From Candidatus Eiseniibacteriota bacterium (lineage in GTDB: Bacteria > Eisenbacteria > RBG-16-71-46 > JABDJR01 > JAWXBZ01): a stretch of 64,000 nucleotides of DNA. The DNA lies in contig JAWXBZ010000235.1 of NCBI GenBank assembly GCA_034440375.1, positions 32,788 to 96,787 on the forward strand, given 5' to 3'. Below the pieces are notes generated by a model. That model was not told where the DNA came from. It made no database searches and was given only the letters and a program-made list of their open reading frames with translations. Shown piece by piece: positions 1 to 64,000 of this stretch. How positions within the stretch are numbered: the stretch's first letter is position 1; each line of letters begins with the position of its first letter. The translations under genes and the position numbers were made by a program.

Positions 1-1575
1 CTGACGCTGGCCGTGGGCGCCATTGCCTGGTCAATCGTCCGCTATCGTTTCCTCGACACGCAGCTCCTGGCCCGGCGCTCAATTCTCTACGCGCTGGTGA
101 CGGCGGCCCTGGTGGGCGCATACCTCACGCTGGTCCGCCAGGTCCAGGAGTTGCTGGCCCGCGCGCTGGGCCGCGAACTGACCGTCATCGAGCCGGTGTT
201 CCTGGTACTGGCGCTGATCCTGTTCCAACCCGTGTTGCAGCGGCTGGAGGAGCTGATCGATTCCTGGTTTCTGCGCGACCGACACGATCACCGGAACATC
301 CTGCGCGACCTTTCGCGTGACATCATTTCGATCCTTGACCGGAGGGATCTGACGCGCCGGATCGTGTCGACACTTTCCGAGGGGGTCCTGGCCCGCCATC
401 CGATCCTCATCGACCTGGAGGCGCCGGCGGGGGAGCGGGTCACGGCCGACGAGGTCGTATCCTTAGAAGCCCTGGCGCTGGAGGAGGATTCCATCCTAGC
501 GGAACTGCGCAGGCTGCCTCTCGACCAGGACTTCATCCATCGCGATCAGATGGCTGGACGACTCCAGGCCTGGGGAACACCGATCATCGACCTCCTGTAC
601 CGGCTGCGCATTCGCTACCTGGTGCCGATTCGCCATGGTGACCGGCTCCTTGGCGTTCTGCTGCTCGGTCGCAAGGTGACCAATGTGTCGTACACCGGCG
701 AGGAGGTCAGCCTCCTGTCGACACTGGCCAACCAGCTCGGGGTGGCGCTCCAGAATTCAGCTCTCTACAAGCAGAGCCTTGAAAAAGCCGTCATGGAAGA
801 AGAATTGGCGCTGGCCCGTCAGATCCAGGAGCGGCTGCTGCCGTCCGAGCTGCCGCGCATCGACCCGTTTCATGTGTCGGCCATCAACGTCCCCAGCAAG
901 ACGGTGGGCGGTGACTTCTACGACTTCGTCGAGCTGGAAGATGGTCGCCTCCTATTTGCCATCGCCGATGTGGCCGGCAAGGGGGTGCCGGCGGCGCTCC
1001 TTACCTCCATGCTGCAGGCCTCGCTCCGGACGCAGGTTCACGTGATGACCAGCCCCAGCCGGATACTGGCCAATCTCAACGACCTGACGTACCGGTTCAC
1101 CGCCGCTGATCAGTTCGCCACGTTATTCCTCGGGGTGCTCGACCCGGCCCGGCAGACGCTGACCTACGCCAATGCCGGGCACAATTTTCCGATGCGGCTG
1201 GCCGCGGACGGCACGGTGGAAGGGCTGACCGAGGGGGGACTCCTGCTCGGTGCGTTTCCGGGCATTCAATGGACGGAAACGACCATTCATCTCGTGCCCG
1301 GGGAGTGCCTGGTGTTTTATACCGATGGCGTCACGGAAGCCCGTCCGGCGGGAATCGACGAGGAGTACGGGGAGCGCCGGTTCCTGGAGCAGCTTCATCG
1401 CCTGCGGGAGGCGCCGCCAGAGCGGATCATGGACGCCATCCTGGAAGACGTGGCCGCTTACGCCGGTGACGAACAGGCCGACGACATCACGCTCATCATC
1501 ATCCGGATCGACGACACACCGGTCGAGCGGGGGGAGGTCGACCAGGTTCCGGCGATGCTGGAAGAGAGTCTCTGA
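1..1575 (+). CDS. Membrane GAF + PP2C/SpoIIE (RsbU-like) phosphatase, 5' partial
   Basis: VGGDFYDF, IADVAGKGVPAALL, FYTDGVTE and DDITL PP2C motifs; GAF-like region; TM helices; frame open from base 1. Confidence 0.9.
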   Translation: MTLAVGAIAWSIVRYRFLDTQLLARRSILYALVTAALVGAYLTLVRQVQELLARALGRELTVIEPVFLVLALILFQPVLQRLEELIDSWFLRDRHDHRNILRDLSRDIISILDRRDLTRRIVSTLSEGVLARHPILIDLEAPAGERVTADEVVSLEALALEEDSILAELRRLPLDQDFIHRDQMAGRLQAWGTPIIDLLYRLRIRYLVPIRHGDRLLGVLLLGRKVTNVSYTGEEVSLLSTLANQLGVALQNSALYKQSLEKAVMEEELALARQIQERLLPSELPRIDPFHVSAINVPSKTVGGDFYDFVELEDGRLLFAIADVAGKGVPAALLTSMLQASLRTQVHVMTSPSRILANLNDLTYRFTAADQFATLFLGVLDPARQTLTYANAGHNFPMRLAADGTVEGLTEGGLLLGAFPGIQWTETTIHLVPGECLVFYTDGVTEARPAGIDEEYGERRFLEQLHRLREAPPERIMDAILEDVAAYAGDEQADDITLIIIRIDDTPVERGEVDQVPAMLEESL

Positions 1576-1618
1576 GTGTGTGAGCCCGAGGAGATTCCAC
1601 CGGATTCCGCCGAACGCG

Positions 1619-1930
1619 TCAGGCCGCTTCCCGGAGTGCCAGGCCGATCATGATCACCACAGTGGCCAGCGTGATGAGCGCCGTGATCACCACCGACACC
1701 GCCAGAAACCGGCGCGCCGTGGGACCGTGGACGATCCGCTCCCATCCTTCGTCATCCACTGACATCCGAAGGAAGAGAAGCAGGCCGCCAATGCACATCG
1801 TCGAGGCCGGCACGGCCGCGCCCAGGCTCGCCTGTTCCGAGGCCGCAATGGCCAGGAGCACCAGAAGCCCCGAGAACGCCGAAATCGCCGCCAGCCATCG
1901 CCATGAGGATCGTTCAGTGATTCGTCTCAT
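1619..1930 (-). CDS. Hypothetical small membrane protein
   Basis: Three hydrophobic segments; start uncertain (ATG 1930 chosen). Confidence 0.45.
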   Translation of the reverse strand: MRRITERSSWRWLAAISAFSGLLVLLAIAASEQASLGAAVPASTMCIGGLLLFLRMSVDDEGWERIVHGPTARRFLAVSVVITALITLATVVIMIGLALREAA

Positions 1931-2098
1931 GGCATTCCCATCGGCCGGATTGCCGCCCCCCTTTAGTTGCAACTGAGCGAATCGCACGAGTCACGTGCCC
2001 TCCGAATCGGCCTCGTGCCAGAGGAAACGTCCGGGGGATCCAACCCATTGAACAGCAGGCCGTGCCCGGAGGTCCAATGACTCAATCGCTTTGCCGGT

Positions 2099-2502
2099 GT
2101 GGGAGAACTGAAGGACGTGACGGCACCGAGAGGACTAACGGAAGAATCCACGATCTCCACCACGCCGCGTCAGCCGGGCCTTGACCTGCTCCGTCTCGTG
2201 GCCATTGTGCTGGTGCTCGGCCGTCATCTGTTGCCACCGCCGGATTCGTTGCCGGGCGGCTGGCGAATGGCCTTGGCCACCTGGCAGCAGGGTGGGTGGA
2301 TTGGCGTTGATCTCTTCTTCGTCCTGAGCGGCTTCCTGGTGTCCGGGCTCTTGTTTGCCTAGTTCAAGTTGCATGGCCAGGTGACGCCTGCCCTGTTTTT
2401 TGCCCGCCGGGCGTGGAAAATTTATCCGCCGTACCTGGTGCTCATTGCCGTCACGGTCCATTCCTGTTCACGGTGGGGCTCACTCTCTTGTATCTCGGGG
2501 GC
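2099..2502 (+). pseudogene. Acyltransferase-3 (OafA-like) remnant
   Basis: GLDLLRLVAI..GWIGVDLFFVLSGFLV, in-frame TAG 2360-2362, continues FFARRAWKIYPPY, then breaks off into another frame. Confidence 0.8.
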
Positions 2503-2554
2503 CGTTGGACCACCCAGTGCCAACGCCCCATCTCCCTCCGGGAGCAGGCCCCAC

Positions 2555-3733
2555 TCAGTGAGCCGCGTCCTCACCCCAGAGCTCTTTCAACCGGGCATCA
2601 CGACCACAGCCGAGTCGGTAGCCGAAATAATGGACCGGGTTCTTCCGGTGATAGTCCTGATGGTATTCCTCGGCGGGCCAGAAGGTGCCGGCGGGACTGA
2701 TCGTCGTGACGATCGGTCCCGACACCTTCAACTTCGTGGCAGCCCAGTCCCGGCTCGCCTCGGCCAGCGCCTGCTGCCGGGTGCTGCGAGGGAAAATGGC
2801 GGCCCGATAGGTGTCGCCCCAATCGCAGAACTGCCGGTCGTCCGTCGTCGGATCGACGTTTCGCCAGTACACCTTCAACAGGTCGGCGTAGCTCACCTTT
2901 GTGGAATCAAAGGCTACCCAGATGGCTTCGATGTGGCCCGTCGTGTGGGTATTGCTCATCTCATACGTCGGGTCGTCCATATGCCCGCCGGTGTAGCCGG
3001 AAACAACCGCATAAACTCCAGGAATTTTCTCGAAGGGTAGTTCCATGCACCAGAAGCAGCCACCGGCCAGGATGGCCACATCCTGGTTCGGTTGGTCGGC
3101 CGGCAGCATGGCCATGCCGGAGTGCTTCGATTTCGGCGCCCGCGAGAGCTGGAATCGGGCGGCGTCGGCGCCCCGCAATTCCGGCAACTCTTCCTCGCCG
3201 GGTACAAATCGGAGTGACACGCCGTTATTGCACCAGCGCTGGCCGGTCGGGGGGGGGCCGTCATCAAAGAGGTGGCCCATGTGTCCGCCGCACCGCACGC
3301 AGTGATACTCGGTTCGGGGCACGATCATCTTCGTATCCTGCCTGAGCCCGAGCCGCCCCGGTATCGGTTCGAAGAAGCTGGGCCACCCCGTGCCGCTGTC
3401 GAACTTGCTTTTCGACGAAAAGACCGGGAGATAGCAAGCCGCGCAGACGAACGTTCCCGCGCGGTGTTCGTCATTCAACGGGCTGGTGAAAGCCCGTTCC
3501 GTTCCGTCCTCGAACAGGACCCGCCGGGCTTCCGGCGAGACCTTGTCGCGCCAGAAGTCGGGGGTCACGGCCAGCGGTGAAACGGCCGTCATGTCCCAGG
3601 CAGCGGCGTGAGGGCCAACCGTCGGGGGCGTGTCGGCGCGCGTGCTGTTTCGGGGAGTCGCCCCGCAGGCCATCAGGAGGAGGGCGGGGAGTGTCAGGCC
3701 GATAAGCCAGGCCGGCTGGCGGTTGGGTGACAT
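2555..3733 (-). CDS. msrAB: Methionine sulfoxide reductase MsrB-MsrA fusion, predicted lipoprotein
   Basis: MsrB GTERAF, KFDSGTGWPSF, HMGHLFDDGP, RWCNN; MsrA GGCFWC, AEEYHQDY; lipobox-like LLMAC. Confidence 0.93.
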   Translation of the reverse strand: MSPNRQPAWLIGLTLPALLLMACGATPRNSTRADTPPTVGPHAAAWDMTAVSPLAVTPDFWRDKVSPEARRVLFEDGTERAFTSPLNDEHRAGTFVCAACYLPVFSSKSKFDSGTGWPSFFEPIPGRLGLRQDTKMIVPRTEYHCVRCGGHMGHLFDDGPPPTGQRWCNNGVSLRFVPGEEELPELRGADAARFQLSRAPKSKHSGMAMLPADQPNQDVAILAGGCFWCMELPFEKIPGVYAVVSGYTGGHMDDPTYEMSNTHTTGHIEAIWVAFDSTKVSYADLLKVYWRNVDPTTDDRQFCDWGDTYRAAIFPRSTRQQALAEASRDWAATKLKVSGPIVTTISPAGTFWPAEEYHQDYHRKNPVHYFGYRLGCGRDARLKELWGEDAAH

Positions 3734-3856
3734 GCCGGGTTGGATGCCGCGGGAAGGCGGCTGGTTTCCTTTAATATCGGGTGACGTCAGGATTGCTGAT
3801 AGGGAAACCACGTGTAATTGCTCCCAAAAGGCATCGATTCTCGTGACAGGCTCCAT

Positions 3857-4765
3857 TCACTTACCGCGAAAGTTGACTTTTCGGCCCGCGTTGCAAATGG
3901 CGACGACGGCCGGGTGACTTAAGCGCCGCTCTGCAGAGATGGCGTAGAATCGCTGGCGGAGGGTGCCGACCCGCCCGACAACCCGCACGCGGTAGCGCTT
4001 GACCACGTCCGCTTCGATGGCGGAAGGGCCAGCGAAGACCCCGACGCCGGCCTCTCCGAGCACCTTTAGGAGGGCGCTGTCGTCGATCTCGCCGACGATC
4101 CGCGGCCGCAGCTTCTGCGACTCGAACCAGTCCTCGAGGCTCCGGCGCAGTGCTGCGTTGCGGCCCGGAAGCAAGAAGGGGGCTCCATTCAACCCACCGG
4201 GAAACCGCTTGTGCAGGGTCGCCGCCACACGTGGGTTCGCGAAGAAGCAGGTGCCGGTCTCGCCAAGGAGATGACTGAATAGCTTGACCGGCAGCTCCGA
4301 CCCCGCAGGGGCATCGGAGAGCACAACATCGAGGCCGTGTACCGCCAACTCAGAGAGGAACCCTTCCAGGGACCTGTCCTCGCGACAGACGAGACGCACG
4401 GGCTCACCCAGTTGCAGGGCCGGCTCGATGAGTTGTTGCACGATCGCTTTGGGCACCGCGTTTGTAACGCCGACGACGAGACGGAGCGGGTGTCCAGCCG
4501 CTTGTCCTCTGACGGTCTCAACAAACTCCCGCCCGAGAGTGAAGATCTCGTCGGCATAACGAAAAGCGACGCGCCCCACATCGGTGAGTACCAGGCGTCG
4601 CCCAACGCGCCTGAAGAGCTTCTCACCCAGCATCTCCTCCAGCCGTCGGATCTGACCGCTGACAGTCGGCTGGGCGAGCCGGAGCTCTTTGCTCGCTCGC
4701 ACAATGCTGCCTTCCCGGGCGACCATCCAAAAGTAGAGAAAATGGTGGTAGTTGAGCCACTCCAT
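3857..4765 (-). CDS. nhaR: LysR-family transcriptional activator NhaR
   Basis: MEWLNYHHFLYFWMVAREGSI N-terminus, EIDDSALLK, FYAISAERRLSHPAV. Confidence 0.9.
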   Translation of the reverse strand: MEWLNYHHFLYFWMVAREGSIVRASKELRLAQPTVSGQIRRLEEMLGEKLFRRVGRRLVLTDVGRVAFRYADEIFTLGREFVETVRGQAAGHPLRLVVGVTNAVPKAIVQQLIEPALQLGEPVRLVCREDRSLEGFLSELAVHGLDVVLSDAPAGSELPVKLFSHLLGETGTCFFANPRVAATLHKRFPGGLNGAPFLLPGRNAALRRSLEDWFESQKLRPRIVGEIDDSALLKVLGEAGVGVFAGPSAIEADVVKRYRVRVVGRVGTLRQRFYAISAERRLSHPAVVAICNAGRKVNFRGK

Positions 4766-4772
4766 GGCCGGC

Positions 4773-4793
4773 AGTATACCTCGTATTTTACGA
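4773..4793. promoter_or_regulatory. nhaR -10 box (TATACT on minus strand) and LysR T-N11-A dyad TCGTA-TTT-TACGA
   Basis: Perfect 5-bp dyad at 4781-4793 in the divergent intergenic region; -10 at 4773-4778 lies 7 nt from the ATG. Confidence 0.7.
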
Positions 4794-4955
4794 AGGATTG
4801 CCTCTAATCTTTCTTATTTTATTCAGGGCTCGTGTATCCGATTCTTCACATGTGCCTCGCGAGGTGCGAACCCGATCTGAACTTCCGAGGAGATTCTGCC
4901 GGAACCCCGTACGGGGACCCGGGTCACTTACACGTCACACGAGGGGCCAACCCCG

Positions 4956-5660
4956 ATGACCACACTACAACTCGCGCCGACTTTTCTCCTGGCTTCACTG
5001 CTGCTCTGCGCGTTGCCCGCGATCTCCAATGAGCCACGGCGCGACCGGGAACACCCGAAAGTTGTCGCTGCCGATGCATTCGCCCGTCTCGAAGACGGCA
5101 ACCAGCGCTACGTGGCTGCAGAAAGCTCATGCCTCCACGACAGACAGGACGCCAAGCGCCGCGTCGATCAGGCCACCGATCAGCATCCGTTCGCAGTCAT
5201 CCTCGGTTGCGCGGATTCGCGCACTTCACCGGAGCTGTTGTTCGACCAGGGCCTCGGTGATTTGTTCGTCGTCCGGGTGGCCGGCAATGTTCTCAACGAC
5301 CACGTCCTCGGCAGCATCGAGTATGCGGTCGAACATCTAGGGGCTCGGATCGTCGTCGTCCTCGGCCATGAGCGCTGCGGCGCGGTTAAAGCCACCAGAG
5401 ACATTCTTGCAACCAAAGCCGAGGCGCCATCGCACATCAACTCGCTGGTTAGCGCCATTCGGCCGGCGGTGGAGGCCGCCCCCGGGACCGACCTGGAGGT
5501 CATGATCCACGCGAACATCCGATACGTGGTTCAAGGTCTGCGCTCATCCGCCCCCACTCTCAAGAGCAAGGTTGACTCGGGGGAGATCGTCGTGGTGGGT
5601 GCCTACTACGACCTCGATACGGGTAAGGTGGTTTTCATCGATGATGGGCAGGATGACTGA
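4956..5660 (+). CDS. Beta-class carbonic anhydrase with signal peptide
   Basis: GCADSR, DLFVVRVAGN, GSIEYAV, LGHERCGAV zinc motifs; hydrophobic N-terminus. Confidence 0.93.
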   Translation: MTTLQLAPTFLLASLLLCALPAISNEPRRDREHPKVVAADAFARLEDGNQRYVAAESSCLHDRQDAKRRVDQATDQHPFAVILGCADSRTSPELLFDQGLGDLFVVRVAGNVLNDHVLGSIEYAVEHLGARIVVVLGHERCGAVKATRDILATKAEAPSHINSLVSAIRPAVEAAPGTDLEVMIHANIRYVVQGLRSSAPTLKSKVDSGEIVVVGAYYDLDTGKVVFIDDGQDD

Positions 5661-5849
5661 AACAGAGCGAGATCACTGTGGATCGTCATGCCGGTAGCAG
5701 GGGCGTGTCTGAAACAGCACTGGTTTCCGCGAAGTCGCCGAGGCGCGGATTCTGCGATGAGCGCCAATCACGAGGACTACAACCAGCCCACGCCGAACCA
5801 TGCTCAGACACAAGGAACGCCGGTCGTGTGGCCGCAGAGAGGTGAAGTC

Positions 5850-7064
5850 ATGAACAGGTACTCAACCACCGGGACAGGCGACACTGAGATGCCAACCATG
5901 GATCTGAGCGAGCTCCAGGCTCACATCCGTGCCCTCATCACGTTGGAGGAGACTGACGCGCCGACGCTCAGTTGCTACCTGAGCGTGGGGGGGCCGGTCA
6001 ACGACCCCCTGCCAGCGTTTGATCGGCGCGTGAACGCAGTCCGCAAGGTGCTCCGGCGGGAGGAACGCGAGCCCTTCGAGGAGGCACTCAACCACATCAA
6101 AAACTTTCTGGCCAATGAAGTGCATTCCGCCGCACAAGGCGTAGCGGTCTTCTCCCGGGCCGGGACGAGGCCCTTTTCCCTGGGACTGCAGTTTCAGGTG
6201 CCGCTTCCCGACCTGCTATTGGTTGACTCGACTCCAAACATCCACCACCTGGTCGAGCTCAAGGACACTTACCACCGTTACGTCGTGCTCATCACCACCG
6301 AGAAGTGGGCGCGTATCCTCGAAGTCAACCTCGGCGCCATCACGGAAGAACTATGGACCGCGCGACCCGAGCTGCGCGAGCGGGTAGGCCGTGAGTGGAC
6401 TCAGGAGCATTACCAGAACCACCGTCGCGATCGTGGCGAACGCTTCCTCAAGGAAAAGATCGAGGTTCTCGAGCAACTCATGTCAGCCGGCGGACACACC
6501 CACCTGATCCTGGCGGGTAGCCCCCGTCTGACTGCGAGGGTACGCAACTGCCTCCCGAAACACATCGCCGCCAAGCTTGTGGACACCGTGTCGGCCTCAG
6601 CGAACGTTCGTGTAGACGATGTGGTCACTGCGACGCTGTCGAGTTTCGTCGAAGTGGAACAGGAGGAGTCGCTGACCGCCGTGGCTCAGCTCGTCAGCAA
6701 CCTGCGGCGCGGTGGTCTCGCTGTATCCGCTACCGGACCCACCCTCCTGGCCCTGCGACGCGGGCAGGCCGACGTCCTGGTCCTGGCCACGACATACGAA
6801 CCGCCGCTCGGGGCAAGCTGCCGAGCCTGCGGGTGGATCGATGCTGTGTCCCGAATGCCCGCGGAATGCCCGGAGTGCACATCGGCCGAGCTCAGGGCCG
6901 TGAACCTCAAGGAGGCAATGGTCAAACTCGCGGTGGAACGATCCACCGAGGTCGAGTTCGTCCGGGACAGCGACACCCTTATGGATCTCGGCGGTGTGGG
7001 TTGCCTGTTGCGATACGCGATGTCGAAGCAGGGCATGTGGGTTGGATCCGAAGAGGGCATGTGA
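5850..7064 (+). CDS. Bacterial aeRF1/pelota-like (baeRF) protein with zinc ribbon
   Basis: QGVAVFS, LVELKDTYHRY, LILAGS, GQADVLVL, CRACG..CPEC, LGGVGCLLRY typical of eRF1 domains 1-3; RBS GAGGTG before ATG 5850. Confidence 0.75.
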   Translation: MNRYSTTGTGDTEMPTMDLSELQAHIRALITLEETDAPTLSCYLSVGGPVNDPLPAFDRRVNAVRKVLRREEREPFEEALNHIKNFLANEVHSAAQGVAVFSRAGTRPFSLGLQFQVPLPDLLLVDSTPNIHHLVELKDTYHRYVVLITTEKWARILEVNLGAITEELWTARPELRERVGREWTQEHYQNHRRDRGERFLKEKIEVLEQLMSAGGHTHLILAGSPRLTARVRNCLPKHIAAKLVDTVSASANVRVDDVVTATLSSFVEVEQEESLTAVAQLVSNLRRGGLAVSATGPTLLALRRGQADVLVLATTYEPPLGASCRACGWIDAVSRMPAECPECTSAELRAVNLKEAMVKLAVERSTEVEFVRDSDTLMDLGGVGCLLRYAMSKQGMWVGSEEGM

Positions 7065-7116
7065 TGAAAGTCAATCTCCGCAGATCTCGTGGCCCAGTAC
7101 CCAATCAAGAGATCTC

Positions 7117-8115
7117 ATGACGCAGGAGCTGTGGCTATGGATAGGGTTCAACGCTTTCATCGTCGGAATGCTGGTGCTGGATCTCGCCGTGTTCCACAAG
7201 AAACCGCACGAGGTGAAGTTCAAGGAGGCCGCGGGCTGGAGCGTATTCTGGATCGCCCTCGCTCTCGTGTTCAACGCGGGCCTGTGGTTCGTGCGCGGCC
7301 AGCAGGCGGGGCTCGAGTTCCTGACCGCGTATCTCATCGAGAAGTCGCTCAGCGTGGACAACCTGTTCGTGTTCCTGCTGGTGTTCTCGTACTTCGCGGT
7401 GCCCGCGAAACACCAGCACGGGGTGCTGTTCTGGGGCATCCTCGGCGCGCTCGTGTTCCGCTTCATCTTCATCATCGCCGGCATCGAGCTGCTCGAGAGC
7501 TTCCACTGGCTGATCTACGTGTTCGGTGCAATCCTCATCGTGTCCGGGGTCAAACTGTGGCAGGAGAAGGAGAAGAAGATCGAGCCCGAGAAGAACCCGC
7601 TCGTGCGCCTGTTCCGTCGCCTGATGCCGGTGACGCCCGAGTACCACGACGGAAAGTTCTTCGTACGGCAGTCCGGAAAGCTCGCGGCCACGCCGCTGTT
7701 CGTCGTGCTGCTCGTGGTCGAGACCACCGACATCGTGTTCGCGGTGGACTCGATCCCGGCGGTCCTCGCGATCACGCGCGACCCGTTCATCGTGTACAGC
7801 TCGAACGCGTTCGCGATCCTCGGGCTCCGCGCGCTGTACTTCGCGCTCTCGGGAGTCATGCGGATGTTCCACCACCTGCACTACGGCCTGTCGGCGGTCC
7901 TCGTGTTCATCGGCGTCAAGATGATCGCCTCGGAGTTCGTCAAGGTGCCGACCGTGGCCTCGCTTGCGGTCGTGGCTGCGATCCTCGCGGTCTCGATCTG
8001 GGCGAGTCTCCGGTGGCCCGCGAAGGGCGGGCATGCGGTGTCGGAGACCCCAATCGCTTCGGGCGATACGGCCGTGCGGCCCGAGGTAGCCGAGGATGCG
8101 GAGAGCTCCCGGTGA
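7117..8115 (+). CDS. TerC/Alx family metal-homeostasis membrane protein
   Basis: YLIEKSLSVDNLFVF, ETTDIVFAVDSIPAV, SNAFAILGLRALYF. Confidence 0.93.
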   Translation: MTQELWLWIGFNAFIVGMLVLDLAVFHKKPHEVKFKEAAGWSVFWIALALVFNAGLWFVRGQQAGLEFLTAYLIEKSLSVDNLFVFLLVFSYFAVPAKHQHGVLFWGILGALVFRFIFIIAGIELLESFHWLIYVFGAILIVSGVKLWQEKEKKIEPEKNPLVRLFRRLMPVTPEYHDGKFFVRQSGKLAATPLFVVLLVVETTDIVFAVDSIPAVLAITRDPFIVYSSNAFAILGLRALYFALSGVMRMFHHLHYGLSAVLVFIGVKMIASEFVKVPTVASLAVVAAILAVSIWASLRWPAKGGHAVSETPIASGDTAVRPEVAEDAESSR

Positions 8116-8212
8116 GCCGGCCGTTCCAGTTCTGACCGCAGGGGGTCGCCCGCGAAGAGATCCTTCCAGAGCCGCGGTGTGATGCGGCCACGGGAGGAAG
8201 AATGGGCGAGCC

Positions 8213-8635
8213 TCATGGGAGTACAGAGAACCCCTCACGTCGAGCCGCGCTCGAGAGGCGCGTGTCGAGCGATATGAAGGAGTGGCCAGTGGGGTCGTCG
8301 TGTGTTGCGATCAGGGCCGCGCCCAGTTGAAGTGCATCGCCGGCGCGGATGGCGTGGATTCCCAGGAGTCGCTTGGCCCGGAGTTTGACTGGTTCCAGCA
8401 GCGAAATGAGCTCGATGACCTGCCAATGGAACTCGGCTTCCTCCCGAGCCTGACGGATCATTTCCTCGGAAACGATCCGTTCACGCTCCAGCCGGGCGAG
8501 GGCGGATCGGATCTCGACATCGCTCAGGGTCCATGTATACACGCGGCCACCGAGCTCAAGGATGTCACGGACGTCGTCGCTGCTCGCCTGACTGACGTAA
8601 AGGGCCACCAGTGCCGATGAATCCCAGTAGGTCAT
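8213..8635 (-). CDS. vapC: VapC PIN-domain toxin
   Basis: YWDSSALV, RAGDALQLGAA, SLDTRLSSAARREGF. Confidence 0.88.
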   Translation of the reverse strand: MTYWDSSALVALYVSQASSDDVRDILELGGRVYTWTLSDVEIRSALARLERERIVSEEMIRQAREEAEFHWQVIELISLLEPVKLRAKRLLGIHAIRAGDALQLGAALIATHDDPTGHSFISLDTRLSSAARREGFSVLP

Positions 8636-8919
8636 TCCCTGTCTCGGTCCTCGCTCAGGAGGCGGACGATGTCCACCGGGCAGGGGATCGGCGGATTCAG
8701 TGGACGACGCGGCCCCGATCGGTGTTGCGCCGGGGTCACGATGCCCTCGCGGACCAGGCGCTCCAGATAGGCGTCCTCGCTCTCGAGCGTCTTCGGAAGG
8801 CCCGATAGGTGGGCAATGGGGACCGAGTGCTCAAGGACCTCTATGGTCTCCCCACTCTTGACCAATCGCAGGTACTGGCTCAGCCGGTTCTTGAGTTCGC
8901 TGACGCTCACTTTCTTCAT
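8632..8919 (-). CDS. Phd/YefM-family antitoxin
   Basis: MKKVSVSELKNRLSQYLRLVKSGETIEV; 4-nt overlap with toxin. Confidence 0.88.
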   Translation of the reverse strand: MKKVSVSELKNRLSQYLRLVKSGETIEVLEHSVPIAHLSGLPKTLESEDAYLERLVREGIVTPAQHRSGPRRPLNPPIPCPVDIVRLLSEDRDRE

Positions 8920-8925
8920 TTGGCT

Positions 8926-8954
8926 AGAATAGCTATATTTATTAGGCCTGTCAA
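8926..8954 (-). promoter_or_regulatory. Sigma70 promoter of the phd-vapC pair
   Basis: TTGACA-17 nt-TATTCT, 6 nt upstream of the antitoxin ATG. Confidence 0.8.
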
Positions 8955-8975
8955 GCCTGATTAGACGGTGCCTGG

Positions 8976-10544
8976 TCATCGTTCCGCCCCCTCCCGATCC
9001 AGGCACCGATACTGAATGGCCTCCGCCACCTGTGCCGACGACAGCATGTCGGCGCCGGCCATGTCGGCGATCGTTCGCGCCACCTTGAGAACGCGCCGGT
9101 GGGCGCGGGCCGACAGTCCGAAGCGTTCCATGGCCCGGCGGAGGAGGTCGGTGGCGGCCAGATCGGTGGCACAGTATTGGTCGGTCTCATCGTGTGACAT
9201 GCGAGCGTTGATCGGTGGACGGGGGCGCGCCAATGATTGCGCGGCCGCGGCAAGGCGGATCGTCTGGATTTCCCTCGCCGCGGCCACCCGCTCCCGGATC
9301 GGCAGCGAGGGCTCGCCACGCTCGCGCGAGGCCAGGTCGTCGAAGGCCACCGGCGGCAACTCGAGGTGCAGGTCGAAGCGATCCAGCAGCGGCCCGGAAA
9401 CCCGGGCGCGATAGGCGCGGATTTCACGATCCGAGCAGAGACACCGGCGGCGCGAGTCGCCCAGGTGGCCGCAGGCGCAGGGGTTCATGGCGCCGACGAT
9501 CATGGCGTCGGCGGGGTAACGAACGTTGAGCATCGAGCGGCTGACGCGGACGAAGCCCTCCTCCAGCGGCTGACGCAGGGCCTCGAGAACGTTGCGGCGA
9601 AACTCGGGGAGTTCGTCCAGGAAGAGCACGCCACCGTGAGCCAGCGAGAGTTCTCCCGGCAGGGCCCGTGGGCCGCCCCCGATCAGTCCGGAGTCGGAGA
9701 TCGTGTGGTGGGGCGATCGGAACGGGCGATCGAGCATCAGTGGCCGGCCGAAGGGCAATCGCCCCGCCACGGAGTGAATGCGGGTGACGACGAGCGCCTC
9801 ATCCAGGGCCAGCGACGGCAGAATCGTCGGCAGGCGCCGGGCGAGCATCGTCTTTCCCGAGCCTGGCGGGCCAACGAACAGAATGTTGTGGCCTCCGGCC
9901 GCCGCTACTTCGATGGCCCGCCGGGCCGGCAGTTGGCCGCGCACATCACCCATGTCCAGGTGACTGTCGCGACGGGAAACGTGGGCCCATTCCCCGTCCG
10001 GAAGGGAACTCGGCTCCGGCCCGGATTCGAGCAGCCAGTCGAGCGCCTCGCGCAGCGTGGCCAGCGGCACCAGCGGGATGCTCTTCGCGAGCGCGGCCTC
10101 GCTTCGGTTTCCCAGGGGAAGAAGAAAGGAGCGGGCGCCCATACCGACACCCATCATGGCCATCGACAGGACGCCACGAACCGGCCGGATGGATCCGTCA
10201 AGCGCCAACTCGCCGGTGGCCAGGAATGGACCGTTCCGAATCAGGTCTTTCGGACGGCGGCCGTTGTCGGTGGCGGCCAGGAGTGCCAGGCTGATCGGCA
10301 GGTCGTAGGCGGTGCCGGATTTTCGAACATCCGCGGGGGCCAGGTTCACCGTGATGCGGCCGGAGGGGAAGCGAAGGCCGGAATTCTTGAAGGCAGCCTG
10401 GATCCGTTCGCGGCTTTCCCGGACGGCCATGTCGGGGAGGCCCACGATGGTGAAGACCGGCAATCCCGGTGCCACATCGACTTCGACGTCGACCGGTCGG
10501 GCTTCGATGCCGGCCAGTGTTGCGGAAAGAACGCGCGCCAGCAT
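8976..10544 (-). CDS. comM: YifB/ComM Mg-chelatase-like AAA+ ATPase
   Basis: IVGLPDMAVRESRER, GPPGSGKTMLA, RPFRSPHHT, LFLDELPEF, SGPLLDRFD. Confidence 0.93.
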   Translation of the reverse strand: MLARVLSATLAGIEARPVDVEVDVAPGLPVFTIVGLPDMAVRESRERIQAAFKNSGLRFPSGRITVNLAPADVRKSGTAYDLPISLALLAATDNGRRPKDLIRNGPFLATGELALDGSIRPVRGVLSMAMMGVGMGARSFLLPLGNRSEAALAKSIPLVPLATLREALDWLLESGPEPSSLPDGEWAHVSRRDSHLDMGDVRGQLPARRAIEVAAAGGHNILFVGPPGSGKTMLARRLPTILPSLALDEALVVTRIHSVAGRLPFGRPLMLDRPFRSPHHTISDSGLIGGGPRALPGELSLAHGGVLFLDELPEFRRNVLEALRQPLEEGFVRVSRSMLNVRYPADAMIVGAMNPCACGHLGDSRRRCLCSDREIRAYRARVSGPLLDRFDLHLELPPVAFDDLASRERGEPSLPIRERVAAAREIQTIRLAAAAQSLARPRPPINARMSHDETDQYCATDLAATDLLRRAMERFGLSARAHRRVLKVARTIADMAGADMLSSAQVAEAIQYRCLDREGAER

Positions 10545-10653
10545 GGTGATAATCTCCCTGGGGGGAGGCGGAATGGGGTGGGGGATGGGTCGAGCGGACG
10601 GGTCTCGACCGTAGCGTCCTTCGTTCCGACTCGTCAAGCATCAGGGAGATCCC

Positions 10654-11877
10654 GTGACGTTTAGTGATCCAGCCGCGCTCCGCGCTCGATTCCCCGCGCT
10701 GGCGGGCCAGACCATCTACTTCGAAAATGCCGGCGGCTCGCAGCTGCCCGACGTCGTGATTGACGCCATGACCGACTATCTCCGGCATCACTACGTGCAG
10801 CTCGGCGCCGGATACCCCGCCTCCAGGGAGGCCACGCGAATCGTCGACGAGGCGCACGCGTTTGCACGGCGACTGGTCGGCACCGAGAACGGCCACGCCA
10901 TCCTCGGTGCCTCCACGACCATCCTCCTGCGGATCCTGGCCGACTGCTACGCCGACATCCTGCCGCCAAAATCGGAGATCGTCATCAGTGAAGCGGGGCA
11001 CGAGGCCAACATCAATCCCTGGCTGCGGCTGGAACGGGCCGGCCACGTCATCCGGTGGTGGCGGGTCGATCCAACCCGGGAGGACGCCCCGCTCTCGAGC
11101 CTCGACGCGTTGTTGAACGAGCACACCCGCCTGGTCGTGCTGCCGCAGGTATCGAACCTGCTTGGCGCCGTCACCGACGTGGCGGAAGTGGCCCGGCGTG
11201 CGCATCGGGTCGGCGCCCGCGTCGTTGTCGATGGCGTTGCATTCGCGGCCCACCGGCCCGTCGACGTGACGGACTGGGATGTCGACTGGTACGTCTTCTC
11301 AAACTACAAAGTATACGGGCCGCACATGGCGGTCCTTTACGGGAGCGCCGCCGCCGTGGCCGAATTGACCGGCCCGAATCACTTCTTCATCCCGAAGGAG
11401 ATGGTCCCGTACAAGTTCGAGCTCGGGGGATCCAATCACGAGGGATGCGCCGGGCTGGTCGCGCTGGGGCGATACCTGAACGTGGTGGCCGGTCGGCCGG
11501 AGGCGGATCCCTGTGACCGGGAGACCGTGGTGTCGGCATTTCAACGCATGGGTTCCCTCGAACTCCCGTTGCAGGCCCGCCTGATCAGCTGGCTGGCTGA
11601 TCGCCCCGGCGTCCGGATCGTCGGGCCAGGAACCGCCGGCCCCGAGCGGGTCCCGGTGATCAGTTTCCGGGTGGCGGGGCGCGCCTCGGCCGAGATCTGC
11701 CGTGCCGTTGATGACACCGGAGTCGCCATCCGATCGGGCCACATGTACGCGTATCGCCTTTGCCAGGCACTGGGGATCGACCCGGCCGACGGGGTCGTCC
11801 GCGTCAGCCTGCTCCACTACAACACCCTGGCCGAGGTGGATCGGCTGATCGAGGTCCTGGACGGTGTCCTCATCTGA
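10654..11877 (+). CDS. Class V aminotransferase, cysteine desulfurase-like
   Basis: YFENAGGSQ, HEANINPW, VDGVAFAAH, FSNYKVYGPH (PLP lysine), VRVSLLHYNT. Confidence 0.88.
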   Translation: MTFSDPAALRARFPALAGQTIYFENAGGSQLPDVVIDAMTDYLRHHYVQLGAGYPASREATRIVDEAHAFARRLVGTENGHAILGASTTILLRILADCYADILPPKSEIVISEAGHEANINPWLRLERAGHVIRWWRVDPTREDAPLSSLDALLNEHTRLVVLPQVSNLLGAVTDVAEVARRAHRVGARVVVDGVAFAAHRPVDVTDWDVDWYVFSNYKVYGPHMAVLYGSAAAVAELTGPNHFFIPKEMVPYKFELGGSNHEGCAGLVALGRYLNVVAGRPEADPCDRETVVSAFQRMGSLELPLQARLISWLADRPGVRIVGPGTAGPERVPVISFRVAGRASAEICRAVDDTGVAIRSGHMYAYRLCQALGIDPADGVVRVSLLHYNTLAEVDRLIEVLDGVLI

Positions 11878-11999
11878 GCCGGTTTTCGGCCCCGGATCCC
11901 GTTGGAAGGGCCCGGCCGGGCTGGCCTCCCGGGGAACCCCAACCGGCAATTCGGGTTAAGGCCGGTTATCCCACGACCGGCCTCGAATTTCCGGTTAAA

Positions 12000-12029
12000 T
12001 TGACACTCCTCCATCGCAGGAAGTAAGCT
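12000..12029 (+). promoter_or_regulatory. Putative sigma70 promoter
   Basis: TTGACA-18 nt-TAAGCT upstream of the TPR operon. Confidence 0.55.
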
Positions 12030-12043
12030 TTCCCCTTCATTTT

Positions 12044-12919
12044 ATGGCTGATGGGCGCGCGAGCGCCGAATGGAGCGTTGATGTGTCCAACCTACTACTG
12101 CTGACAGGTAATCGACCGATGACAACAAGTCGTGCGGAGTCCCTTGCGGGACGTTTCTACTGGGTGCCACTGCTTCTCATTGCCGGTCTTCTGGCTGTGG
12201 ATCAGGTCAAGGGACCGGTTTTCCACCCCACGCCCGGCAAGAAACCACGGTTGCCGAAGAGTTCTGCCGCGGCGGCGGCTACCCTGGACCGTGAAGACCC
12301 GCGGGCGGATGCAACATCCACGCTCACCGCCGCTCCGGACCTTCTATCCCAGGACGAGCGGGTCGGCGGGCTTCTTTCCGGCTCGGGCAGCCCCGATGAG
12401 GCCACCAAGAAGGTCGATGGAATCCGTACTCAACTGGCGGTCAACCCCAGGGATTATCGCCTGCACTATGAACTGGGCAACGCCCTGTATGATGCGGGCG
12501 ACCAGCCGGCGGCCATTTCGGCCTACCGGAAGGCGATCGAGATCAACCCGAAGTTCGTCAAGGCTTATGTCAACCTTGGCGAGACATTGCGTGAGCGCGG
12601 CGATCTGAAGGAAGCCGTGACATCCCTCGAAACCGCGCTCGCACTGGACGACAAGAGCGATGTGGCTCACGCCGCGCTTGGATTCGCCTACTACACCGAC
12701 AGGAAATATCCCGACGCCATGAGTCAATTCAAGACGGCGTTGACGCTCAATCCCAAGTCCGTTCACGCCACGTACTACATGGGGATGGCCTTTGCCGACG
12801 CGCAGATTTATCGTGAGGCCATCACCTGGTGGGAAAAGGTCTGCGACATCGACCCGAACTCGGATGCCTGTCTCGAGGCTCGGGAAAACGTCAATCTGTT
12901 GAAGAGAATCGTCAACTGA
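12044..12919 (+). CDS. Membrane-anchored TPR protein
   Basis: One TM segment then about four TPRs (YELGNALY, AYVNLGETL, ALGFAYY, YYMGMAF); start may be ATG 12119. Confidence 0.85.
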   Translation: MADGRASAEWSVDVSNLLLLTGNRPMTTSRAESLAGRFYWVPLLLIAGLLAVDQVKGPVFHPTPGKKPRLPKSSAAAAATLDREDPRADATSTLTAAPDLLSQDERVGGLLSGSGSPDEATKKVDGIRTQLAVNPRDYRLHYELGNALYDAGDQPAAISAYRKAIEINPKFVKAYVNLGETLRERGDLKEAVTSLETALALDDKSDVAHAALGFAYYTDRKYPDAMSQFKTALTLNPKSVHATYYMGMAFADAQIYREAITWWEKVCDIDPNSDACLEARENVNLLKRIVN

Positions 12920-12966
12920 GGCCGCCGGGGCGCCTCGTGGTTGATATCCCGAAAGGAGTTCCACTC

Positions 12967-13875
12967 ATGACCCGTTTCAGGCCCCGTTGCCGCATCTTCA
13001 TAGCGGCATGGCTCCTCGTTGCAGCCGTTTTGCCGATCCTGGGCCACGCGGCAACCGCCGACGACATTCAAAAGGATATCGACGAGGGGCGGCTGATCAA
13101 GGCGCTGGAGGCGGCAACGCTCCTCTGCGCCTCCGCGCCCGTCGACTGCCGGGCCTGGCGTCTTCTTGGCGATGCCAACCGCAAGCTGACACGGGTCGGG
13201 GCGGCGGGCCAGGCGTACCGGACCGGAATCGAGGCCTGCCCCGAGGACAAGGAACTTCTCCGCACGTTTGGATTGATGCTTGAGGAGTCGGAACAGTACG
13301 AGGAGGCTGCCCGCATCCTCTCCCGCTACTGGGCCCTCGACACGAGCGACCCCTCGGTCGGGTCCCGTCTCGGTGCCGCCTGTTATCGGGCCGGAAAGTG
13401 CAACGAAGGTCGCCTCGCGTATGACGCGCTACTTCTGGCGCATCCGGAAAGATCAAGCGATCGGCTGGCCTACGCACAGTTGCTGTCACGCGTCTGCCAT
13501 GACCTCCCGGCCGCCCGGGCCCAGTTCGAAAAGCTCATGGTTGAGCGACCCAATGATCCGTCCGTACTTTGCGCCTGGGTTTACGCGCTGGCCGATGCCG
13601 GGCAAGCGGACGAGGCGGCGAAAGTGGCGGCCGGCGGGTTGACTGCGGCCGGCGGTTCGGCCGGCTGTCTGTATGCCGCGTGGGGTCGTGCGCTGGAGAG
13701 CGCGGCGGACAGTCTGATGATCAAGGGTCAGGTCGAGGAGGCTCGCGCCCGCTATCTGGAGGCACTCGATCCGCTGAGCAAGGGAACCACCGACCCCGTT
13801 TTCGGCACGTACTGCGAGGCCATTCTGGCACAGGTCAAGTACAAGGAATCGCCGATGGAGGAGCTCAAGCCATGA
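12967..13875 (+). CDS. Secreted Cys-rich TPR protein
   Basis: AAGGAG RBS, signal peptide ending GHA-A, TPR-like helices. Confidence 0.7.
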   Translation: MTRFRPRCRIFIAAWLLVAAVLPILGHAATADDIQKDIDEGRLIKALEAATLLCASAPVDCRAWRLLGDANRKLTRVGAAGQAYRTGIEACPEDKELLRTFGLMLEESEQYEEAARILSRYWALDTSDPSVGSRLGAACYRAGKCNEGRLAYDALLLAHPERSSDRLAYAQLLSRVCHDLPAARAQFEKLMVERPNDPSVLCAWVYALADAGQADEAAKVAAGGLTAAGGSAGCLYAAWGRALESAADSLMIKGQVEEARARYLEALDPLSKGTTDPVFGTYCEAILAQVKYKESPMEELKP

Positions 13876-14489
13876 CGAAGCGCCACCCGCTACCCGTCGT
13901 CGCGCTCCTTCTGGCGCTCGGATTCGGATTCGCTCTGAATATCGCCGCGCCGGGGAGCGCCGACGCGCAGATCATCTCCAACAAGAAGGAGACGGCCACC
14001 CTGGAAACCGCCTTCGGCAAGATTGTGGTCGAATTTTACGAGGACACCGCGCCGAAGCATGTGGCGTCCTTCAAGAAGAATGTCCGGACCGGCGTTTATG
14101 ACGGGACGAGCATCTTCAAGATCGTCCCGGGCTTCGTCATCATGGGCGGCGATCCGTTCACCAAGGACAAGAGCGCCGCCAATGACGGTTGGGGCGGGTT
14201 TGGTCCGCCGATCCCCAATGAATTCAACACCACTCACAAGAATGTGCGCGGCGCCCTCGGCGCCCCGCGGAAGCCGGACGCCGTGAATCCGGACAAGTCG
14301 GGAAATGGTTTCCAGTTCTATATTGCCCTGGCGGACCTCCCCTCGCTGGATGCCTCACAACACACGGTCTTTGGCCGCGTCATCTCCGGGATGGACGTGG
14401 TCGACCGGATTGCCGGCATGGCTCGTGATGACAAGGGTGCACCGAAAGACAAGGTCGAGTTCAAGAAGTTCTATCTCGAACGGAAATAA
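13872..14489 (+). CDS. Secreted cyclophilin-type PPIase with divergent active site
   Basis: LETAFGKIVVEFYEDTAPKHV, PGFVIMGGDP, HTVFGRVISGMDVVD; ATGA overlap. Confidence 0.85.
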   Translation: MTKRHPLPVVALLLALGFGFALNIAAPGSADAQIISNKKETATLETAFGKIVVEFYEDTAPKHVASFKKNVRTGVYDGTSIFKIVPGFVIMGGDPFTKDKSAANDGWGGFGPPIPNEFNTTHKNVRGALGAPRKPDAVNPDKSGNGFQFYIALADLPSLDASQHTVFGRVISGMDVVDRIAGMARDDKGAPKDKVEFKKFYLERK

Positions 14490-14497
14490 CTCGATCC

Positions 14498-15667
14498 GTG
14501 TTCGGAGAATATCTCGACCATAATGCCGCCGCGCCGCTACGCCCGGAGGTCCTGGGGGCGCTTATGCTGGCGATGGAGCAGCAGCAGGCCAATCCCGGAA
14601 GCGCCCATGGCGCCGGGCGGTTCTGGCGTCGGCGAATCGACGCGGCACGCCGCGAAGTGGCCGGGCTTGTCGGCGCGCAACCGCATGAAATCGTCCTGAC
14701 CGGTTCCGGAACCGAAGCCTGTTTCCTGGCGCTTCACGGTGTGATCGAAGCGGCGCGCACCCGTAGCGTGGAGCCGCCGCTTGTGCTGGCAACACCCATC
14801 GAGCATGCGGCCATTCGCGAGCCTCTGTGTGCCATGGCGGCGCGGGGCACGATCCGGCTTCTCCTGTGCCCGGTTGGCGCCTCCGGCCGCGTGGATGCCG
14901 ATTGGTTCGCGGATCATCTGACACAAATTCCGGTCCTGGTCGTCTGCCAGTGGGCCAACAACGAGACGGGTGTCATCCAGCCGGTACTCGAGGTGGCCGA
15001 TCTGTGTCGGGCGCATGAAACGAGGCTCCTGGTCGACGCCGTTCAATGGGCCGGCCGCGGACCCATTGATCTGACCGCCCAGCCGATCGATCTGCTGGTC
15101 CTCTCCTCACCCAAGCTCGGCGGCCCGACGGGCGCCGGCGCGCTGTTCATCCGCGAGGGATTGGCGCTCGAGCCGTACCTGGTCGCAGGCAAACAGGAGG
15201 GGGGCCTTCGTGGTGGTACGGAAAACAGTCTCGGCTGGATCGGTTTCGGCGCGGCGGCCGCGGCGGCTCGCGAGACGTGGGCGGCGGAGGTCGCTCACGA
15301 AGCGCCTCTCACGGCCCGCCTGGTGGAGCAGGTCCTGGCCCGGGTTCCCGGCGCCCGCCTGGCCGGCGATGGATCGACCCGCATCGCCAATACGGCTCAA
15401 TTCCTCGTGCCGCACGACGACGAGGAGATGCTCATCCTGGCGCTCGACCGGCTGGGGTACGCGGTTTCAGCCGGCTCGGCCTGCGCGGCGGGTGCCCACG
15501 AGCGCTCCCATGTGCTCCGTGCCATGGGCCTTCTCGAGCCTGGCTTCGCCTCGGTCCGCGTGTCGATCGGATCGGGCACGACCGCCCGTGCCATCGACGA
15601 TTTTGTGACCGCGCTCTGCACTGGCATCCAGGCCGCCCGGCCGGATGAGGCGGAGGTGGCCCGATGA
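14498..15667 (+). CDS. iscS: Cysteine desulfurase (IscS/NifS type)
   Basis: YLDHNA, ANNETGVIQP, VDAVQ, RGGTEN, SAGSAC catalytic Cys; directly before mnmA. Confidence 0.85.
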   Translation: MFGEYLDHNAAAPLRPEVLGALMLAMEQQQANPGSAHGAGRFWRRRIDAARREVAGLVGAQPHEIVLTGSGTEACFLALHGVIEAARTRSVEPPLVLATPIEHAAIREPLCAMAARGTIRLLLCPVGASGRVDADWFADHLTQIPVLVVCQWANNETGVIQPVLEVADLCRAHETRLLVDAVQWAGRGPIDLTAQPIDLLVLSSPKLGGPTGAGALFIREGLALEPYLVAGKQEGGLRGGTENSLGWIGFGAAAAAARETWAAEVAHEAPLTARLVEQVLARVPGARLAGDGSTRIANTAQFLVPHDDEEMLILALDRLGYAVSAGSACAAGAHERSHVLRAMGLLEPGFASVRVSIGSGTTARAIDDFVTALCTGIQAARPDEAEVAR

Positions 15668-16749
15668 GCAAGGGACTCGTGGTCGTGGCCATGTCCGGCG
15701 GCGTTGACAGCGCGGTGGCCGCTGCGTTGCTGCGTCAGGATGGATACGATGTGTACGGCGTCACGATGAAGCTCTGGTGCTACCAGCGCGAAGCACCGAC
15801 GGCCAAAGCCTGCTGCTCGATGGCCGCCATCGGCGAGGCCCGCGCCACGGCGGTTGTCCTGGGTATCGAGCACGCCGTGGTCGATCTCGAGGAGCAGTTC
15901 GAAGCTCATGTCATCGGCCCCTTCGCCGAGGACTATCGAGAGGGGCGGACGCCAAACCCCTGTGTGAACTGCAACACCTTCATCAAGTTCGGCACGCTGC
16001 TCGAGAAGGCCCGTCGCCTCGGCGCGGGCTGGGTGGCCACCGGCCACTACGCCCTCATGGAGCATGGTGCCGGGGGGCCTGTCCTGAAGCGCGGCATCGA
16101 CGCCAGCAAGGATCAGTCGTACGCGCTGTGGGGCTTGAACCGCAAACGCCTGGACAAGGTCCTGATGCCTCTCGGCGCGCTGACCAAGTCGGAAGTTCGG
16201 GAAATGGCCCGTGCCCTGAAACTCCCCGTGGCCGACAAGCCGGAAAGCATGGACATCTGTTTCGTCGAGGGTGGCCACTACGCCGATTTCCTCGTGAACC
16301 GCCTTGGCGCCTTCGCCCAGGCCGAGCCCGGCCCAATGGTGGACCAGGCCGGCCAGGTCGTTGGACAGCATCAGGGCGTCATGCGCTACACCGTGGGTCA
16401 GCGAAAGGGCCTCGGCCTCGCGCGCCCCGAGCCGACTTTCGTCGTGGGTATCGACGCCGCCACGAACACGCTGACCGTCGGGGAGGAGAGCGACTTGTAT
16501 CGAAGCGCCTTCCACGCCGGCCGCGCCAACTTCGTCTCGATCGATGTTCCCACGTCGCCGATCCAGGTGGACATTCGCGTCCGCCATCGCGGCCGTGCCG
16601 TTCCCGGCACCGTGACGCCGGAAGGCTTCGGCCGCCTCCGCATCGAACTCAGCGAACCCGAGCGCGCCATCACGCCGGGTCAGTCGGCGGTGTTTTATGA
16701 TGGTGAGGTGCTTGTGGGCGGGGCGCTGATCGAGACGGCGATCGGCTGA
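15664..16749 (+). CDS. mnmA: tRNA 2-thiouridylase MnmA
   Basis: AMSGGVDS, TPNPCVNCN, ATGHY, KDQSY, YTVGQRKG, TPGQSAVFY. Confidence 0.96.
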   Translation: MSKGLVVVAMSGGVDSAVAAALLRQDGYDVYGVTMKLWCYQREAPTAKACCSMAAIGEARATAVVLGIEHAVVDLEEQFEAHVIGPFAEDYREGRTPNPCVNCNTFIKFGTLLEKARRLGAGWVATGHYALMEHGAGGPVLKRGIDASKDQSYALWGLNRKRLDKVLMPLGALTKSEVREMARALKLPVADKPESMDICFVEGGHYADFLVNRLGAFAQAEPGPMVDQAGQVVGQHQGVMRYTVGQRKGLGLARPEPTFVVGIDAATNTLTVGEESDLYRSAFHAGRANFVSIDVPTSPIQVDIRVRHRGRAVPGTVTPEGFGRLRIELSEPERAITPGQSAVFYDGEVLVGGALIETAIG

Positions 16750-16818
16750 TCCGGCCGCCCTTCCGCGGTTGTCGGGCCGCCCCGCCATCTGCTAGCCTTT
16801 CCGGCCTTGACTTCCTGC

Positions 16819-16908
16819 GGAGGGGTGACCGAGCGGCTCAAGGTGGCACCCTGCTAAGGTGTTTATCGGGAAACTGATACGTGGGTTCGAATCCCACCCC
16901 CTCCGCCA
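16819..16908 (+). tRNA. tRNA-Ser(GCT)
   Basis: Cloverleaf, anticodon loop CTGCTAA, long variable arm, GGTTCGAATCC, encoded CCA. Confidence 0.95.
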
Positions 16909-16977
16909 GTTGGACCTGCCCGGCCCAACCGGTCTTGAGCCAGGTGGGTCAGCGAGTGGGCGGCCTTCGCGCCCTGG

Positions 16978-17600
16978 TCAACCTCTTGCGGTGGTCTCCG
17001 CCGGCAGCCTGGCCCGCCACTCCGCCGCCTGTCGCGGACGTCCTGTCTGTTCGTATATCGTCACGAACGACCGGACGGCCTGCTTGATGCCGCGTCCCTC
17101 GGGATCCAGATGTACGATGATGGCGTAGGCTTCACGAAGCGGATCTTCGGCTTCGGCGTACCGCTTCATGGCCACGAGCGCCTCGGCATAGGATTGAAGG
17201 ATGACGCCCCGTCCGAAGAAACCGGTGGGAAGAACTTTTCGCGTGGTGACCGATGCCCGGCGCAGTATCAGTTCCGCTTCATCGAGCTTTCCCTGCTTGA
17301 TGAGCAGGCGGCCCAGGTTGCTCATGGCCGGCAGCGTGTTCGGGTGCTCGTCGCCCAGCAACTGGCGGCTGACCTCATACCCTTCGCGATACAAGGGCTC
17401 GGCTTCGGCGCGTCGATCCGTCTGCATGTAGAGGACGGCCAGGTTGTTGATGGAGTCCATCGTATCCAGGTGATCGTTGCCCAGGACCTTGCGGCGCAGC
17501 GCCAGCGTCCGGACGCAGAGCGATTCCGCCTCGGCATACCGCCCAACTTGCCAATGACCCGGTACGGGCCGATCGTTTCGCGGGTCCGGGTGGGGTCCGA
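16978..17600 (-). pseudogene. Internally deleted Ser/Thr kinase-TPR gene
   Basis: Kinase start TIGPYRVIGKLG (17573-17541) joined out of frame to TPRs GRYAEAESL..LGNDHLDT..SINNLAVLY..LGDEHPNTL. Confidence 0.65.
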
Positions 17601-17736
17601 CGCATGATGTCTGTCAGGCTCTTGATCGGGCCGGATTCTATCAGGGGAGCGGCGGCGGCTGAACAGGTTGCCAGCCTGTTGCTATCATCCCGGCCGACCC
17701 GTCCGCTTGTTTCCATCTCCGGAGTCCTTTCGAATC

Positions 17737-19557
17737 ATGGCGTTGATCAGTCTGAACGACGTGTCCCTCAAGTTTGCCGGGCCCCTTCTGCTTGATCAGG
17801 TCAGTCTTCAGATCGACGAGGGGGAGCGGGTGGGGCTTCTGGGGCGGAACGGCGCCGGCAAGACGACACTGCTCAAGGTGCTGGAGGGCTCTCTGGCGCC
17901 GGATTCGGGCGACGTGGTGCGGCGGCCGGGCCTCCGCGTTGTCAGCCTGCAGCAGGATGTACCGCAGGGCCTGGTCGGCACCGTGGGGGTGTACCTGCAT
18001 CATGTCTGCGGCGCCACGACCAGCGACATCTCCTGGGAGATCGAGCGCCGCATTGATCGGGCGGCCGTTGACCTGTCGCTGGATCTCGACGCCGACATCG
18101 ACACGCTGTCGGTCGGCTCCAAGCGGCGTGTCCTCCTGGCCGCGGCGCTGGTGCGAGATCCGGACATCCTGATCCTGGACGAACCGACGAATCACCTGGA
18201 TGTCGACGCGATCAGTCATCTCGAGGAGGCGCTGGCGCGCCGACGCGGAACGATCGTCTTCGTGACGCACGATCGGACCTTTCTCCAGAACCTGGCTACG
18301 CGCATCCTGGACTTGGATCGCGGCACGCTTCGCAGCTATCGGACGACTTATGACATCTATCTCGAGATGCGCGAAGCGGAGCGGGTGGTCGAAGCGGACC
18401 AGGGAGCTCTCTTCGACAAGCGGCTGGCACAGGAAGAGGCGTGGCTCAGGCAGGGCATCAAGGCGCGACGCACCCGGAACGAGGGGCGCGTCAAGGCGCT
18501 CGAATCGATGCGGGTCGAGCGCGGGGCCCGCCGCGGCGAGGTGGGGCGAGTCCGGGCCACTCTCCAGGAGGCCGAGAAGTCGGGACGCGTCGTGATCCGC
18601 TGCCGGGATTTGACGTTCGCCTACGACGGGATGCCCATTGTTGCCGGATTCACCGGGACGCTCCTTCGCGGCGACCGCATCGGCATACTTGGGCCGAACG
18701 GTTGCGGCAAGACGACGCTGATCGACCTCCTTCTTGGCGACCTGGCACCGCAGGGAGGCACGGTGACCCCGGGCACGAAACTCGAGGTGGCACACTTCGA
18801 GCAGTTGAGCGACTCGCTGGACGACTCGAAGAGTGTCGTCGACAACCTGGCGGAGGGGCGCGACACGATCACGGTGGGGGGTGTCGTCCGGCATGTCGTC
18901 GGCTACCTGCGCGATTTTCTCTTCAGCGGGGACCAGATCCAGGGCCCCGTCCAGAAACTTTCCGGTGGGGAGCGCAAGCGTCTCCAACTGGCCATGATCC
19001 TTTCCCGCCCGTGCAATGTTCTGGTGCTGGACGAACCGACAAACGACCTGGACCTCGAAACGCTCGAGTTGCTGGAGGAGATGCTGCTGGACTTCCAGGG
19101 GACGCTGCTGGTCGTCTCGCACGACCGGACCTTTCTGGACAACGTCGTCACTTCCACGCTGGTCTGGGAGGGAAATGGCGAGTGGAGTGAGTATGCCGGG
19201 GGGTACGCGGATTGGTTGCGCCAGCGGAAGGAGGTTGGGTCGGCGTCGGGATCGAAACCAGCCAAGGCCTCACCGAAGCCATCCAGGCCGTCACCGGATC
19301 AAGTCCGCACCTTGAAACCGCGCCGCACCTCGTTCAAGGAAAAGCGGGAGCTCGAGGAATTGCCCGGCCGGATCGAGCGGTTCGAGGCCGAGAAGCAGAG
19401 CCTCTTTGACCGGATGGCCTCCCCCGATTACTACACGATGAAGGGAGACCAGGTGGCCGAAACGAAGCAACAGCTGGCCGCGGTGGAGGAGGAACTTCAC
19501 CGGGCCTATGAGCGCTGGCAGGAACTGGAATCGTTGGTGACGGGGGAGGAGGGATAG
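17737..19557 (+). CDS. uup: ABC-F ATPase Uup
   Basis: Two ABC domains (GRNGAGKT, GPNGCGKT, LDEPTN), EEAWLRQGIKARRTRNEGRV linker, C-terminal coiled coil. Confidence 0.92.
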   Translation: MALISLNDVSLKFAGPLLLDQVSLQIDEGERVGLLGRNGAGKTTLLKVLEGSLAPDSGDVVRRPGLRVVSLQQDVPQGLVGTVGVYLHHVCGATTSDISWEIERRIDRAAVDLSLDLDADIDTLSVGSKRRVLLAAALVRDPDILILDEPTNHLDVDAISHLEEALARRRGTIVFVTHDRTFLQNLATRILDLDRGTLRSYRTTYDIYLEMREAERVVEADQGALFDKRLAQEEAWLRQGIKARRTRNEGRVKALESMRVERGARRGEVGRVRATLQEAEKSGRVVIRCRDLTFAYDGMPIVAGFTGTLLRGDRIGILGPNGCGKTTLIDLLLGDLAPQGGTVTPGTKLEVAHFEQLSDSLDDSKSVVDNLAEGRDTITVGGVVRHVVGYLRDFLFSGDQIQGPVQKLSGGERKRLQLAMILSRPCNVLVLDEPTNDLDLETLELLEEMLLDFQGTLLVVSHDRTFLDNVVTSTLVWEGNGEWSEYAGGYADWLRQRKEVGSASGSKPAKASPKPSRPSPDQVRTLKPRRTSFKEKRELEELPGRIERFEAEKQSLFDRMASPDYYTMKGDQVAETKQQLAAVEEELHRAYERWQELESLVTGEEG

Positions 19558-19787
19558 ATGCACCTTTCGGACCGTTTGGTATCTCATTGATAGGCAGCGA
19601 ATTATCCGGCATCGCGTCAGAATGGCTTCACACCGACTCGCAGCGGTGCCGGTTGCTTCGCATGTTTGGGTGCGATTTGAGTTAGACATAACTGACAAGA
19701 CTCGGTCCAGACCGAGTTACCGGGCCTCGTTTCGGACGGGCACGGCTGACTTCCGACGATCGAGTGCCGTTGCCGCTTCCAACGTCT

Positions 19788-20333
19788 TCAGCCGTTCGGC
19801 AGCGAGAAGGGCGCGATGACCCCCGTGAGCGTCTCGTCGCCGAGCGCCACGTAGAGCTGCCGGTCGGAGACGGTCAGGTCGAGGATCATCCGGCGCCCCA
19901 ACCGTTGCACCAGGGCCGCCACCAGTTCCCGATCGACGGCGTACAACTCCAGCTCATCCCCGCGATGGATGCGTTCGCCCGTGAGGTGCCGGACGAGGAG
20001 GGAGGGGTCCTTGTGCGTGTACACGGCCACCCGCGGCGACAGCTTGCCGGCCTTGTGCAGGCGCGCCGCATCCGGAACGCCGATCTCGATCCACGACTGG
20101 ATGGTTCCGGTCATGTCCCGCACCGACAGCGCCGGCTCCTCCGGCTCGGACAGTCCTTTCGAGAAGGCGATCCCGTCGGTGTATTCAAGGCAGTAGGCCA
20201 GGACGCGCGTGATTAGATATTCCTCCGACTCGGATGGGTGGCGCGCCACCCGAAGCGCCAGCGATTCGTAGCAACCGCGGTCGACGTCGGACAGTGAAAT
20301 CTCGAAGGTGTGGATCGTGGCGGTCAACGCCAT
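19788..20333 (-). CDS. yaeQ: YaeQ family protein
   Basis: MALTATIH..LSDVDRG.YESL.LRVARHPSES, FSKGLSEPEEPAL, WIEIG.PD. Confidence 0.9.
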   Translation of the reverse strand: MALTATIHTFEISLSDVDRGCYESLALRVARHPSESEEYLITRVLAYCLEYTDGIAFSKGLSEPEEPALSVRDMTGTIQSWIEIGVPDAARLHKAGKLSPRVAVYTHKDPSLLVRHLTGERIHRGDELELYAVDRELVAALVQRLGRRMILDLTVSDRQLYVALGDETLTGVIAPFSLPNG

Positions 20334-20351
20334 GTCGATCCCATCATTGAA

Positions 20352-20891
20352 TCAGATGATCCGCACCACCGTCGCGGTGCCATCGAAGCGAACCGGCAGA
20401 TGTCCATCCTGGAAGGCATAATAGGCGAGCCCGGCCCGCGCCATGAGGAGGACGTCCTGGCCGATCGCCTTGGGCCACAATGAATAGGTACGACTGAGCA
20501 TTCCCGGCTCCGTGTCGCCGCGGAAGTTGATGCAGATCGGGCATCGGGTCGTGGTGGCGAAAGTCGCCATTGCGTCGCCGCAGGCCGTCGCCGGCCAGAT
20601 GTGGATGATGTCAGGCCCGGCACCCAGAATGATGACAGCATGCAGGCCGTCGCCGGCATACCCGACCGGGTGGTAGGAGTGGAGGCTCGCTTCATAAGCT
20701 GCTGGGTAGTCGTCGCAGAGGCACGGGGTGGCGCTGCAATCGGTGACCGCGGTGGGGACCCCTGTCCCGATTCCCTGCAGGGGGCGCTGTGGCGCCACCA
20801 GTTGCTCCCCATGGCCGCAACCGATGAGGACGAGGAGGCCAATGCTCCAGTGTCGCAGGAGCAGGCCAATGCTCGGGTGTAAGAGGGCCAC
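20352..20891 (-). CDS. Hypothetical Cys-rich lipoprotein
   Basis: LLVLIGCG lipobox-like; start uncertain (GTG 20891); no family recognised. Confidence 0.45.
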   Translation of the reverse strand: MALLHPSIGLLLRHWSIGLLVLIGCGHGEQLVAPQRPLQGIGTGVPTAVTDCSATPCLCDDYPAAYEASLHSYHPVGYAGDGLHAVIILGAGPDIIHIWPATACGDAMATFATTTRCPICINFRGDTEPGMLSRTYSLWPKAIGQDVLLMARAGLAYYAFQDGHLPVRFDGTATVVRII

Positions 20892-21055
20892 GGATCTTCC
20901 CCCCGGAGGATCTCCGGCCGATCGGCGTGATCGGCCCGCTGGTATACATCGCAAGAATCGGACCACCGAAAGTTAGAATGCCGAGGCCGTGGAAGGGCAC
21001 CGCGCGCGTCCAGCGGGTAAGGATGGGGTGATGCCGGGGAGGGAGCCGATCAGAA

Positions 21056-21088
21056 TGACAGGCCACCCCGCCAGCGGGGTGTGTCATC
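21056..21088. terminator. GC-rich hairpin after the 585-aa gene
   Basis: CACCCCGC-CA-GCGGGGTG with ATGACA/TGTCAT outer arms; no U-tract. Confidence 0.4.
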
Positions 21089-21106
21089 TCTTCCGACCGC
21101 CGATCC

Positions 21107-22864
21107 TTAGCGATCCTGCAACTCCGGCACCGGCATGACCTCCGTGGATGGCAGGAGGCCGATTTCGGCGCTGGTCCAGAGCATCCGGTCGTAGCTGTTG
21201 GTCCGGTTGGGTCCCGGTGCGATGGCCACGGTGGTATTGAGAATCATGACCGAGTGGGAGACGCGGGTCGGCAGCGTGACGGAGGGCAGAAGTCGCTCGG
21301 GCATCCGGATCTTGATTCCCGCTTCGCCGAGCGCCTTGAGCTTTTGGATAACGCCGTCCGGGTCGAGCAACATGCCGCAGCGCGACAGTCGATCCTGCGT
21401 GGCCAGGCTGGCCCGAACCGCCGCCCATGAGTCATCCGTGAGCGTCATGGCGATGGGGTGGCGGTCCCGTCGGAGACTCGTTCGAAGGGAGATTCCCCCG
21501 GGAGTGTCGACCAGGCTGACCACCCCGGCAAGGCCATGATCCTGCGGCAGGACTCGGGCGGCCACATGGACCGTGTCACGAAATCCGTGGCAGAGGATCG
21601 AGATCAACTTTTTCGGTTTCCAGGCGAAATCAAAGGTCATTCGGCCGCTCCCCGATTCAATATGGGTCGGCACGCGGAGTGAGATAATGCCCTCCTGGCC
21701 CACGTCGACCCGGGGTCGGCCGGCCCTGAGGATGCCGCGCAGCCCTTCGACCTGGAGGTTGATCGACCAGCCGCCGGCGTTGATCCTGCCGATGGGCGTC
21801 CCGACCCGGAGCGAACCGGTTTCCTCCTCCTGGATGGCGGCTTCCATGTCGACCTCGACCCGGTCCAGGTAGCGTGTTGCCACCTGCTCCAACATGGCGT
21901 CGAGCAATCCTTCGCTGGTGCCGACGGTCACGCCGGCCTTGTCGGTCATCATTTTCTGGAGGACGAGGTCCTGCCGGAAGCGATAATCGAGGCTGTCACG
22001 CAGCGCGGTTTCCTGATCGACGGAGGGAGCCGCCCGGCGCTTCAAGGCTTGTTTCACCGGCCGGGTGGCCCGGACTCGGCCCACGGACGCCGCGCTGCGG
22101 GCGGCGGCCGAATCGAGTCGGTCGGCACTCAGGAGTTGGACCGGAATCCAGAGACGATCAAAGAGGGCCACCGGTGCGCCAACCGACACATCGAGCGGAA
22201 TTGAGGCCGGCTCAATCTTGACGGGCAGATCGAGTTTTTCGTCCGACGCCAGATCGGGCAGCGCCAACCGATCGGCCACCCGGATCGGAATTTCAATCTC
22301 GTAATTTACCCCTTCGAAGTTTCGTGCCCCGAGTCGGGCGAGGTCGCTGATGAAGCCGCGCCATCCGACGGGCTTGACGCCGGTCGGCTGCGATTCAACG
22401 GCGAGCACCCGGGAGCGCGCCCGGAGAATTCCGTCGGCAGCCTCGAAGCTGATCGACTCGATGACTCCCTCGACCTGAACGGTCATGGTGGGCGCGGGCG
22501 CGGGGCGTCCGGAGCCATCGGTTGGGCCGGCCGTGCCGCTCAGGTGCAGGAGGGGGAGGCCGTCATTGAACTCAACCTGTACCGCCTCCAACCGGACGAG
22601 AAGCTGTCCCTTGACAACCTGCTCGAATGGTAGTGCGGCCGCAAGAAGCCGCTGGATCACTTCCTCGTGGATGACCAGCAGCGATTGATCGCGATCGATG
22701 AGTTGGCTCGCGGCCGGGCGGGCCAGGAGTTCCTGCATCGCTTCGATCCGTTTTGCGGCGAGTACGGTTTCGCGCGGTTCGTCCCGCCGGAATCGGGCGC
22801 AACCCATGAAGCACAGCGACAACGCGCAGAACACCAGGAGGACGCGTCCGGCGTGCCGATTCAA
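21107..22864 (-). CDS. Hypothetical large lipoprotein
   Basis: Signal with FMGC lipobox; beta-rich; 4 nt downstream of cyclophilin. Confidence 0.65.
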   Translation of the reverse strand: MNRHAGRVLLVFCALSLCFMGCARFRRDEPRETVLAAKRIEAMQELLARPAASQLIDRDQSLLVIHEEVIQRLLAAALPFEQVVKGQLLVRLEAVQVEFNDGLPLLHLSGTAGPTDGSGRPAPAPTMTVQVEGVIESISFEAADGILRARSRVLAVESQPTGVKPVGWRGFISDLARLGARNFEGVNYEIEIPIRVADRLALPDLASDEKLDLPVKIEPASIPLDVSVGAPVALFDRLWIPVQLLSADRLDSAAARSAASVGRVRATRPVKQALKRRAAPSVDQETALRDSLDYRFRQDLVLQKMMTDKAGVTVGTSEGLLDAMLEQVATRYLDRVEVDMEAAIQEEETGSLRVGTPIGRINAGGWSINLQVEGLRGILRAGRPRVDVGQEGIISLRVPTHIESGSGRMTFDFAWKPKKLISILCHGFRDTVHVAARVLPQDHGLAGVVSLVDTPGGISLRTSLRRDRHPIAMTLTDDSWAAVRASLATQDRLSRCGMLLDPDGVIQKLKALGEAGIKIRMPERLLPSVTLPTRVSHSVMILNTTVAIAPGPNRTNSYDRMLWTSAEIGLLPSTEVMPVPELQDR

Positions 22865-22868
22865 TTGA

Positions 22869-23564
22869 TCAATCCACCAGTCGCGCGGACTGAATGTAGT
22901 CGAGCCTTGGAAAACCGTCGATCAAGTAGGCATTTCCTTCCGTCTGGATGCGTCCCTGGTCGGGGCCAAGCCCTCTTGGCATGCCCTCACCATACCCCTT
23001 GTAGAGTCGATCGACGACCTCCATGCCGATCGCCACCTGCCCGAACGGCGTGAAACCCTGAGAGTCGATCGCGGCGTTGTCCTTGAGGTTGATGAAGAGC
23101 TGGGTCGTTCGGCTGTCGGGCGCTCCTGTTTTGGAGAAGGTGATGTAGCCGCGCTTGTTGCTCTGCCGGTCGGCCCCCGCGGGCGTGTCATCCGGGATGG
23201 TGGCCTCTCGCCAGTGGCGCTGGATGATCGGGTCGCCGTTGATTCCGAACTGGGCCACGAAGTTTTCAATTACACGGAAAAAACGGACATCGTCATAGTA
23301 TCCGTGCTTCACCAGATTGTAAAAGCGATCGGCACCGCTCGGCGACCAGGCCCGGGTTACCAGGACGGTGAATCTCCCCTGGCTGGTCGTGACATGAACC
23401 GCGAAGATTGCCGGAGCCCGGTCGGTCAGCTGCGACGGATCGATCAACAGGCTCCGGTCGACCTTCATCGATTCGGTGGGGGAGTCCGACTGGCAGCCGA
23501 AGCCCGAGTTCATGCCAAGGACAAGCAGTAACAGAAGGGTGATCCCGCGCCGGCCGGGCAACAT
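22869..23564 (-). CDS. Cyclophilin-type PPIase, lipoprotein
   Basis: ADRFYNLV, RFFRVIENFVAQFGI, RTTQLFINL, GFTPFGQV; GFGC lipobox; TGATG overlap with upstream gene. Confidence 0.9.
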   Translation of the reverse strand: MLPGRRGITLLLLLVLGMNSGFGCQSDSPTESMKVDRSLLIDPSQLTDRAPAIFAVHVTTSQGRFTVLVTRAWSPSGADRFYNLVKHGYYDDVRFFRVIENFVAQFGINGDPIIQRHWREATIPDDTPAGADRQSNKRGYITFSKTGAPDSRTTQLFINLKDNAAIDSQGFTPFGQVAIGMEVVDRLYKGYGEGMPRGLGPDQGRIQTEGNAYLIDGFPRLDYIQSARLVD

Positions 23565-24535
23565 CACCCCGGCGCGATGGCGTCCAGCGCCCGCTTCATT
23601 TCTGCGCGGATGGCAGCGTCCGCACCGGCGGGCCAGGCCGACGGATCGTCGCGGATGAAGGTGGTCAGGTCGTTTCGGTTGTCGAAACGGGTGACCGGGA
23701 GGTGATAGCTCTTGCCCCGCGTGTCGACCCGAACGGTACCCGGCTCGCCGCTCGTCTCGATCAGGTGCGCCATGTCGTCGGTGCCGTAGTCGCCGAGCAT
23801 GACCTTGATGGGGACGCCGTGGTGAAGGATGGAGGCGTCGCCGTCGCGGCCGGGTTTGGCGCGCTCCTCGTTCTTGCGGCGCGATTCCTCGGGCGTGACC
23901 CAGATATAGAGAATGGCGGCCCGGCCGAGGATATGGTCCGACAGGCGCCCGAAGCTGTACTGATACCCGTACGGCGGGGTCAGCGGCATCGAGGAATTCT
24001 GGGGGCCGCCGCGCGCAAATTCGATGACGATCGTCCTCCCCTCGAGCGAATCGGGTATGCCGGCCATTTTGTCGTTCAAGAGTTGTCGCGCCTCGGGTTC
24101 CAGCGCGGACTCGAGACGCTTCCGCAACTCCGGGGGCAGCTTGCCGAGTGCCGGTTCCGCCCCGACCTTGATGCGAGCCGCGTCCAGTCGGTCCAGCAGC
24201 CACCCGGCGGCGGATGGCGGGTTGATCGCGGGCCTGGCGTGGAGGTCCTCGTAGTCCTCGTTAATCAGCTCGATCAACGTACCCCAGTCGAGCGACTCCT
24301 GAAACGGCTCCAGCCCCGATGGAAAGAAGATTGGGTCGTGGCCGGCGTGAGTCAGTTCCTCCGAGATGCGCCGCATCATGTGGACGTACGGGTAGTCGTC
24401 GAGCTGGACCGTTTCGCCCATGTGAAAATCCCGCGACTGGGACACAAAGTCCTGCATCGCCAGCCACCGCCGGACCTCGGACTTACCCGAGGCCGGCAGG
24501 GCTGTCAGCAGCAATGTGTCGAAATTTCGACTCAC
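23564..24535 (-). CDS. Uncharacterised P-loop kinase-like protein
   Basis: N-terminal LLLTALPASGKSE Walker A variant, TIVIEFARG, ILYIWVTPEESRRKN (NMP-kinase-like layout). Confidence 0.7.
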   Translation of the reverse strand: MSRNFDTLLLTALPASGKSEVRRWLAMQDFVSQSRDFHMGETVQLDDYPYVHMMRRISEELTHAGHDPIFFPSGLEPFQESLDWGTLIELINEDYEDLHARPAINPPSAAGWLLDRLDAARIKVGAEPALGKLPPELRKRLESALEPEARQLLNDKMAGIPDSLEGRTIVIEFARGGPQNSSMPLTPPYGYQYSFGRLSDHILGRAAILYIWVTPEESRRKNEERAKPGRDGDASILHHGVPIKVMLGDYGTDDMAHLIETSGEPGTVRVDTRGKSYHLPVTRFDNRNDLTTFIRDDPSAWPAGADAAIRAEMKRALDAIAPG

Positions 24536-24561
24536 GCCTGGCTTCTCCCGATGGGGGGGTA

Positions 24562-25278
24562 CTACTTTGAGATGCGAGCGGTTTTGATGTAGTCCATCTT
24601 CGGGAAGTCCTTGTTCAGGTAGGCATTCCCTTCCGCCTGGAGGCGTCCCTGATCGGGGCCCTGGCCGCGCGGTGCACCTTCGCCATATCCCTTGTAGAGC
24701 TTGTCGACGACTTCCATGCCGCTGGTCACCTGCCCGAACGGCGTGAAACCCTGCGAGTCGAGCATGGAGTTGTCCTTGAAGTTGATGAAGAGCTGTGTGG
24801 AGCGGCTGTCGGGAGCGCCGGTCTTGGCGAAGGTCAGGAAACCACGCTTGTTGCTCTGCTTGTTCGGCGCGGTCGGGGCGTCATCCTTGATGCTGGCCTC
24901 GCGCCAATGTCCCTGGAGGGTCGGGTCGCCGTTGATGCCAAACTGGGCCATGAAGTTCTCGATGACACGGAAAAAGCGGATATCGTCGTAGAAGCCGTTC
25001 TTCACCAGGTTGTAGAAACGGTCGGCGCCGTTGGGCGACCAGGCCCTTGTTACGGAAACGGTGAAATTGCCCTGGCTGGTGACGAAATCGGCCTTGAAGG
25101 TGGCCGGGGCCTGCTCGCTGCACTTCGATGGATCCGTCAGCATGCTCTTGTCGATCTCCTTGGACTTCGAGGTCTTCGGCTGGGAAGCCGGGGGTGCGGC
25201 CGCGTAGGTCACGCAGGCAGCCGTGACGAGCAGGGCGGTTGACAGCGCGAGCCGGGTGGCGAATCGAATACGGGACAT
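24562..25278 (-). CDS. Secreted cyclophilin-type PPIase
   Basis: Same motifs as 22869-23564; AGGAG RBS; signal peptide. Confidence 0.92.
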   Translation of the reverse strand: MSRIRFATRLALSTALLVTAACVTYAAAPPASQPKTSKSKEIDKSMLTDPSKCSEQAPATFKADFVTSQGNFTVSVTRAWSPNGADRFYNLVKNGFYDDIRFFRVIENFMAQFGINGDPTLQGHWREASIKDDAPTAPNKQSNKRGFLTFAKTGAPDSRSTQLFINFKDNSMLDSQGFTPFGQVTSGMEVVDKLYKGYGEGAPRGQGPDQGRLQAEGNAYLNKDFPKMDYIKTARISK

Positions 25279-25427
25279 CGGCATACTCCTCGGCCAAATG
25301 GCCGGATAGGGAAATTGTTGGACGAGACGAAGCCGGGGAAGACTACCCCAGCGTGCGGTCCGGTGGTACCCCCTGGAGCCCCGAAAGGTTTCGGGCAAAC
25401 GTCGGTTTCGGGAGGCCCCGGGAGCGA

Positions 25428-26009
25428 TCAGCCGGTCCTGGGGGGCATGGCGTCGAGGAGCGCTCGAAAGTCGACCCGGCCGCGATTTCTGGCCTGCAGG
25501 ACGTCCGCCAGCGCCGTCGAGAGGCCGGTCGCGCCGGACTTGTCCGACACGTGGACAGTCGGGGTGGAAGGCGTAAGAATCACCCCGGCCCCCACACGGG
25601 CGCCGGCCTCATCGCGGCACCGGACAAGCCGTCCGGGGGCGCGCCCCTCACAGGCCAGGAAGAGTCCGGCGTCGGGTTCGTAGCCGTCTGGAACGGTCAT
25701 GCGCAGCGAAAAGCTCAGGATGGAAGCCGCTTCGAGCCACGCGTGCAGGTCCGGCGTAGCCGGACCGACCCAGGCCACGGTCAGGTCCTCGAGAGAGTGG
25801 CCATCCTGGCGCAACTGGTGAAGTGATCGAAGCACACTCCACGACTCGTCGCTGAGCCGATGGCTGGCAGTTGTCACTTCGGCGTCCGACACCGCCGGGT
25901 CGAGGTGACGCGGTGCGCCTCCGTCGAGTTCGTCGGCGCGATCGAACAGGCCGAGAATCTCCTCGCGAGAAAAATCGGCCAGGCAGAGCTCAAGGCTGGA
26001 TCGGGTCAT
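25428..26009 (-). CDS. Degenerate, shortened ornithine carbamoyltransferase-like protein
   Basis: LADFSREEILGLFDRADEL, LTVAWVG, PDGYEPD, QARNR..ALL echo ArgF; STRT, HPCQ, SMG and HCLP absent; AAGGAG RBS. Confidence 0.7.
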   Translation of the reverse strand: MTRSSLELCLADFSREEILGLFDRADELDGGAPRHLDPAVSDAEVTTASHRLSDESWSVLRSLHQLRQDGHSLEDLTVAWVGPATPDLHAWLEAASILSFSLRMTVPDGYEPDAGLFLACEGRAPGRLVRCRDEAGARVGAGVILTPSTPTVHVSDKSGATGLSTALADVLQARNRGRVDFRALLDAMPPRTG

Positions 26010-26034
26010 GGCGTCACTCTCCTTTCAAGACCGG

Positions 26035-28047
26035 TCAGAGCGAAATGGCGTCGGCATCGACTGAAATCGGCCGTCTCGCCGGTGGAATCGGAAGCTCCCA
26101 GTGCTGTGGGGCGGCGTCGGCCCTGGCCGTGGCTCCGGGAACCAGGTCGAGGACGACGGCTGTTTCATCGCAGGCATGGCGACGTGGGCAGTGAATGCAG
26201 TCGGTCCACACTTTTCGCGGCAACGACTCGCGCGTCACGATGCGAAAGCCGCAACGCTCGAAAAACGCCACCTCCCGCGTCAGGGCGATGACACGCTCGA
26301 GCCCGATTGGTCGGGCATCCTCCACGACCTCTGCCACCAGCATCCGGCCGAGACCCAGGCCCTGGGCGTCGCTCCGGATGGCCAGCGAACGGACCTCGCC
26401 CAGGTCGTCCCACAGGACACGCAGGGCACAGCAACCGACCACCTCACCGTTCCGTTCGGCCACGTGGAATTCGCGCACCGACTGGTACAGCTCTCCGACT
26501 GGCCTCGGCAAGAGTGTTCCGTCTGCGATGTGTCCCGACATGAGCCGCGAGATGGCCGGGACGTCGGTGGGGAGGGCCCGGCGGAGCCTGATATTGGCCG
26601 CCAGGGCCGGCGGTGATTGCGCGGAAGGCGTGTCGGTTTCAGCCGGCGCCGACGCGGTCATTTGAACAGGCGTCACGCCGAGGCGTTCTGCGTGCCGCGC
26701 AAGCTGCCTCGCCACCGATTCCGGACCTCCGCCCGGCGTGGCGTTGCGACGAACAACGGCCGCTTCATGATCGAGCGTGGCCAGCGTGGCGTCGTTGAAG
26801 TGGGGCGAGATCGACAACCGCTCCGCGGATGGCAGTTGGGAGGGGGCCACCCGGGCCGCCTCAGCCGCCAGCCACAGCCGGCCGACGGCCGAATGCGCCT
26901 CCCGAAACGGCAGGCCCCGCCCGACGAGAAGATCGGCCAGTTCGACGGCCAGGAGGTCGTCACCGAGGCCTTCGCGGATCCGATCAGGCCGAGGCGCCAA
27001 TGCCTCGATCGCGGCCGGCAGGACGCCGAGCAGTGCTTCGAGCGTGGCCGCTGTGTCGAAAATGGCCTCCTTGTCTTCCTGCAGATCCTTTTGATAGCTC
27101 GACGGCAGTCCCTTCAGCACAATGGCCAGCCGGCTGGCATTGGCGATCAGTCGCCCGGACTTGCCCCGTGCCAGTTCGAAGAGATCCGGATTGCGCTTCT
27201 GCGGCAGGAGGCTCGACCCGGTCGAAAAGCCATCGGGCGGTGCGTACCAGCCAAAGCCGGGCGAGCACCAGAGGACCAGGTCCTCGGCCATGCGACTCAG
27301 ATGAACCGCCAGCGTCGAGGCGGCACCGAGGTAGTCGAGCGCAAAGTCGCGATCTCCCACGGCGTCGACGGAATTGTCGGCGGCGCGGGTGAAACCGAGC
27401 CGGCGGCTCAGGGCACCTCGATCGTAGACCAGCGGTGTGCCCGCCACGGCGCCGGCACCGAGCGGCATCCGGTCGGCCGACTCGCGGGCGGCGCGGAAAC
27501 GATCCTCATCGCGGAGGAACGCCTCGACATGCGCCAGCCAGAGGTGTGCCAGGCGGACGGGCTGCGCGGGCTGCAGGTGGGTCTGGGCCGCCGCATTGAG
27601 ATTGCCGGCCAGTACGGCCTGGTGAAGCAACGCGCGGGCAAGCTCCTGAAGACCCGCGACGGTATCGTCGCAGAGGCGGAGAACCCGCAGGCGGACCAGC
27701 GTGACGACCTGATCGTTGCGGCTTCTTCCGGTATGGATTTTCAGTCCGGCGTCGCCGGCCCGGCGGACCAGCTCCGCTTCGATCGCCGAGTGGATGTCCT
27801 CCCCGACTAGCGTCTGCCGGCCCGATTCCAGATCGGCCTGGATGTCGAGCACCGCGCGATTCAATGCCGCACACTCGGAGGAGGAGAGAATTCCCGCCTC
27901 GACCAGCGAGTCGGCATAGGCCCGGGCCAGTGCCAGCTCTTCCGGCCAGAGCACCCGGTCGATCGGCAGGGACTCGTTCAGCGCCTGCGCCCGCGGGTCG
28001 AGCCCGCCGAGGCGCCCCGCCCAGAGGCGGTGGTCAGTCGTTGCCAT
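26035..28047 (-). CDS. argH: Argininosuccinate lyase fused to short GNAT N-acetylglutamate synthase (ArgH-ArgA)
   Basis: LWAGR, HTGRSRNDQ, TGSSLLPQKRNPD, YQKDLQEDKE; tail LLPRP, EVRSLA, LPRKVWTDCIHCP. Confidence 0.92.
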   Translation of the reverse strand: MATTDHRLWAGRLGGLDPRAQALNESLPIDRVLWPEELALARAYADSLVEAGILSSSECAALNRAVLDIQADLESGRQTLVGEDIHSAIEAELVRRAGDAGLKIHTGRSRNDQVVTLVRLRVLRLCDDTVAGLQELARALLHQAVLAGNLNAAAQTHLQPAQPVRLAHLWLAHVEAFLRDEDRFRAARESADRMPLGAGAVAGTPLVYDRGALSRRLGFTRAADNSVDAVGDRDFALDYLGAASTLAVHLSRMAEDLVLWCSPGFGWYAPPDGFSTGSSLLPQKRNPDLFELARGKSGRLIANASRLAIVLKGLPSSYQKDLQEDKEAIFDTAATLEALLGVLPAAIEALAPRPDRIREGLGDDLLAVELADLLVGRGLPFREAHSAVGRLWLAAEAARVAPSQLPSAERLSISPHFNDATLATLDHEAAVVRRNATPGGGPESVARQLARHAERLGVTPVQMTASAPAETDTPSAQSPPALAANIRLRRALPTDVPAISRLMSGHIADGTLLPRPVGELYQSVREFHVAERNGEVVGCCALRVLWDDLGEVRSLAIRSDAQGLGLGRMLVAEVVEDARPIGLERVIALTREVAFFERCGFRIVTRESLPRKVWTDCIHCPRRHACDETAVVLDLVPGATARADAAPQHWELPIPPARRPISVDADAISL

Positions 28048-29347
28048 GAAGGACGACCTCCGCCGTTTCGGTGTGGATACTGGACATGGATTCATCGGGT
28101 GTGTTCCCGGGGATCGATTTCATCAAGGCCGGGGCGACATCCCCGTGCCGCACCTGGCGCGACGTGGCCACCATCGGCAACCCGAAGAGGCGGATGAAAC
28201 CCTCGGCATCCTTTGGACGATAGCCCGCCATGTCGAAGGAGGCGAGCGCATTGTCGTAGAGCGAATTAGGACTGGTGCGGGCCACGGCACGGACCTGCCC
28301 CTGGTGAAACTCGAGCGTGACCGTGCCCGCCGCGACCGACATCGCTTCGTCAAAGAATGCCGACAGTGAGCGGCGGAGCGGCGAAAACCAGAGTCCGTTA
28401 TAAATGAGGTCGGCCAGCGTGAGGGCCATCGTTGCTCGCGTCCGATGGAGATCGTGTGGAAGCACGAGACGGGCCAGATCTTCGAGCGCCTCGTGGAGCG
28501 CCGTTCCAGCCGGCGTCTCGTACACCCCACGGGACTTCATGCCGACCAGCCGACTCTCGACGAGATCGGCCCGGCCGACGCCGTGACGTCCGGCGAGAAG
28601 GTTGAGTTGCTCGACCAGCGGGACGGGATCGAGCCGTGCGCCGTCGAGAGCCACCGGAATGCCCGCCTCGAACGTGACATCGATCGTGTCGGGAAGTGAT
28701 GGACGTTGGGCCGTAGCCGCCGTCAACCGGTAGAGCGATTCGGGTGCCGGGTTGGCCGGATCCTCGAGCAGGCCCCCCTCGTGGCTCATGTGCCACAGGT
28801 TGGCATCACGCGAGTAGAGATCGGCGGTTGTCTGCTTGACCGGGATATCGTGCCGCGCCGCGTAGGCGAGCGCTTCCTCACGCGATGAAATATCCCATTC
28901 GCGCCAGGGGGCGATGATCGGAAGCTCGGGCGCAAGGGCCATGGCGGTCAGCTCGAAGCGGACCTGATCGTTCCCCTTGCCGGTGCACCCGTGGGCCAGG
29001 GCATCGCAACCGGTGGCACGGGCCGCGGCGACCTGCCGCTCGGCGATCAGGGGACGCGCGAGCGCGGTGCCAAGAAGGTAGCGCCCCTCGTACAACGCGC
29101 CCGCCTTGAGGGCAGGGAACACGTAGTCGGTCAGGAATGGCCGGCGCAGGTCCTCGAGAATCACCTGGTCGGCACCGATGCGGCGAGCCCGATCATGGAG
29201 GTCGGAGAGTTCATCCCCCTGGCCCAGGTCGGCGCAGAAGGCCACGACCTGGCAGCCGTACTTTTCCTTGAGCCAGGGGACGATGATGCTGGTGTCGAGT
29301 CCGCCCGAATAGGCCAGGGCCACACGGCGGTAGGTGTGTGCAGTCAT
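28034..29347 (-). CDS. argG: Argininosuccinate synthase
   Basis: LAYSGGLDTS, HGCTGKGNDQVRFE, SRDANLWH.SHEGG.LEDP, GMKSRGVYETP. Confidence 0.96.
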   Translation of the reverse strand: MTAHTYRRVALAYSGGLDTSIIVPWLKEKYGCQVVAFCADLGQGDELSDLHDRARRIGADQVILEDLRRPFLTDYVFPALKAGALYEGRYLLGTALARPLIAERQVAAARATGCDALAHGCTGKGNDQVRFELTAMALAPELPIIAPWREWDISSREEALAYAARHDIPVKQTTADLYSRDANLWHMSHEGGLLEDPANPAPESLYRLTAATAQRPSLPDTIDVTFEAGIPVALDGARLDPVPLVEQLNLLAGRHGVGRADLVESRLVGMKSRGVYETPAGTALHEALEDLARLVLPHDLHRTRATMALTLADLIYNGLWFSPLRRSLSAFFDEAMSVAAGTVTLEFHQGQVRAVARTSPNSLYDNALASFDMAGYRPKDAEGFIRLFGLPMVATSRQVRHGDVAPALMKSIPGNTPDESMSSIHTETAEVVLHGND

Positions 29348-31374
29348 GAGCGACCTCCCAAACTTTCCGAGACCGGCGACAGCCGGCCGAGCGCCCTGCC
29401 CAACCGGGCAAGAGCATCGTCAATATCAGCAACAGCAACATTCAGCGGCGGAAGCACCCGAACGCTCCAGCTTCCCGCCTTGCACAACAACAGCCCCTCG
29501 TCACGACAGGCGCCAACCAGCGCGGCCGGATCGAATCCCGCCGATTCGTCGATCTCGATAGCCCGAAGGAGGCCCAATCCGCGCGAGGCGGTCAGCGCGT
29601 CAAAACTTGCCACCAGTCGCTCGAGGCCGGCCGCGAGATACACGCCGCGCTCGGCGATGTTGTTCAGAAATCCGGGTCGGCTGATCGTGTCGAGCAGGTA
29701 GCCGGCCGCGGCGGCCGCGACGGGATTGCCGCCGAACGTCGTTCCGTGCTGGCCGGGTTCCAGGAGTCCCGCCAGTTCGTTGCGAATCAGGACGGCGCCG
29801 ATCGGAATGCCGCCGCCCAGCCCCTTGGCCAGAATCGTGATGTCCGCCTGAACGCCGGCCTGTTCAGCCGCCAGGAATGTGCCGGAACGGCCGGCACCGC
29901 ATTGGACTTCGTCGAAAAGCAGCAGCGCGCGATTCTCCGTCGTGCGACGACGAAGGTGATGCAGGAACGACGAGTCCGCCACGCGCGCTCCCGCCTCGCC
30001 CTGAACCGGTTCGATCAGCACGGCGTCGAGGGGTTTTCCTTCGGCCTCGATTTCGGAAAGAAGCGCATCGAACGCCGCGGGGTCATTGAACGGCGCGAAC
30101 CGGACTCCCGGGACCAGGGGCTCGAATGGCTCGCGGTAGGCCGGCGTGGCCGTGGCCGACAGGGCGAAGGCCGTCCGCCCGTGGAAGGAGCCATCAAAGG
30201 CGACAATGACCCCGCTGTTCCGGCCGGCGGTCCGCGCGTGAAGTCGTGCGAACTTGAGGGCGGCCTCGTTTGCTTCCGTGCCCGAGTTGCACAGAAAGAC
30301 CCGGTCATAGCCGGTGAGGGCTACGAGGCGTTCGGCCAGTTCGATGGCCGGCCGATTGCCGAACAGGTTCGACACGTGAACCAGTCGATCCATCTGGCGG
30401 CAGACCGCCACCCGGAGGCCACGGTCGGCGTGACCGAGTGTGTTCACCGCGATGCCACTGACGAAATCGAGGTACTCCCGTCCGTCCGCGTCGACGACCC
30501 GGCATCCCGAACCGTGAGACAGTTCGAGTCGGGGCAGGGGATAAACGGCGGCAAACAGATCCGACTCCGTCACCGTCGTGGCATCGATTCCGGCGCCCGT
30601 TGCCAGGAGCCGGGTCAGATCGCCAATCGATGTCCAGGTGGAGATGATGGCCTGACGAACACCCGCCTCGACCGATTGACATGCCGCTCCGAGCTTCGGC
30701 TTCATGCCACCGGTCACCTCGATGTGTGACAGGAGCCGCTGGGCCTGATCCAGGTTGATCGTTCCCACCGGTCTGGATTCGATGGTGACTGCCGGGACAT
30801 CCGACAAAAAGAGGATCGTGTCGGCGCCGAGGGCCACAGCGACGGCCGCCGCGGCCTCGTCGGCGTTGATGTTCCAGACACCTCCAGCCCGATCCATCCC
30901 GATGGTCGAGAGGACCGGCACCCGGCCCGTGGCCATGAGATCTTCCAGCAGGCCGGTGCTGACGTTCGATACGTGTCCGACATGACCCAGGCGGGCGGCA
31001 TGCGGGTGGGGCTCGGCTTCCAGCGTGCGGGCGTCGATTCCGGAAAGCCCCACGGCCTCGACACCCCCCGCGAGCAGGCCCGCCACCAGGCGACTGTTGA
31101 CGAGGCCCGTCAGGACCGCCGTAGCCACATCGAGAACAGCCTCATCCGTCACACGAAGACCATCCTCAAAGCGGCTATCCAGCTTGAGGTTATCGCACCA
31201 GCTATTGACGTCCTTGCCCCCGCCGTGGACCAGCACAATGGGACGACTCAGTGACGCCAGATCGGCGGCGAAATCGGCCATGCCGGTCGAATCCTCAAGC
31301 GCCCGCCCGCCGAGCTTGATCACCAGCGGTGTGGTGGATGACGCCGTCGGGGCGTCGCCAAGAATGCGCGTCAC
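29344..31374 (-). CDS. argD: Acetylglutamate kinase fused to acetylornithine aminotransferase (ArgB-ArgD)
   Basis: ArgB VIKLGG, VHGGG, GLRVTD, NINADE, GGMKPK; ArgD YLDFVSGIAV, NSGTEANEAA, FHGRT, EPVQGE, FDEVQCG, AKGLGGG, HGTTFGGNP in one frame. Confidence 0.92.
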   Translation of the reverse strand: MTRILGDAPTASSTTPLVIKLGGRALEDSTGMADFAADLASLSRPIVLVHGGGKDVNSWCDNLKLDSRFEDGLRVTDEAVLDVATAVLTGLVNSRLVAGLLAGGVEAVGLSGIDARTLEAEPHPHAARLGHVGHVSNVSTGLLEDLMATGRVPVLSTIGMDRAGGVWNINADEAAAAVAVALGADTILFLSDVPAVTIESRPVGTINLDQAQRLLSHIEVTGGMKPKLGAACQSVEAGVRQAIISTWTSIGDLTRLLATGAGIDATTVTESDLFAAVYPLPRLELSHGSGCRVVDADGREYLDFVSGIAVNTLGHADRGLRVAVCRQMDRLVHVSNLFGNRPAIELAERLVALTGYDRVFLCNSGTEANEAALKFARLHARTAGRNSGVIVAFDGSFHGRTAFALSATATPAYREPFEPLVPGVRFAPFNDPAAFDALLSEIEAEGKPLDAVLIEPVQGEAGARVADSSFLHHLRRRTTENRALLLFDEVQCGAGRSGTFLAAEQAGVQADITILAKGLGGGIPIGAVLIRNELAGLLEPGQHGTTFGGNPVAAAAAGYLLDTISRPGFLNNIAERGVYLAAGLERLVASFDALTASRGLGLLRAIEIDESAGFDPAALVGACRDEGLLLCKAGSWSVRVLPPLNVAVADIDDALARLGRALGRLSPVSESLGGRS

Positions 31375-32393
31375 CACGCGCGGGCTTCCAGGTCGAGGCC
31401 GGTGGCTTCGGGCCAGCCGGTCATGAGGTTCAAGTTCTGAATGGCCTGACCCGCGGCCCCCTTCACCAGGTTGTCGATGGCGGCCGTGGCCAGAAGAGTC
31501 CTTCCGCAATGAACGGTCGTGACGGCGACCTGGACCTGGTTGGTGCCATGGACGGCCCGGGTGTCCGGCCACTCGCCGGCCGGAAGGACCGTGACAAAGG
31601 ATTCGTCGGCATACCGCTCGATATAACGCTCCCGGGCCAGGGTCTCATGGATTGGCTGCGACAGCGGCGTTGACACCGTTGCCAGGATCCCTCGCGACAT
31701 CGGCACGAGCTGCGGGGCGAACGCCACGGACGGCGTGGTGTTGGCGCCATAGCTCGCGAAGTTTCGTGTCATCTCCGACACATGTGAGTGGATCTCGCCG
31801 ACCTTGTAAAAGGAGGCGCTTCCGGCGAGTTCCGCGAAGGAGTTGCTCAACACGGCGCGGCGACCGGCCCCGGTGACGCCGGAAAGGGCTGACACCATGA
31901 CCGCTCCGGTCACCCATCCCGCCTCCACCGCCGGCAGGAGAGCCAGCGTCGCGGCGGTTGGGTAACAGCCGGGATTGGCCACGCGGGGCGTGAGGTGTAA
32001 CCGGGCCCGATTTTTTTCCGTCAGCCCGTAGACGAAGCCCATGGATTCGTCCCTCCAGTCGGCCGACAGGTCGAGAATTCTTGTCGGGGCCTCAATCCAG
32101 GCCGGATTTCCCGCGACCAGTCCGGCCAGCGCTCCATGGGGGAGCGCGCTGACCAGCGTGTCGCAGGTGCCGCGACCCAGCAGATCGGCAATCGCTTCCA
32201 ACGAGATGATCGCTGGAAACTGGCTGGCCTCGCCCCGACCGGTGTCGAAACCGGGGGCCAGACAGCTTGCCGGCTGCCCGGCCCATTCGCGCGAGGCAAG
32301 AGCCGTGATGGTGATCCCGGGATGTCGGCGGGCCAGCCGAAGAAATTCCAGGCCGGCATATCCACTGGCCCCAAGCAGGGCCACTCGCGCCAT
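31371..32393 (-). CDS. argC: N-acetyl-gamma-glutamyl-phosphate reductase
   Basis: GASGYAG, ALPHG, DLSADWR, ANPGCYPT, SGVTGAGR, IDNLVKGAAGQAIQN; alternative TTG start 32408. Confidence 0.95.
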   Translation of the reverse strand: MARVALLGASGYAGLEFLRLARRHPGITITALASREWAGQPASCLAPGFDTGRGEASQFPAIISLEAIADLLGRGTCDTLVSALPHGALAGLVAGNPAWIEAPTRILDLSADWRDESMGFVYGLTEKNRARLHLTPRVANPGCYPTAATLALLPAVEAGWVTGAVMVSALSGVTGAGRRAVLSNSFAELAGSASFYKVGEIHSHVSEMTRNFASYGANTTPSVAFAPQLVPMSRGILATVSTPLSQPIHETLARERYIERYADESFVTVLPAGEWPDTRAVHGTNQVQVAVTTVHCGRTLLATAAIDNLVKGAAGQAIQNLNLMTGWPEATGLDLEARAW

Positions 32394-32404
32394 GATCGGC
32401 GCCG

Positions 32405-32905
32405 TCAACGGGCAAGGCTCGATCCGGCGTCGGCCAGGGATTCGAGTTGACGACGGAAGGCCCGCGCGCGGGCCGCACTGGGTGTGACGACGAGTATGGT
32501 GTCGTCCCCGGCCACCGAACCAACCACATCGGTGCTGCAGAGGAGGTCGATCGCGCGGGCGACGCCGTTGGCGTGACCAGGTGGGGTGCGGACGATGAGC
32601 AGTTGTCCCGCCAGCCGGATTTCGTTGATGAACGACTTGAGATCAAGTTCCTGCCGGTGGCGGTCGACGACCTCGGTGGCCGGTGACGGGAGTGAGTAGA
32701 CTGCGCGCCCGTCACGACCCGGCAACTTGCCCACGCCTAAGCTGGCCAGGTCGCGGGACAGCGTGGCCTGGGTGACCTGTATGCCGTGACGGCCAAGCGC
32801 GGACACGAGTTCCTCCTGGCTGCCGTGCCGTCCATCGGCGATCAGGCGGGCCAGCGGGGCTCGACGTCGTGCCGGGCCGCGGGGGGCGTGTGCATTAATA
32901 TTCAT
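32405..32905 (-). CDS. argR: Arginine repressor
   Basis: SQEELV, VTQATLSRDL, RTPPG.A, GSVAGDDTI. Confidence 0.95.
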   Translation of the reverse strand: MNINAHAPRGPARRRAPLARLIADGRHGSQEELVSALGRHGIQVTQATLSRDLASLGVGKLPGRDGRAVYSLPSPATEVVDRHRQELDLKSFINEIRLAGQLLIVRTPPGHANGVARAIDLLCSTDVVGSVAGDDTILVVTPSAARARAFRRQLESLADAGSSLAR

Positions 32906-32926
32906 CGATGTGAATAAAAACACAAA
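32889..32926. promoter_or_regulatory. Tandem ARG boxes (ArgR operator)
   Basis: tgTGCATTAATATTCAtc and tgTGAATAAAAACACAaa, 2 bp apart, in an AT-rich island. Confidence 0.85.
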
Positions 32927-33012
32927 ACCACTGAAAGTTTCAAGTAGTATTTTGTCCAGGGCCCGCGCCGGGGCGCCGATGAGCCCGTTCCACGATCGTC
33001 GACACTCGCCTC

Positions 33013-33041
33013 TTGAATTTCGGGCCCGGCAACCCTAGACT
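33013..33041 (+). promoter_or_regulatory. Putative promoter of tRNA-Arg
   Basis: TTGAAT-17 nt-TAGACT. Confidence 0.55.
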
Positions 33042-33099
33042 CCTGCGCCTGCATTCACCGGGACTTCTGCGTCCCGGCGGCGGCGGATCAAGACCGGCT

Positions 33100-33176
<77 letters not shown>

Positions 33177-33356
33177 TCTCCACCGCCACCGCACATCCGC
33201 AGCCAATCGTTGGCCCCCGGTTGCGCCCGCCACGCCGATCCTCCTAAACTTTCTCCGGTATCGACGGTTGTTCCGATCCATGGTGGCCGGTCTTGATTCC
33301 TTTAGGAGGCCCGGCCCTTCCGGTACCTGAGGCCCTGGCATGACAGGAGAGTGACT

Positions 33357-34106
33357 ATGAAGCGCCTGATTGGAGCGATGGTTGCTGCCATCTCCCTCGT
33401 GGCGTTGGCAGGATCCGCGATCGCCGCGAAAGAGAAGAGCCAGCTGGCGGTCAAGGTTGATCCCGCCTTCTGGGAAAAGCCGCTGAACAAGATCGGCCTC
33501 CTCGGCATCAGCTATCCGATCTCGAATGACGCCATGATGGCGGAGATCGTGCCGGACCTGATCAACGGCACACTGCAGGACCAGGGGGAGTTTACACTGC
33601 TCTACCCGGATGACATCCGCATGGCGGCCGAGCGCGGGGGATTCAAGCAGGCCTATGACACGCTGATTCGTGTCTGGCTCTCCCGCGGCGAAATCGATCC
33701 ACCCAGCCTCGCCACCGTTCAAGCCGCCGTCGGTCTGGATGCCATCGTCGGCGTTGAGTTGACCCACTGGGAGCAGCACAAGCTGGATTTCAGCGAGGAG
33801 GGGTACAGCACGACCACGGTCGGTCTGCGCTCACGACTCTGGAGTGTGTCCGACCGGATTCTCCTGTGGGAGGCTTCGCTCGTGAAGGTCGGCAAGTCAC
33901 CGCCCTACGATCCGTCGGGCTCCTCCGCCTCCGACGCCAGCGGCACCAGCCGTCAGACGGTCAAGACGGTGCCCGATCCGCCGAAGTATGAAGATATCGC
34001 CGAGGATGTTGTGCTCGAAGTGATCGGCTCGTATCCGAAGCCCGAGGACAAGGACCGACTGACCAGGGAAGCCAAGAAGAAAAAGAAGAAGGAGGCTGGG
34101 CGCTAG
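33357..34106 (+). CDS. Hypothetical secreted protein
   Basis: AGGAG RBS, signal peptide (AIA-A), alpha/beta pattern, Lys-rich tail. Confidence 0.7.
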   Translation: MKRLIGAMVAAISLVALAGSAIAAKEKSQLAVKVDPAFWEKPLNKIGLLGISYPISNDAMMAEIVPDLINGTLQDQGEFTLLYPDDIRMAAERGGFKQAYDTLIRVWLSRGEIDPPSLATVQAAVGLDAIVGVELTHWEQHKLDFSEEGYSTTTVGLRSRLWSVSDRILLWEASLVKVGKSPPYDPSGSSASDASGTSRQTVKTVPDPPKYEDIAEDVVLEVIGSYPKPEDKDRLTREAKKKKKKEAGR

Positions 34107-34154
34107 GTCCGACGGTCGAAATGGATGGCCGGACGCATCAAACCCAAACACGGC

Positions 34155-34658
34155 ATGACTGAAACACCAAACTCATCGAGTCAATTCGACGAACGCTGGA
34201 TGCAGGAAGCCCTGGTCGAGGCCGAACGGGCCGCCGAGGCGGGTGAGGTGCCGGTCGGGGCCGTCATCGTGCACGACGGCCGCATTGTTGGTCGTGGCCG
34301 GAATCAGATGGAGGGGCTGTCCGACCCGACAGCCCATGCTGAAATTCTGGCGGTCACGGCGGCGGCCAACGCGCTCAAGTCGTGGCGGCTGGATGGGACA
34401 ACGGTTTATGTGACGCTGGAGCCATGCGTCATGTGTATCGGCGCCATTTTCAATGCGCGCGTGTCACGCCTGGTGTTCGCCGCGCACGATCCCAAGCGGG
34501 GCGCGGTCGGCTCGGTCATCGACCTCTCCGAGGAGGAAAGGCTCAACCACCACCTGGAGGTTTCCTCGGGGCCATTGCGCGAGGAGTCCACCGGGCTCCT
34601 CAAGACCTTCTTCGAAGAACTCCGCAAGAGGGCCCGGGCCACCGACAAGACTTCCTGA
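34155..34658 (+). CDS. tadA: tRNA adenosine(34) deaminase
   Basis: GEVPVGAV, DPTAHAE, WRL, VTLEPCVMC, DPKRGA, LNHH. Confidence 0.93.
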   Translation: MTETPNSSSQFDERWMQEALVEAERAAEAGEVPVGAVIVHDGRIVGRGRNQMEGLSDPTAHAEILAVTAAANALKSWRLDGTTVYVTLEPCVMCIGAIFNARVSRLVFAAHDPKRGAVGSVIDLSEEERLNHHLEVSSGPLREESTGLLKTFFEELRKRARATDKTS

Positions 34659-34670
34659 GGACGTCGATGG

Positions 34671-35117
34671 TCAGATCCCCGACGGGGCACCTGTCTCGTC
34701 GGGCTCGACGTGGAAAGTCAGCGCCGCCCGTATGGCATCGGGTATCGGTACCGGCTTCATCGTTTCCTGCGACACCGAAACGTGGCGCACGGTCAGTACG
34801 GCGCGGAGATCGCCGTCCGGCCCCAGCAGACGGCAGCGGACGATGTAGGAGGTCGACTTGAGCTCCGTCAAGACGATTTCACCCGTGATGACCTCGCCGT
34901 GGCGCATCGGCCGGCGGTAGCGGCAGTGACTCTCGACGACCGGGATCAGGATCTCGCCATCCTGGATGACGCTCGAAATTGAAAAGCCGATCGACTCGAG
35001 GAAAGACTCGTACACGTCGTGCATCAGGACATAGTACCGGGCGAAGAAGACGATGCCGGCGGCGTCGACGTCGTGGATTCGAATCGGGAACTCGCGGCGA
35101 AAGATATTCGGGCTCAT
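34671..35117 (-). CDS. Hotdog-fold acyl-CoA thioesterase
   Basis: IRIHDVDAAGIVFFARY, IPVVESHCRYRRP, KPVPIPD. Confidence 0.88.
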   Translation of the reverse strand: MSPNIFRREFPIRIHDVDAAGIVFFARYYVLMHDVYESFLESIGFSISSVIQDGEILIPVVESHCRYRRPMRHGEVITGEIVLTELKSTSYIVRCRLLGPDGDLRAVLTVRHVSVSQETMKPVPIPDAIRAALTFHVEPDETGAPSGI

Positions 35118-35186
35118 GACACTGGCAATTTATCACCTTCGGCGCGATCGGGGTACCATGGGGAGTTGGATGATCGTTCGGAGGAC

Positions 35187-36269
35187 ATGGATTTGACGGC
35201 GGACAACGCGCAACGCGATGTTCACGCCACCGACGTCCTCATCGTCGGCGCCGGCCCGATCGGGCTTGAACTGGCCGTGGCGCTCAAGGGAGCCGGCGTT
35301 CCGTACGTGCAGGTCGACGCCGCGTCGATCGGTCACACGATCACCGGCTATCCCCGGCAGGCCCGATTCTTCTCCTCACCCGAGCGGATCGCCATTGCCG
35401 GCGTGCCGCTGGTCACCGTCGACCAATCGAAAACCAGCCGCGAGGAATACCTGGCCTACCTCCGCGGTGTCGTGGACCAGTTCAATCTGGATGTGCGGAC
35501 ATTCGAGCGGGTCGTCGAGATACGGGTCGGCGCCGAGGGGCCGGGAAGATTTCGCGTGACGACACAATCGTCCGGTGGGACGCAACGCTACGAGGCGCGC
35601 CGGGTCGTCCTGGCCATCGGCGACATGGCCGACACGCGGCGCCTCGATATACCGGGTGAGGACCTGCCGCATGTCAGCCACCTGTTCGACGAGCCGCATC
35701 GCTACTTTCGCCGGCGACTGCTCATCGTGGGAGGCAAGAACTCGGCGGTGGAAGCTGCCATTCGATGCCATCGGGCCGGCGCGCGCGTCAGCCTGAGCTA
35801 CCGGGGCGAGCGATTCCCCGAGAAGTCGGTCAAGTACTGGCTGCTGCCGGAGATCGAATCGTTTGTTGCGCAGGGGCACATCAAGTTTCTGCCGCGGACC
35901 GTGCCGGTGGTCATCGATGCCACGAAAGTGAGCCTGTCACGCCTCGATGAGCCGGCCGGCTCGGATCTCCTGCAAGTCCCGGCCGATTTCGTTCTGCTGC
36001 TCGTCGGTTATCGCGCCGACACGACGCTGTTCGAGATGGCCGGCGTGACGCTGGAGGGGGAGAACCGTGGCCCCCGGCACGACCCGGCCACGATGGAAAC
36101 CGATGTGCCGGGGTTGTACGTCGCCGGGACGGCCGCCGCCGGCACGCAGCACCATTTCAAGCTGTTCATCGAGAACAGCCACGTGCATGTGGATCGGATC
36201 TTGTCCCATTTGACGGGACGCCCGCTGCCAACGCGCGTTGCCAGGGGATTCAGCCTCCCCGAGAGTTAG
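35187..36269 (+). CDS. YpdA-like FAD/NAD(P)H disulfide oxidoreductase
   Basis: IVGAGPIG, FFSSPERIAI, REEYLAY, IPGEDLPHVSH, GGKNSA, KYWLLP, FIENS. Confidence 0.82.
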   Translation: MDLTADNAQRDVHATDVLIVGAGPIGLELAVALKGAGVPYVQVDAASIGHTITGYPRQARFFSSPERIAIAGVPLVTVDQSKTSREEYLAYLRGVVDQFNLDVRTFERVVEIRVGAEGPGRFRVTTQSSGGTQRYEARRVVLAIGDMADTRRLDIPGEDLPHVSHLFDEPHRYFRRRLLIVGGKNSAVEAAIRCHRAGARVSLSYRGERFPEKSVKYWLLPEIESFVAQGHIKFLPRTVPVVIDATKVSLSRLDEPAGSDLLQVPADFVLLLVGYRADTTLFEMAGVTLEGENRGPRHDPATMETDVPGLYVAGTAAAGTQHHFKLFIENSHVHVDRILSHLTGRPLPTRVARGFSLPES

Positions 36270-36312
36270 GCTTTCACGGTGCCAAACATCGACAAAGGCT
36301 CCCGGCGCCGCC

Positions 36313-37740
36313 TCACGTCTTCGGAATGGCTTCGAGCTTCTTCTTGAAGTTGGCGATGGCCCGCGGCGACCGCTGCGATTCCGGCATCGCCTCGGCGACC
36401 TGGATCGCTTTCTCCAGTGTCGCGCGGGCGTTCGCATTGTCGCCCATCGCCATCTGAATGTCCGCCCGAACGTCGAGCACGCGGAGCTGACGCGGGCCAT
36501 AAACCAGGTCCAGCGCGCGCGAGTTCGCCTCGAGTGCCTTCGGGTAATCCTTCATCGCCTTGTAAGCCGCGGCGAGACGAGCCGGCGGATTGTAATCGGC
36601 CGGAAGATCCCTCTCCGCCTGGAGCAGGAAGGTTACGGCCTTGGCGGGTTCATTCAACTCGAGATAGGCCGATAGCCGGTGCGAATCGAAGACGGCGCGC
36701 GCCTCCGGCGTCGGCGCCCGCTTCGCTTCCTTGTCGAGGAAGTTGGCCCACTCACGCGTCAGCGCCAGCGCGCCGAGCGAATCGCCCAGGGCTTCACGGG
36801 CACCGATCAACGTGATGTAGATGCCGGACCGATCGTCGCCGGTGGCCGGAATGGTCGCATCGTTCAGGACTTTGCGCGAGGCGGCCTCAAACTCGGCCAC
36901 GCGCTGCTTCCTCCCCTCGGCGTCGTCCGGCAGGTGGGCGGCCGCGTCCAGGCCGCTCGTGGCCACCGCCGCCGCCGAGGAGCCGTTGCCAAGCCGGGGC
37001 CACGCCTCGGTGGCCAGCTTCAGGATCGCCTGGTTGTCGCCGGTGTTCGACAGGCTGAACAGGGCCGACTCGACCGCGCGGCCGTAGGAGGCCCAGTCGT
37101 CCGGCGCCATGTCGATGGCCGTCCGGTAGACCACTGCGGCCATGGAATCCTGCTCGGCGGCATAGTAACGGTCGGCCCGCGCCAGAAGATCCGCCAGGAG
37201 GAGATCGTTGGCGCCACCAGAGCCTCCGGAAGTATTTTCCCTCTTGTCCGGATGAATTCCGGCCCACACCTGGGCTGGGTCGCCTCCCAGAAGCCCCGGG
37301 TTGGCCCAGGCGTTTTCGACGAGGCGGTGCCCGTCATTCAGAATTCGCTTGAGGCCGGGAACCGTGGCTCCGCCAACCCAGCGAAGTGCGATGCGCTCGC
37401 TATCCGGTTCGACGATGAAATAGGTCGGCAGGGCTCGAAGCGGATACTTCTCGAGCACGTACGCGTTCTCGGGGCGGTCGGTGTCGATCTCGAGCCAGAC
37501 GAACCGTCCGGCTTCGCTCGCGAGGGCGGGGTCGGTGAAGACCACGGCTCTCATCGAGCGGCACGAGTGTCACCAGGGTGCCCAGGCTTCGATGAAGATC
37601 GGAAGCCGTTTCTCGCGGGCTTGTGTCAACGCAATCTTGTAATCGTCGACGAAGGGGAGAACCGGGCCGGCGCTGGCTACCGTCACAGCGGCCATCGACA
37701 GCACGACATGGGCCACGAGGGCCAGGCGCAGGTGTTTCAT
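36313..37740 (-). CDS. Exported thioredoxin-fold + TPR protein, candidate selenoprotein (UxxC)
   Basis: ATG 37740 is in frame with the 413-aa ORF through one TGA (37572-37570): signal peptide, LPFVDDYKIALTQAREKRLPIFIEAWAPW-U-HSCRSM, cis-Pro ALPT, TPR tail. Confidence 0.82.
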
Positions 37741-37820
37741 GCCGTCATGCTACCAGACACGGAGTTCGAAAGTCAGCCGCCACTGGACGCCGGAAGCCAC
37801 AACGGTTACAACTTGCCGCC

Positions 37821-40469
37821 ATGAGCCTGGCCGCCGGGACCCGCCTGGGTCCCTACGAAATTGCCTCCCCCCTCGGCGTCGGGGGAATGGGCGAAGTGTA
37901 TCGAGCCCGCGACACCCGCCTTGGCCGCGATGTGGCCATCAAGGTCCTTCCGCCTCATCTGGCAGATTCGGCTGACAGCCGGGCCCGCTTCGAGCGGGAA
38001 GCGAAGGCCATCTCCAGCCTGAACCACCCCCACATCTGCACACTTTTTGATGTCGGCCGTGAGGGGGAGACCGACTACCTCGTCATGGAGCTCGTCGAGG
38101 GGGAGACACTGCAAAAGCGCCTGGAGCGTGGGCCCCTGCCGACCGACGAGGTGCTGAAGCTTGGCATGCAGATCGCAGATGCCCTCGACAAGGCGCACCG
38201 GCAGAACATGGTTCACCGCGATCTGAAGCCGGCCAACGTCATGCTGACCCGGACCGGCGCCAAGCTCCTGGACTTCGGCCTGGCTCGCGCCACCGGCCTC
38301 GCCGGAAACGTCAGCGAGCTGACCAGTTCGCCCACGATGACCCGGGCGTTGACCACCGAGGGGACCATCGTCGGTACGTTTCAGTACATGTCGCCGGAAC
38401 AGCTGGAGGGGCAGGAAGCCGACGCCCGCAGCGACATCTGGGCTCTCGGTGTGACCTTGTACGAAGCGGTGACCGGCAAGCGCGCCTTCGAGGGACGAAG
38501 CCAGGCCTCGCTGATCGGCTCGATCATGAACACCGAGCCGAGTCCGGTCACCAGCGTAGCCACACTGGCGCCGCCGACGCTGGAACGATTGATTCGCGGG
38601 TGCATGACCAAGGATCCCGACGAGCGGATTCAGACGGCTCATGACGTCAAGCTGCAGCTCCAGTGGATACAGGAAGGCGGGTCGCAGGCCGGCATTCCGC
38701 TACCGGTGGCGGCGCGCCGGCGTTCCCGCGAGCGGGTGCTGGTGATCGCCACGGTCGTATCGGCCCTGGCGACGGCGGTGCTGGCGGCCAAGATGATGCT
38801 GACGCAGGAACCCGAGTCTCCGGTGTACCGCTTCGAAATTCCGCCACCGTCCGGCATCCGGTTCATGGATGCGCCCCGCATTTCCCCCGACGGAAGGATG
38901 ATCGCCTACAACGCCACCGACTCCGTCGGTGTGTCGCGCATCTATCTGCGCCCGCTCGATGCGCTGGTGGCCCGGCCGCTCGGCGGCACCGAGGGGACGC
39001 TGCGCCCCTTCTGGTCGCCGGACAGCCGCTTCCTCGGATTCATGGCCGGCGGCAAGTTGAAGAAGGTGGAAGTGACCGGAGCCCCGCCCATCGTGGTCTG
39101 TGATGCCCCGACCGGGGCGGACGGCTCCTGGGGCGTGAAGGGGGACATTCTCTTCGACGGCCGCGCGGACGATCCGATCCGGCAGGTCTCTTCCGGAGGT
39201 GGCGTGCCGGTCCTGGCGGTCGGTCGGGATACGGTCAAGAATGTCACCCAGGTCGGCTGGCCGGAATTTCTTCCGGACGGGCGTCACTATCTCTTCCTGG
39301 CCATCGGCGCGAATTCGCGGCTGGCGGTCGGCGAGCTGGGCTCCACGAAGATCGTCGATCTCGGTCCCTGCGATTCCCAGATCAAGTTCGTGCCGCCGGG
39401 ACACATCCTGTTTTCCCGGGGCGGCACGCTGGTGGCCCAGCGGTTCGATGCCGGGTCGCTCAAGTTTCGGGGTGATCCGGTGCCGATCGCCGAGAAGGTG
39501 TCGACCGACGCCATCGGAACCTCCGAGTTTCATGCCTCCGACAACGGCATCCTGGTTTTCTCGACCCGGCGCGCCCAGCGGGGGCGACTGGTGCGCCTCG
39601 ACCGCGAGGGGCGCGAACTGGGCGTGGTCAACGCCCCGGCCTCGGGCTTTCATCCGGCCCTCTCGCCGGACGGGCGCCGCCTGGTGTTTCGAGCCGTCGA
39701 TGACGTCTCGCGCAGCCGTGATCTCTGGCTGGTCGACCTGGTCCGCGATGTCGCGACCCGATTCAGCCATGACGTCGGCAATGAGAATTACCCGGTCTGG
39801 TCGCCGGACGGCCGCAAGGTCATTTATTACTCCGATGGAGTCGGATCGGCGGGCCTGTATCGGAAGGACGTGACCGGTGCCGGCAAGAGCGAGATGATTT
39901 ATCCCTTTTCGACCAGCGAATGTATCCCGACCTGTTGGTCCGCCGATGGCCGGCTGCTCTTCTTCGACCGCGCCGGCGTCGAGGGGCGCAGGGATATCTA
40001 CGTGCTCGACTTGACCCGCCCTGGCTCCGAGCCGACGGCGTTCCTGGATGCGCCCTTTGATGAATGGCAGTCCACGCTTTCGCCCGATGGCCGCTACCTG
40101 GCCTATACCTCGTTCGAATCGGGGCGCAACGAGGTGTACGTGCAATCGTATCCGGACCGCGCGGACAAGTGGCAGGTTTCGACCCACGGCGGCAATGAAC
40201 CGACCTGGAGTGCCGATGGCCGCCAGCTCTATTACCTGTCGGCGGAGCAGAACATGATGTCGGTGTCGACCGGCAATGGCCAGGGGTTCGAACCCGGCGT
40301 GGCCGAGCGGCTCTTCGCGGCCGTCGTGCTGCAGGCAGACGGGCCTCGCGTCCACTACGTCGTCACGCCCGACGGTGGGACGTTTTACATCGTGGCCCCG
40401 GGCAGCTCCCAGGCATTGCCGAGCACCTACGTGGTCGTGAACTGGTCGAAGGCGTTTCAGCAATCCTGA
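37821..40469 (+). CDS. Ser/Thr protein kinase with TolB-like beta-propeller
   Basis: GVGGMGEVY, VAIK, HRDLKPAN, DFGLA, YMSPE, TM, repeated WSPDG. Confidence 0.95.
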   Translation: MSLAAGTRLGPYEIASPLGVGGMGEVYRARDTRLGRDVAIKVLPPHLADSADSRARFEREAKAISSLNHPHICTLFDVGREGETDYLVMELVEGETLQKRLERGPLPTDEVLKLGMQIADALDKAHRQNMVHRDLKPANVMLTRTGAKLLDFGLARATGLAGNVSELTSSPTMTRALTTEGTIVGTFQYMSPEQLEGQEADARSDIWALGVTLYEAVTGKRAFEGRSQASLIGSIMNTEPSPVTSVATLAPPTLERLIRGCMTKDPDERIQTAHDVKLQLQWIQEGGSQAGIPLPVAARRRSRERVLVIATVVSALATAVLAAKMMLTQEPESPVYRFEIPPPSGIRFMDAPRISPDGRMIAYNATDSVGVSRIYLRPLDALVARPLGGTEGTLRPFWSPDSRFLGFMAGGKLKKVEVTGAPPIVVCDAPTGADGSWGVKGDILFDGRADDPIRQVSSGGGVPVLAVGRDTVKNVTQVGWPEFLPDGRHYLFLAIGANSRLAVGELGSTKIVDLGPCDSQIKFVPPGHILFSRGGTLVAQRFDAGSLKFRGDPVPIAEKVSTDAIGTSEFHASDNGILVFSTRRAQRGRLVRLDREGRELGVVNAPASGFHPALSPDGRRLVFRAVDDVSRSRDLWLVDLVRDVATRFSHDVGNENYPVWSPDGRKVIYYSDGVGSAGLYRKDVTGAGKSEMIYPFSTSECIPTCWSADGRLLFFDRAGVEGRRDIYVLDLTRPGSEPTAFLDAPFDEWQSTLSPDGRYLAYTSFESGRNEVYVQSYPDRADKWQVSTHGGNEPTWSADGRQLYYLSAEQNMMSVSTGNGQGFEPGVAERLFAAVVLQADGPRVHYVVTPDGGTFYIVAPGSSQALPSTYVVVNWSKAFQQS

Positions 40470-40496
40470 TCAAAAGCCCCGGATTGCCACGCCCGG

Positions 40497-43280
40497 TCAT
40501 GGCAGCGTGGTCAGATCCCCCGCGACGATCGTATTGAGCTTTGCCGGGTCGAGGTGTTTTTTCAGGGCGGCGTCGACTTCCGCCTTCGTGACGCGGCGGA
40601 AGCGCTCCGGATATTCGTCGAGATAGCCGGGGCCGAAGCCGAATTTCTCCGCCTCGACCAGCGCCCGCGCGACGCCGGCATTCGAGCCGAGCCGTACCTG
40701 GTAATTGCCGGCGAAGTAACTCTTGCCGGTGGCCACCTCCGCCTCGGTGATCCCTTCCTTCGCGTACGCCCGGATCACTTCCATCGTCGAGGCCATCGCC
40801 TTGGATAGATTTTGCGGGGCCACGTTGACATTGACCAGCCAGAGCCCGTCGAGTGCGTCGGTCCAGGTGAATCGAGAGGAGAGGCTGTACGACAGCCCTT
40901 CGGTATCACGCACTCGTTTGCCGATCCGGGAGGAAAGGGAGTTCTGGCCGAGCGCGGCATTGGCGATCAGCGCCGCCTCGAAATCGGAATCGGTGCGACG
41001 GAGGCCGGACGCCTGTCCGGCGATGAAGTTCATGTTGGCCTTGCCCGGAATCGTCACCACGGACTTCTGTGCTGCCTTCGGTGAGATGCGGGGTGCTTCC
41101 AGCGCGGGGGGGACGCCCCTGGGCAGGCCGGCAAAAAAAGCCTCGACCTTGGCCGCTACATCCTCCGCCTTGATATCTCCCACGATCGCCAGCTTCAGCG
41201 AGCTCCCGACGATGCGACTCTTGTGCCAGGCGCGGAGGTCGTCCAGCGTCGTGGTCTTCATGGCCAGAAGGAGCTGGGTATGCTCGCTCTGGCGATAGGG
41301 ATGACCTTCCGGATAGACGATCCGCGACAGTTGTTCGGTGGCGCGCTGTCCGGTGTTCTCGGCGGCGTCCAAGATATCCGACTGATATTCGGCCAGTACC
41401 TTGGTGTACTCGGAGTCGGGAAACGAGGGGTTCTTGAGCTGATCGGCCAGGATGTCGAGCAACAGATCGATATCGCGCGACATCCCGTTGCCGGTGATGA
41501 ACATCTCCAGCGCCCCCGTCCCGATGAACAGGTTGGCGCCGGCCCTGGCCAACTGGTCACCGATCGTCTTCTTGTCGCGGCTTGTGGTGCCTCGCTCCAT
41601 CATCATGCCGGTCAGGGTCGGCACGCCCGGCTTTCCGGTCGGGGCTGTCACCTGGCCGGCCAGCAAGAGGCCTGAGATGGCCACCGTTGGCACCGCGTGA
41701 TTCTCGACCACGTCGAGGACGATACCGTTGGAAAGGACCCGGTGTGTCGTCCGCTCGGCAAACGTGCCGGCGCTGCCGGCGGCCGCGGTTATCGAACTGC
41801 CAAAGGACGCTGCGGTGCCCGGTCCATCCGAACCATCCGGCCTGGCCAAAGCGGTGTTCATGGCCTCGGCGGCCGCTTTCAACGGGGCCATCTGCTCGGC
41901 GCTGGTCGGCACGAACCAGCCGACCGTGGCGCGATCCGGAATGAGATAGAGGGAGGCCACCCGCTTCACATCTGCGGCCGAGACCGCTTTCATCCGATCG
42001 ATGTAGGTGACGAACCATTTCCAGTCAGCCGATGCCACCGCCTCACCGAGGCTCGAGCAAAGGGGAAAGGTGCCGTCGCGGCCCCGGATGACGGCCACCT
42101 CGATCTGCTTGCGCGCCCGTTCCATTTCTGCGGCGGAAACGCCTTCCAGCGCCAGGCGGGCCAGCGTGGCCTTGATGGTCTCCTCCACCTCGGCGTGATT
42201 CTTCCCCGGGGCCACCTGCACATCGATCATCAACGGGTAGGGGTCCCGGAAGGTGAAGTTGGTGGCAAACGCGGAGGTGGCCAGCCCCGTTTCGACGAGT
42301 GACTGATACAGCCGGCTGTTGACGCCGTCCGAGAGAATCGAGTTCAGCACTTCCATCGGCATGAAATCCGGGTGCATGGATCCGGGGCGCAGGTAGCCGA
42401 TCTGCACGATGCCGACGGAACCCGGGCGCTTGATGGTGACCCGGCGTTCGCCTTCCTGCGGCGGCTCGACGGTAATGATCTTCGGAATCGGCCGTTCCGA
42501 TTTCGGGAAGGAGCCGAATTCGCGGTCAAAGAGGGTCAACGCCGACTCCAGGTCGAAGTCGCCGACCAGGATGGCCGTGGCATTGTCCGGATGAAAATAG
42601 GTGTCGTAGTGCTCGCGAAGCTTTTCAGTCGGCACCCCTTCGATATCGGAGCGGTAGCCGATCGTGTCCCAGTGATAGGGGTGCGCCACGATGGCCGCGC
42701 CGATCACCGCCTTCCAGAGCGCCTGATCCGGATCGTTCTCGCCGATCTCGTACTCGTTCCGCACCACCGACATTTCCGGCTGGCGCTCCGCATCGAGAAG
42801 GAGGCCCCGCCCGAGACGGTCCGCTTCAATTTTCAGTGCCAGCTCGAGCTGGGATTTCGGCAGCGTCGAGTAGCCGGTCATCCGATCGTTCCAGGTCGTC
42901 ATGTTGGTGGAGCTGAAATCGGCCCCGGCCGCGTACAAGATTTCCTGAAACGTCGGGTGGCCGTTGGCCTTGCCGTAATTCAGCGTGCTCTTGTTGAAGA
43001 GGAGATGTTCAAGCAGGTGCGCCGACCCGGTATTTCCCGGCGCCTCATTCCGGCTTCCGACGCCGTACACCACCATGAAACTGAACACGGGCGCCGCCGG
43101 ATTGTGCGACACGAGGATCGTCATCCCGTTCGACTTGAGCCGGTAGGGCGAGATGCCGCCGAACGGCTCGAGGGATTCGATGTTGGGGGGGAGGGCGGCG
43201 AGAGCGGGGTCCGTCGCGGCGGCCATCAACAGCAGGGCCAGTGGGGCGAGGAACCGCCCCGACGTCAAACGATTCAGCAT
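40497..43280 (-). CDS. M16 family zinc peptidase, secreted
   Basis: GSRNE, AHLLEHLLF (HxxEH), duplicated M16 halves, RVRDTEGLSY. Confidence 0.92.
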   Translation of the reverse strand: MLNRLTSGRFLAPLALLLMAAATDPALAALPPNIESLEPFGGISPYRLKSNGMTILVSHNPAAPVFSFMVVYGVGSRNEAPGNTGSAHLLEHLLFNKSTLNYGKANGHPTFQEILYAAGADFSSTNMTTWNDRMTGYSTLPKSQLELALKIEADRLGRGLLLDAERQPEMSVVRNEYEIGENDPDQALWKAVIGAAIVAHPYHWDTIGYRSDIEGVPTEKLREHYDTYFHPDNATAILVGDFDLESALTLFDREFGSFPKSERPIPKIITVEPPQEGERRVTIKRPGSVGIVQIGYLRPGSMHPDFMPMEVLNSILSDGVNSRLYQSLVETGLATSAFATNFTFRDPYPLMIDVQVAPGKNHAEVEETIKATLARLALEGVSAAEMERARKQIEVAVIRGRDGTFPLCSSLGEAVASADWKWFVTYIDRMKAVSAADVKRVASLYLIPDRATVGWFVPTSAEQMAPLKAAAEAMNTALARPDGSDGPGTAASFGSSITAAAGSAGTFAERTTHRVLSNGIVLDVVENHAVPTVAISGLLLAGQVTAPTGKPGVPTLTGMMMERGTTSRDKKTIGDQLARAGANLFIGTGALEMFITGNGMSRDIDLLLDILADQLKNPSFPDSEYTKVLAEYQSDILDAAENTGQRATEQLSRIVYPEGHPYRQSEHTQLLLAMKTTTLDDLRAWHKSRIVGSSLKLAIVGDIKAEDVAAKVEAFFAGLPRGVPPALEAPRISPKAAQKSVVTIPGKANMNFIAGQASGLRRTDSDFEAALIANAALGQNSLSSRIGKRVRDTEGLSYSLSSRFTWTDALDGLWLVNVNVAPQNLSKAMASTMEVIRAYAKEGITEAEVATGKSYFAGNYQVRLGSNAGVARALVEAEKFGFGPGYLDEYPERFRRVTKAEVDAALKKHLDPAKLNTIVAGDLTTLP

Positions 43281-43478
43281 CGATCAGCTCCTGGTTTGTC
43301 CGGTGCCAATAGAAAACAGGGTCCTGTCGGGTCGGTCGAGCGCGCGAGGGGGAAGGGGCGAGACTATAAACGAATCAGGTGCCTGCGGCGACTGCCACAA
43401 ACGGGTAGAGGACGCGCCGTCCGCGGGTTTTGTTCAACCACCCCCGATCCGCCGGGACCGGCTATAGTCATCCCCATC

Positions 43479-45980
43479 TTGACAACTCTCCGGGCCGCCT
43501 GTCATCCATGCCGTGAGCTCCTGCCGGTGATCCTGTTTCCTGTGCTGGCCCTGGCCGCAAGCCTCGCCACGGCCGGTCCGTCCCTGGCCCGCATTTTCGG
43601 ATCGGACTACATTCCCATCGAGGCCCCGCGAGATGCCGATCAATACCTGAACGGCGAGTTCACCGGCGATGGGCGGGCGGATCTTCTGGGAATTGAATAC
43701 GACGGATCAATGTGGCTCCTGGTCGCCCGGCGGTCCGGTGGATTCGAGGAGCCGCGCCAGCTGGAGGGTGAAAGCGAATTCGACCCGATGTCGGCGTCGG
43801 ATCTGGACGGCGACGGCCTCACCGACCTCCTCGGCATGACGCGTTCGGGAAATCTCGCCGCCATTCGCCGGGCCAGGCTCGGCGGCGGATTCGAACCGGT
43901 GGAGATTCTTCCGGACACAATTCGAACCCGTTCGATGACAGCCGGCGATTTTGACCGTGACGGTCGCGTGGACGTGGCCGTCGCGGATTCGGATTCGGCC
44001 CGGATTCTGGTGCATTCGTTGGGTGACGACGGCACGTGGGAGGTGTCGATCAGCCGGCCGGTGTCCCCCCGCGCCCACGCGGTCCGAGCGGGCGACTACG
44101 ACGGCGACGGTCAGAACGACCTGATGGTGCAGTTTTCGTCGTTTCAGTTTCTCGGGTTCCGTGGCGGCGTGTCCTTCCGCTCGTCACCACCGGACACGCA
44201 TGCGGTGGACATCTTGTTCAGCCTTGGTCCCGACCGGTGCGTCCTGCGCGACATGGACCGGGATTCGAAGCCGGAAATGGTCCTCATCAGTGGATATGAC
44301 GGAGAACTCTATGTCTGTCGTCAGGAATCCTCCGGCAGCTGGACGGTGGCGAGTCATCGATCGCTCCCGCAACATTGGGGGGGACTGGTCGTGGCCGATA
44401 TTGATGGCGATGCCTGGCCCGATGCCGCCGTCATCGACCAGTCGGGCGCCTACCTCTGGGCTTTTGACAATGACCGGGCCGGCGGCTTCCTTGACCCGCG
44501 GCCCATCCTGCTCCCCGGGCATGGACGCCGCATGGTGGTCGGATCCTGGTTTTCCGACGGGGAGGAGATTGCCGTCAGCACGACGAACGGCATCCTGGCG
44601 CTCGTCGGTCACGATCCGAACGTGCAGCCGGTGAGCAAGACGCTCCTCCAGCTGATGGGACGGGACCACGTGAACGTGTTCCCCGCGGATCTGAACGGTG
44701 ACGGTCATCTGGACCTGGTTCTCGGGCTCCTGGAATCCAACGAGACCGGCACCATCTGGGTGGCGATCGGCGATGGGCAGCGACACTTCGATCTGGTGGA
44801 ACGACCAATCGGATTTCCTCCCCAGGTGATCACGGTGGCCGATGTGACCGGGGACGGTCATCCAGATCTGGTGGCCGCCTCCGGCCCCCGATCGGCCATC
44901 TGGCTCTTTGCCGGTGACGGAAAGGGTGACTTCGAACTGGGTCGCCAGATATTCGCGGGCGACATTGGTGCCAACCTGTTCAGCAAGGCACTCATGGCCG
45001 CCGACCTAGACGACGACGGCGACATCGACCTTGCCCTTCCCGGGCCATTCGGCGAGCTCTGGGTCTTTTCAAATCCGGGAGATGGGCTGTTCGGTTCACC
45101 GGTCGTGGCGCCCGTCCGGGGATTCGTCACCGGCCTCGCGCTGGCCGACGCCGACGATCAGTCCGGACAGGAGTTATACGTCCTCTCCTACCAACCTGGC
45201 CTCATCCAGAGTTTTCACCTGGAGCGAAATGGTCGCCTCGTTCCGCTCCGGGTCCAGGAGTCGATCAGCCGTTCCGATCGACAGACCCTGGCCGATCTGA
45301 ATGGCGATTGCGTCGAGGACTTTCTGCTCCAGGTCGGTTCCGGTGATCGCGTCACGATTCAGTACGGCTACGGCCAGGGCGCTTTCGGGCCACCGGTCTT
45401 CGAACGCCTGGGACGGGAGCTGGCCTGGGCAACGGCCGGTGACACCGATCAGGATGGCCGGGATGATCTCATCGCCTATGCCGAGGGGTCGGGGATTCTT
45501 CTTGTTCGTCGTGGCGTGCCGGGCGGGCTCGGCGACACCGAGGAGTTTGCCGTCGGTGGCGCCCTGCGCGACTACGTTCTGGTCGACCTCGATGCCGATG
45601 GCCGGCTGGATCTGATCGGCACATCGGACAATTCCTCCGATGTCCTGATCATCTGGAACGAGGGGGATCCGATCGAACCGGGTGTCGCTCCCGCGCCGCC
45701 TCGCCTTCAGCTCGCCCGGGTATCGCCGAACCCGGGTCGTGGCCAGGTGCAGCTCGACCTGGCGGGGCTCTCGCCCGGCGAGTCGGTCGAGTTGCACGTG
45801 TTCGACGTCAGCGGCCGACTTGTGTCAAGCCTCGGGCCGACGACATCGTCCGCGGAGCGACTTTGCCTGCGGTGGAACGGCCGCGGTGAGGATGGCTCGC
45901 TCGTTTCCTCCGGCGTTTACACCCTTCGCGTCCGGACAGATCGCGAACAGGTCACCACCCGGATCACCCTCCTGAGATGA
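43479..45980 (+). CDS. FG-GAP/VCBS repeat protein with FlgD-like C-terminal domain
   Basis: Repeated DLxGDGxxDL; tail PNP..VFDVSGRLV..WNGRGEDG..VSSGVY; start uncertain (TTG 43479 or GTG 43527). Confidence 0.85.
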   Translation: MTTLRAACHPCRELLPVILFPVLALAASLATAGPSLARIFGSDYIPIEAPRDADQYLNGEFTGDGRADLLGIEYDGSMWLLVARRSGGFEEPRQLEGESEFDPMSASDLDGDGLTDLLGMTRSGNLAAIRRARLGGGFEPVEILPDTIRTRSMTAGDFDRDGRVDVAVADSDSARILVHSLGDDGTWEVSISRPVSPRAHAVRAGDYDGDGQNDLMVQFSSFQFLGFRGGVSFRSSPPDTHAVDILFSLGPDRCVLRDMDRDSKPEMVLISGYDGELYVCRQESSGSWTVASHRSLPQHWGGLVVADIDGDAWPDAAVIDQSGAYLWAFDNDRAGGFLDPRPILLPGHGRRMVVGSWFSDGEEIAVSTTNGILALVGHDPNVQPVSKTLLQLMGRDHVNVFPADLNGDGHLDLVLGLLESNETGTIWVAIGDGQRHFDLVERPIGFPPQVITVADVTGDGHPDLVAASGPRSAIWLFAGDGKGDFELGRQIFAGDIGANLFSKALMAADLDDDGDIDLALPGPFGELWVFSNPGDGLFGSPVVAPVRGFVTGLALADADDQSGQELYVLSYQPGLIQSFHLERNGRLVPLRVQESISRSDRQTLADLNGDCVEDFLLQVGSGDRVTIQYGYGQGAFGPPVFERLGRELAWATAGDTDQDGRDDLIAYAEGSGILLVRRGVPGGLGDTEEFAVGGALRDYVLVDLDADGRLDLIGTSDNSSDVLIIWNEGDPIEPGVAPAPPRLQLARVSPNPGRGQVQLDLAGLSPGESVELHVFDVSGRLVSSLGPTTSSAERLCLRWNGRGEDGSLVSSGVYTLRVRTDREQVTTRITLLR

Positions 45981-48811
45981 GCCATCGCACCCTCTCGCGG
46001 CGCCGTTCCGTCCGCCCAACGCTCCCCACGCTGCTCCTTGGCGGACTGCTGCTTGTTCCGCCGGCTTCCGCGGCCCGGCGTCTCTTCGCCGATCCGGTGC
46101 AGGTCATCCCTCAGCCGACTTCGCCGGCTCACATTCTTGCCCACACGTTTCCCGGCGGCGTCCGGCGCCTCCTGATCACCAGCGTCCATCGCCAGGTTCA
46201 GATTCTCGACCCGACCGGGGCCAACCCCTGGCAGCCGCTCTCGGTCGTCGAGATGGACGGCGATCCCTCCGACAACAACACGAGCTACCACTCGCGGCTC
46301 CTGCTGGCGGACGTCAACGAGGACCAGATCGACGACATGATCCTTGACGGCCGGCCGATCTTCGTGGCGCCGGGTCGGCCCGACGGCACCTACGCGGCGC
46401 CATTCTCCTGGGAGATGCCGGGCGAGGGGCGGGAACTATTCGTGCAGGATGTCGACGGCGACGGCCATGTCGACCTCGTGCGCCCCAACTACGGCAACCG
46501 CCTGGTCATTGTCCGCGCCGGGCGTGGCGACGGTCGGTTCAACCCGGTCGCGTACGGGATTTCCGTTCCCTCCGAGTCCTTCCTGTTGGCCGCCGACATG
46601 ACCAGTGACGGTCTGATCGACCTGCTTCGAATTGGCGGGGATCGCGATTCGCTTTTCCTCGTCCGCTATGTCGCCGATGGTGCCGGTGGATTCGAGCGCA
46701 CCGTGACCAGCCCGCTCTCCTCGGATATCGATCAGGTGGTGGGCCTGGGGCGGATGGACGGTGATGACGAACCGGACCTTGTCACGGCCGAATATACCTA
46801 TGACTACACACTCCCGGACACGATCCCGAGTCCGTTCCCGATTCCAAGAGCGGGGATGTTCAGCCTCTCCGTTCATCCCGGGCTCGGGGATGGCCATTTT
46901 GCCGACCCGCTGGAGTCAGTCGCCTCGGAGCGGGCGGATTACTGGATGCTGTTCGATCTCGATGGTGACGGTCGGCTGGACGTGATCGCCCACGACGACG
47001 GCCACCTGTGGATGCATCGGAATGGCGGCGACGGCACGCTGGAACCGCGCGTCGACCTGGCCATGACCACCGGATCCGGCGTCCCGCACTTTCAGGATTT
47101 CGACGGTGACGGACGAGACGACATCCTGGTGACCGGCCCGGGGTCGCTCCGGCTGGTGACGCGGGCGGACATCGATCGATTCCCTGTTCCCCCAACCCTG
47201 GAGGTGCCGTTCGAAAACGACCGGCCGCTGCTGGTCGATCTGGATGGCGATGGAAGGCTCGACCTGGTCGGTGTCGGCCAGCCATACCGGGAAGGTGTGA
47301 CGGTGTTCACCCGACCTGGCCTTTCGGGCGGATCGTTCGGCGCGATCCGAACCATGACGTTTCCCCAGATTCCGGAGCGCCCGTCAAACCTTCGGGCCGT
47401 CGATCTCGATGGCGACGGTGACCTGGACCTCTTCGGCACCTCCGGCTTCCTGGAATCGACGGCCGTGATCTTCGAAAACGATGGGTCCGCGGGGTTCACG
47501 GCCGGGCCCCCGATGCCCCTCGGACATCGAGCGCAGTTCAACCGACTCGTCGGTGTCGATGGCGACGGAATGAACGAATTGCTAAGCGGGTCGTCGCGCT
47601 ACGTTTTCGGCGAGAGTGACAGCACCTTTCTCAATATTCTCCGCGTCTCGACGACGGGTCCGGTGACGCAATTGTGGCGTGTCGCGATCGCCGGTCGGCT
47701 GGAAGGTTTCCTGCCCGCGGATGTCGACAACGATGGCCGGTCCGAGCTCATCGCCTGGTCCGGTTTTTATCGGGAATCCGGCCTGCGCATCCTCCACCGC
47801 CGGGAGGGATTTTCATACCAGGCGGGTCCGCTCGAGCCGCTCCCGGATTATCCCGATTACATCCTTCCCGGGGACTGGCTCCCGGAGCCCGGACTCGAAC
47901 TGGTGGTGTCGGGTTTCCGCTACCTGTCCATCATGGCCCGGGATGCCGGTGGTGCCTGGACGATCCGGCAAATATTGTCAGATCGATCGCCCGGGAGGAC
48001 CGAATCCATACCCGACATGAATGGCGACGGGCGAGCGGAACTCAGCCTACATGGCAGCTCCAGCAGCTCACCCCTCACGCTCTACCTGAGCAATGACGTG
48101 ACCGGTTTCGCGGACGGCATCGAGGTGCCGTTCGCTTCGAGCGGTGGGATTTCGACCCTTGCCGACATTGACGCCGATGGTCAGCCCGATCTCATCTATT
48201 ACGAATCCGACACGCGGCTGGCCATTCGTTACGGCTTGCCGGTTGTGTCGCGCCCGGCGGTGGCCCTGACGGCCCTGGCCGATGACTGGTCGGTGATTCT
48301 CGACTGGACACTCTCGAATCCGCCCGCCGGGGAGGCCGAGATCTGGCGCGTCCCGGTCGGCACCACGACGGAATTGGAGGTGCGGCTCGATCCGGTTGCC
48401 CCCGTCACGACCGCCGGGCAGTTCACCGATAGCTCCATCCGGACCGCCGGCCGTTACCGCTATCGACTCGTTCACCGCGATCCGGACGGGTATGGTCAGA
48501 CACTCGGCGCCATCGAGGTGGAGGTGCAACCTGATCCGGGTCCACTTCGTCTCCTGTCGGTCCGGGCCAGCCCGGGGCCGGGGCCGTTTCGGTTGACCTA
48601 CGAGGTCCGCGCGACGACCCGGGCCATGCTGGAAATATTCGCCGTCACCGGCCGTCGGATCGTGACACACGATCTCGGAATTCTTCCTCCCTCGCGCGGC
48701 GAGGTGGAGTGGAACGGGCGGGGCGATGACGGTCGCCCGGTCGCCTCGGGGATTTATTTCGCACGGCTGGCCCGAACGTCCAGGGCGCTGCGGCTGGTTG
48801 TCCTGCGCTGA
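45977..48811 (+). CDS. FG-GAP/VCBS repeat protein with FlgD-like C-terminal domain
   Basis: Signal peptide, DLDGDGRLD repeats, IFAVTGRRI..WNGRGDDGRPVASGIYF. Confidence 0.87.
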   Translation: MSHRTLSRRRSVRPTLPTLLLGGLLLVPPASAARRLFADPVQVIPQPTSPAHILAHTFPGGVRRLLITSVHRQVQILDPTGANPWQPLSVVEMDGDPSDNNTSYHSRLLLADVNEDQIDDMILDGRPIFVAPGRPDGTYAAPFSWEMPGEGRELFVQDVDGDGHVDLVRPNYGNRLVIVRAGRGDGRFNPVAYGISVPSESFLLAADMTSDGLIDLLRIGGDRDSLFLVRYVADGAGGFERTVTSPLSSDIDQVVGLGRMDGDDEPDLVTAEYTYDYTLPDTIPSPFPIPRAGMFSLSVHPGLGDGHFADPLESVASERADYWMLFDLDGDGRLDVIAHDDGHLWMHRNGGDGTLEPRVDLAMTTGSGVPHFQDFDGDGRDDILVTGPGSLRLVTRADIDRFPVPPTLEVPFENDRPLLVDLDGDGRLDLVGVGQPYREGVTVFTRPGLSGGSFGAIRTMTFPQIPERPSNLRAVDLDGDGDLDLFGTSGFLESTAVIFENDGSAGFTAGPPMPLGHRAQFNRLVGVDGDGMNELLSGSSRYVFGESDSTFLNILRVSTTGPVTQLWRVAIAGRLEGFLPADVDNDGRSELIAWSGFYRESGLRILHRREGFSYQAGPLEPLPDYPDYILPGDWLPEPGLELVVSGFRYLSIMARDAGGAWTIRQILSDRSPGRTESIPDMNGDGRAELSLHGSSSSSPLTLYLSNDVTGFADGIEVPFASSGGISTLADIDADGQPDLIYYESDTRLAIRYGLPVVSRPAVALTALADDWSVILDWTLSNPPAGEAEIWRVPVGTTTELEVRLDPVAPVTTAGQFTDSSIRTAGRYRYRLVHRDPDGYGQTLGAIEVEVQPDPGPLRLLSVRASPGPGPFRLTYEVRATTRAMLEIFAVTGRRIVTHDLGILPPSRGEVEWNGRGDDGRPVASGIYFARLARTSRALRLVVLR

Positions 48812-48919
48812 TTCGCCCGGCCGCCGCCGTGCCCGAACGGACTCAACCCGGCCCACTTGGCGACCCACTCCCAACCACGTAACCTTCCGCCTTCCAATTC
48901 CCCGGAGGATGGGTCCCGA

Positions 48920-51478
48920 ATGATGCTGAATCGCACCTGTTGCCCGTTGTCTCTCGGCCGCTGGATTCTGGCCGGCCTGGCCGTCGTTGTTCTCCAGACC
49001 CCCGCGCTCGCCGCCGACGTCGCCCCGCGCCCACCCCTGAATGCCGCCGAGATCGACATGGCCTTGAAGCGGTTGTCGGTGGTCGGTACGGCGCTTTACG
49101 TGGCGGCGCATCCCGATGATGAGAACACGGCCATGCTCACCTGGCTCGAGAACGTGAAGGGGGTGCGGGCGGCGTACATCTCCATGACGCGGGGCGATGG
49201 CGGGCAGAACCTGATCGGCAACGAAAAGGGAGATCTGCTCGGCCTGATCCGGACGCAGGAACTCCTGGCGGCCCGGCGGATCGACGGGGCCGAGCAGTTC
49301 TTTACGCGGGCCATCGACTTCGGCTATTCGAAAACTCCGGAGGAGACGCTTGATTTCTGGGGCCGCGAGATCGTTCTGGCCGATCTGGTGCGGACGATCC
49401 GGCTGTTGCGCCCGGACATCGTCATCAATCGATTCCCGACAACAGGCGAGGGGGGGCACGGTCATCACACGGCCTCCGCCATCCTGTCCGTTGAAGCATT
49501 CGAGGCAGCCGGCGATCCCGGCCGGTTTCCCGAGCAGGTGGCGCGGTACGGCACCTGGACGCCGAAGCGGGCCTTCTTCAACTGGTTCACCTGGACGGGG
49601 CCACCCGATTCGGCCACCGCGCGTGAACTGGTCCAGGTGGATGTGGGCGACTACGCGCCGCTGCTTGGCAAGTCCTCCAACGAACTCGCCGCCGACAGCC
49701 GCAGCATGCACAAGAGCCAGGGGTTCGGCTCGGCGGAGCGGCGCGGCCATCAGCTCAACTATTTCCGCGTGGTGGCCGGGGATACGACAACTACGGATCC
49801 TTTCGAAGGAATCGATCTCTCGTGGAATCGCGTGGCCGGCGGCAAACGAATCGGATCGATGATCGAATCGATCCGGGACGATTTCGATCCGCGGAGCCCG
49901 TCGGCCAGCCTTCCGGCGTTGGCAAGCCTTTACGGGGCCATAGCCAGCCTCCCCGATGCGGGCGGGCGAACCGGCAACGCGGAAACGATTGCCCGAAAGC
50001 TGGGCGACCTGCGCGAAATCATCCGTTCCTGCGCCGGACTCTGGCTCGAGGCGGTGTCCGTGGAGGTGGCAGTTTCAGGCGGGGATTCGCTTCACGTCAC
50101 GGCCACCGCGGTCAATCGAAGCGCCGGATCCATTCAGTTCACCCGGGCCACGCTGGACCTCGCCGGGCACCCATCGGTGGTTCGAATCGAATCCGGCCGT
50201 CCGCTGGCCGACAACACGCCAATCTCGCTGCCCATGGGCCTCGTGATCCCGAACGACATCGACTGGACGGCAACGCAACCCTACTGGTTGCGGAAGCCGC
50301 ACGAGCGCGGTTCCCATGTTCTGGATGACACCTCGATCCTGAATCACCCCGACAACGATCCGGTGGCGGTCATGCATTTCGAGATGGTCGTGTCGGGGCA
50401 GCCGATGACCTGGGACGTGCCGGTCGTGAACCGCGCCGTCGATCGGGTGAAGGGAGAGTTGTACCGACCACTGGCTGTCGTGCCGCCGGTCACCGCCCAT
50501 CTCGATCAGCAGGTCTATCTCTTTGCCGATCGGCAGCCGCGGCCGGTCACGGTGACGGTGACATCCCGCCGCACCGGAAACGGCACGGTTCAGCTCGAAA
50601 TGCCCGACGGTTGGAGCGTCAACCCGGCTTCGGCACCGCTCCGGCTGACTGCCGCCGGCCCGCCGGTGCCGGTGACCTTCCAGGTGACGCCGCCTGTGGC
50701 GACCTCGCCGGCCACCCCTCCGGTCATGACCGCGCGGGTCGATCTGGACGGCACGTCATACCGGCAGGACCAGGTCACGATCGAGTACGACCACCTGCCA
50801 CGACAGACGGTCTTTCCAGGGGCGGAGGCCAAAGTGGTGCGCCTGGATCTGGCCACTCGTGGTCAGAAGATCGGCTATGTCATGGGCCCGGGTGATGAGA
50901 TCCCGCCGGTCCTGACGCAGGCCGGCTACCGTGTCGACCTGCTCACGGACGCCGATCTCAATGCCGCGCGCCTCGCGGCCTACGACGCGGTCGTCATCGG
51001 CATCCGGGCCTACAACTCGCGCGACGGGCTGAAGCGACGCAATGGCCAGATTCTCCAGTATGCCGAGGCGGGCGGTACGGTCATCGTCCAGTACAACACG
51101 GCCGATAACACCTTTCACCGGGAGTTTGCGCCCTTTCCGCTGAAGCTCGGTCGCGATCGCGTCACGGTGGAAGAGGCGCCGATCACGCTACTCGAACCGG
51201 AAAATTCATTGCTGACCACGCCCAACCGGATCGCCGCGTCGGACTTCGACGGCTGGGTGCAGGAGCGCGGCCTCTACTTCGCCTCCGAGTGGGATCCGAA
51301 GTTCACGCCGCTCCTCTCCAGCAACGATCCGGGTGAACCGGAGCGGAAGGGGGGGCTGCTCGCGGCGCGAACCGGCAAGGGAATGTTCATCTACACCGGC
51401 TACGCCTTTTTCCGGCAGCTGCCGGCCGGGAATCCGGGCGCCATCCGGCTCTTCGTCAATCTCGTCTCGGCCGAATGA
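48920..51478 (+). CDS. Secreted PIG-L/LmbE family deacetylase with GATase-like C-terminus
   Basis: AAHPDDEN, TRGDGGQN, RTQELLAARRIDG, DFGYSK, HGHH, GWVQERGLYF. Confidence 0.9.
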   Translation: MMLNRTCCPLSLGRWILAGLAVVVLQTPALAADVAPRPPLNAAEIDMALKRLSVVGTALYVAAHPDDENTAMLTWLENVKGVRAAYISMTRGDGGQNLIGNEKGDLLGLIRTQELLAARRIDGAEQFFTRAIDFGYSKTPEETLDFWGREIVLADLVRTIRLLRPDIVINRFPTTGEGGHGHHTASAILSVEAFEAAGDPGRFPEQVARYGTWTPKRAFFNWFTWTGPPDSATARELVQVDVGDYAPLLGKSSNELAADSRSMHKSQGFGSAERRGHQLNYFRVVAGDTTTTDPFEGIDLSWNRVAGGKRIGSMIESIRDDFDPRSPSASLPALASLYGAIASLPDAGGRTGNAETIARKLGDLREIIRSCAGLWLEAVSVEVAVSGGDSLHVTATAVNRSAGSIQFTRATLDLAGHPSVVRIESGRPLADNTPISLPMGLVIPNDIDWTATQPYWLRKPHERGSHVLDDTSILNHPDNDPVAVMHFEMVVSGQPMTWDVPVVNRAVDRVKGELYRPLAVVPPVTAHLDQQVYLFADRQPRPVTVTVTSRRTGNGTVQLEMPDGWSVNPASAPLRLTAAGPPVPVTFQVTPPVATSPATPPVMTARVDLDGTSYRQDQVTIEYDHLPRQTVFPGAEAKVVRLDLATRGQKIGYVMGPGDEIPPVLTQAGYRVDLLTDADLNAARLAAYDAVVIGIRAYNSRDGLKRRNGQILQYAEAGGTVIVQYNTADNTFHREFAPFPLKLGRDRVTVEEAPITLLEPENSLLTTPNRIAASDFDGWVQERGLYFASEWDPKFTPLLSSNDPGEPERKGGLLAARTGKGMFIYTGYAFFRQLPAGNPGAIRLFVNLVSAE

Positions 51479-51621
51479 ACGGGCGTCCGGACGGCGAACG
51501 CCGCGTTGAAGACGAGCCGCCACCGCCCGGCGGCAGCTGGAATCGCCTCTACGCGGTGGTCATCGGCTTTCTCATCCTGCAGATCATCGCCTACTGGCTC
51601 TTCACGAGGGCCTTTTCGTGA
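51475..51621 (+). CDS. 48-aa single-TM protein (not in ORF track)
   Basis: MNGRPDGERRVEDEPPPPGGSWNRLYAVVIGFLILQIIAYWLFTRAFS; 4-nt overlaps with both neighbours. Confidence 0.8.
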   Translation: MNGRPDGERRVEDEPPPPGGSWNRLYAVVIGFLILQIIAYWLFTRAFS

Positions 51622-53327
51622 GGATGCTGGACTGGTTCGTCCTGATCAGCTTTCTGGTGGGGATGGTCGTGTACGGCCTCTGGAGGGGGCGACGCCAGTC
51701 GAGCCTCGACGGCTACCTGCTGTCCGACCGCGACATGCGCTGGACGACGGTCTGCCTGTCGATCATGGCCACGCAGGCCAGTGCCATCACGTTTCTCTCC
51801 ACGCCGGGGCAGGCTTATGTGGACGGAATGCGTTTCGTGCAGTTCTATTTCGGGCTACCCCTGGCGATGATCGTTCTCAGCATCACTGCCGTGCCGATCT
51901 TCCATCGGCTCAAGGTGTACACGGCCTACGAGTACCTGGAGGGGCGCTTCGATCTGAAGACACGGACGCTGGCGGCCGGACTTTTCCTGATCCAGCGCGG
52001 ACTCGCCTGCGGACTCACGATCTACGCCCCGGCGCTGATCCTGTCCGTGCTGCTCGGTTGGAGCCTCTTCTGGACCAACATTGCCCTCGGGGTGCTGGTG
52101 GTCATCTACACCGCCTCCGGCGGCACCCGGGCCGTCAACCATACCAACTCGCTGCAGATGATCATGATCCTGTTCGGCGTCCTGGCCGTACTCATCCTGA
52201 CCATCATCCGGCTGCCGCCCGGCATGTCGGTGGGGGATGCCGTCTGGATGGCCGGCACGATGGGAAAGCTCAACGCGATCGACACGTCGTTCGACTGGAA
52301 CAGCCGTTACAACCTCTGGTCCGGCCTGATCGGCGGCTTTTTCCTGGCGCTCTCCTACTTCGGCACGGACCAGAGCCAGGTGGGACGCTACCTTTCCGGC
52401 CAATCGATCACCCAGAGCCGGCTTGGTCTTCTGGCCAACGGCATGGTGAAAGTGCCGATGCAGTTTGTCATCCTGTTTTCCGGTGCCATGGTTTTCGTCT
52501 TCTATCTCTTCACGCCGCCGCCGGTCTTCTTCAACTCGCTTTCGGTGGATCGGGTCAGGAGTTCCGCGCACGCCAGTGAATTTGCCGCTGCCGAGCGAGA
52601 GTACGGCGTCGCGCACGCCGAACGCCGCGAGGCGCTGGAAGAACTGTCGAACCTTCGTCACGCCCCACCAAGCCAGCCGATGCTGGCCGACACGCAAACT
52701 GACTTGAATGAGCGCGTCACCAGCGCGGACCAGCGGGCCGGAGCGGCCCGTGGCAAGGCCATCGACGCCATCCAGGCCGCGGATCCCGGGGCGGAACGGC
52801 GCGACGTCAATTACATCTTCCTGACGTTTGTCCTGAACCACCTGCCGATCGGCTTCATCGGCCTGGTACTGGCGTGCGTCTTCGCGGCATCGATGTCATC
52901 GACGGCCGCGGAGTTGAATGCTCTCGCTTCGACGACGGTGGTCGACTTCTACCGCCGGAGCATCAAGCCGAATGCCGGGGACAGGGAGCTGGTCCGGGTC
53001 TCGAAACTTTCGACACTGATGTGGGGCGGCTTCGCCATTCTCTTCGCCGAGTTTGCCAGCAAGCTGGGGAGCCTGATCGAGGCGGTCAACATCCTCGGCA
53101 GCCTTTTTTACGGCACGATCCTCGGCATCTTTCTGCTGGCGTTTTACGTTAAGCGGACCGGTGGAACGGCGGTCTTCGTGGGGGCGTTGATCGGGGAGGC
53201 GGTGGTGGTGGGCTTCTTTGCGTTCTCGAAGATTTCATTTCTCTGGTACAACGTGATCGGCTGCCTGGTCACAATGGCGGCGGCGTGGATCCTGTCGTGG
53301 ATCCCCGCCACCGCCAGAAAAACCTGA
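51618..53327 (+). CDS. Sodium:solute symporter
   Basis: SIMATQASAITFLSTPGQ, TAYEYLEGRF, YFGTDQSQVGRYL, FAASMSS; many TMs. Confidence 0.93.
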   Translation: MRMLDWFVLISFLVGMVVYGLWRGRRQSSLDGYLLSDRDMRWTTVCLSIMATQASAITFLSTPGQAYVDGMRFVQFYFGLPLAMIVLSITAVPIFHRLKVYTAYEYLEGRFDLKTRTLAAGLFLIQRGLACGLTIYAPALILSVLLGWSLFWTNIALGVLVVIYTASGGTRAVNHTNSLQMIMILFGVLAVLILTIIRLPPGMSVGDAVWMAGTMGKLNAIDTSFDWNSRYNLWSGLIGGFFLALSYFGTDQSQVGRYLSGQSITQSRLGLLANGMVKVPMQFVILFSGAMVFVFYLFTPPPVFFNSLSVDRVRSSAHASEFAAAEREYGVAHAERREALEELSNLRHAPPSQPMLADTQTDLNERVTSADQRAGAARGKAIDAIQAADPGAERRDVNYIFLTFVLNHLPIGFIGLVLACVFAASMSSTAAELNALASTTVVDFYRRSIKPNAGDRELVRVSKLSTLMWGGFAILFAEFASKLGSLIEAVNILGSLFYGTILGIFLLAFYVKRTGGTAVFVGALIGEAVVVGFFAFSKISFLWYNVIGCLVTMAAAWILSWIPATARKT

Positions 53328-53330
53328 TTC

Positions 53331-54218
53331 CTACTTCGACTTCTTCCACTCGGCGATCAACACTTCCATCTTGGCCATCTCCTCCGGGGGCGCCTCCGAC
53401 TTCTTGCCCGCCTCGATGCACTTCTTTGCGTGCTCGATGGCTCCCTTTTTGTCACCTGCCGCCGCCAGCATGTTGGCCTTCAGGCGATGGTTCAGCCAGG
53501 TCGGCTTGATGGCGATCGATTTGTCCACCCACATCGCGGCCTCGTCCAGCGCCACCTTGTTGTCGAAGGCAAACGCGGCGGCGCGATAGGCCGTGGTGCT
53601 GTCGGTGGGCGAGAGGGAGGCCATGGCCTTCCGGGCGCTGGCCAGGGCCGTCTCGATCGTTGACACCTCGATGGTGAGAGGCACGCGCTTCTTTTCCCAG
53701 TCCAGGGCCAGGAGCGCCTTCTCGTTCGTCACCTCGGGAATGCTGAACATCATCCATTCGATCATGTCGTGCGAGACGGGTGTAACGGTCACCCGCAGGG
53801 CATCGCTCTTCTGGTCATAGTCGTAGCTCCCCCAGAGATCGGCCGACTTGTTGAAGATGATCGTCCAGTCGCCGGCCGTGGGAATGGTGTGCAGGCTGTA
53901 CTCGCCCGCCGGCAGCATCTGGCCGTTGATCTTGACGTCGGTCGAGAAGGTGATCGCGGTGGCCTCATTGGCTCCGGTGCGCCACACCTGGTCATACGGA
54001 ACGAGTCCGCCCCAGATGGCGCGCCCTTTGACGCCTGGCCGGCTGTAGACGATCTTGACGTCGGTCAGCCCGATCCGCTGCTCCAGCGTCGACTTCTGGC
54101 TTGGACGGGGGAGCTGAAGCGTCGGGGCGGCGGACTGCGCGGTGACGATCGGGGCCGCAAGGCCCAGCAGGGCAAAGGCTGTGAGGGTGGTCGCAAGTGT
54201 GCGCGTCATGTGTTTCAC
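53331..54218 (-). CDS. DUF2911 domain secreted protein
   Basis: PRPSQ, YSRPGVKGRAIWGGLVPYDQVWRTGANEAT; GGAGG RBS; start GTG 54218 or ATG 54209. Confidence 0.88.
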   Translation of the reverse strand: MKHMTRTLATTLTAFALLGLAAPIVTAQSAAPTLQLPRPSQKSTLEQRIGLTDVKIVYSRPGVKGRAIWGGLVPYDQVWRTGANEATAITFSTDVKINGQMLPAGEYSLHTIPTAGDWTIIFNKSADLWGSYDYDQKSDALRVTVTPVSHDMIEWMMFSIPEVTNEKALLALDWEKKRVPLTIEVSTIETALASARKAMASLSPTDSTTAYRAAAFAFDNKVALDEAAMWVDKSIAIKPTWLNHRLKANMLAAAGDKKGAIEHAKKCIEAGKKSEAPPEEMAKMEVLIAEWKKSK

Positions 54219-54244
54219 GATTGGTTTTACCTCCTGAATCAGGT

Positions 54245-54907
54245 TTAGTTGTACGTGGCCGAAAGACGAATAGCGAATGCCGATCCGGTGATGTCCTGGT
54301 CTTCGTTGTCCGTGGGAATGGAATAGAGATTGAGCCCCGCGGCCACGCCGAGCCCCCACTTGTTTCCGACCCACCACTCTTTTCCGATCGTGAGGTCGAC
54401 TGCGATGCCGGTGTCGGACTCTTCCTCATCGCGGTCAAGCTCCAGCGTCATGGTGGCGGCGCACAGCGAACCCGACAGGTACAGGTTGACGGGCATGAAA
54501 TAGTAGGTGAGGCCGGGCCCGAACATCGAGAGGCTCATCAAGGCGTCGTCGGTGTCACCCTTGAATCCACCGATCTCGACGTCCGGATTGCTGACGCTCC
54601 ATCCCCCCAGCGTGGCATGCAGCGCCAGGTTTCGACTGACCGTCCCGCCGATCGCGAAGTTGACATCGCCGGATGTTCCGGACAGCTTCAGATCCCCGCT
54701 CGGAAGCTCTGGAAACCGCCTGAACACATCGTCAAATGTCGCGCTCGCCGCCCCCGCGCCCGCCGAGAGCCGCAGAAAAAAAGCCTTGTCATGCTGCCGC
54801 GGCTCGTTGGCCCGGGCGGGCATGACCGCAAGGAGGCCCCCGAAGAGGCCCAGAACAAGCTTGTGGCTGACATTCAGCCGGGCCAAGAACCCACTGGATC
54901 GACTCAT
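54245..54907 (-). CDS. Putative small outer-membrane beta-barrel protein
   Basis: Signal peptide, alternating beta strands, GKEWWV, C-terminal LSATYN. Confidence 0.7.
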   Translation of the reverse strand: MSRSSGFLARLNVSHKLVLGLFGGLLAVMPARANEPRQHDKAFFLRLSAGAGAASATFDDVFRRFPELPSGDLKLSGTSGDVNFAIGGTVSRNLALHATLGGWSVSNPDVEIGGFKGDTDDALMSLSMFGPGLTYYFMPVNLYLSGSLCAATMTLELDRDEEESDTGIAVDLTIGKEWWVGNKWGLGVAAGLNLYSIPTDNEDQDITGSAFAIRLSATYN

Positions 54908-55029
54908 CGAAGCCCCCTCCTGATACGTCCGGTCACCGGCCCAAGTCAGCGGGCCGGCAGGGATGATAGGGAGGGGGATGGGGGGTGTCCAGCGGTTGGG
55001 TGGGACAGGATCAGCCGATACCGAACGCG

Positions 55030-55239
55030 CTAAGCAGCCTGCCCGCTCTCCGGGCGTGGTGGGCGGGGGGGATGGTTCACCGGAACCCTACCCGCCTCCC
55101 GCTGACGCTGGCGCAACTGCTCACAAAGGGCATGGAGATCGCCGCCGAATTCCTTGACAATTCGATCGCGCGTGGCATGGATCTCGGCGACAATCGGGTC
55201 CACCCACGGGACCTGCCGTTCGTCAGGGGATGTCGACAT
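55030..55239 (-). CDS. Putative antitoxin downstream of PIN toxin
   Basis: DPIVAEIHATR..FGGDLHAL; overlaps the PIN gene. Confidence 0.7.
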   Translation of the reverse strand: MSTSPDERQVPWVDPIVAEIHATRDRIVKEFGGDLHALCEQLRQRQREAGRVPVNHPPRPPRPESGQAA

Positions 55240-55720
55240 CTGAGGACTCCTCTCCCATCAATTCATCTGGCGTACACAAGATAGGTGGCTCGTACCCAGC
55301 GCGCCGACACACGGCTTCGACGACCGGTCGTTTTTCCGCGTTCGCGATGTGAGCCGAGTTCCAAGTCAGCAGGTACGAAGCGCCCTGGCTGGCCGCAATG
55401 GCGATGTGCACTGCATCCGCCCGGGCCCTTGCGGGAAGGGCGGCACCCGACAACAAGGCTGCTGCGAGTCTCTCAGCCTCGGGAGCTATTTCGACCGAGC
55501 GCAGGCCCGCCAGAACTCCCGCCCGCCGGGCAGCAGCGTTTGGGTCGCCGTCCGCGCATTCGAGATGCACCAATTCCGATACCACAAGGTCGAAAGCAGC
55601 GCGACGACGGTCCCACCACTCCCGTGTCAGTTGCTGTCGCCCCGCCACGATCACGTCCCGTGATGGCAACGCAACCAGATAGCTGATCACCGACGTCTCC
55701 AGATACACAAGCGCAGCCAT
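55223..55720 (-). CDS. PIN-domain (VapC-like) toxin
   Basis: VYLETSVISYL, DAVHIAIA, YLLTWNSAHIANA, PILCTPDEL. Confidence 0.88.
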   Translation of the reverse strand: MAALVYLETSVISYLVALPSRDVIVAGRQQLTREWWDRRRAAFDLVVSELVHLECADGDPNAAARRAGVLAGLRSVEIAPEAERLAAALLSGAALPARARADAVHIAIAASQGASYLLTWNSAHIANAEKRPVVEAVCRRAGYEPPILCTPDELMGEESSDVDIP

Positions 55721-55820
55721 AGCACAAGTTTACTCCAGGGAGCAGGATCCTGGTACTGTCGGGACTCTCTTGATCAACAGGCTCTGGACGCCTCAGAACC
55801 GAATGCGGTAAGACTCGCCC

Positions 55821-56084
55821 ATGGCGCGAATTACGATTGGAGCGATATCGGGCAAGGGGCGCAAGCTGAGTCGCCAGCGGCGATTGCGCCAGATCAAATT
55901 GGCACGACGGTATGCTGTTGCCGTCGAGGGAGCGACAGGTACAGATCCAAAGTCGGATCTCCTTGCGGCGTTTGATGCATGCGTTGGGGTATGGGAGGGT
56001 AGAAGGGACCTAGGCTCCACGCGCCAATATGTTCGGCGCCTGCGTCGCGGGTCAGGACGCCGATGGCGGATTTCCAGGGGGTGA
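55821..56084 (+). CDS. Hypothetical protein, possible orphan antitoxin remnant
   Basis: C-terminal GVWEGRRDLGSTRQYVRRLRRG resembles VapB tails; no toxin follows. Confidence 0.3.
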   Translation: MARITIGAISGKGRKLSRQRRLRQIKLARRYAVAVEGATGTDPKSDLLAAFDACVGVWEGRRDLGSTRQYVRRLRRGSGRRWRISRG

Positions 56085-56154
56085 GGCTACCCCCCCCCGG
56101 CACCGGTTTCCAGAGTTGGGACTCCCATACAAGGTCACACCCCACAGAAACCGG

Positions 56155-56183
56155 TTGAGCGCTCCGCCTCCCTGTGCTAAGTT
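56155..56183 (+). promoter_or_regulatory. Putative promoter of tRNA cluster
   Basis: TTGAGC-17 nt-TAAGTT with extended TG. Confidence 0.55.
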
Positions 56184-56210
56184 CTTCCGTCCGTTAAACT
56201 ACGCGGGCCC

Positions 56211-56302
<92 letters not shown>

Positions 56303-56366
56303 GATGAAATGAGTACGGGGGTGGACCGGGAGTTCCTGCCTGGTCGGCCTCTTTCCGTGAAACTTC

Positions 56367-56456
56367 GGAGAGGTGTCCGAGTGGCTCAAGGAGCACGCTT
56401 GGAAAGCGTGTATACGGGTAACCGTATCGAGGGTTCGAATCCCTCTCTCTCCGCCA
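56367..56456 (+). tRNA. tRNA-Ser(GGA)
   Basis: Anticodon loop TTGGAAA, long variable arm, CCA. Confidence 0.95.
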
Positions 56457-56505
56457 CCATGTCAGGCCAGTCGGGGCGCCCGAAGGGGCGCCCTCAGGAT
56501 TCGAT

Positions 56506-56581
56506 GGGGATGTAGCTCAGCTGGGAGAGCGCCTCGTTCGCAACGAGGAGGTCGACGGTTCGATCCCGTTCATCTCCACCA
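56506..56581 (+). tRNA. tRNA-Ala(CGC)
   Basis: GGGGATG acceptor with G3-U70, anticodon loop TTCGCAA, CCA. Confidence 0.95.
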
Positions 56582-56591
56582 AGATGTGTTG

Positions 56592-56632
56592 ACGGGCTCC
56601 GGTCCCATGGGGGCCGGGGCCCGTTGGTTTTT
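56592..56632 (+). terminator. Intrinsic terminator-like hairpin
   Basis: ACGGGCTCCGGTCCC-ATG-GGGGCCGGGGCCCGT then TGGTTTTT. Confidence 0.65.
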
Positions 56633-56642
56633 CCGGAAGATT

Positions 56643-56916
<274 letters not shown>

Positions 56917-57001
56917 AACTACTTCAGCCGGCTGTTCGCCGGCTGATGCTCCTTAGGTTTTTGGTACTGTGTCATCGGCTGTCTCCGCGAGGGTATGACC
57001 C

Positions 57002-58747
57002 ATGGCTTACGTAGTCCTAGCAAGAAAATGGCGCCCCCAACGCTTCGAGGACGTCGTCGGCCAGGAGCACATCACCGGCACGCTGGCCAACGCCATCTCC
57101 CAGAACCGGGTGGCCCACGGCTACCTCTTCTGCGGCCCGCGCGGCGTCGGCAAGACGACCACCGCCCGTATCCTGGCCAAGGCCCTGAACTGTGAAAAGG
57201 GGCCGACCCCCACGCCCTGCAACCAGTGCTCCGTCTGTCGCGATGTCGACCAGGGAACCAGCTTTGACATTCTCGAGGTCGATGGCGCTTCCACTCGAGG
57301 CATCGACGACATTCGCGAATTGCGCGACAACGTCCGCTATACCCCGGCCGGCGGACGGACCAAGGTCTACATCATCGACGAAGTGCACATGCTCACGCGC
57401 GAGGCGTTCAACGCGCTGCTCAAGACGCTCGAGGAGCCACCGCCGCATGTCGTCTTCGTCATGGCCACCACCGAGGCCTTCAAGGTGCCGGCCACGATCC
57501 TTTCCCGCTGCCAGCGTTTCGACTTCGCCCGCATTCATCCCCGGGCGGTCGTGGGTCGCCTGAAGCACATCTGCCAGGCGGAGGGGATCACGATTGACGA
57601 CGACGCCGTGGCGATCCTGGCCAGGCGTTCGGCCGGCGGGCTGCGCGATGCGCTCTCCTCGCTCGACCAGGTGCTGGCCTCCTCCCCCGACGCCACCGAC
57701 ATCAAGATCACCGAGGCCATGGTTGATCGGGTACTCGGTATCCTCTCCAGCGATTTCTACTTCGGCATCACCGACAGGTTGATCGACGGCGATGCCGCCG
57801 GCGCGCTGCAGCTGTTGGATGACGCCTGGCATGGCGGGGCGGATCTATCGGAAGTCACCGAGGAGATGGCCCGCCATTTTCGCAACGTCATGGTGACCTC
57901 GATCAGCGCCGGATCCGATGCCACGCTCGATGACCTGGGGCCGCACGAGATCGCCCGGCTGCGGGAACAGGCCGGCCGGCTGTCGCCAACCGCGGCGGCG
58001 CGCCTGCTCGAGGTGTCGCTGCGCACCTTGAACCTGGCCCGGCGCAGCGAGCAGATCCGTCTCCACCTGGAGATCTCGCTGGTCGAGTTGAGCCAGGTCA
58101 GCCGCGCCCTCTCGCTGGGCGAAGTGGCGAAACGATTGTCGGAAATGGAGCAGCGGCTCGGTGGCGCGCCACCCATGCCGGCGGCCGCGCCTCCGGGCGC
58201 GCCGGCAGCCGCGCCGCGGGCAACAGCTCCAGCAACACCGCTGGCTAATCTCCCGCCAACACCGCCGTCCACACCGGCCGAGCCGGTCATCACCCGGGCG
58301 CCCGGGGATGCCGCATCGCTCTGGAAACGGGCTGTCGGCGTGGTGATGGAGCGGCGGAAGGCGATCGGCTTTTTCTTGGCCGGCAGCCAGGCCAGCGGTT
58401 TCGACGCCGGCGGAAAGTTGATCGTGGCGCCGGATTCCGGCGATCCGATGTCACGCGAGCATCTCGAAGATCCGGACAACCGTCGCTACGTCGAAGAGGT
58501 GTTGCGCGAATTGTCCGGCGCGGCAATCAAGTATCGCGTCGAGGAGGCACGAGGACCATCGTCGAAAGCGGTGAAACCGGCGGCAAAGGTTCCGGCGCCG
58601 GTGACGCCGGAGTCGATCGGGTCCCGACCCCCGTCACCGGCGCCCGACGAGTCGTCGGCGGCCGTGGAGGCACCGGCAACATCCCCAATGGACCATCCGA
58701 TCATCCAGAAGGCTCTCGAACTCTTTGATGGAGAGATCACGTCATGA
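57002..58747 (+). CDS. dnaX: DNA polymerase III gamma/tau
   Basis: LARKWRPQ, GPRGVGKTT, IIDEVHML, NALLKTLEEPP, ILSRCQRF. Confidence 0.96.
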   Translation: MAYVVLARKWRPQRFEDVVGQEHITGTLANAISQNRVAHGYLFCGPRGVGKTTTARILAKALNCEKGPTPTPCNQCSVCRDVDQGTSFDILEVDGASTRGIDDIRELRDNVRYTPAGGRTKVYIIDEVHMLTREAFNALLKTLEEPPPHVVFVMATTEAFKVPATILSRCQRFDFARIHPRAVVGRLKHICQAEGITIDDDAVAILARRSAGGLRDALSSLDQVLASSPDATDIKITEAMVDRVLGILSSDFYFGITDRLIDGDAAGALQLLDDAWHGGADLSEVTEEMARHFRNVMVTSISAGSDATLDDLGPHEIARLREQAGRLSPTAAARLLEVSLRTLNLARRSEQIRLHLEISLVELSQVSRALSLGEVAKRLSEMEQRLGGAPPMPAAAPPGAPAAAPRATAPATPLANLPPTPPSTPAEPVITRAPGDAASLWKRAVGVVMERRKAIGFFLAGSQASGFDAGGKLIVAPDSGDPMSREHLEDPDNRRYVEEVLRELSGAAIKYRVEEARGPSSKAVKPAAKVPAPVTPESIGSRPPSPAPDESSAAVEAPATSPMDHPIIQKALELFDGEITS

Positions 58748-59055
58748 AGTTCAACAGCATGATGAAGCAGGCGCAGGCCATGCAGTCCAAGATGGCCAAG
58801 ATGCAGGACGAACTGGCCGCAATGGAGATCGAGGGAACGGCCGGCGGCGGCATGGTTTCCCTCAAGATGAATGGCAAGCAGGAAGTGCTCTCGATCAAGA
58901 TCAAGCCGGAAGTGGTTAGTCCGGAAGACGTGGACGGCCTCGAGGATCTGATCATGGCCGCCTACAACGATGCGAAGGATCGCGCCGCCGTGCTCATGGA
59001 GGAACACATGAAGAAGGCCACCGGCGGGCTCGGCCTGCCGCCGGGTCTTTTCTAG
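58744..59055 (+). CDS. ybaB: YbaB/EbfC nucleoid-associated protein
   Basis: MMKQAQAMQ, AGGGMV, LEDLIMAAYNDA; synteny. Confidence 0.95.
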   Translation: MKFNSMMKQAQAMQSKMAKMQDELAAMEIEGTAGGGMVSLKMNGKQEVLSIKIKPEVVSPEDVDGLEDLIMAAYNDAKDRAAVLMEEHMKKATGGLGLPPGLF

Positions 59056-59070
59056 GCCGCCGGACTGTTG

Positions 59071-59673
59071 ATGCAGTACTCCAGCCGTATCGTCGAACAG
59101 CTTGTCGAGGAACTGGCACGTCTACCCGGCATTGGGAAAAAGACGGCCCAGCGCCTGGCGTTCCATCTCCTGCGAACTTCGCGGGAGGAAGCGCTTCGGT
59201 TGTCGGATGCCGTGCGCGCGCTCAAGGAACGGGTCGATGCCTGCACGATCTGCGGCAACATCACCGAGGAAGAACCCTGTCTCATCTGCCGGGATCCGCG
59301 GCGGGACAAGGACGTCATCTGCGTCGTCGAGACGCCGGTCGACGTCGTGGCAGTGGAGCAGTCGGGGGCCTTTCGGGGCCAGTATCACGTGCTCGGCGGT
59401 GCCATCAATCCGCTGGACAACGTCGGGCCTGATGACATCCGGGCACACGAGCTCGTCGAACGTGTGCGCATGCACCCCACCCGGGAGGTGATCCTGGCCA
59501 CCAATCCCAACCCGGCCGGTGAAGTCACCGCCAGTTACCTGGCGGAACTCCTAGGCCCTTCGGGCGTCATCGTGACGCGGATTGCGCGCGGCGTGCCGGT
59601 CGGCAGCGACATCGAATATTCCGATCAGGCGACGCTCGCCCGCGCGCTGGAAGGTCGGAAGGGATTGTCGTGA
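59071..59673 (+). CDS. recR: Recombination mediator RecR
   Basis: LPGIGKKTAQRLAF, C4 zinc finger, YHVLGG, EVILATNP, RIARGVPVG. Confidence 0.96.
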   Translation: MQYSSRIVEQLVEELARLPGIGKKTAQRLAFHLLRTSREEALRLSDAVRALKERVDACTICGNITEEEPCLICRDPRRDKDVICVVETPVDVVAVEQSGAFRGQYHVLGGAINPLDNVGPDDIRAHELVERVRMHPTREVILATNPNPAGEVTASYLAELLGPSGVIVTRIARGVPVGSDIEYSDQATLARALEGRKGLS

Positions 59674-59692
59674 GGGGACGGAAGGGACCATC

Positions 59693-60217
59693 ATGAAGGG
59701 CCCCCGATCGTTCGATGGGCCAAGGGCGCCGCTCGTAGCACGGTTGATTGCCACGGTTGGCCACACCGGATTCTTCCCCTGGGCGCCGGCCACGCTGGCC
59801 AGCCTGATCGTGGCGGCGGTCTACTTCATTCTGCCGCCGCTGGCGATATGGGTGCAGGCGATCGCGCTGGTCGTCGTCACACTGGTCGGTATCATTACGG
59901 CCACGATGATGGAGCAGGAGCTGGGGCATGACGCCGGTCCGATCGTCATCGACGAAGTGGCTGGCATGATCATGACCTACCTGCTCGTGCCGATTCCCGA
60001 GGCGATGATGGCGAAACTGGCGGTGCTCGGCGCCGGCTTTGTCTTCTTCCGCATTTTCGACATTTTCAAGCCCTGGCCCGTGGCGCAGTTTCAGAACCTG
60101 CCCGCCGGGCGCGGCGTTGTGGCCGACGACATCATGGCCGGCCTCTACTCGAACATCGCGCTGCAGGGGCTGCTGGCTCTTGGCTTCCTGCGATGGATTT
60201 CAGGCGTCATCGGATGA
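59693..60217 (+). CDS. pgpA: Phosphatidylglycerophosphatase A
   Basis: HDAGPIVIDEVAG, FFRIFDIFKPWP, GVVADDIMAG. Confidence 0.93.
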   Translation: MKGPRSFDGPRAPLVARLIATVGHTGFFPWAPATLASLIVAAVYFILPPLAIWVQAIALVVVTLVGIITATMMEQELGHDAGPIVIDEVAGMIMTYLLVPIPEAMMAKLAVLGAGFVFFRIFDIFKPWPVAQFQNLPAGRGVVADDIMAGLYSNIALQGLLALGFLRWISGVIG

Positions 60218-61497
60218 GCCACCCCGCCGCATCGGGCCTGGCGGCGGTCGAGATCCTGGCGATCGGCAACGAACTCCTCGCCGGCGACATTCTCGACACC
60301 AACTTCCAGGCCCTGGCCCGGGCGCTGCGTGATGTCGGTGCCGTCGTGACGCGTCACCTGACGCTGCCGGACGAGCGGCCGATCATTGCGGCGGCCGTCG
60401 CGGAATCGATCACCCGGGCCGATGCGGTCATTGTGACCGGTGGGCTTGGACCGACACCCGATGATGTGACCCGCTTTGGTGTGGCGGACGGACTCGGCGT
60501 GGCCCTCGTTCATGATGACGCGGCGCTCGAGGTGATCCGCGAGCGTTTTCGTCGATTCGGCGTCGGCACGATGCCGGTGATCAATTCGGTGCAGGCGCTG
60601 TTCCCGGCCGGTGCCGTCATCCTGGACAATCCCAATGGATCGGCGGCCGGATTTCGTTGCGATGGTTCGGGCGCGCGTCGCGCGACGGCATTCGTATTGC
60701 CCGGCCCGCCGGGGGAACTCGTGCCGATGGTCACGGCGCACCTGATCCCCTGGTTTACCGCGCGTGCCGGGACCACCGTCATCGGCACCCGCCGCGTTCG
60801 GACCATCGGCATCGGCGAATCGGCGCTGGCGGAAAAGATCGCCGACTGGCCGTTTGGCCTGACCGAAATCGAGCTCGGCTACTATCCACAGGATCCGGGA
60901 GTCGACCTCAAGCTGACCGCACACGGGGCGACGCCGGAAGTCGTTGACGCCACATTGACTGCCGCGATAGACGGGCTTTTCGGGCATCTGGGCCCTTACA
61001 TCTATAGTGTCGAAGAGCGGGGGGAGGGCCGGACGCCCCTGGCGCAGGTGGTCGGCGCCCGGCTCGTGGAGCGCGCGCAGCGACTGGCCGTGGGGGAGTC
61101 CTGCACCGGGGGACTCCTGGCTGCGATGATCACGGCCATTCCCGGTTCGTCCAACTGGTTCGATGGCGGCGTCATTGCATATGACAATCGGATCAAGATC
61201 GCCGCACTCGACGTGCCAGCGCTGCTGATTGATGCCCATGGCGCCGTGTCGGAGGAGGCGGCCCGCGCGATGGCCGACGGCGTTCGTGCGCGATTCGGCA
61301 TTGATTGGGCGATTGGTGTGACCGGCATTGCCGGGCCAACGGGAGGCACGACCGACAAGCCGGTCGGGCTGGTCTGGATCGCCGTGGCCGGACCGGATGG
61401 CACGACCGTGCATCGGACCCAGCACGGTGGTGATCGCACGACCGTGCAGAAGCGCGCGGCGGCCACCGCGCTGGACCTGTTGCGGCGGCGGCTTTGA
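60214..61497 (+). CDS. cinA: Competence/damage-inducible CinA (MoCF + PncC domains)
   Basis: IGNELLAGDILDTN, TGGLGPTPDDVT, ESCTGG, HGAVSEE, VTGIAGP.GG..DKPVG. Confidence 0.94.
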   Translation: MSHPAASGLAAVEILAIGNELLAGDILDTNFQALARALRDVGAVVTRHLTLPDERPIIAAAVAESITRADAVIVTGGLGPTPDDVTRFGVADGLGVALVHDDAALEVIRERFRRFGVGTMPVINSVQALFPAGAVILDNPNGSAAGFRCDGSGARRATAFVLPGPPGELVPMVTAHLIPWFTARAGTTVIGTRRVRTIGIGESALAEKIADWPFGLTEIELGYYPQDPGVDLKLTAHGATPEVVDATLTAAIDGLFGHLGPYIYSVEERGEGRTPLAQVVGARLVERAQRLAVGESCTGGLLAAMITAIPGSSNWFDGGVIAYDNRIKIAALDVPALLIDAHGAVSEEAARAMADGVRARFGIDWAIGVTGIAGPTGGTTDKPVGLVWIAVAGPDGTTVHRTQHGGDRTTVQKRAAATALDLLRRRL

Positions 61498-61574
61498 GGG
61501 GATAAAGGGAAATTCCGACCCACTTGCTGCTGGAACCGGCTGCCCGGTGAGGGGCGGCGCGCTATACTGGATCA

Positions 61575-62099
61575 ATGACGGAGATCACGATCCTCCTTGC
61601 CATCGGCCTCATCGCCTTGCTGGTCATCTGGCTGGTAGCCCGCAATCTGGAAGACGAGAGGAGCAGCGCGCACTTTCGATGGATCCGCAATTTCTTTCAA
61701 TCATCGCCCGATCGCGGGAATTGGTGGTGGATGGATCGTCGACTGGCCAGGATCCCAGAACTGGCTTCGCTGGATCGGCGTGAGCGACGACGTGTCTATC
61801 TCGAGGCCTGGCAATCATGGAAGATCGACCATCAGGGGCTCTACTGGGGGGGTGCCCTCGGGGCCGGGGCGTGCATTGGTATCGCCCAGCCCTTGGTTGA
61901 ACGACTCTGCGACTGGCTGATGGTACGCTCAAATCAATGGCTGATCGTTGGTCAAATACCCACCGGGCTTTTCGAATTCTCATGCGCCAGCGTGATTTAC
62001 ATGTTCATGTATATGGTCATCTTCTCGTTCACCGAGCGTGGGGTCATAGGGCGCCTGCTGGAGATGGCCCATCGACAGAGCGACCGGACCACCGCCTGA
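61575..62099 (+). CDS. Hypothetical membrane protein
   Basis: Three hydrophobic segments; TATACT 6 nt before ATG. Confidence 0.55.
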   Translation: MTEITILLAIGLIALLVIWLVARNLEDERSSAHFRWIRNFFQSSPDRGNWWWMDRRLARIPELASLDRRERRRVYLEAWQSWKIDHQGLYWGGALGAGACIGIAQPLVERLCDWLMVRSNQWLIVGQIPTGLFEFSCASVIYMFMYMVIFSFTERGVIGRLLEMAHRQSDRTTA

Positions 62100-62130
62100 A
62101 CACCGGCTTTGGCACAGACTTTCAAATCCA

Positions 62131-62487
62131 ATGACTCATCCCGCCACACCCCCCATCCCCACCGGCATCGAAATCGTCGCCGACCGCACCGTCCTCATTC
62201 ACTGGTCGGATCAGACCCGATCGGAACTGACGGCTGTTCTGCTCCGCGCGAAATGTCCCTGCGCTACGTGCGGGCAGGAGACGGGAGGGCCGGACGCCCA
62301 TGCGCCGATCAAATTGGGGCAGGCGCTTCCGATGATGCCGGCGAAGGCTCGACCCGATGTCACGATCAGGGATGTCGAGCAGATCGGGCACTATGCGATC
62401 CGCTTTGGTTTCAGTGACGGGCACAACACGGGGATCTATTCCTATCCGATGCTGCGGGAATTTCAGCCATTGATCGGGGAGAGTTAG
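62131..62487 (+). CDS. DUF971 (GBBH N-terminal-like) protein
   Basis: IHWSD, LRAKCPCATC, IGHYAIRFGFSDGHNTGIYSY. Confidence 0.9.
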   Translation: MTHPATPPIPTGIEIVADRTVLIHWSDQTRSELTAVLLRAKCPCATCGQETGGPDAHAPIKLGQALPMMPAKARPDVTIRDVEQIGHYAIRFGFSDGHNTGIYSYPMLREFQPLIGES

Positions 62488-62621
62488 AGGCGGGGCGGGC
62501 TCGGGTGCGGGCGGGCGGGATGGTATGATCTTCCATTGCGCCCGGTGCCGTTCATCGAGGGATTCACCCATGGTTGGTCGTCTTCCGATTGCCGCTTCCC
62601 GCTTCGCGCGGTTGCGCCTTT

Positions 62622-62640
62622 CCCTATCGGTCCGTTAGAC
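62622..62640 (+). mobile_element. attI-like integron recombination site
   Basis: CCCTATC-5 nt-GTTAGAC resembles attI1 CCCTAAA-5 nt-GTTRRRY; extended -10 TGgTATGAT at 62521-62529 upstream. Confidence 0.5.
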
Positions 62641-62691
62641 GGCAATTGGAAGGCTGAGGTACTCTTTTGGCACTTTTCGAGGGAGGCTCAA

Positions 62692-62916
62692 TTGTCGGAT
62701 TCTAATCTCCCATTTCACCGAGACCGCGACATCATGGGTGGGACCCTTGTCTTTGTCGGCACTCGAGTCCCCGTGCAGACTTTGCTTGAATACCTTGAAG
62801 CTGGCGATCCGCTCGACGAGTTCCTGGTCGACTTCCCGAGCGTTCGACGAGAGCAAACTGTTGCCGCGCTGGAGATTGCCAAGGAGCTGTTGCTCCAGCG
62901 GGTACCGGCAGCATAG
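62692..62916 (+). CDS. DUF433 antitoxin
   Basis: DIMGGTLVFVGTRVPV..LLEYLEAG..LDEFLVDFPSV; GGAGG RBS with TTG start. Confidence 0.9.
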   Translation: MSDSNLPFHRDRDIMGGTLVFVGTRVPVQTLLEYLEAGDPLDEFLVDFPSVRREQTVAALEIAKELLLQRVPAA

Positions 62917-63240
62917 ATGAGGGTGCTGCTCGACGAGTGCATGCCCAAGCGGCTCCGCCGGGATCTTCCAGGAATCGAGGTTTCCACGGTCGCTGACGAA
63001 GGCTGGCTTGGACGCCGCAACGGCGACTTGCTCCGCTCGATGACCGAGGCAGGATTCACGCACTTGGTCACGGTAGATCGAAACCGGGCATTTCAGCAGA
63101 ACGTAGCGGTGGCTGGTGTGGCCGTTATCGTCATGCATGCGAGAACCAACCGGATTGCCGATCTTCGGCCGCTCATGGGGAATGTCATCGAAGTACTGAC
63201 AACGACGGGGCCGGGCCAGGTCATACATGTTGGTGTCTAA
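62917..63240 (+). CDS. DUF5615 PIN-like toxin
   Basis: MRVLLDECMP, GWLGRRNGDLL, LVTVDRN..FQQN. Confidence 0.88.
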   Translation: MRVLLDECMPKRLRRDLPGIEVSTVADEGWLGRRNGDLLRSMTEAGFTHLVTVDRNRAFQQNVAVAGVAVIVMHARTNRIADLRPLMGNVIEVLTTTGPGQVIHVGV

Positions 63241-63300
63241 CCAAGAATTAGGACCAACGAAGCCGTTCACGTCCTCGCGGCTCAATTCTGGCAGCTAGGC
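63235..63300 (+). mobile_element. Integron attC site (slightly degenerate)
   Basis: GTCTAAC over the toxin stop, CCAAGAATT/AATTCTGG and AGCCG/CGGCT arms, end core GCTAGGC. Confidence 0.72.
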
Positions 63301-63318
63301 CGCAATGCGAGGTGAGGC

Positions 63319-64000
63319 GTGACGGTGACTGACCCGCTGGGGATCGATGTCACCAGGGTACCGCTCGACGCGATAGTCAGTCTGCGGGACGAGTATCGCC
63401 GCGCCATGAACTGTCAGATTGTCCACGACTCCTATCACGCGCGCGGATTCACGCATTCGTACCTCATCCGGATGCACGGGCAGGTCGTCGGGTACGGGTC
63501 CGTCGCTGGCGACCCGCAGGGGGCGAAAGAAATCATCAAAGAGTTCTACGTGCTCCCGGTCTGCAAGGGCTCGGCATTGCCGCTCTTTCGAGCACTCATC
63601 GCCGCCACCCAGGCGCGTTGGATCGAGGCGCAGACGAACGACACGCTTCTGTCGCTCATGCTATTCGACTGTGCCGTTGACGTCGTGAGCGACAGGATCC
63701 TGTTCGCAGATGGATGCGTCACGAACCATGCCGCACCAGGAGTCGTGCTCCGATCGGTGACGCCGCGGGACCGAACCGGCATGTTCCCCCATACTACGGA
63801 ACCCGTCGGGGACTGGGGACTTGAGCAGGGTGGTGAGGTTGTCGCCACGGGCGGACTGATGTTCCACTACAACCCACCGTACGGCGACATCCATATGGAG
63901 GTGGCGGCGCCGTATCGCCAGCGGGGCTACGGCAGCTACCTTGTGCAGGAATTGAAGCGGCTCTGCCACGAGATGGGGTGCATTCCGGCCGCGCGCTGCA
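63319..64000 (+). CDS. GNAT acetyltransferase, 3' partial (not in ORF track)
   Basis: Open frame MNCQIVHDS..VGYGSV..FHYNPPYGDIHMEVAAPYRQRGYGSYLVQELKR; GAGGTGAGG RBS. Confidence 0.85.
   Translation, partial: MTVTDPLGIDVTRVPLDAIVSLRDEYRRAMNCQIVHDSYHARGFTHSYLIRMHGQVVGYGSVAGDPQGAKEIIKEFYVLPVCKGSALPLFRALIAATQARWIEAQTNDTLLSLMLFDCAVDVVSDRILFADGCVTNHAAPGVVLRSVTPRDRTGMFPHTTEPVGDWGLEQGGEVVATGGLMFHYNPPYGDIHMEVAAPYRQRGYGSYLVQELKRLCHEMGCIPAARC

Follow-up and report, generated by a model that had tools for sequence, protein, structure and literature searches.

Does the in-frame TGA that splits a minus-strand reading frame in this 64,000-nucleotide stretch of DNA (the window) terminate a gene, or is it decoded as selenocysteine (Sec), and if so, through which RNA signal? 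The original prediction extended a 413-aa ORF (ATG 37554) by 62 in-frame codons upstream to ATG 37740, and these coordinates are exact. In the minus-strand frame starting from ATG 37740, the sole interruption is the single TGA at 37572-37570, which occurs in the predicted context EAWAPW-TGA-HSC at the first-Cys position of a WAPW-x-HSC motif, and in orthologues the frame is maintained both before and after this codon. The N-terminus gained by this extension does consist of a signal-peptide-like stretch and the first half of a Thioredoxin_7 domain (PF13899), and the one frame is predicted to encode an exported protein with a thioredoxin fold, a UxxC motif and TPR repeats. Taken as a whole, the earlier reading holds for the selenoprotein gene, its frame, its truncation, the Sec machinery and the TGA/Cys homologues, but not for the hairpin that it named as the SECIS element. 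The gene and the predicted parts of its product are as follows.

36316..37740, minus strand: full coding sequence of the proposed selenoprotein, 475 codons with Sec as codon 57; its stop codon is TGA 36315-36313.
37570..37572, minus strand: codon 57, a UGA taken as selenocysteine, in the position of the first Cys of CxxC; this reading draws on the TGA/Cys pairing, the Sec machinery and independent contigs.
37669..37740, minus strand: predicted Sec-type signal peptide, residues 1-24 (...VASA/G), read from a basic N-terminus, a hydrophobic core and A-x-A.
37405..37647, minus strand: Thioredoxin_7 domain (PF13899), residues 32-112, with active site W-U-H-S-C.
36316..37218, minus strand: C-terminal TPR-like helical domain of about 300 residues (approximately residues 175-475), from Pfam TPR matches.

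An N-terminus comparable to the predicted signal peptide is present in 22/22 full-length homologues of the family alignment (A2). PF13899 is matched with 36.8 bits against a cut-off of 27, and by 23/23 family members in the same alignment. PF13098 (23.3 bits, cut-off 27) is not reached by this protein, and appears in 20/23 relatives at E <= 0.001 as overlapping same-clan matches. Family-invariant motifs of the TPR domain in this alignment are DDRSG, FDSHR, DYNPPARLA, YGPR and GQRS. The read-through protein can be aligned over its entire length with full-length Cys homologues of about 435-515 aa. That gene callers would truncate such a gene is borne out by the database, which holds the 413-aa form and many relatives of 377-420 aa covering only 86-87% of the query; the ordinary 413-aa ORF has only members of this same family and generic TPR proteins as its ESM Atlas neighbours. 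The closest solved chains to the thioredoxin domain are 2kuc (profile E = 8e-16) and the C-terminal domain of DsbD, 2fwe (8.5e-10), and a CcdA/DsbD_TM gene is present in the genome. Purely from such domain likeness, we infer a periplasmic thiol-disulfide oxidoreductase, which would most likely serve as reductase or isomerase, with a CcdA/DsbD-type membrane protein feeding it and the TPR groove holding the substrate. Gene context offers no clue to function because no neighbouring ORF family is common to more than 12/92 loci. A promoter/terminator scan of 36100-38000 found neither.

The original prediction called for homologues carrying either Cys or a conserved TGA at this codon, and both kinds were seen. 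Among 101 orthologous loci examined, the motif was present in 100 from several phyla, with TGA in 81/100, TGC in 18/100 and TGT in 1/100 (81 TGA and 19 Cys codons), while related genomes alone gave TGA in 17/21 loci and a Cys codon in 4/21. Selenoprotein genes are generally recognised by an in-frame UGA that stands opposite Cys in homologues, between conserved flanks. Cys forms occur at scattered places on the tree; by a switch count on a quick tree, 13 changes are required to account for the 18 unique Cys forms, and well-supported branches make at least 11 of these changes unavoidable. The TGA was also checked against independent sequence: an independent contig (run X4) is identical over 37300-37800 with 0 differences, and a diverged relative from another study (X7 record 8) has 10 differences over 37493-37603 but none at 37570-37572. 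The TGA is not a sequencing error. A further run (X5) has no cover at 37572-37588.

These observations bear on a rival explanation, namely that the TGA is a true stop, in a split or decaying gene or through a sequencing error, with the 413-aa ORF or nothing being made. Gene callers and public annotation do treat it as a stop, and there is no RNA run with the stretch among the sequencing runs listed. However, it is hard to reconcile a true stop with TGA at the same codon in 81/100 loci of several phyla, with conserved flanking residues and agreeing independent contigs, or with the Sec-specific RNA selection downstream and the complete Sec machinery of the genome described below; moreover, the 413-aa ORF would be devoid of both signal peptide and active site. 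We regard this explanation as very improbable. As judged from its sequence and that of its relatives, the in-frame TGA almost certainly encodes selenocysteine, placed in the active site of an exported redox protein that combines thioredoxin and TPR.

The search for selA, selB, selC and selD that the original prediction had suggested located the machinery outside the window, the window itself being free of sel genes. The genome carries selA (498.5 bits), selB (331.9 bits), selD (336.6 bits, split over two contig ends) and a tRNA-Sec (68.6 bits, anticodon TCA, typed SeC by ARAGORN). All four exceed their cut-offs, placing the machinery in the same genome as the candidate gene. Decoding of the UGA as a residue other than Sec (Cys or Trp), via a code change or a non-canonical tRNA, has some backing in a report, as cited in PMC13582414, that a non-canonical tRNA-Cys with SelB is able to recode such a UGA as Cys. 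Against it stand selA, selD and the UCA-anticodon tRNA typed as SeC, and the gene's own terminator is TGA, so that there is no global UGA reassignment; we give this explanation very little credence.

With selenocysteine as the preferred reading, family searches together with a loop-motif scan found two selenoprotein genes in the genome, the thioredoxin-TPR gene and a Prx/TlpA-like gene. The latter has the hairpin CGCGGAC-GGUCC-GUCCGUG with 18 nt from UGA to loop, and GAC-GGUCC-GUC occurs at 18 nt in 7/10 of its Sec-form relatives resolved by script. No match above the TIGR01553 cut-off for an FdhA-type gene was found in the genome, nor was there a TGA in its other Thioredoxin_7 paralogues. Scanning the whole genome for TGA with open flanks and high GC3 was abandoned: most of its 680 candidates were spurious frames, and the thioredoxin-TPR gene was not among them.

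Which RNA structure, then, would recruit SelB to this UGA? The published bSECIS model (as given in PMC13188914) specifies a 3-9 nt apical loop, an upper stem of 4-16 bp, G in the first two loop positions, MFE <= -7.5 kcal/mol and 16-37 nt between UGA and apical loop. The original prediction had pointed to a hairpin close to the UGA.

37547..37559, minus strand: small hairpin GCUC-GAUGA-GAGC, not the SECIS; it overlaps the 5' arm of a larger hairpin (hairpin 1, below).

This small hairpin exists at 37559-37547, and its loop is nearer the UGA than canonical, as had been remarked: it starts 14 nt after UGA, below the 16-37 nt range. We weighed the possibility that this hairpin, or another one within 16-37 nt, is the working SECIS and that the distal hairpin described below is conserved for some other reason. 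The small hairpin has a G-initial loop and lies near UGA as in textbook bacterial SECIS elements, and at least three of its four pairs are kept in 71/74 Sec forms. However, 14/18 Cys forms also keep three or four pairs, and no compensatory change was seen in its pairs. All four pairs are kept in 39/74 Sec forms and 4/18 Cys forms. The hairpin is encoded by the conserved residues R-S-M-x-A and is no more than what the coding sequence yields. It also fails as a SECIS because it is not Sec-specific, shows no covariation, has its loop below the range and competes with the larger hairpin. As for the rest of the canonical window, some hairpin meeting our version of the criteria lies within 16-37 nt in 50/74 Sec forms, but none is conserved: the commonest one is found in just 19/74 Sec forms, and this gene has no qualifying hairpin within that range. 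Furthermore, the small hairpin is unlike the SECIS of the Prx-like gene, which a second, more distal hairpin does resemble. We therefore consider a proximal SECIS quite unlikely.

37494..37512, minus strand: hairpin 2, proposed SelB-binding SECIS, GCCGGAC-GGUUC-GUCUGGC, 7 bp, extendable to 9 bp over 37513-37493.

Hairpin 2 begins 57 nt past UGA, with 64 nt between UGA and its loop, a spacing about three times that in the Prx-like selenoprotein gene of the same genome. We compared 74 Sec forms with 18 Cys forms; the sequences are related, so that Mann-Whitney p-values overstate the contrast between the two sets. Its pairing is found in 99-100% of Sec forms, and all 7 pairs are kept in 73/74 of them, while 17/18 Cys forms retain just 3-6 of 7. 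Mean pair probability was 0.976 in Sec forms versus 0.068 in Cys forms. Four synonymous positions of the hairpin are fixed in 74/74 Sec forms and relaxed in the 18 Cys forms. The third base of the Ala codon in Sec forms is C in 73, U in 1 and G in none (GCC in 72/74), by contrast with GCG in 10 and GCC in 7 Cys forms. Likewise, the Gly codon of Sec forms is GGA (51) or GGG (22) and never GGC, against a GGC background of 54%, the Arg/Gln codon is only CGG (43) or CAG (31), and the third position of Val is C in 74/74, compared with GUG in 11, GUC in 6 and GUA in 1 of the Cys forms. Hairpin 2 is selected in Sec forms only. In this gene, it has a predicted energy of -12.2 to -13.4 kcal/mol with 7-9 bp and a loop GGUUC or GUU, and a synonymous-shuffle z of -2.67. 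The bSECIS values for loop, stem, G and MFE are matched by hairpin 2 here and in 74/74 Sec forms, but the 16-37 nt spacing is exceeded (64 nt), and no bacterial precedent for a SECIS at such a distance was found in the literature searched. An Rfam search of 37300-37800 gave just one chance lncRNA match (E = 2.9).

The sequence between UGA and hairpin 2 is itself structured.

37515..37560, minus strand: hairpin 1, intervening 46-nt stem-loop, columns 13-58 after UGA, with apical GGUC-UUCACC-GACC.
37489..37567, minus strand: closing helix of columns 6-9 with 81-84, forming a Y-shaped three-way junction of the whole element in the predicted fold of this gene.

Columns 4-60 form one closed domain in 74/74 Sec forms, with a mean MFE of -26.8 kcal/mol versus -17.4 in the 18 Cys forms, and the mean synonymous-shuffle z of hairpin 1 was -2.48 in Sec forms versus -0.06 in Cys forms. 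Both hairpins are present in the MFE fold of 73/74 Sec forms versus 1/18 Cys forms. Hairpin 1 is selected in Sec forms only. Its signal in this gene is weaker (z = -1.31; 11/100 shuffles fold equally well), although the entire 85 nt from UGA reach -41.0 kcal/mol with z = -3.05, and 1/200 shuffles was as stable. RNAalifold on 17 Sec forms returned a near-empty consensus for hairpin 1 (-1.6 kcal/mol) because its register shifts between sequences, and per-sequence folds and codon-level tests were therefore used. With columns 4-12 held open, 10-13 unpaired nucleotides remain in 60/74 Sec forms, and 11 in this gene; the predicted unpaired linker is 5-15 nt in unconstrained folds, so that the effective spacing may not be fixed. 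The composite pattern was found in 72/206 genomes of the phylum, with 0 matches in a reversed control.

Since hairpin 1 is stabilised Sec-specifically and its loop (UUCACC, 30 nt after UGA) falls inside 16-37 nt, SelB could alternatively bind the apical part of hairpin 1, leaving hairpin 2 as an accessory or stabilising element. The apical GUC/GAC pairs are indeed kept in 89-100% of Sec forms, but they are equally paired in Cys forms (72-100%), the apical stem and loop being encoded by conserved V-F-T-D. Moreover, the first two loop positions lack the G of the published model, and it is hairpin 2, not the hairpin 1 tip, that carries Sec-specific synonymous constraints and matches the canonical SECIS motif of the clade. 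We find SelB binding to hairpin 1 unlikely.

The explanation we prefer, and hold to be probable, is that a single exported selenoprotein of about 50 kDa is made, its UGA being recoded by the genome's own Sec system via a two-part hairpin signal. In this mechanism, SelA, SelB, SelD and tRNA-Sec of the same genome would recode UGA 37572-37570, with SelB binding hairpin 2 and hairpin 1 (37560-37515) looping out as a spacer, such that the SelB hairpin would come to lie about 11 unpaired nucleotides from UGA. This effective spacing would equal that of the other selenoprotein gene in the genome and of E. coli fdhF. With the intervening sequence folded away by hairpin 1, the working distance would therefore be set by RNA structure rather than linear spacing. 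The product would consist of a signal peptide, a DsbD-gamma-like Thioredoxin_7 domain with Sec as the attacking residue, and a TPR solenoid of about 300 residues. We lean, by a lesser degree of confidence, to the view that this arrangement represents a distinct bacterial SECIS class, with the SelB hairpin about 57 nt past UGA and the intervening coding sequence folded away by a separately selected hairpin.

These findings have consequences for annotation. In hundreds of public genomes the gene call is broken at the UGA, and what is left of it is annotated as a TPR or 'thioredoxin family' protein; such truncated records lose both the active site and the export signal. Its occurrence in 72/206 genomes of the phylum would make the exported UxxC thioredoxin-TPR protein a common selenoprotein for poorly known soil and sediment phyla, and the distant SECIS may explain why SECIS-based searches miss such genes. 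If the proposed mechanism is true, large structured insertions are compatible with SelB recruitment, such genes systematically escape both the 16-37 nt rule and search windows of 40-60 nt, and an exported selenoprotein family that is widespread in soil and sediment bacteria (Eisenbacteria, Thermoanaerobaculia and other Acidobacteriota, Krumholzibacteria) is uncatalogued. The presence of near-identical SelB-type hairpins at 18 nt and 64 nt in one genome also provides a natural comparison for the spacing dependence of bacterial SelB, the strictness of which has long been in question.

Among known systems, CnoX/YbbN is a cytoplasmic 'chaperedoxin' composed of a thioredoxin domain and TPR. The thioredoxin-TPR protein resembles it in domain order, with TPR repeats after an N-terminal thioredoxin fold, and some homologues have been named 'thioredoxin-like negative regulator of GroEL' by JGI. 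However, it differs from CnoX/YbbN by its predicted signal peptide, which speaks against a shared compartment, its Thioredoxin_7 domain and its proposed Sec, and no CnoX/YbbN chain is among the best 60 of 150 PDB matches. The DsbD gamma domain and 2kuc, a 'putative disulphide-isomerase', share its Thioredoxin_7 type and are periplasmic redox domains. Unlike DsbD, the thioredoxin-TPR protein has no membrane or alpha domain, would carry Sec in place of Cys and has TPR added; its score against the DsbD model NF001419 is 34.2 (cut-off 330), with only the C-terminal thioredoxin-like domain of the model matched. The same holds for the TsoB selenoprotein model NF045694 (40.2, cut-off 805).

Bacterial thioredoxin-fold UxxC selenoproteins described in PMC13188914 include Sec-thioredoxin (PF00085), a 'thiol:disulfide interchange protein' (PF13098), DsbA-like proteins and others. 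As in these, Sec would take the N-terminal position of CxxC, Cys homologues exist and the gene is truncated by callers, and both PF00085 and PF13098 match the thioredoxin-TPR protein, as overlapping and weaker matches. By contrast, its best domain is Thioredoxin_7, it is an exported protein of 475 residues by prediction with a conserved TPR part of about 300 residues, and its SECIS would lie beyond the canonical distance. The 2026 table of 119 selenoprotein families (PMC13188914) holds no PF13899 UxxC or TPR entry, while supplementary tables of large surveys may list the family; neither a thioredoxin-TPR selenoprotein family nor a distant bacterial SECIS was found in the literature searched. 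The Trx7/PDZ (seleno)protein NF041199 is the only listed selenoprotein family with a Thioredoxin_7 domain, which it joins, as here, to a protein-binding module; it is CxxU with PDZ, whereas the thioredoxin-TPR protein is UxxC with TPR and no PDZ match, scoring 13.5 bits against a cut-off of 300.

As for the RNA signal, hairpin 2 resembles the bSECIS consensus and the E. coli fdhF SECIS in its stem of 7-9 bp, loop of 3-5 nt and energy of about -10 kcal/mol, and, as in the consensus, the loop opens with GU or GG. The 17-nt SECIS hairpin of E. coli lies 11 nt from UGA (PMC8659212), and a similar distance of about 11 unpaired nucleotides would separate UGA from hairpin 2 in this gene once hairpin 1 is looped out. 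What sets it apart from fdhF and bSECIS is the linear spacing of 64 nt, with a separately selected hairpin of 44-52 nt inserted before the SelB-type hairpin. Hairpin 2 is otherwise near-identical to the SECIS of the Prx-like gene in the same genome, from which it differs in spacing (64 versus 18 nt).

The minus-strand frame runs for 475 codons from ATG 37740 to TGA 36315-36313 with a sole in-frame interruption, the TGA at codon 57 (37572-37570; context EAWAPW-TGA-HSC). Given that the gene's own stop is also TGA, the code is not reassigned. The 413-aa ORF of the gene caller takes the internal Met at 37554 as its start, 62 codons 3' of ATG 37740. The frame, the in-frame TGA, the extended N-terminus and a small hairpin at 37559-37547 were all present as the original prediction had described. 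The source genome is a MAG of 264 contigs (93.7% complete), and a complete Sec machinery was found in it outside the window: SelA (498.5 bits), SelB (331.9 bits), SelD (336.6 bits, split across two contig ends) and a tRNA-Sec on contig C64 (68.6 bits; ARAGORN type SeC, anticodon TCA). The selD pieces lie at G000:C122:58742-59509 (model positions 58-310) and G000:C66:7641-7898 (model positions 1-89). The N-terminal piece showed no stop in frame, so the SelD of this genome is apparently no selenoprotein. Three tRNA-Ser genes within the window (16819-16908, 56211-56300 and 56367-56456) gave weak to borderline matches to the tRNA-Sec model (38-47 bits) and are typed as Ser by ARAGORN.

Orthologues are present in 61 related genomes; of 21 loci from related genomes, 17 have TGA aligned to position 57 and 4 have a Cys codon there (TGT or TGC), with both flanks conserved. 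A scan of one genome per species turned up 534 relatives, and adding the best 80 of the 534 to the first 21 gave 101 loci; the motif was absent from one, and the other 100 carried either a conserved TGA (81) or a Cys codon (18 TGC, 1 TGT). Removal of identical 180-nt segments left 74 Sec forms (TGA) and 18 Cys forms (TGC/TGT). The counts include a Cys form (L035) and a Prx-like locus (L156) from an unpublished genome, G054, and no conclusion depends on either. A quickly built maximum-likelihood tree of the 92 proteins requires 13 changes of the Cys label, at least 11 of them forced by well-supported branches, indicating that the Sec/Cys contrast is not one of clade against clade. As for a sequencing error, the TGA is carried by contigs of other sequencing runs: contig X4, possibly from the same sampling campaign, showed 0 differences over 37300-37800, and record 8 of X7, from another study, showed 10 differences over 37493-37603 with none at 37570-37572. 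In the protein database, full-length forms of about 435-515 aa possess thioredoxin domains, while shorter forms of about 377-420 aa (86-87% query cover) are calls beginning after the TGA. The sequence comparisons make this almost certainly a genuine, unannotated selenoprotein gene.

The original prediction had assigned the SECIS to the small hairpin just 3' of UGA (GCUC-GAUGA-GAGC, 37559-37547), and this assignment proved wrong. The codons of the conserved residues R-S-M-x-A make up this hairpin, which also pairs in Cys forms (all four pairs in 39/74 Sec versus 4/18 Cys forms; at least three in 71/74 versus 14/18), no compensatory changes were seen in the compared Sec forms, and its loop begins 14 nt after UGA. 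The published bSECIS consensus places the loop 16-37 nt from UGA (PMC13188914). Some qualifying hairpin occurred within this range in 50/74 Sec and 8/18 Cys forms, and none was conserved there, the commonest being found in 19/74 Sec forms and none in this gene.

We then numbered columns starting at the T of TGA (window coordinate = 37573 minus column) and looked for columns capable of pairing with each other in 85% or more of the Sec forms. One helix separated Sec from Cys forms, columns 61-67 with 73-79 enclosing loop 68-72. This distal helix (hairpin 2) and the stem-loop intervening between it and UGA (hairpin 1) are as follows:

37560-37515, minus strand: hairpin 1, columns 13-58, 46 nt in the fold of this gene
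37512-37494, minus strand: hairpin 2, GCCGGAC-GGUUC-GUCUGGC, codons for A-G-R/Q-F-V-W-L

Codon choice within hairpin 2 in 74 Sec and 18 Cys forms (background, the rest of the same genes)
Ala, columns 61-63: Sec, third base C 73, U 1, never G (GCC 72, GCU 1, one ACC Thr); Cys, GCG 10, GCC 7; background GCG 52%, GCC 39%
Gly, columns 64-66: Sec, GGA 51, GGG 22, AGG 1, GGC 0; Cys, residue variable, where Gly GGC 3, GGA 2, GGG 1; background GGC 54%
Arg/Gln, columns 67-69: Sec, only CGG 43, CAG 31; Cys, also CGC, CGA, CGU and others; background CGC 56%, CGG 25%
Val, columns 73-75: Sec, third base C 74/74; Cys, GUG 11, GUC 6, GUA 1; background GTC 50%, GTG 42%

The A-G dipeptide is conserved in Sec forms only, and the restriction of the Arg/Gln codon to CGG or CAG leaves the loop G invariant. 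All 7 pairs form in 73/74 Sec forms, as opposed to 3-6 of 7 in 17/18 Cys forms; the exception, L093, adjoins Sec forms on the tree with short branches. Against 100 synonymous shuffles, the mean z of hairpin 2 was -2.20 in Sec and -0.27 in Cys forms. Its UGA-to-loop spacing of 64 nt falls outside the 16-37 nt of the consensus. On these sequence patterns, the distal hairpin 2, with its proposed structural bridging, is likely the SECIS, being the best-supported signal. Separately, several otherwise unlike contigs from two sediment runs (records 5-7 and 9) match nothing but the 35 nt of window 37477-37512 (hairpin 2 and the following codons), apparently the best-conserved DNA stretch among the relatives of the gene.

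The 85 nt from UGA in this gene fold into a Y shape (-41.0 kcal/mol, z = -3.05, 1/200 shuffles as good). Columns 4-60 form one closed domain (starting at column 9-14 and ending at 56-60) in 74/74 Sec forms, which is not the rule among the 18 Cys forms, and their mean MFE is -26.8 kcal/mol in Sec versus -17.4 kcal/mol in Cys forms. The MFE fold contains both hairpins in 73/74 Sec forms versus 1/18 Cys forms. For hairpin 1, the mean z against 100 synonymous shuffles was -2.48 in Sec forms (73% below -2) versus -0.06 in Cys forms (none below -2), with a modest value for this gene (-1.31), and RNAalifold found no common register for it among Sec forms. The unconstrained linker from UGA to hairpin 2 varies between 5 and 15 nt. 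With columns 4-12 held single-stranded, as by the ribosome, 10-13 unpaired nt separate UGA from hairpin 2 in 60/74 Sec forms (11 in this gene). We propose that SelB would bind hairpin 2, while hairpin 1 would loop out the strongly constrained codons of the active-site helix (U-H-T/S-C-R-S-M-R-A-F-V-F-T-D), bringing hairpin 2 to about 11 unpaired nt from UGA; this looping-out role is slightly more likely than not. RNA structures located 5-9 nt beyond the A-site codon meet the ribosome at its mRNA entrance, so hairpin 1 might additionally slow the ribosome at UGA.

A Pfam AhpC-TSA search of the genome uncovered a second unannotated selenoprotein gene with one in-frame TGA, outside the window (G000:C7:21501-22373; L154:202-1074). 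Its product is an exported Prx/TlpA-like protein of the AhpC-TSA type whose motif reads GYN-U-PFC. The hairpin 3' of its TGA, CGCGGAC-GGUCC-GUCCGUG, is canonically placed, with 18 nt from UGA to the loop, and its geometry matches that of the E. coli fdhF SECIS as described in an excerpt of PMC8659212 (hairpin of 17 nt lying 11 nt away from UGA, G23 and U24 being the key loop residues). Among the 18 listed places with relatives of this gene, 13 have a single TGA, and GAC-GGUCC-GUC recurs at 18 nt in 7/10 script-resolved Sec-form sequences. Hairpin 2 is alike in upper stem and loop (GAC-GGUUC-GUC) but is displaced by 46 nt (64 versus 18 nt). A genome scan for hairpins of this loop type behind an open in-frame TGA gave 10 matches, of which only these two genes looked credible. 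Taken together, the thioredoxin-TPR gene carries two RNA hairpins specific to Sec forms, and the distal of the two matches the canonically placed SECIS of the clade.

At its N-terminus the read-through product resembles a signal peptide, and residues 32-112 match the Thioredoxin_7 domain (PF13899; 36.8 bits, cut-off 27). By sequence this domain is nearest to 2kuc ('putative disulphide-isomerase') and the periplasmic C-terminal domain of DsbD; PF13098 fell below its Pfam cut-off, and no NCBIfam model scored above its own. TPR matches fall in the C-terminal third, and the C-terminal 300 residues form a TPR solenoid with invariant polar motifs in an alignment of 22 full-length homologues. The ordinary ORF has members of its own family and generic TPR proteins as Atlas neighbours. 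In this protein a Gly/Ser-rich insertion of ~35 residues lengthens the linker joining the thioredoxin and TPR domains (residues ~140-180; window ~37200-37320); it is absent from most aligned homologues, and only a few, such as P0011, contain anything comparable. Judging from its domains, the protein is probably a periplasmic thiol-disulfide oxidoreductase, whether reducing, isomerising or oxidising, whose selenolate would attack disulfides or oxidised cysteines of a substrate gripped in the TPR groove. The genome encodes a CcdA/DsbD-type membrane protein. Its gene (CcdA/DsbD_TM, G000:C227:1151-2414) adjoins an AhpC-TSA/TlpA-like gene, and the pair is a possible periplasmic reducing pathway.

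Two genes flank the selenoprotein gene:

35019-36269, plus strand: Pyr_redox_3 flavoprotein, convergent with the selenoprotein 3' end
37623-40469, plus strand: Ser/Thr kinase with PD40 beta-propeller repeats, divergent at the selenoprotein 5' end

The overlap of the long, GTG-started kinase ORF with the selenoprotein 5' end exists only on paper, since a later start is likely. No neighbouring gene, including these two, is conserved across the compared loci. A composite pattern (W-UGA-H-x-C-R plus the distal hairpin at a fixed distance) occurred in 72/206 genomes searched of the phylum and in 36/121 high-quality ones, as against 0 for the reversed control. Further Sec forms came from records bearing the names Thermoanaerobaculia or Acidobacteriota, and Krumholzibacteriia. 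Sec-form copies at L053, L064 and L113 (labelled Udaeobacter, Terriglobales and Saccharimonadales) fall among Eisenbacteria copies on the tree, a placement that mis-binning of contigs or gene transfer may explain.

Table 1 of a 2026 review (PMC13188914) contains 119 selenoprotein families and subfamilies, with no Thioredoxin_7 UxxC or TPR-fused entry. TPR or tetratricopeptide is absent from the main texts of that review, a 2022 review (PMC9312934), BSepDB (PMC13326102) and deep-Sep (PMC12013277), whose supplementary tables may list the family. No paper pairing 'selenoprotein' with 'Eisenbacteria' was found, nor did the literature searched yield any account of a SelB-type hairpin situated beyond a spacer hairpin. 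Some bacterial SECIS elements are acknowledged to depart from the model (PMC13188914, PMC12013277). Given its absence from Table 1 and the main texts searched, the thioredoxin-TPR protein represents a new family within a familiar kind of protein, and the distal SECIS behind a spacer hairpin would, on sequence grounds, be a new variation on the known SECIS.
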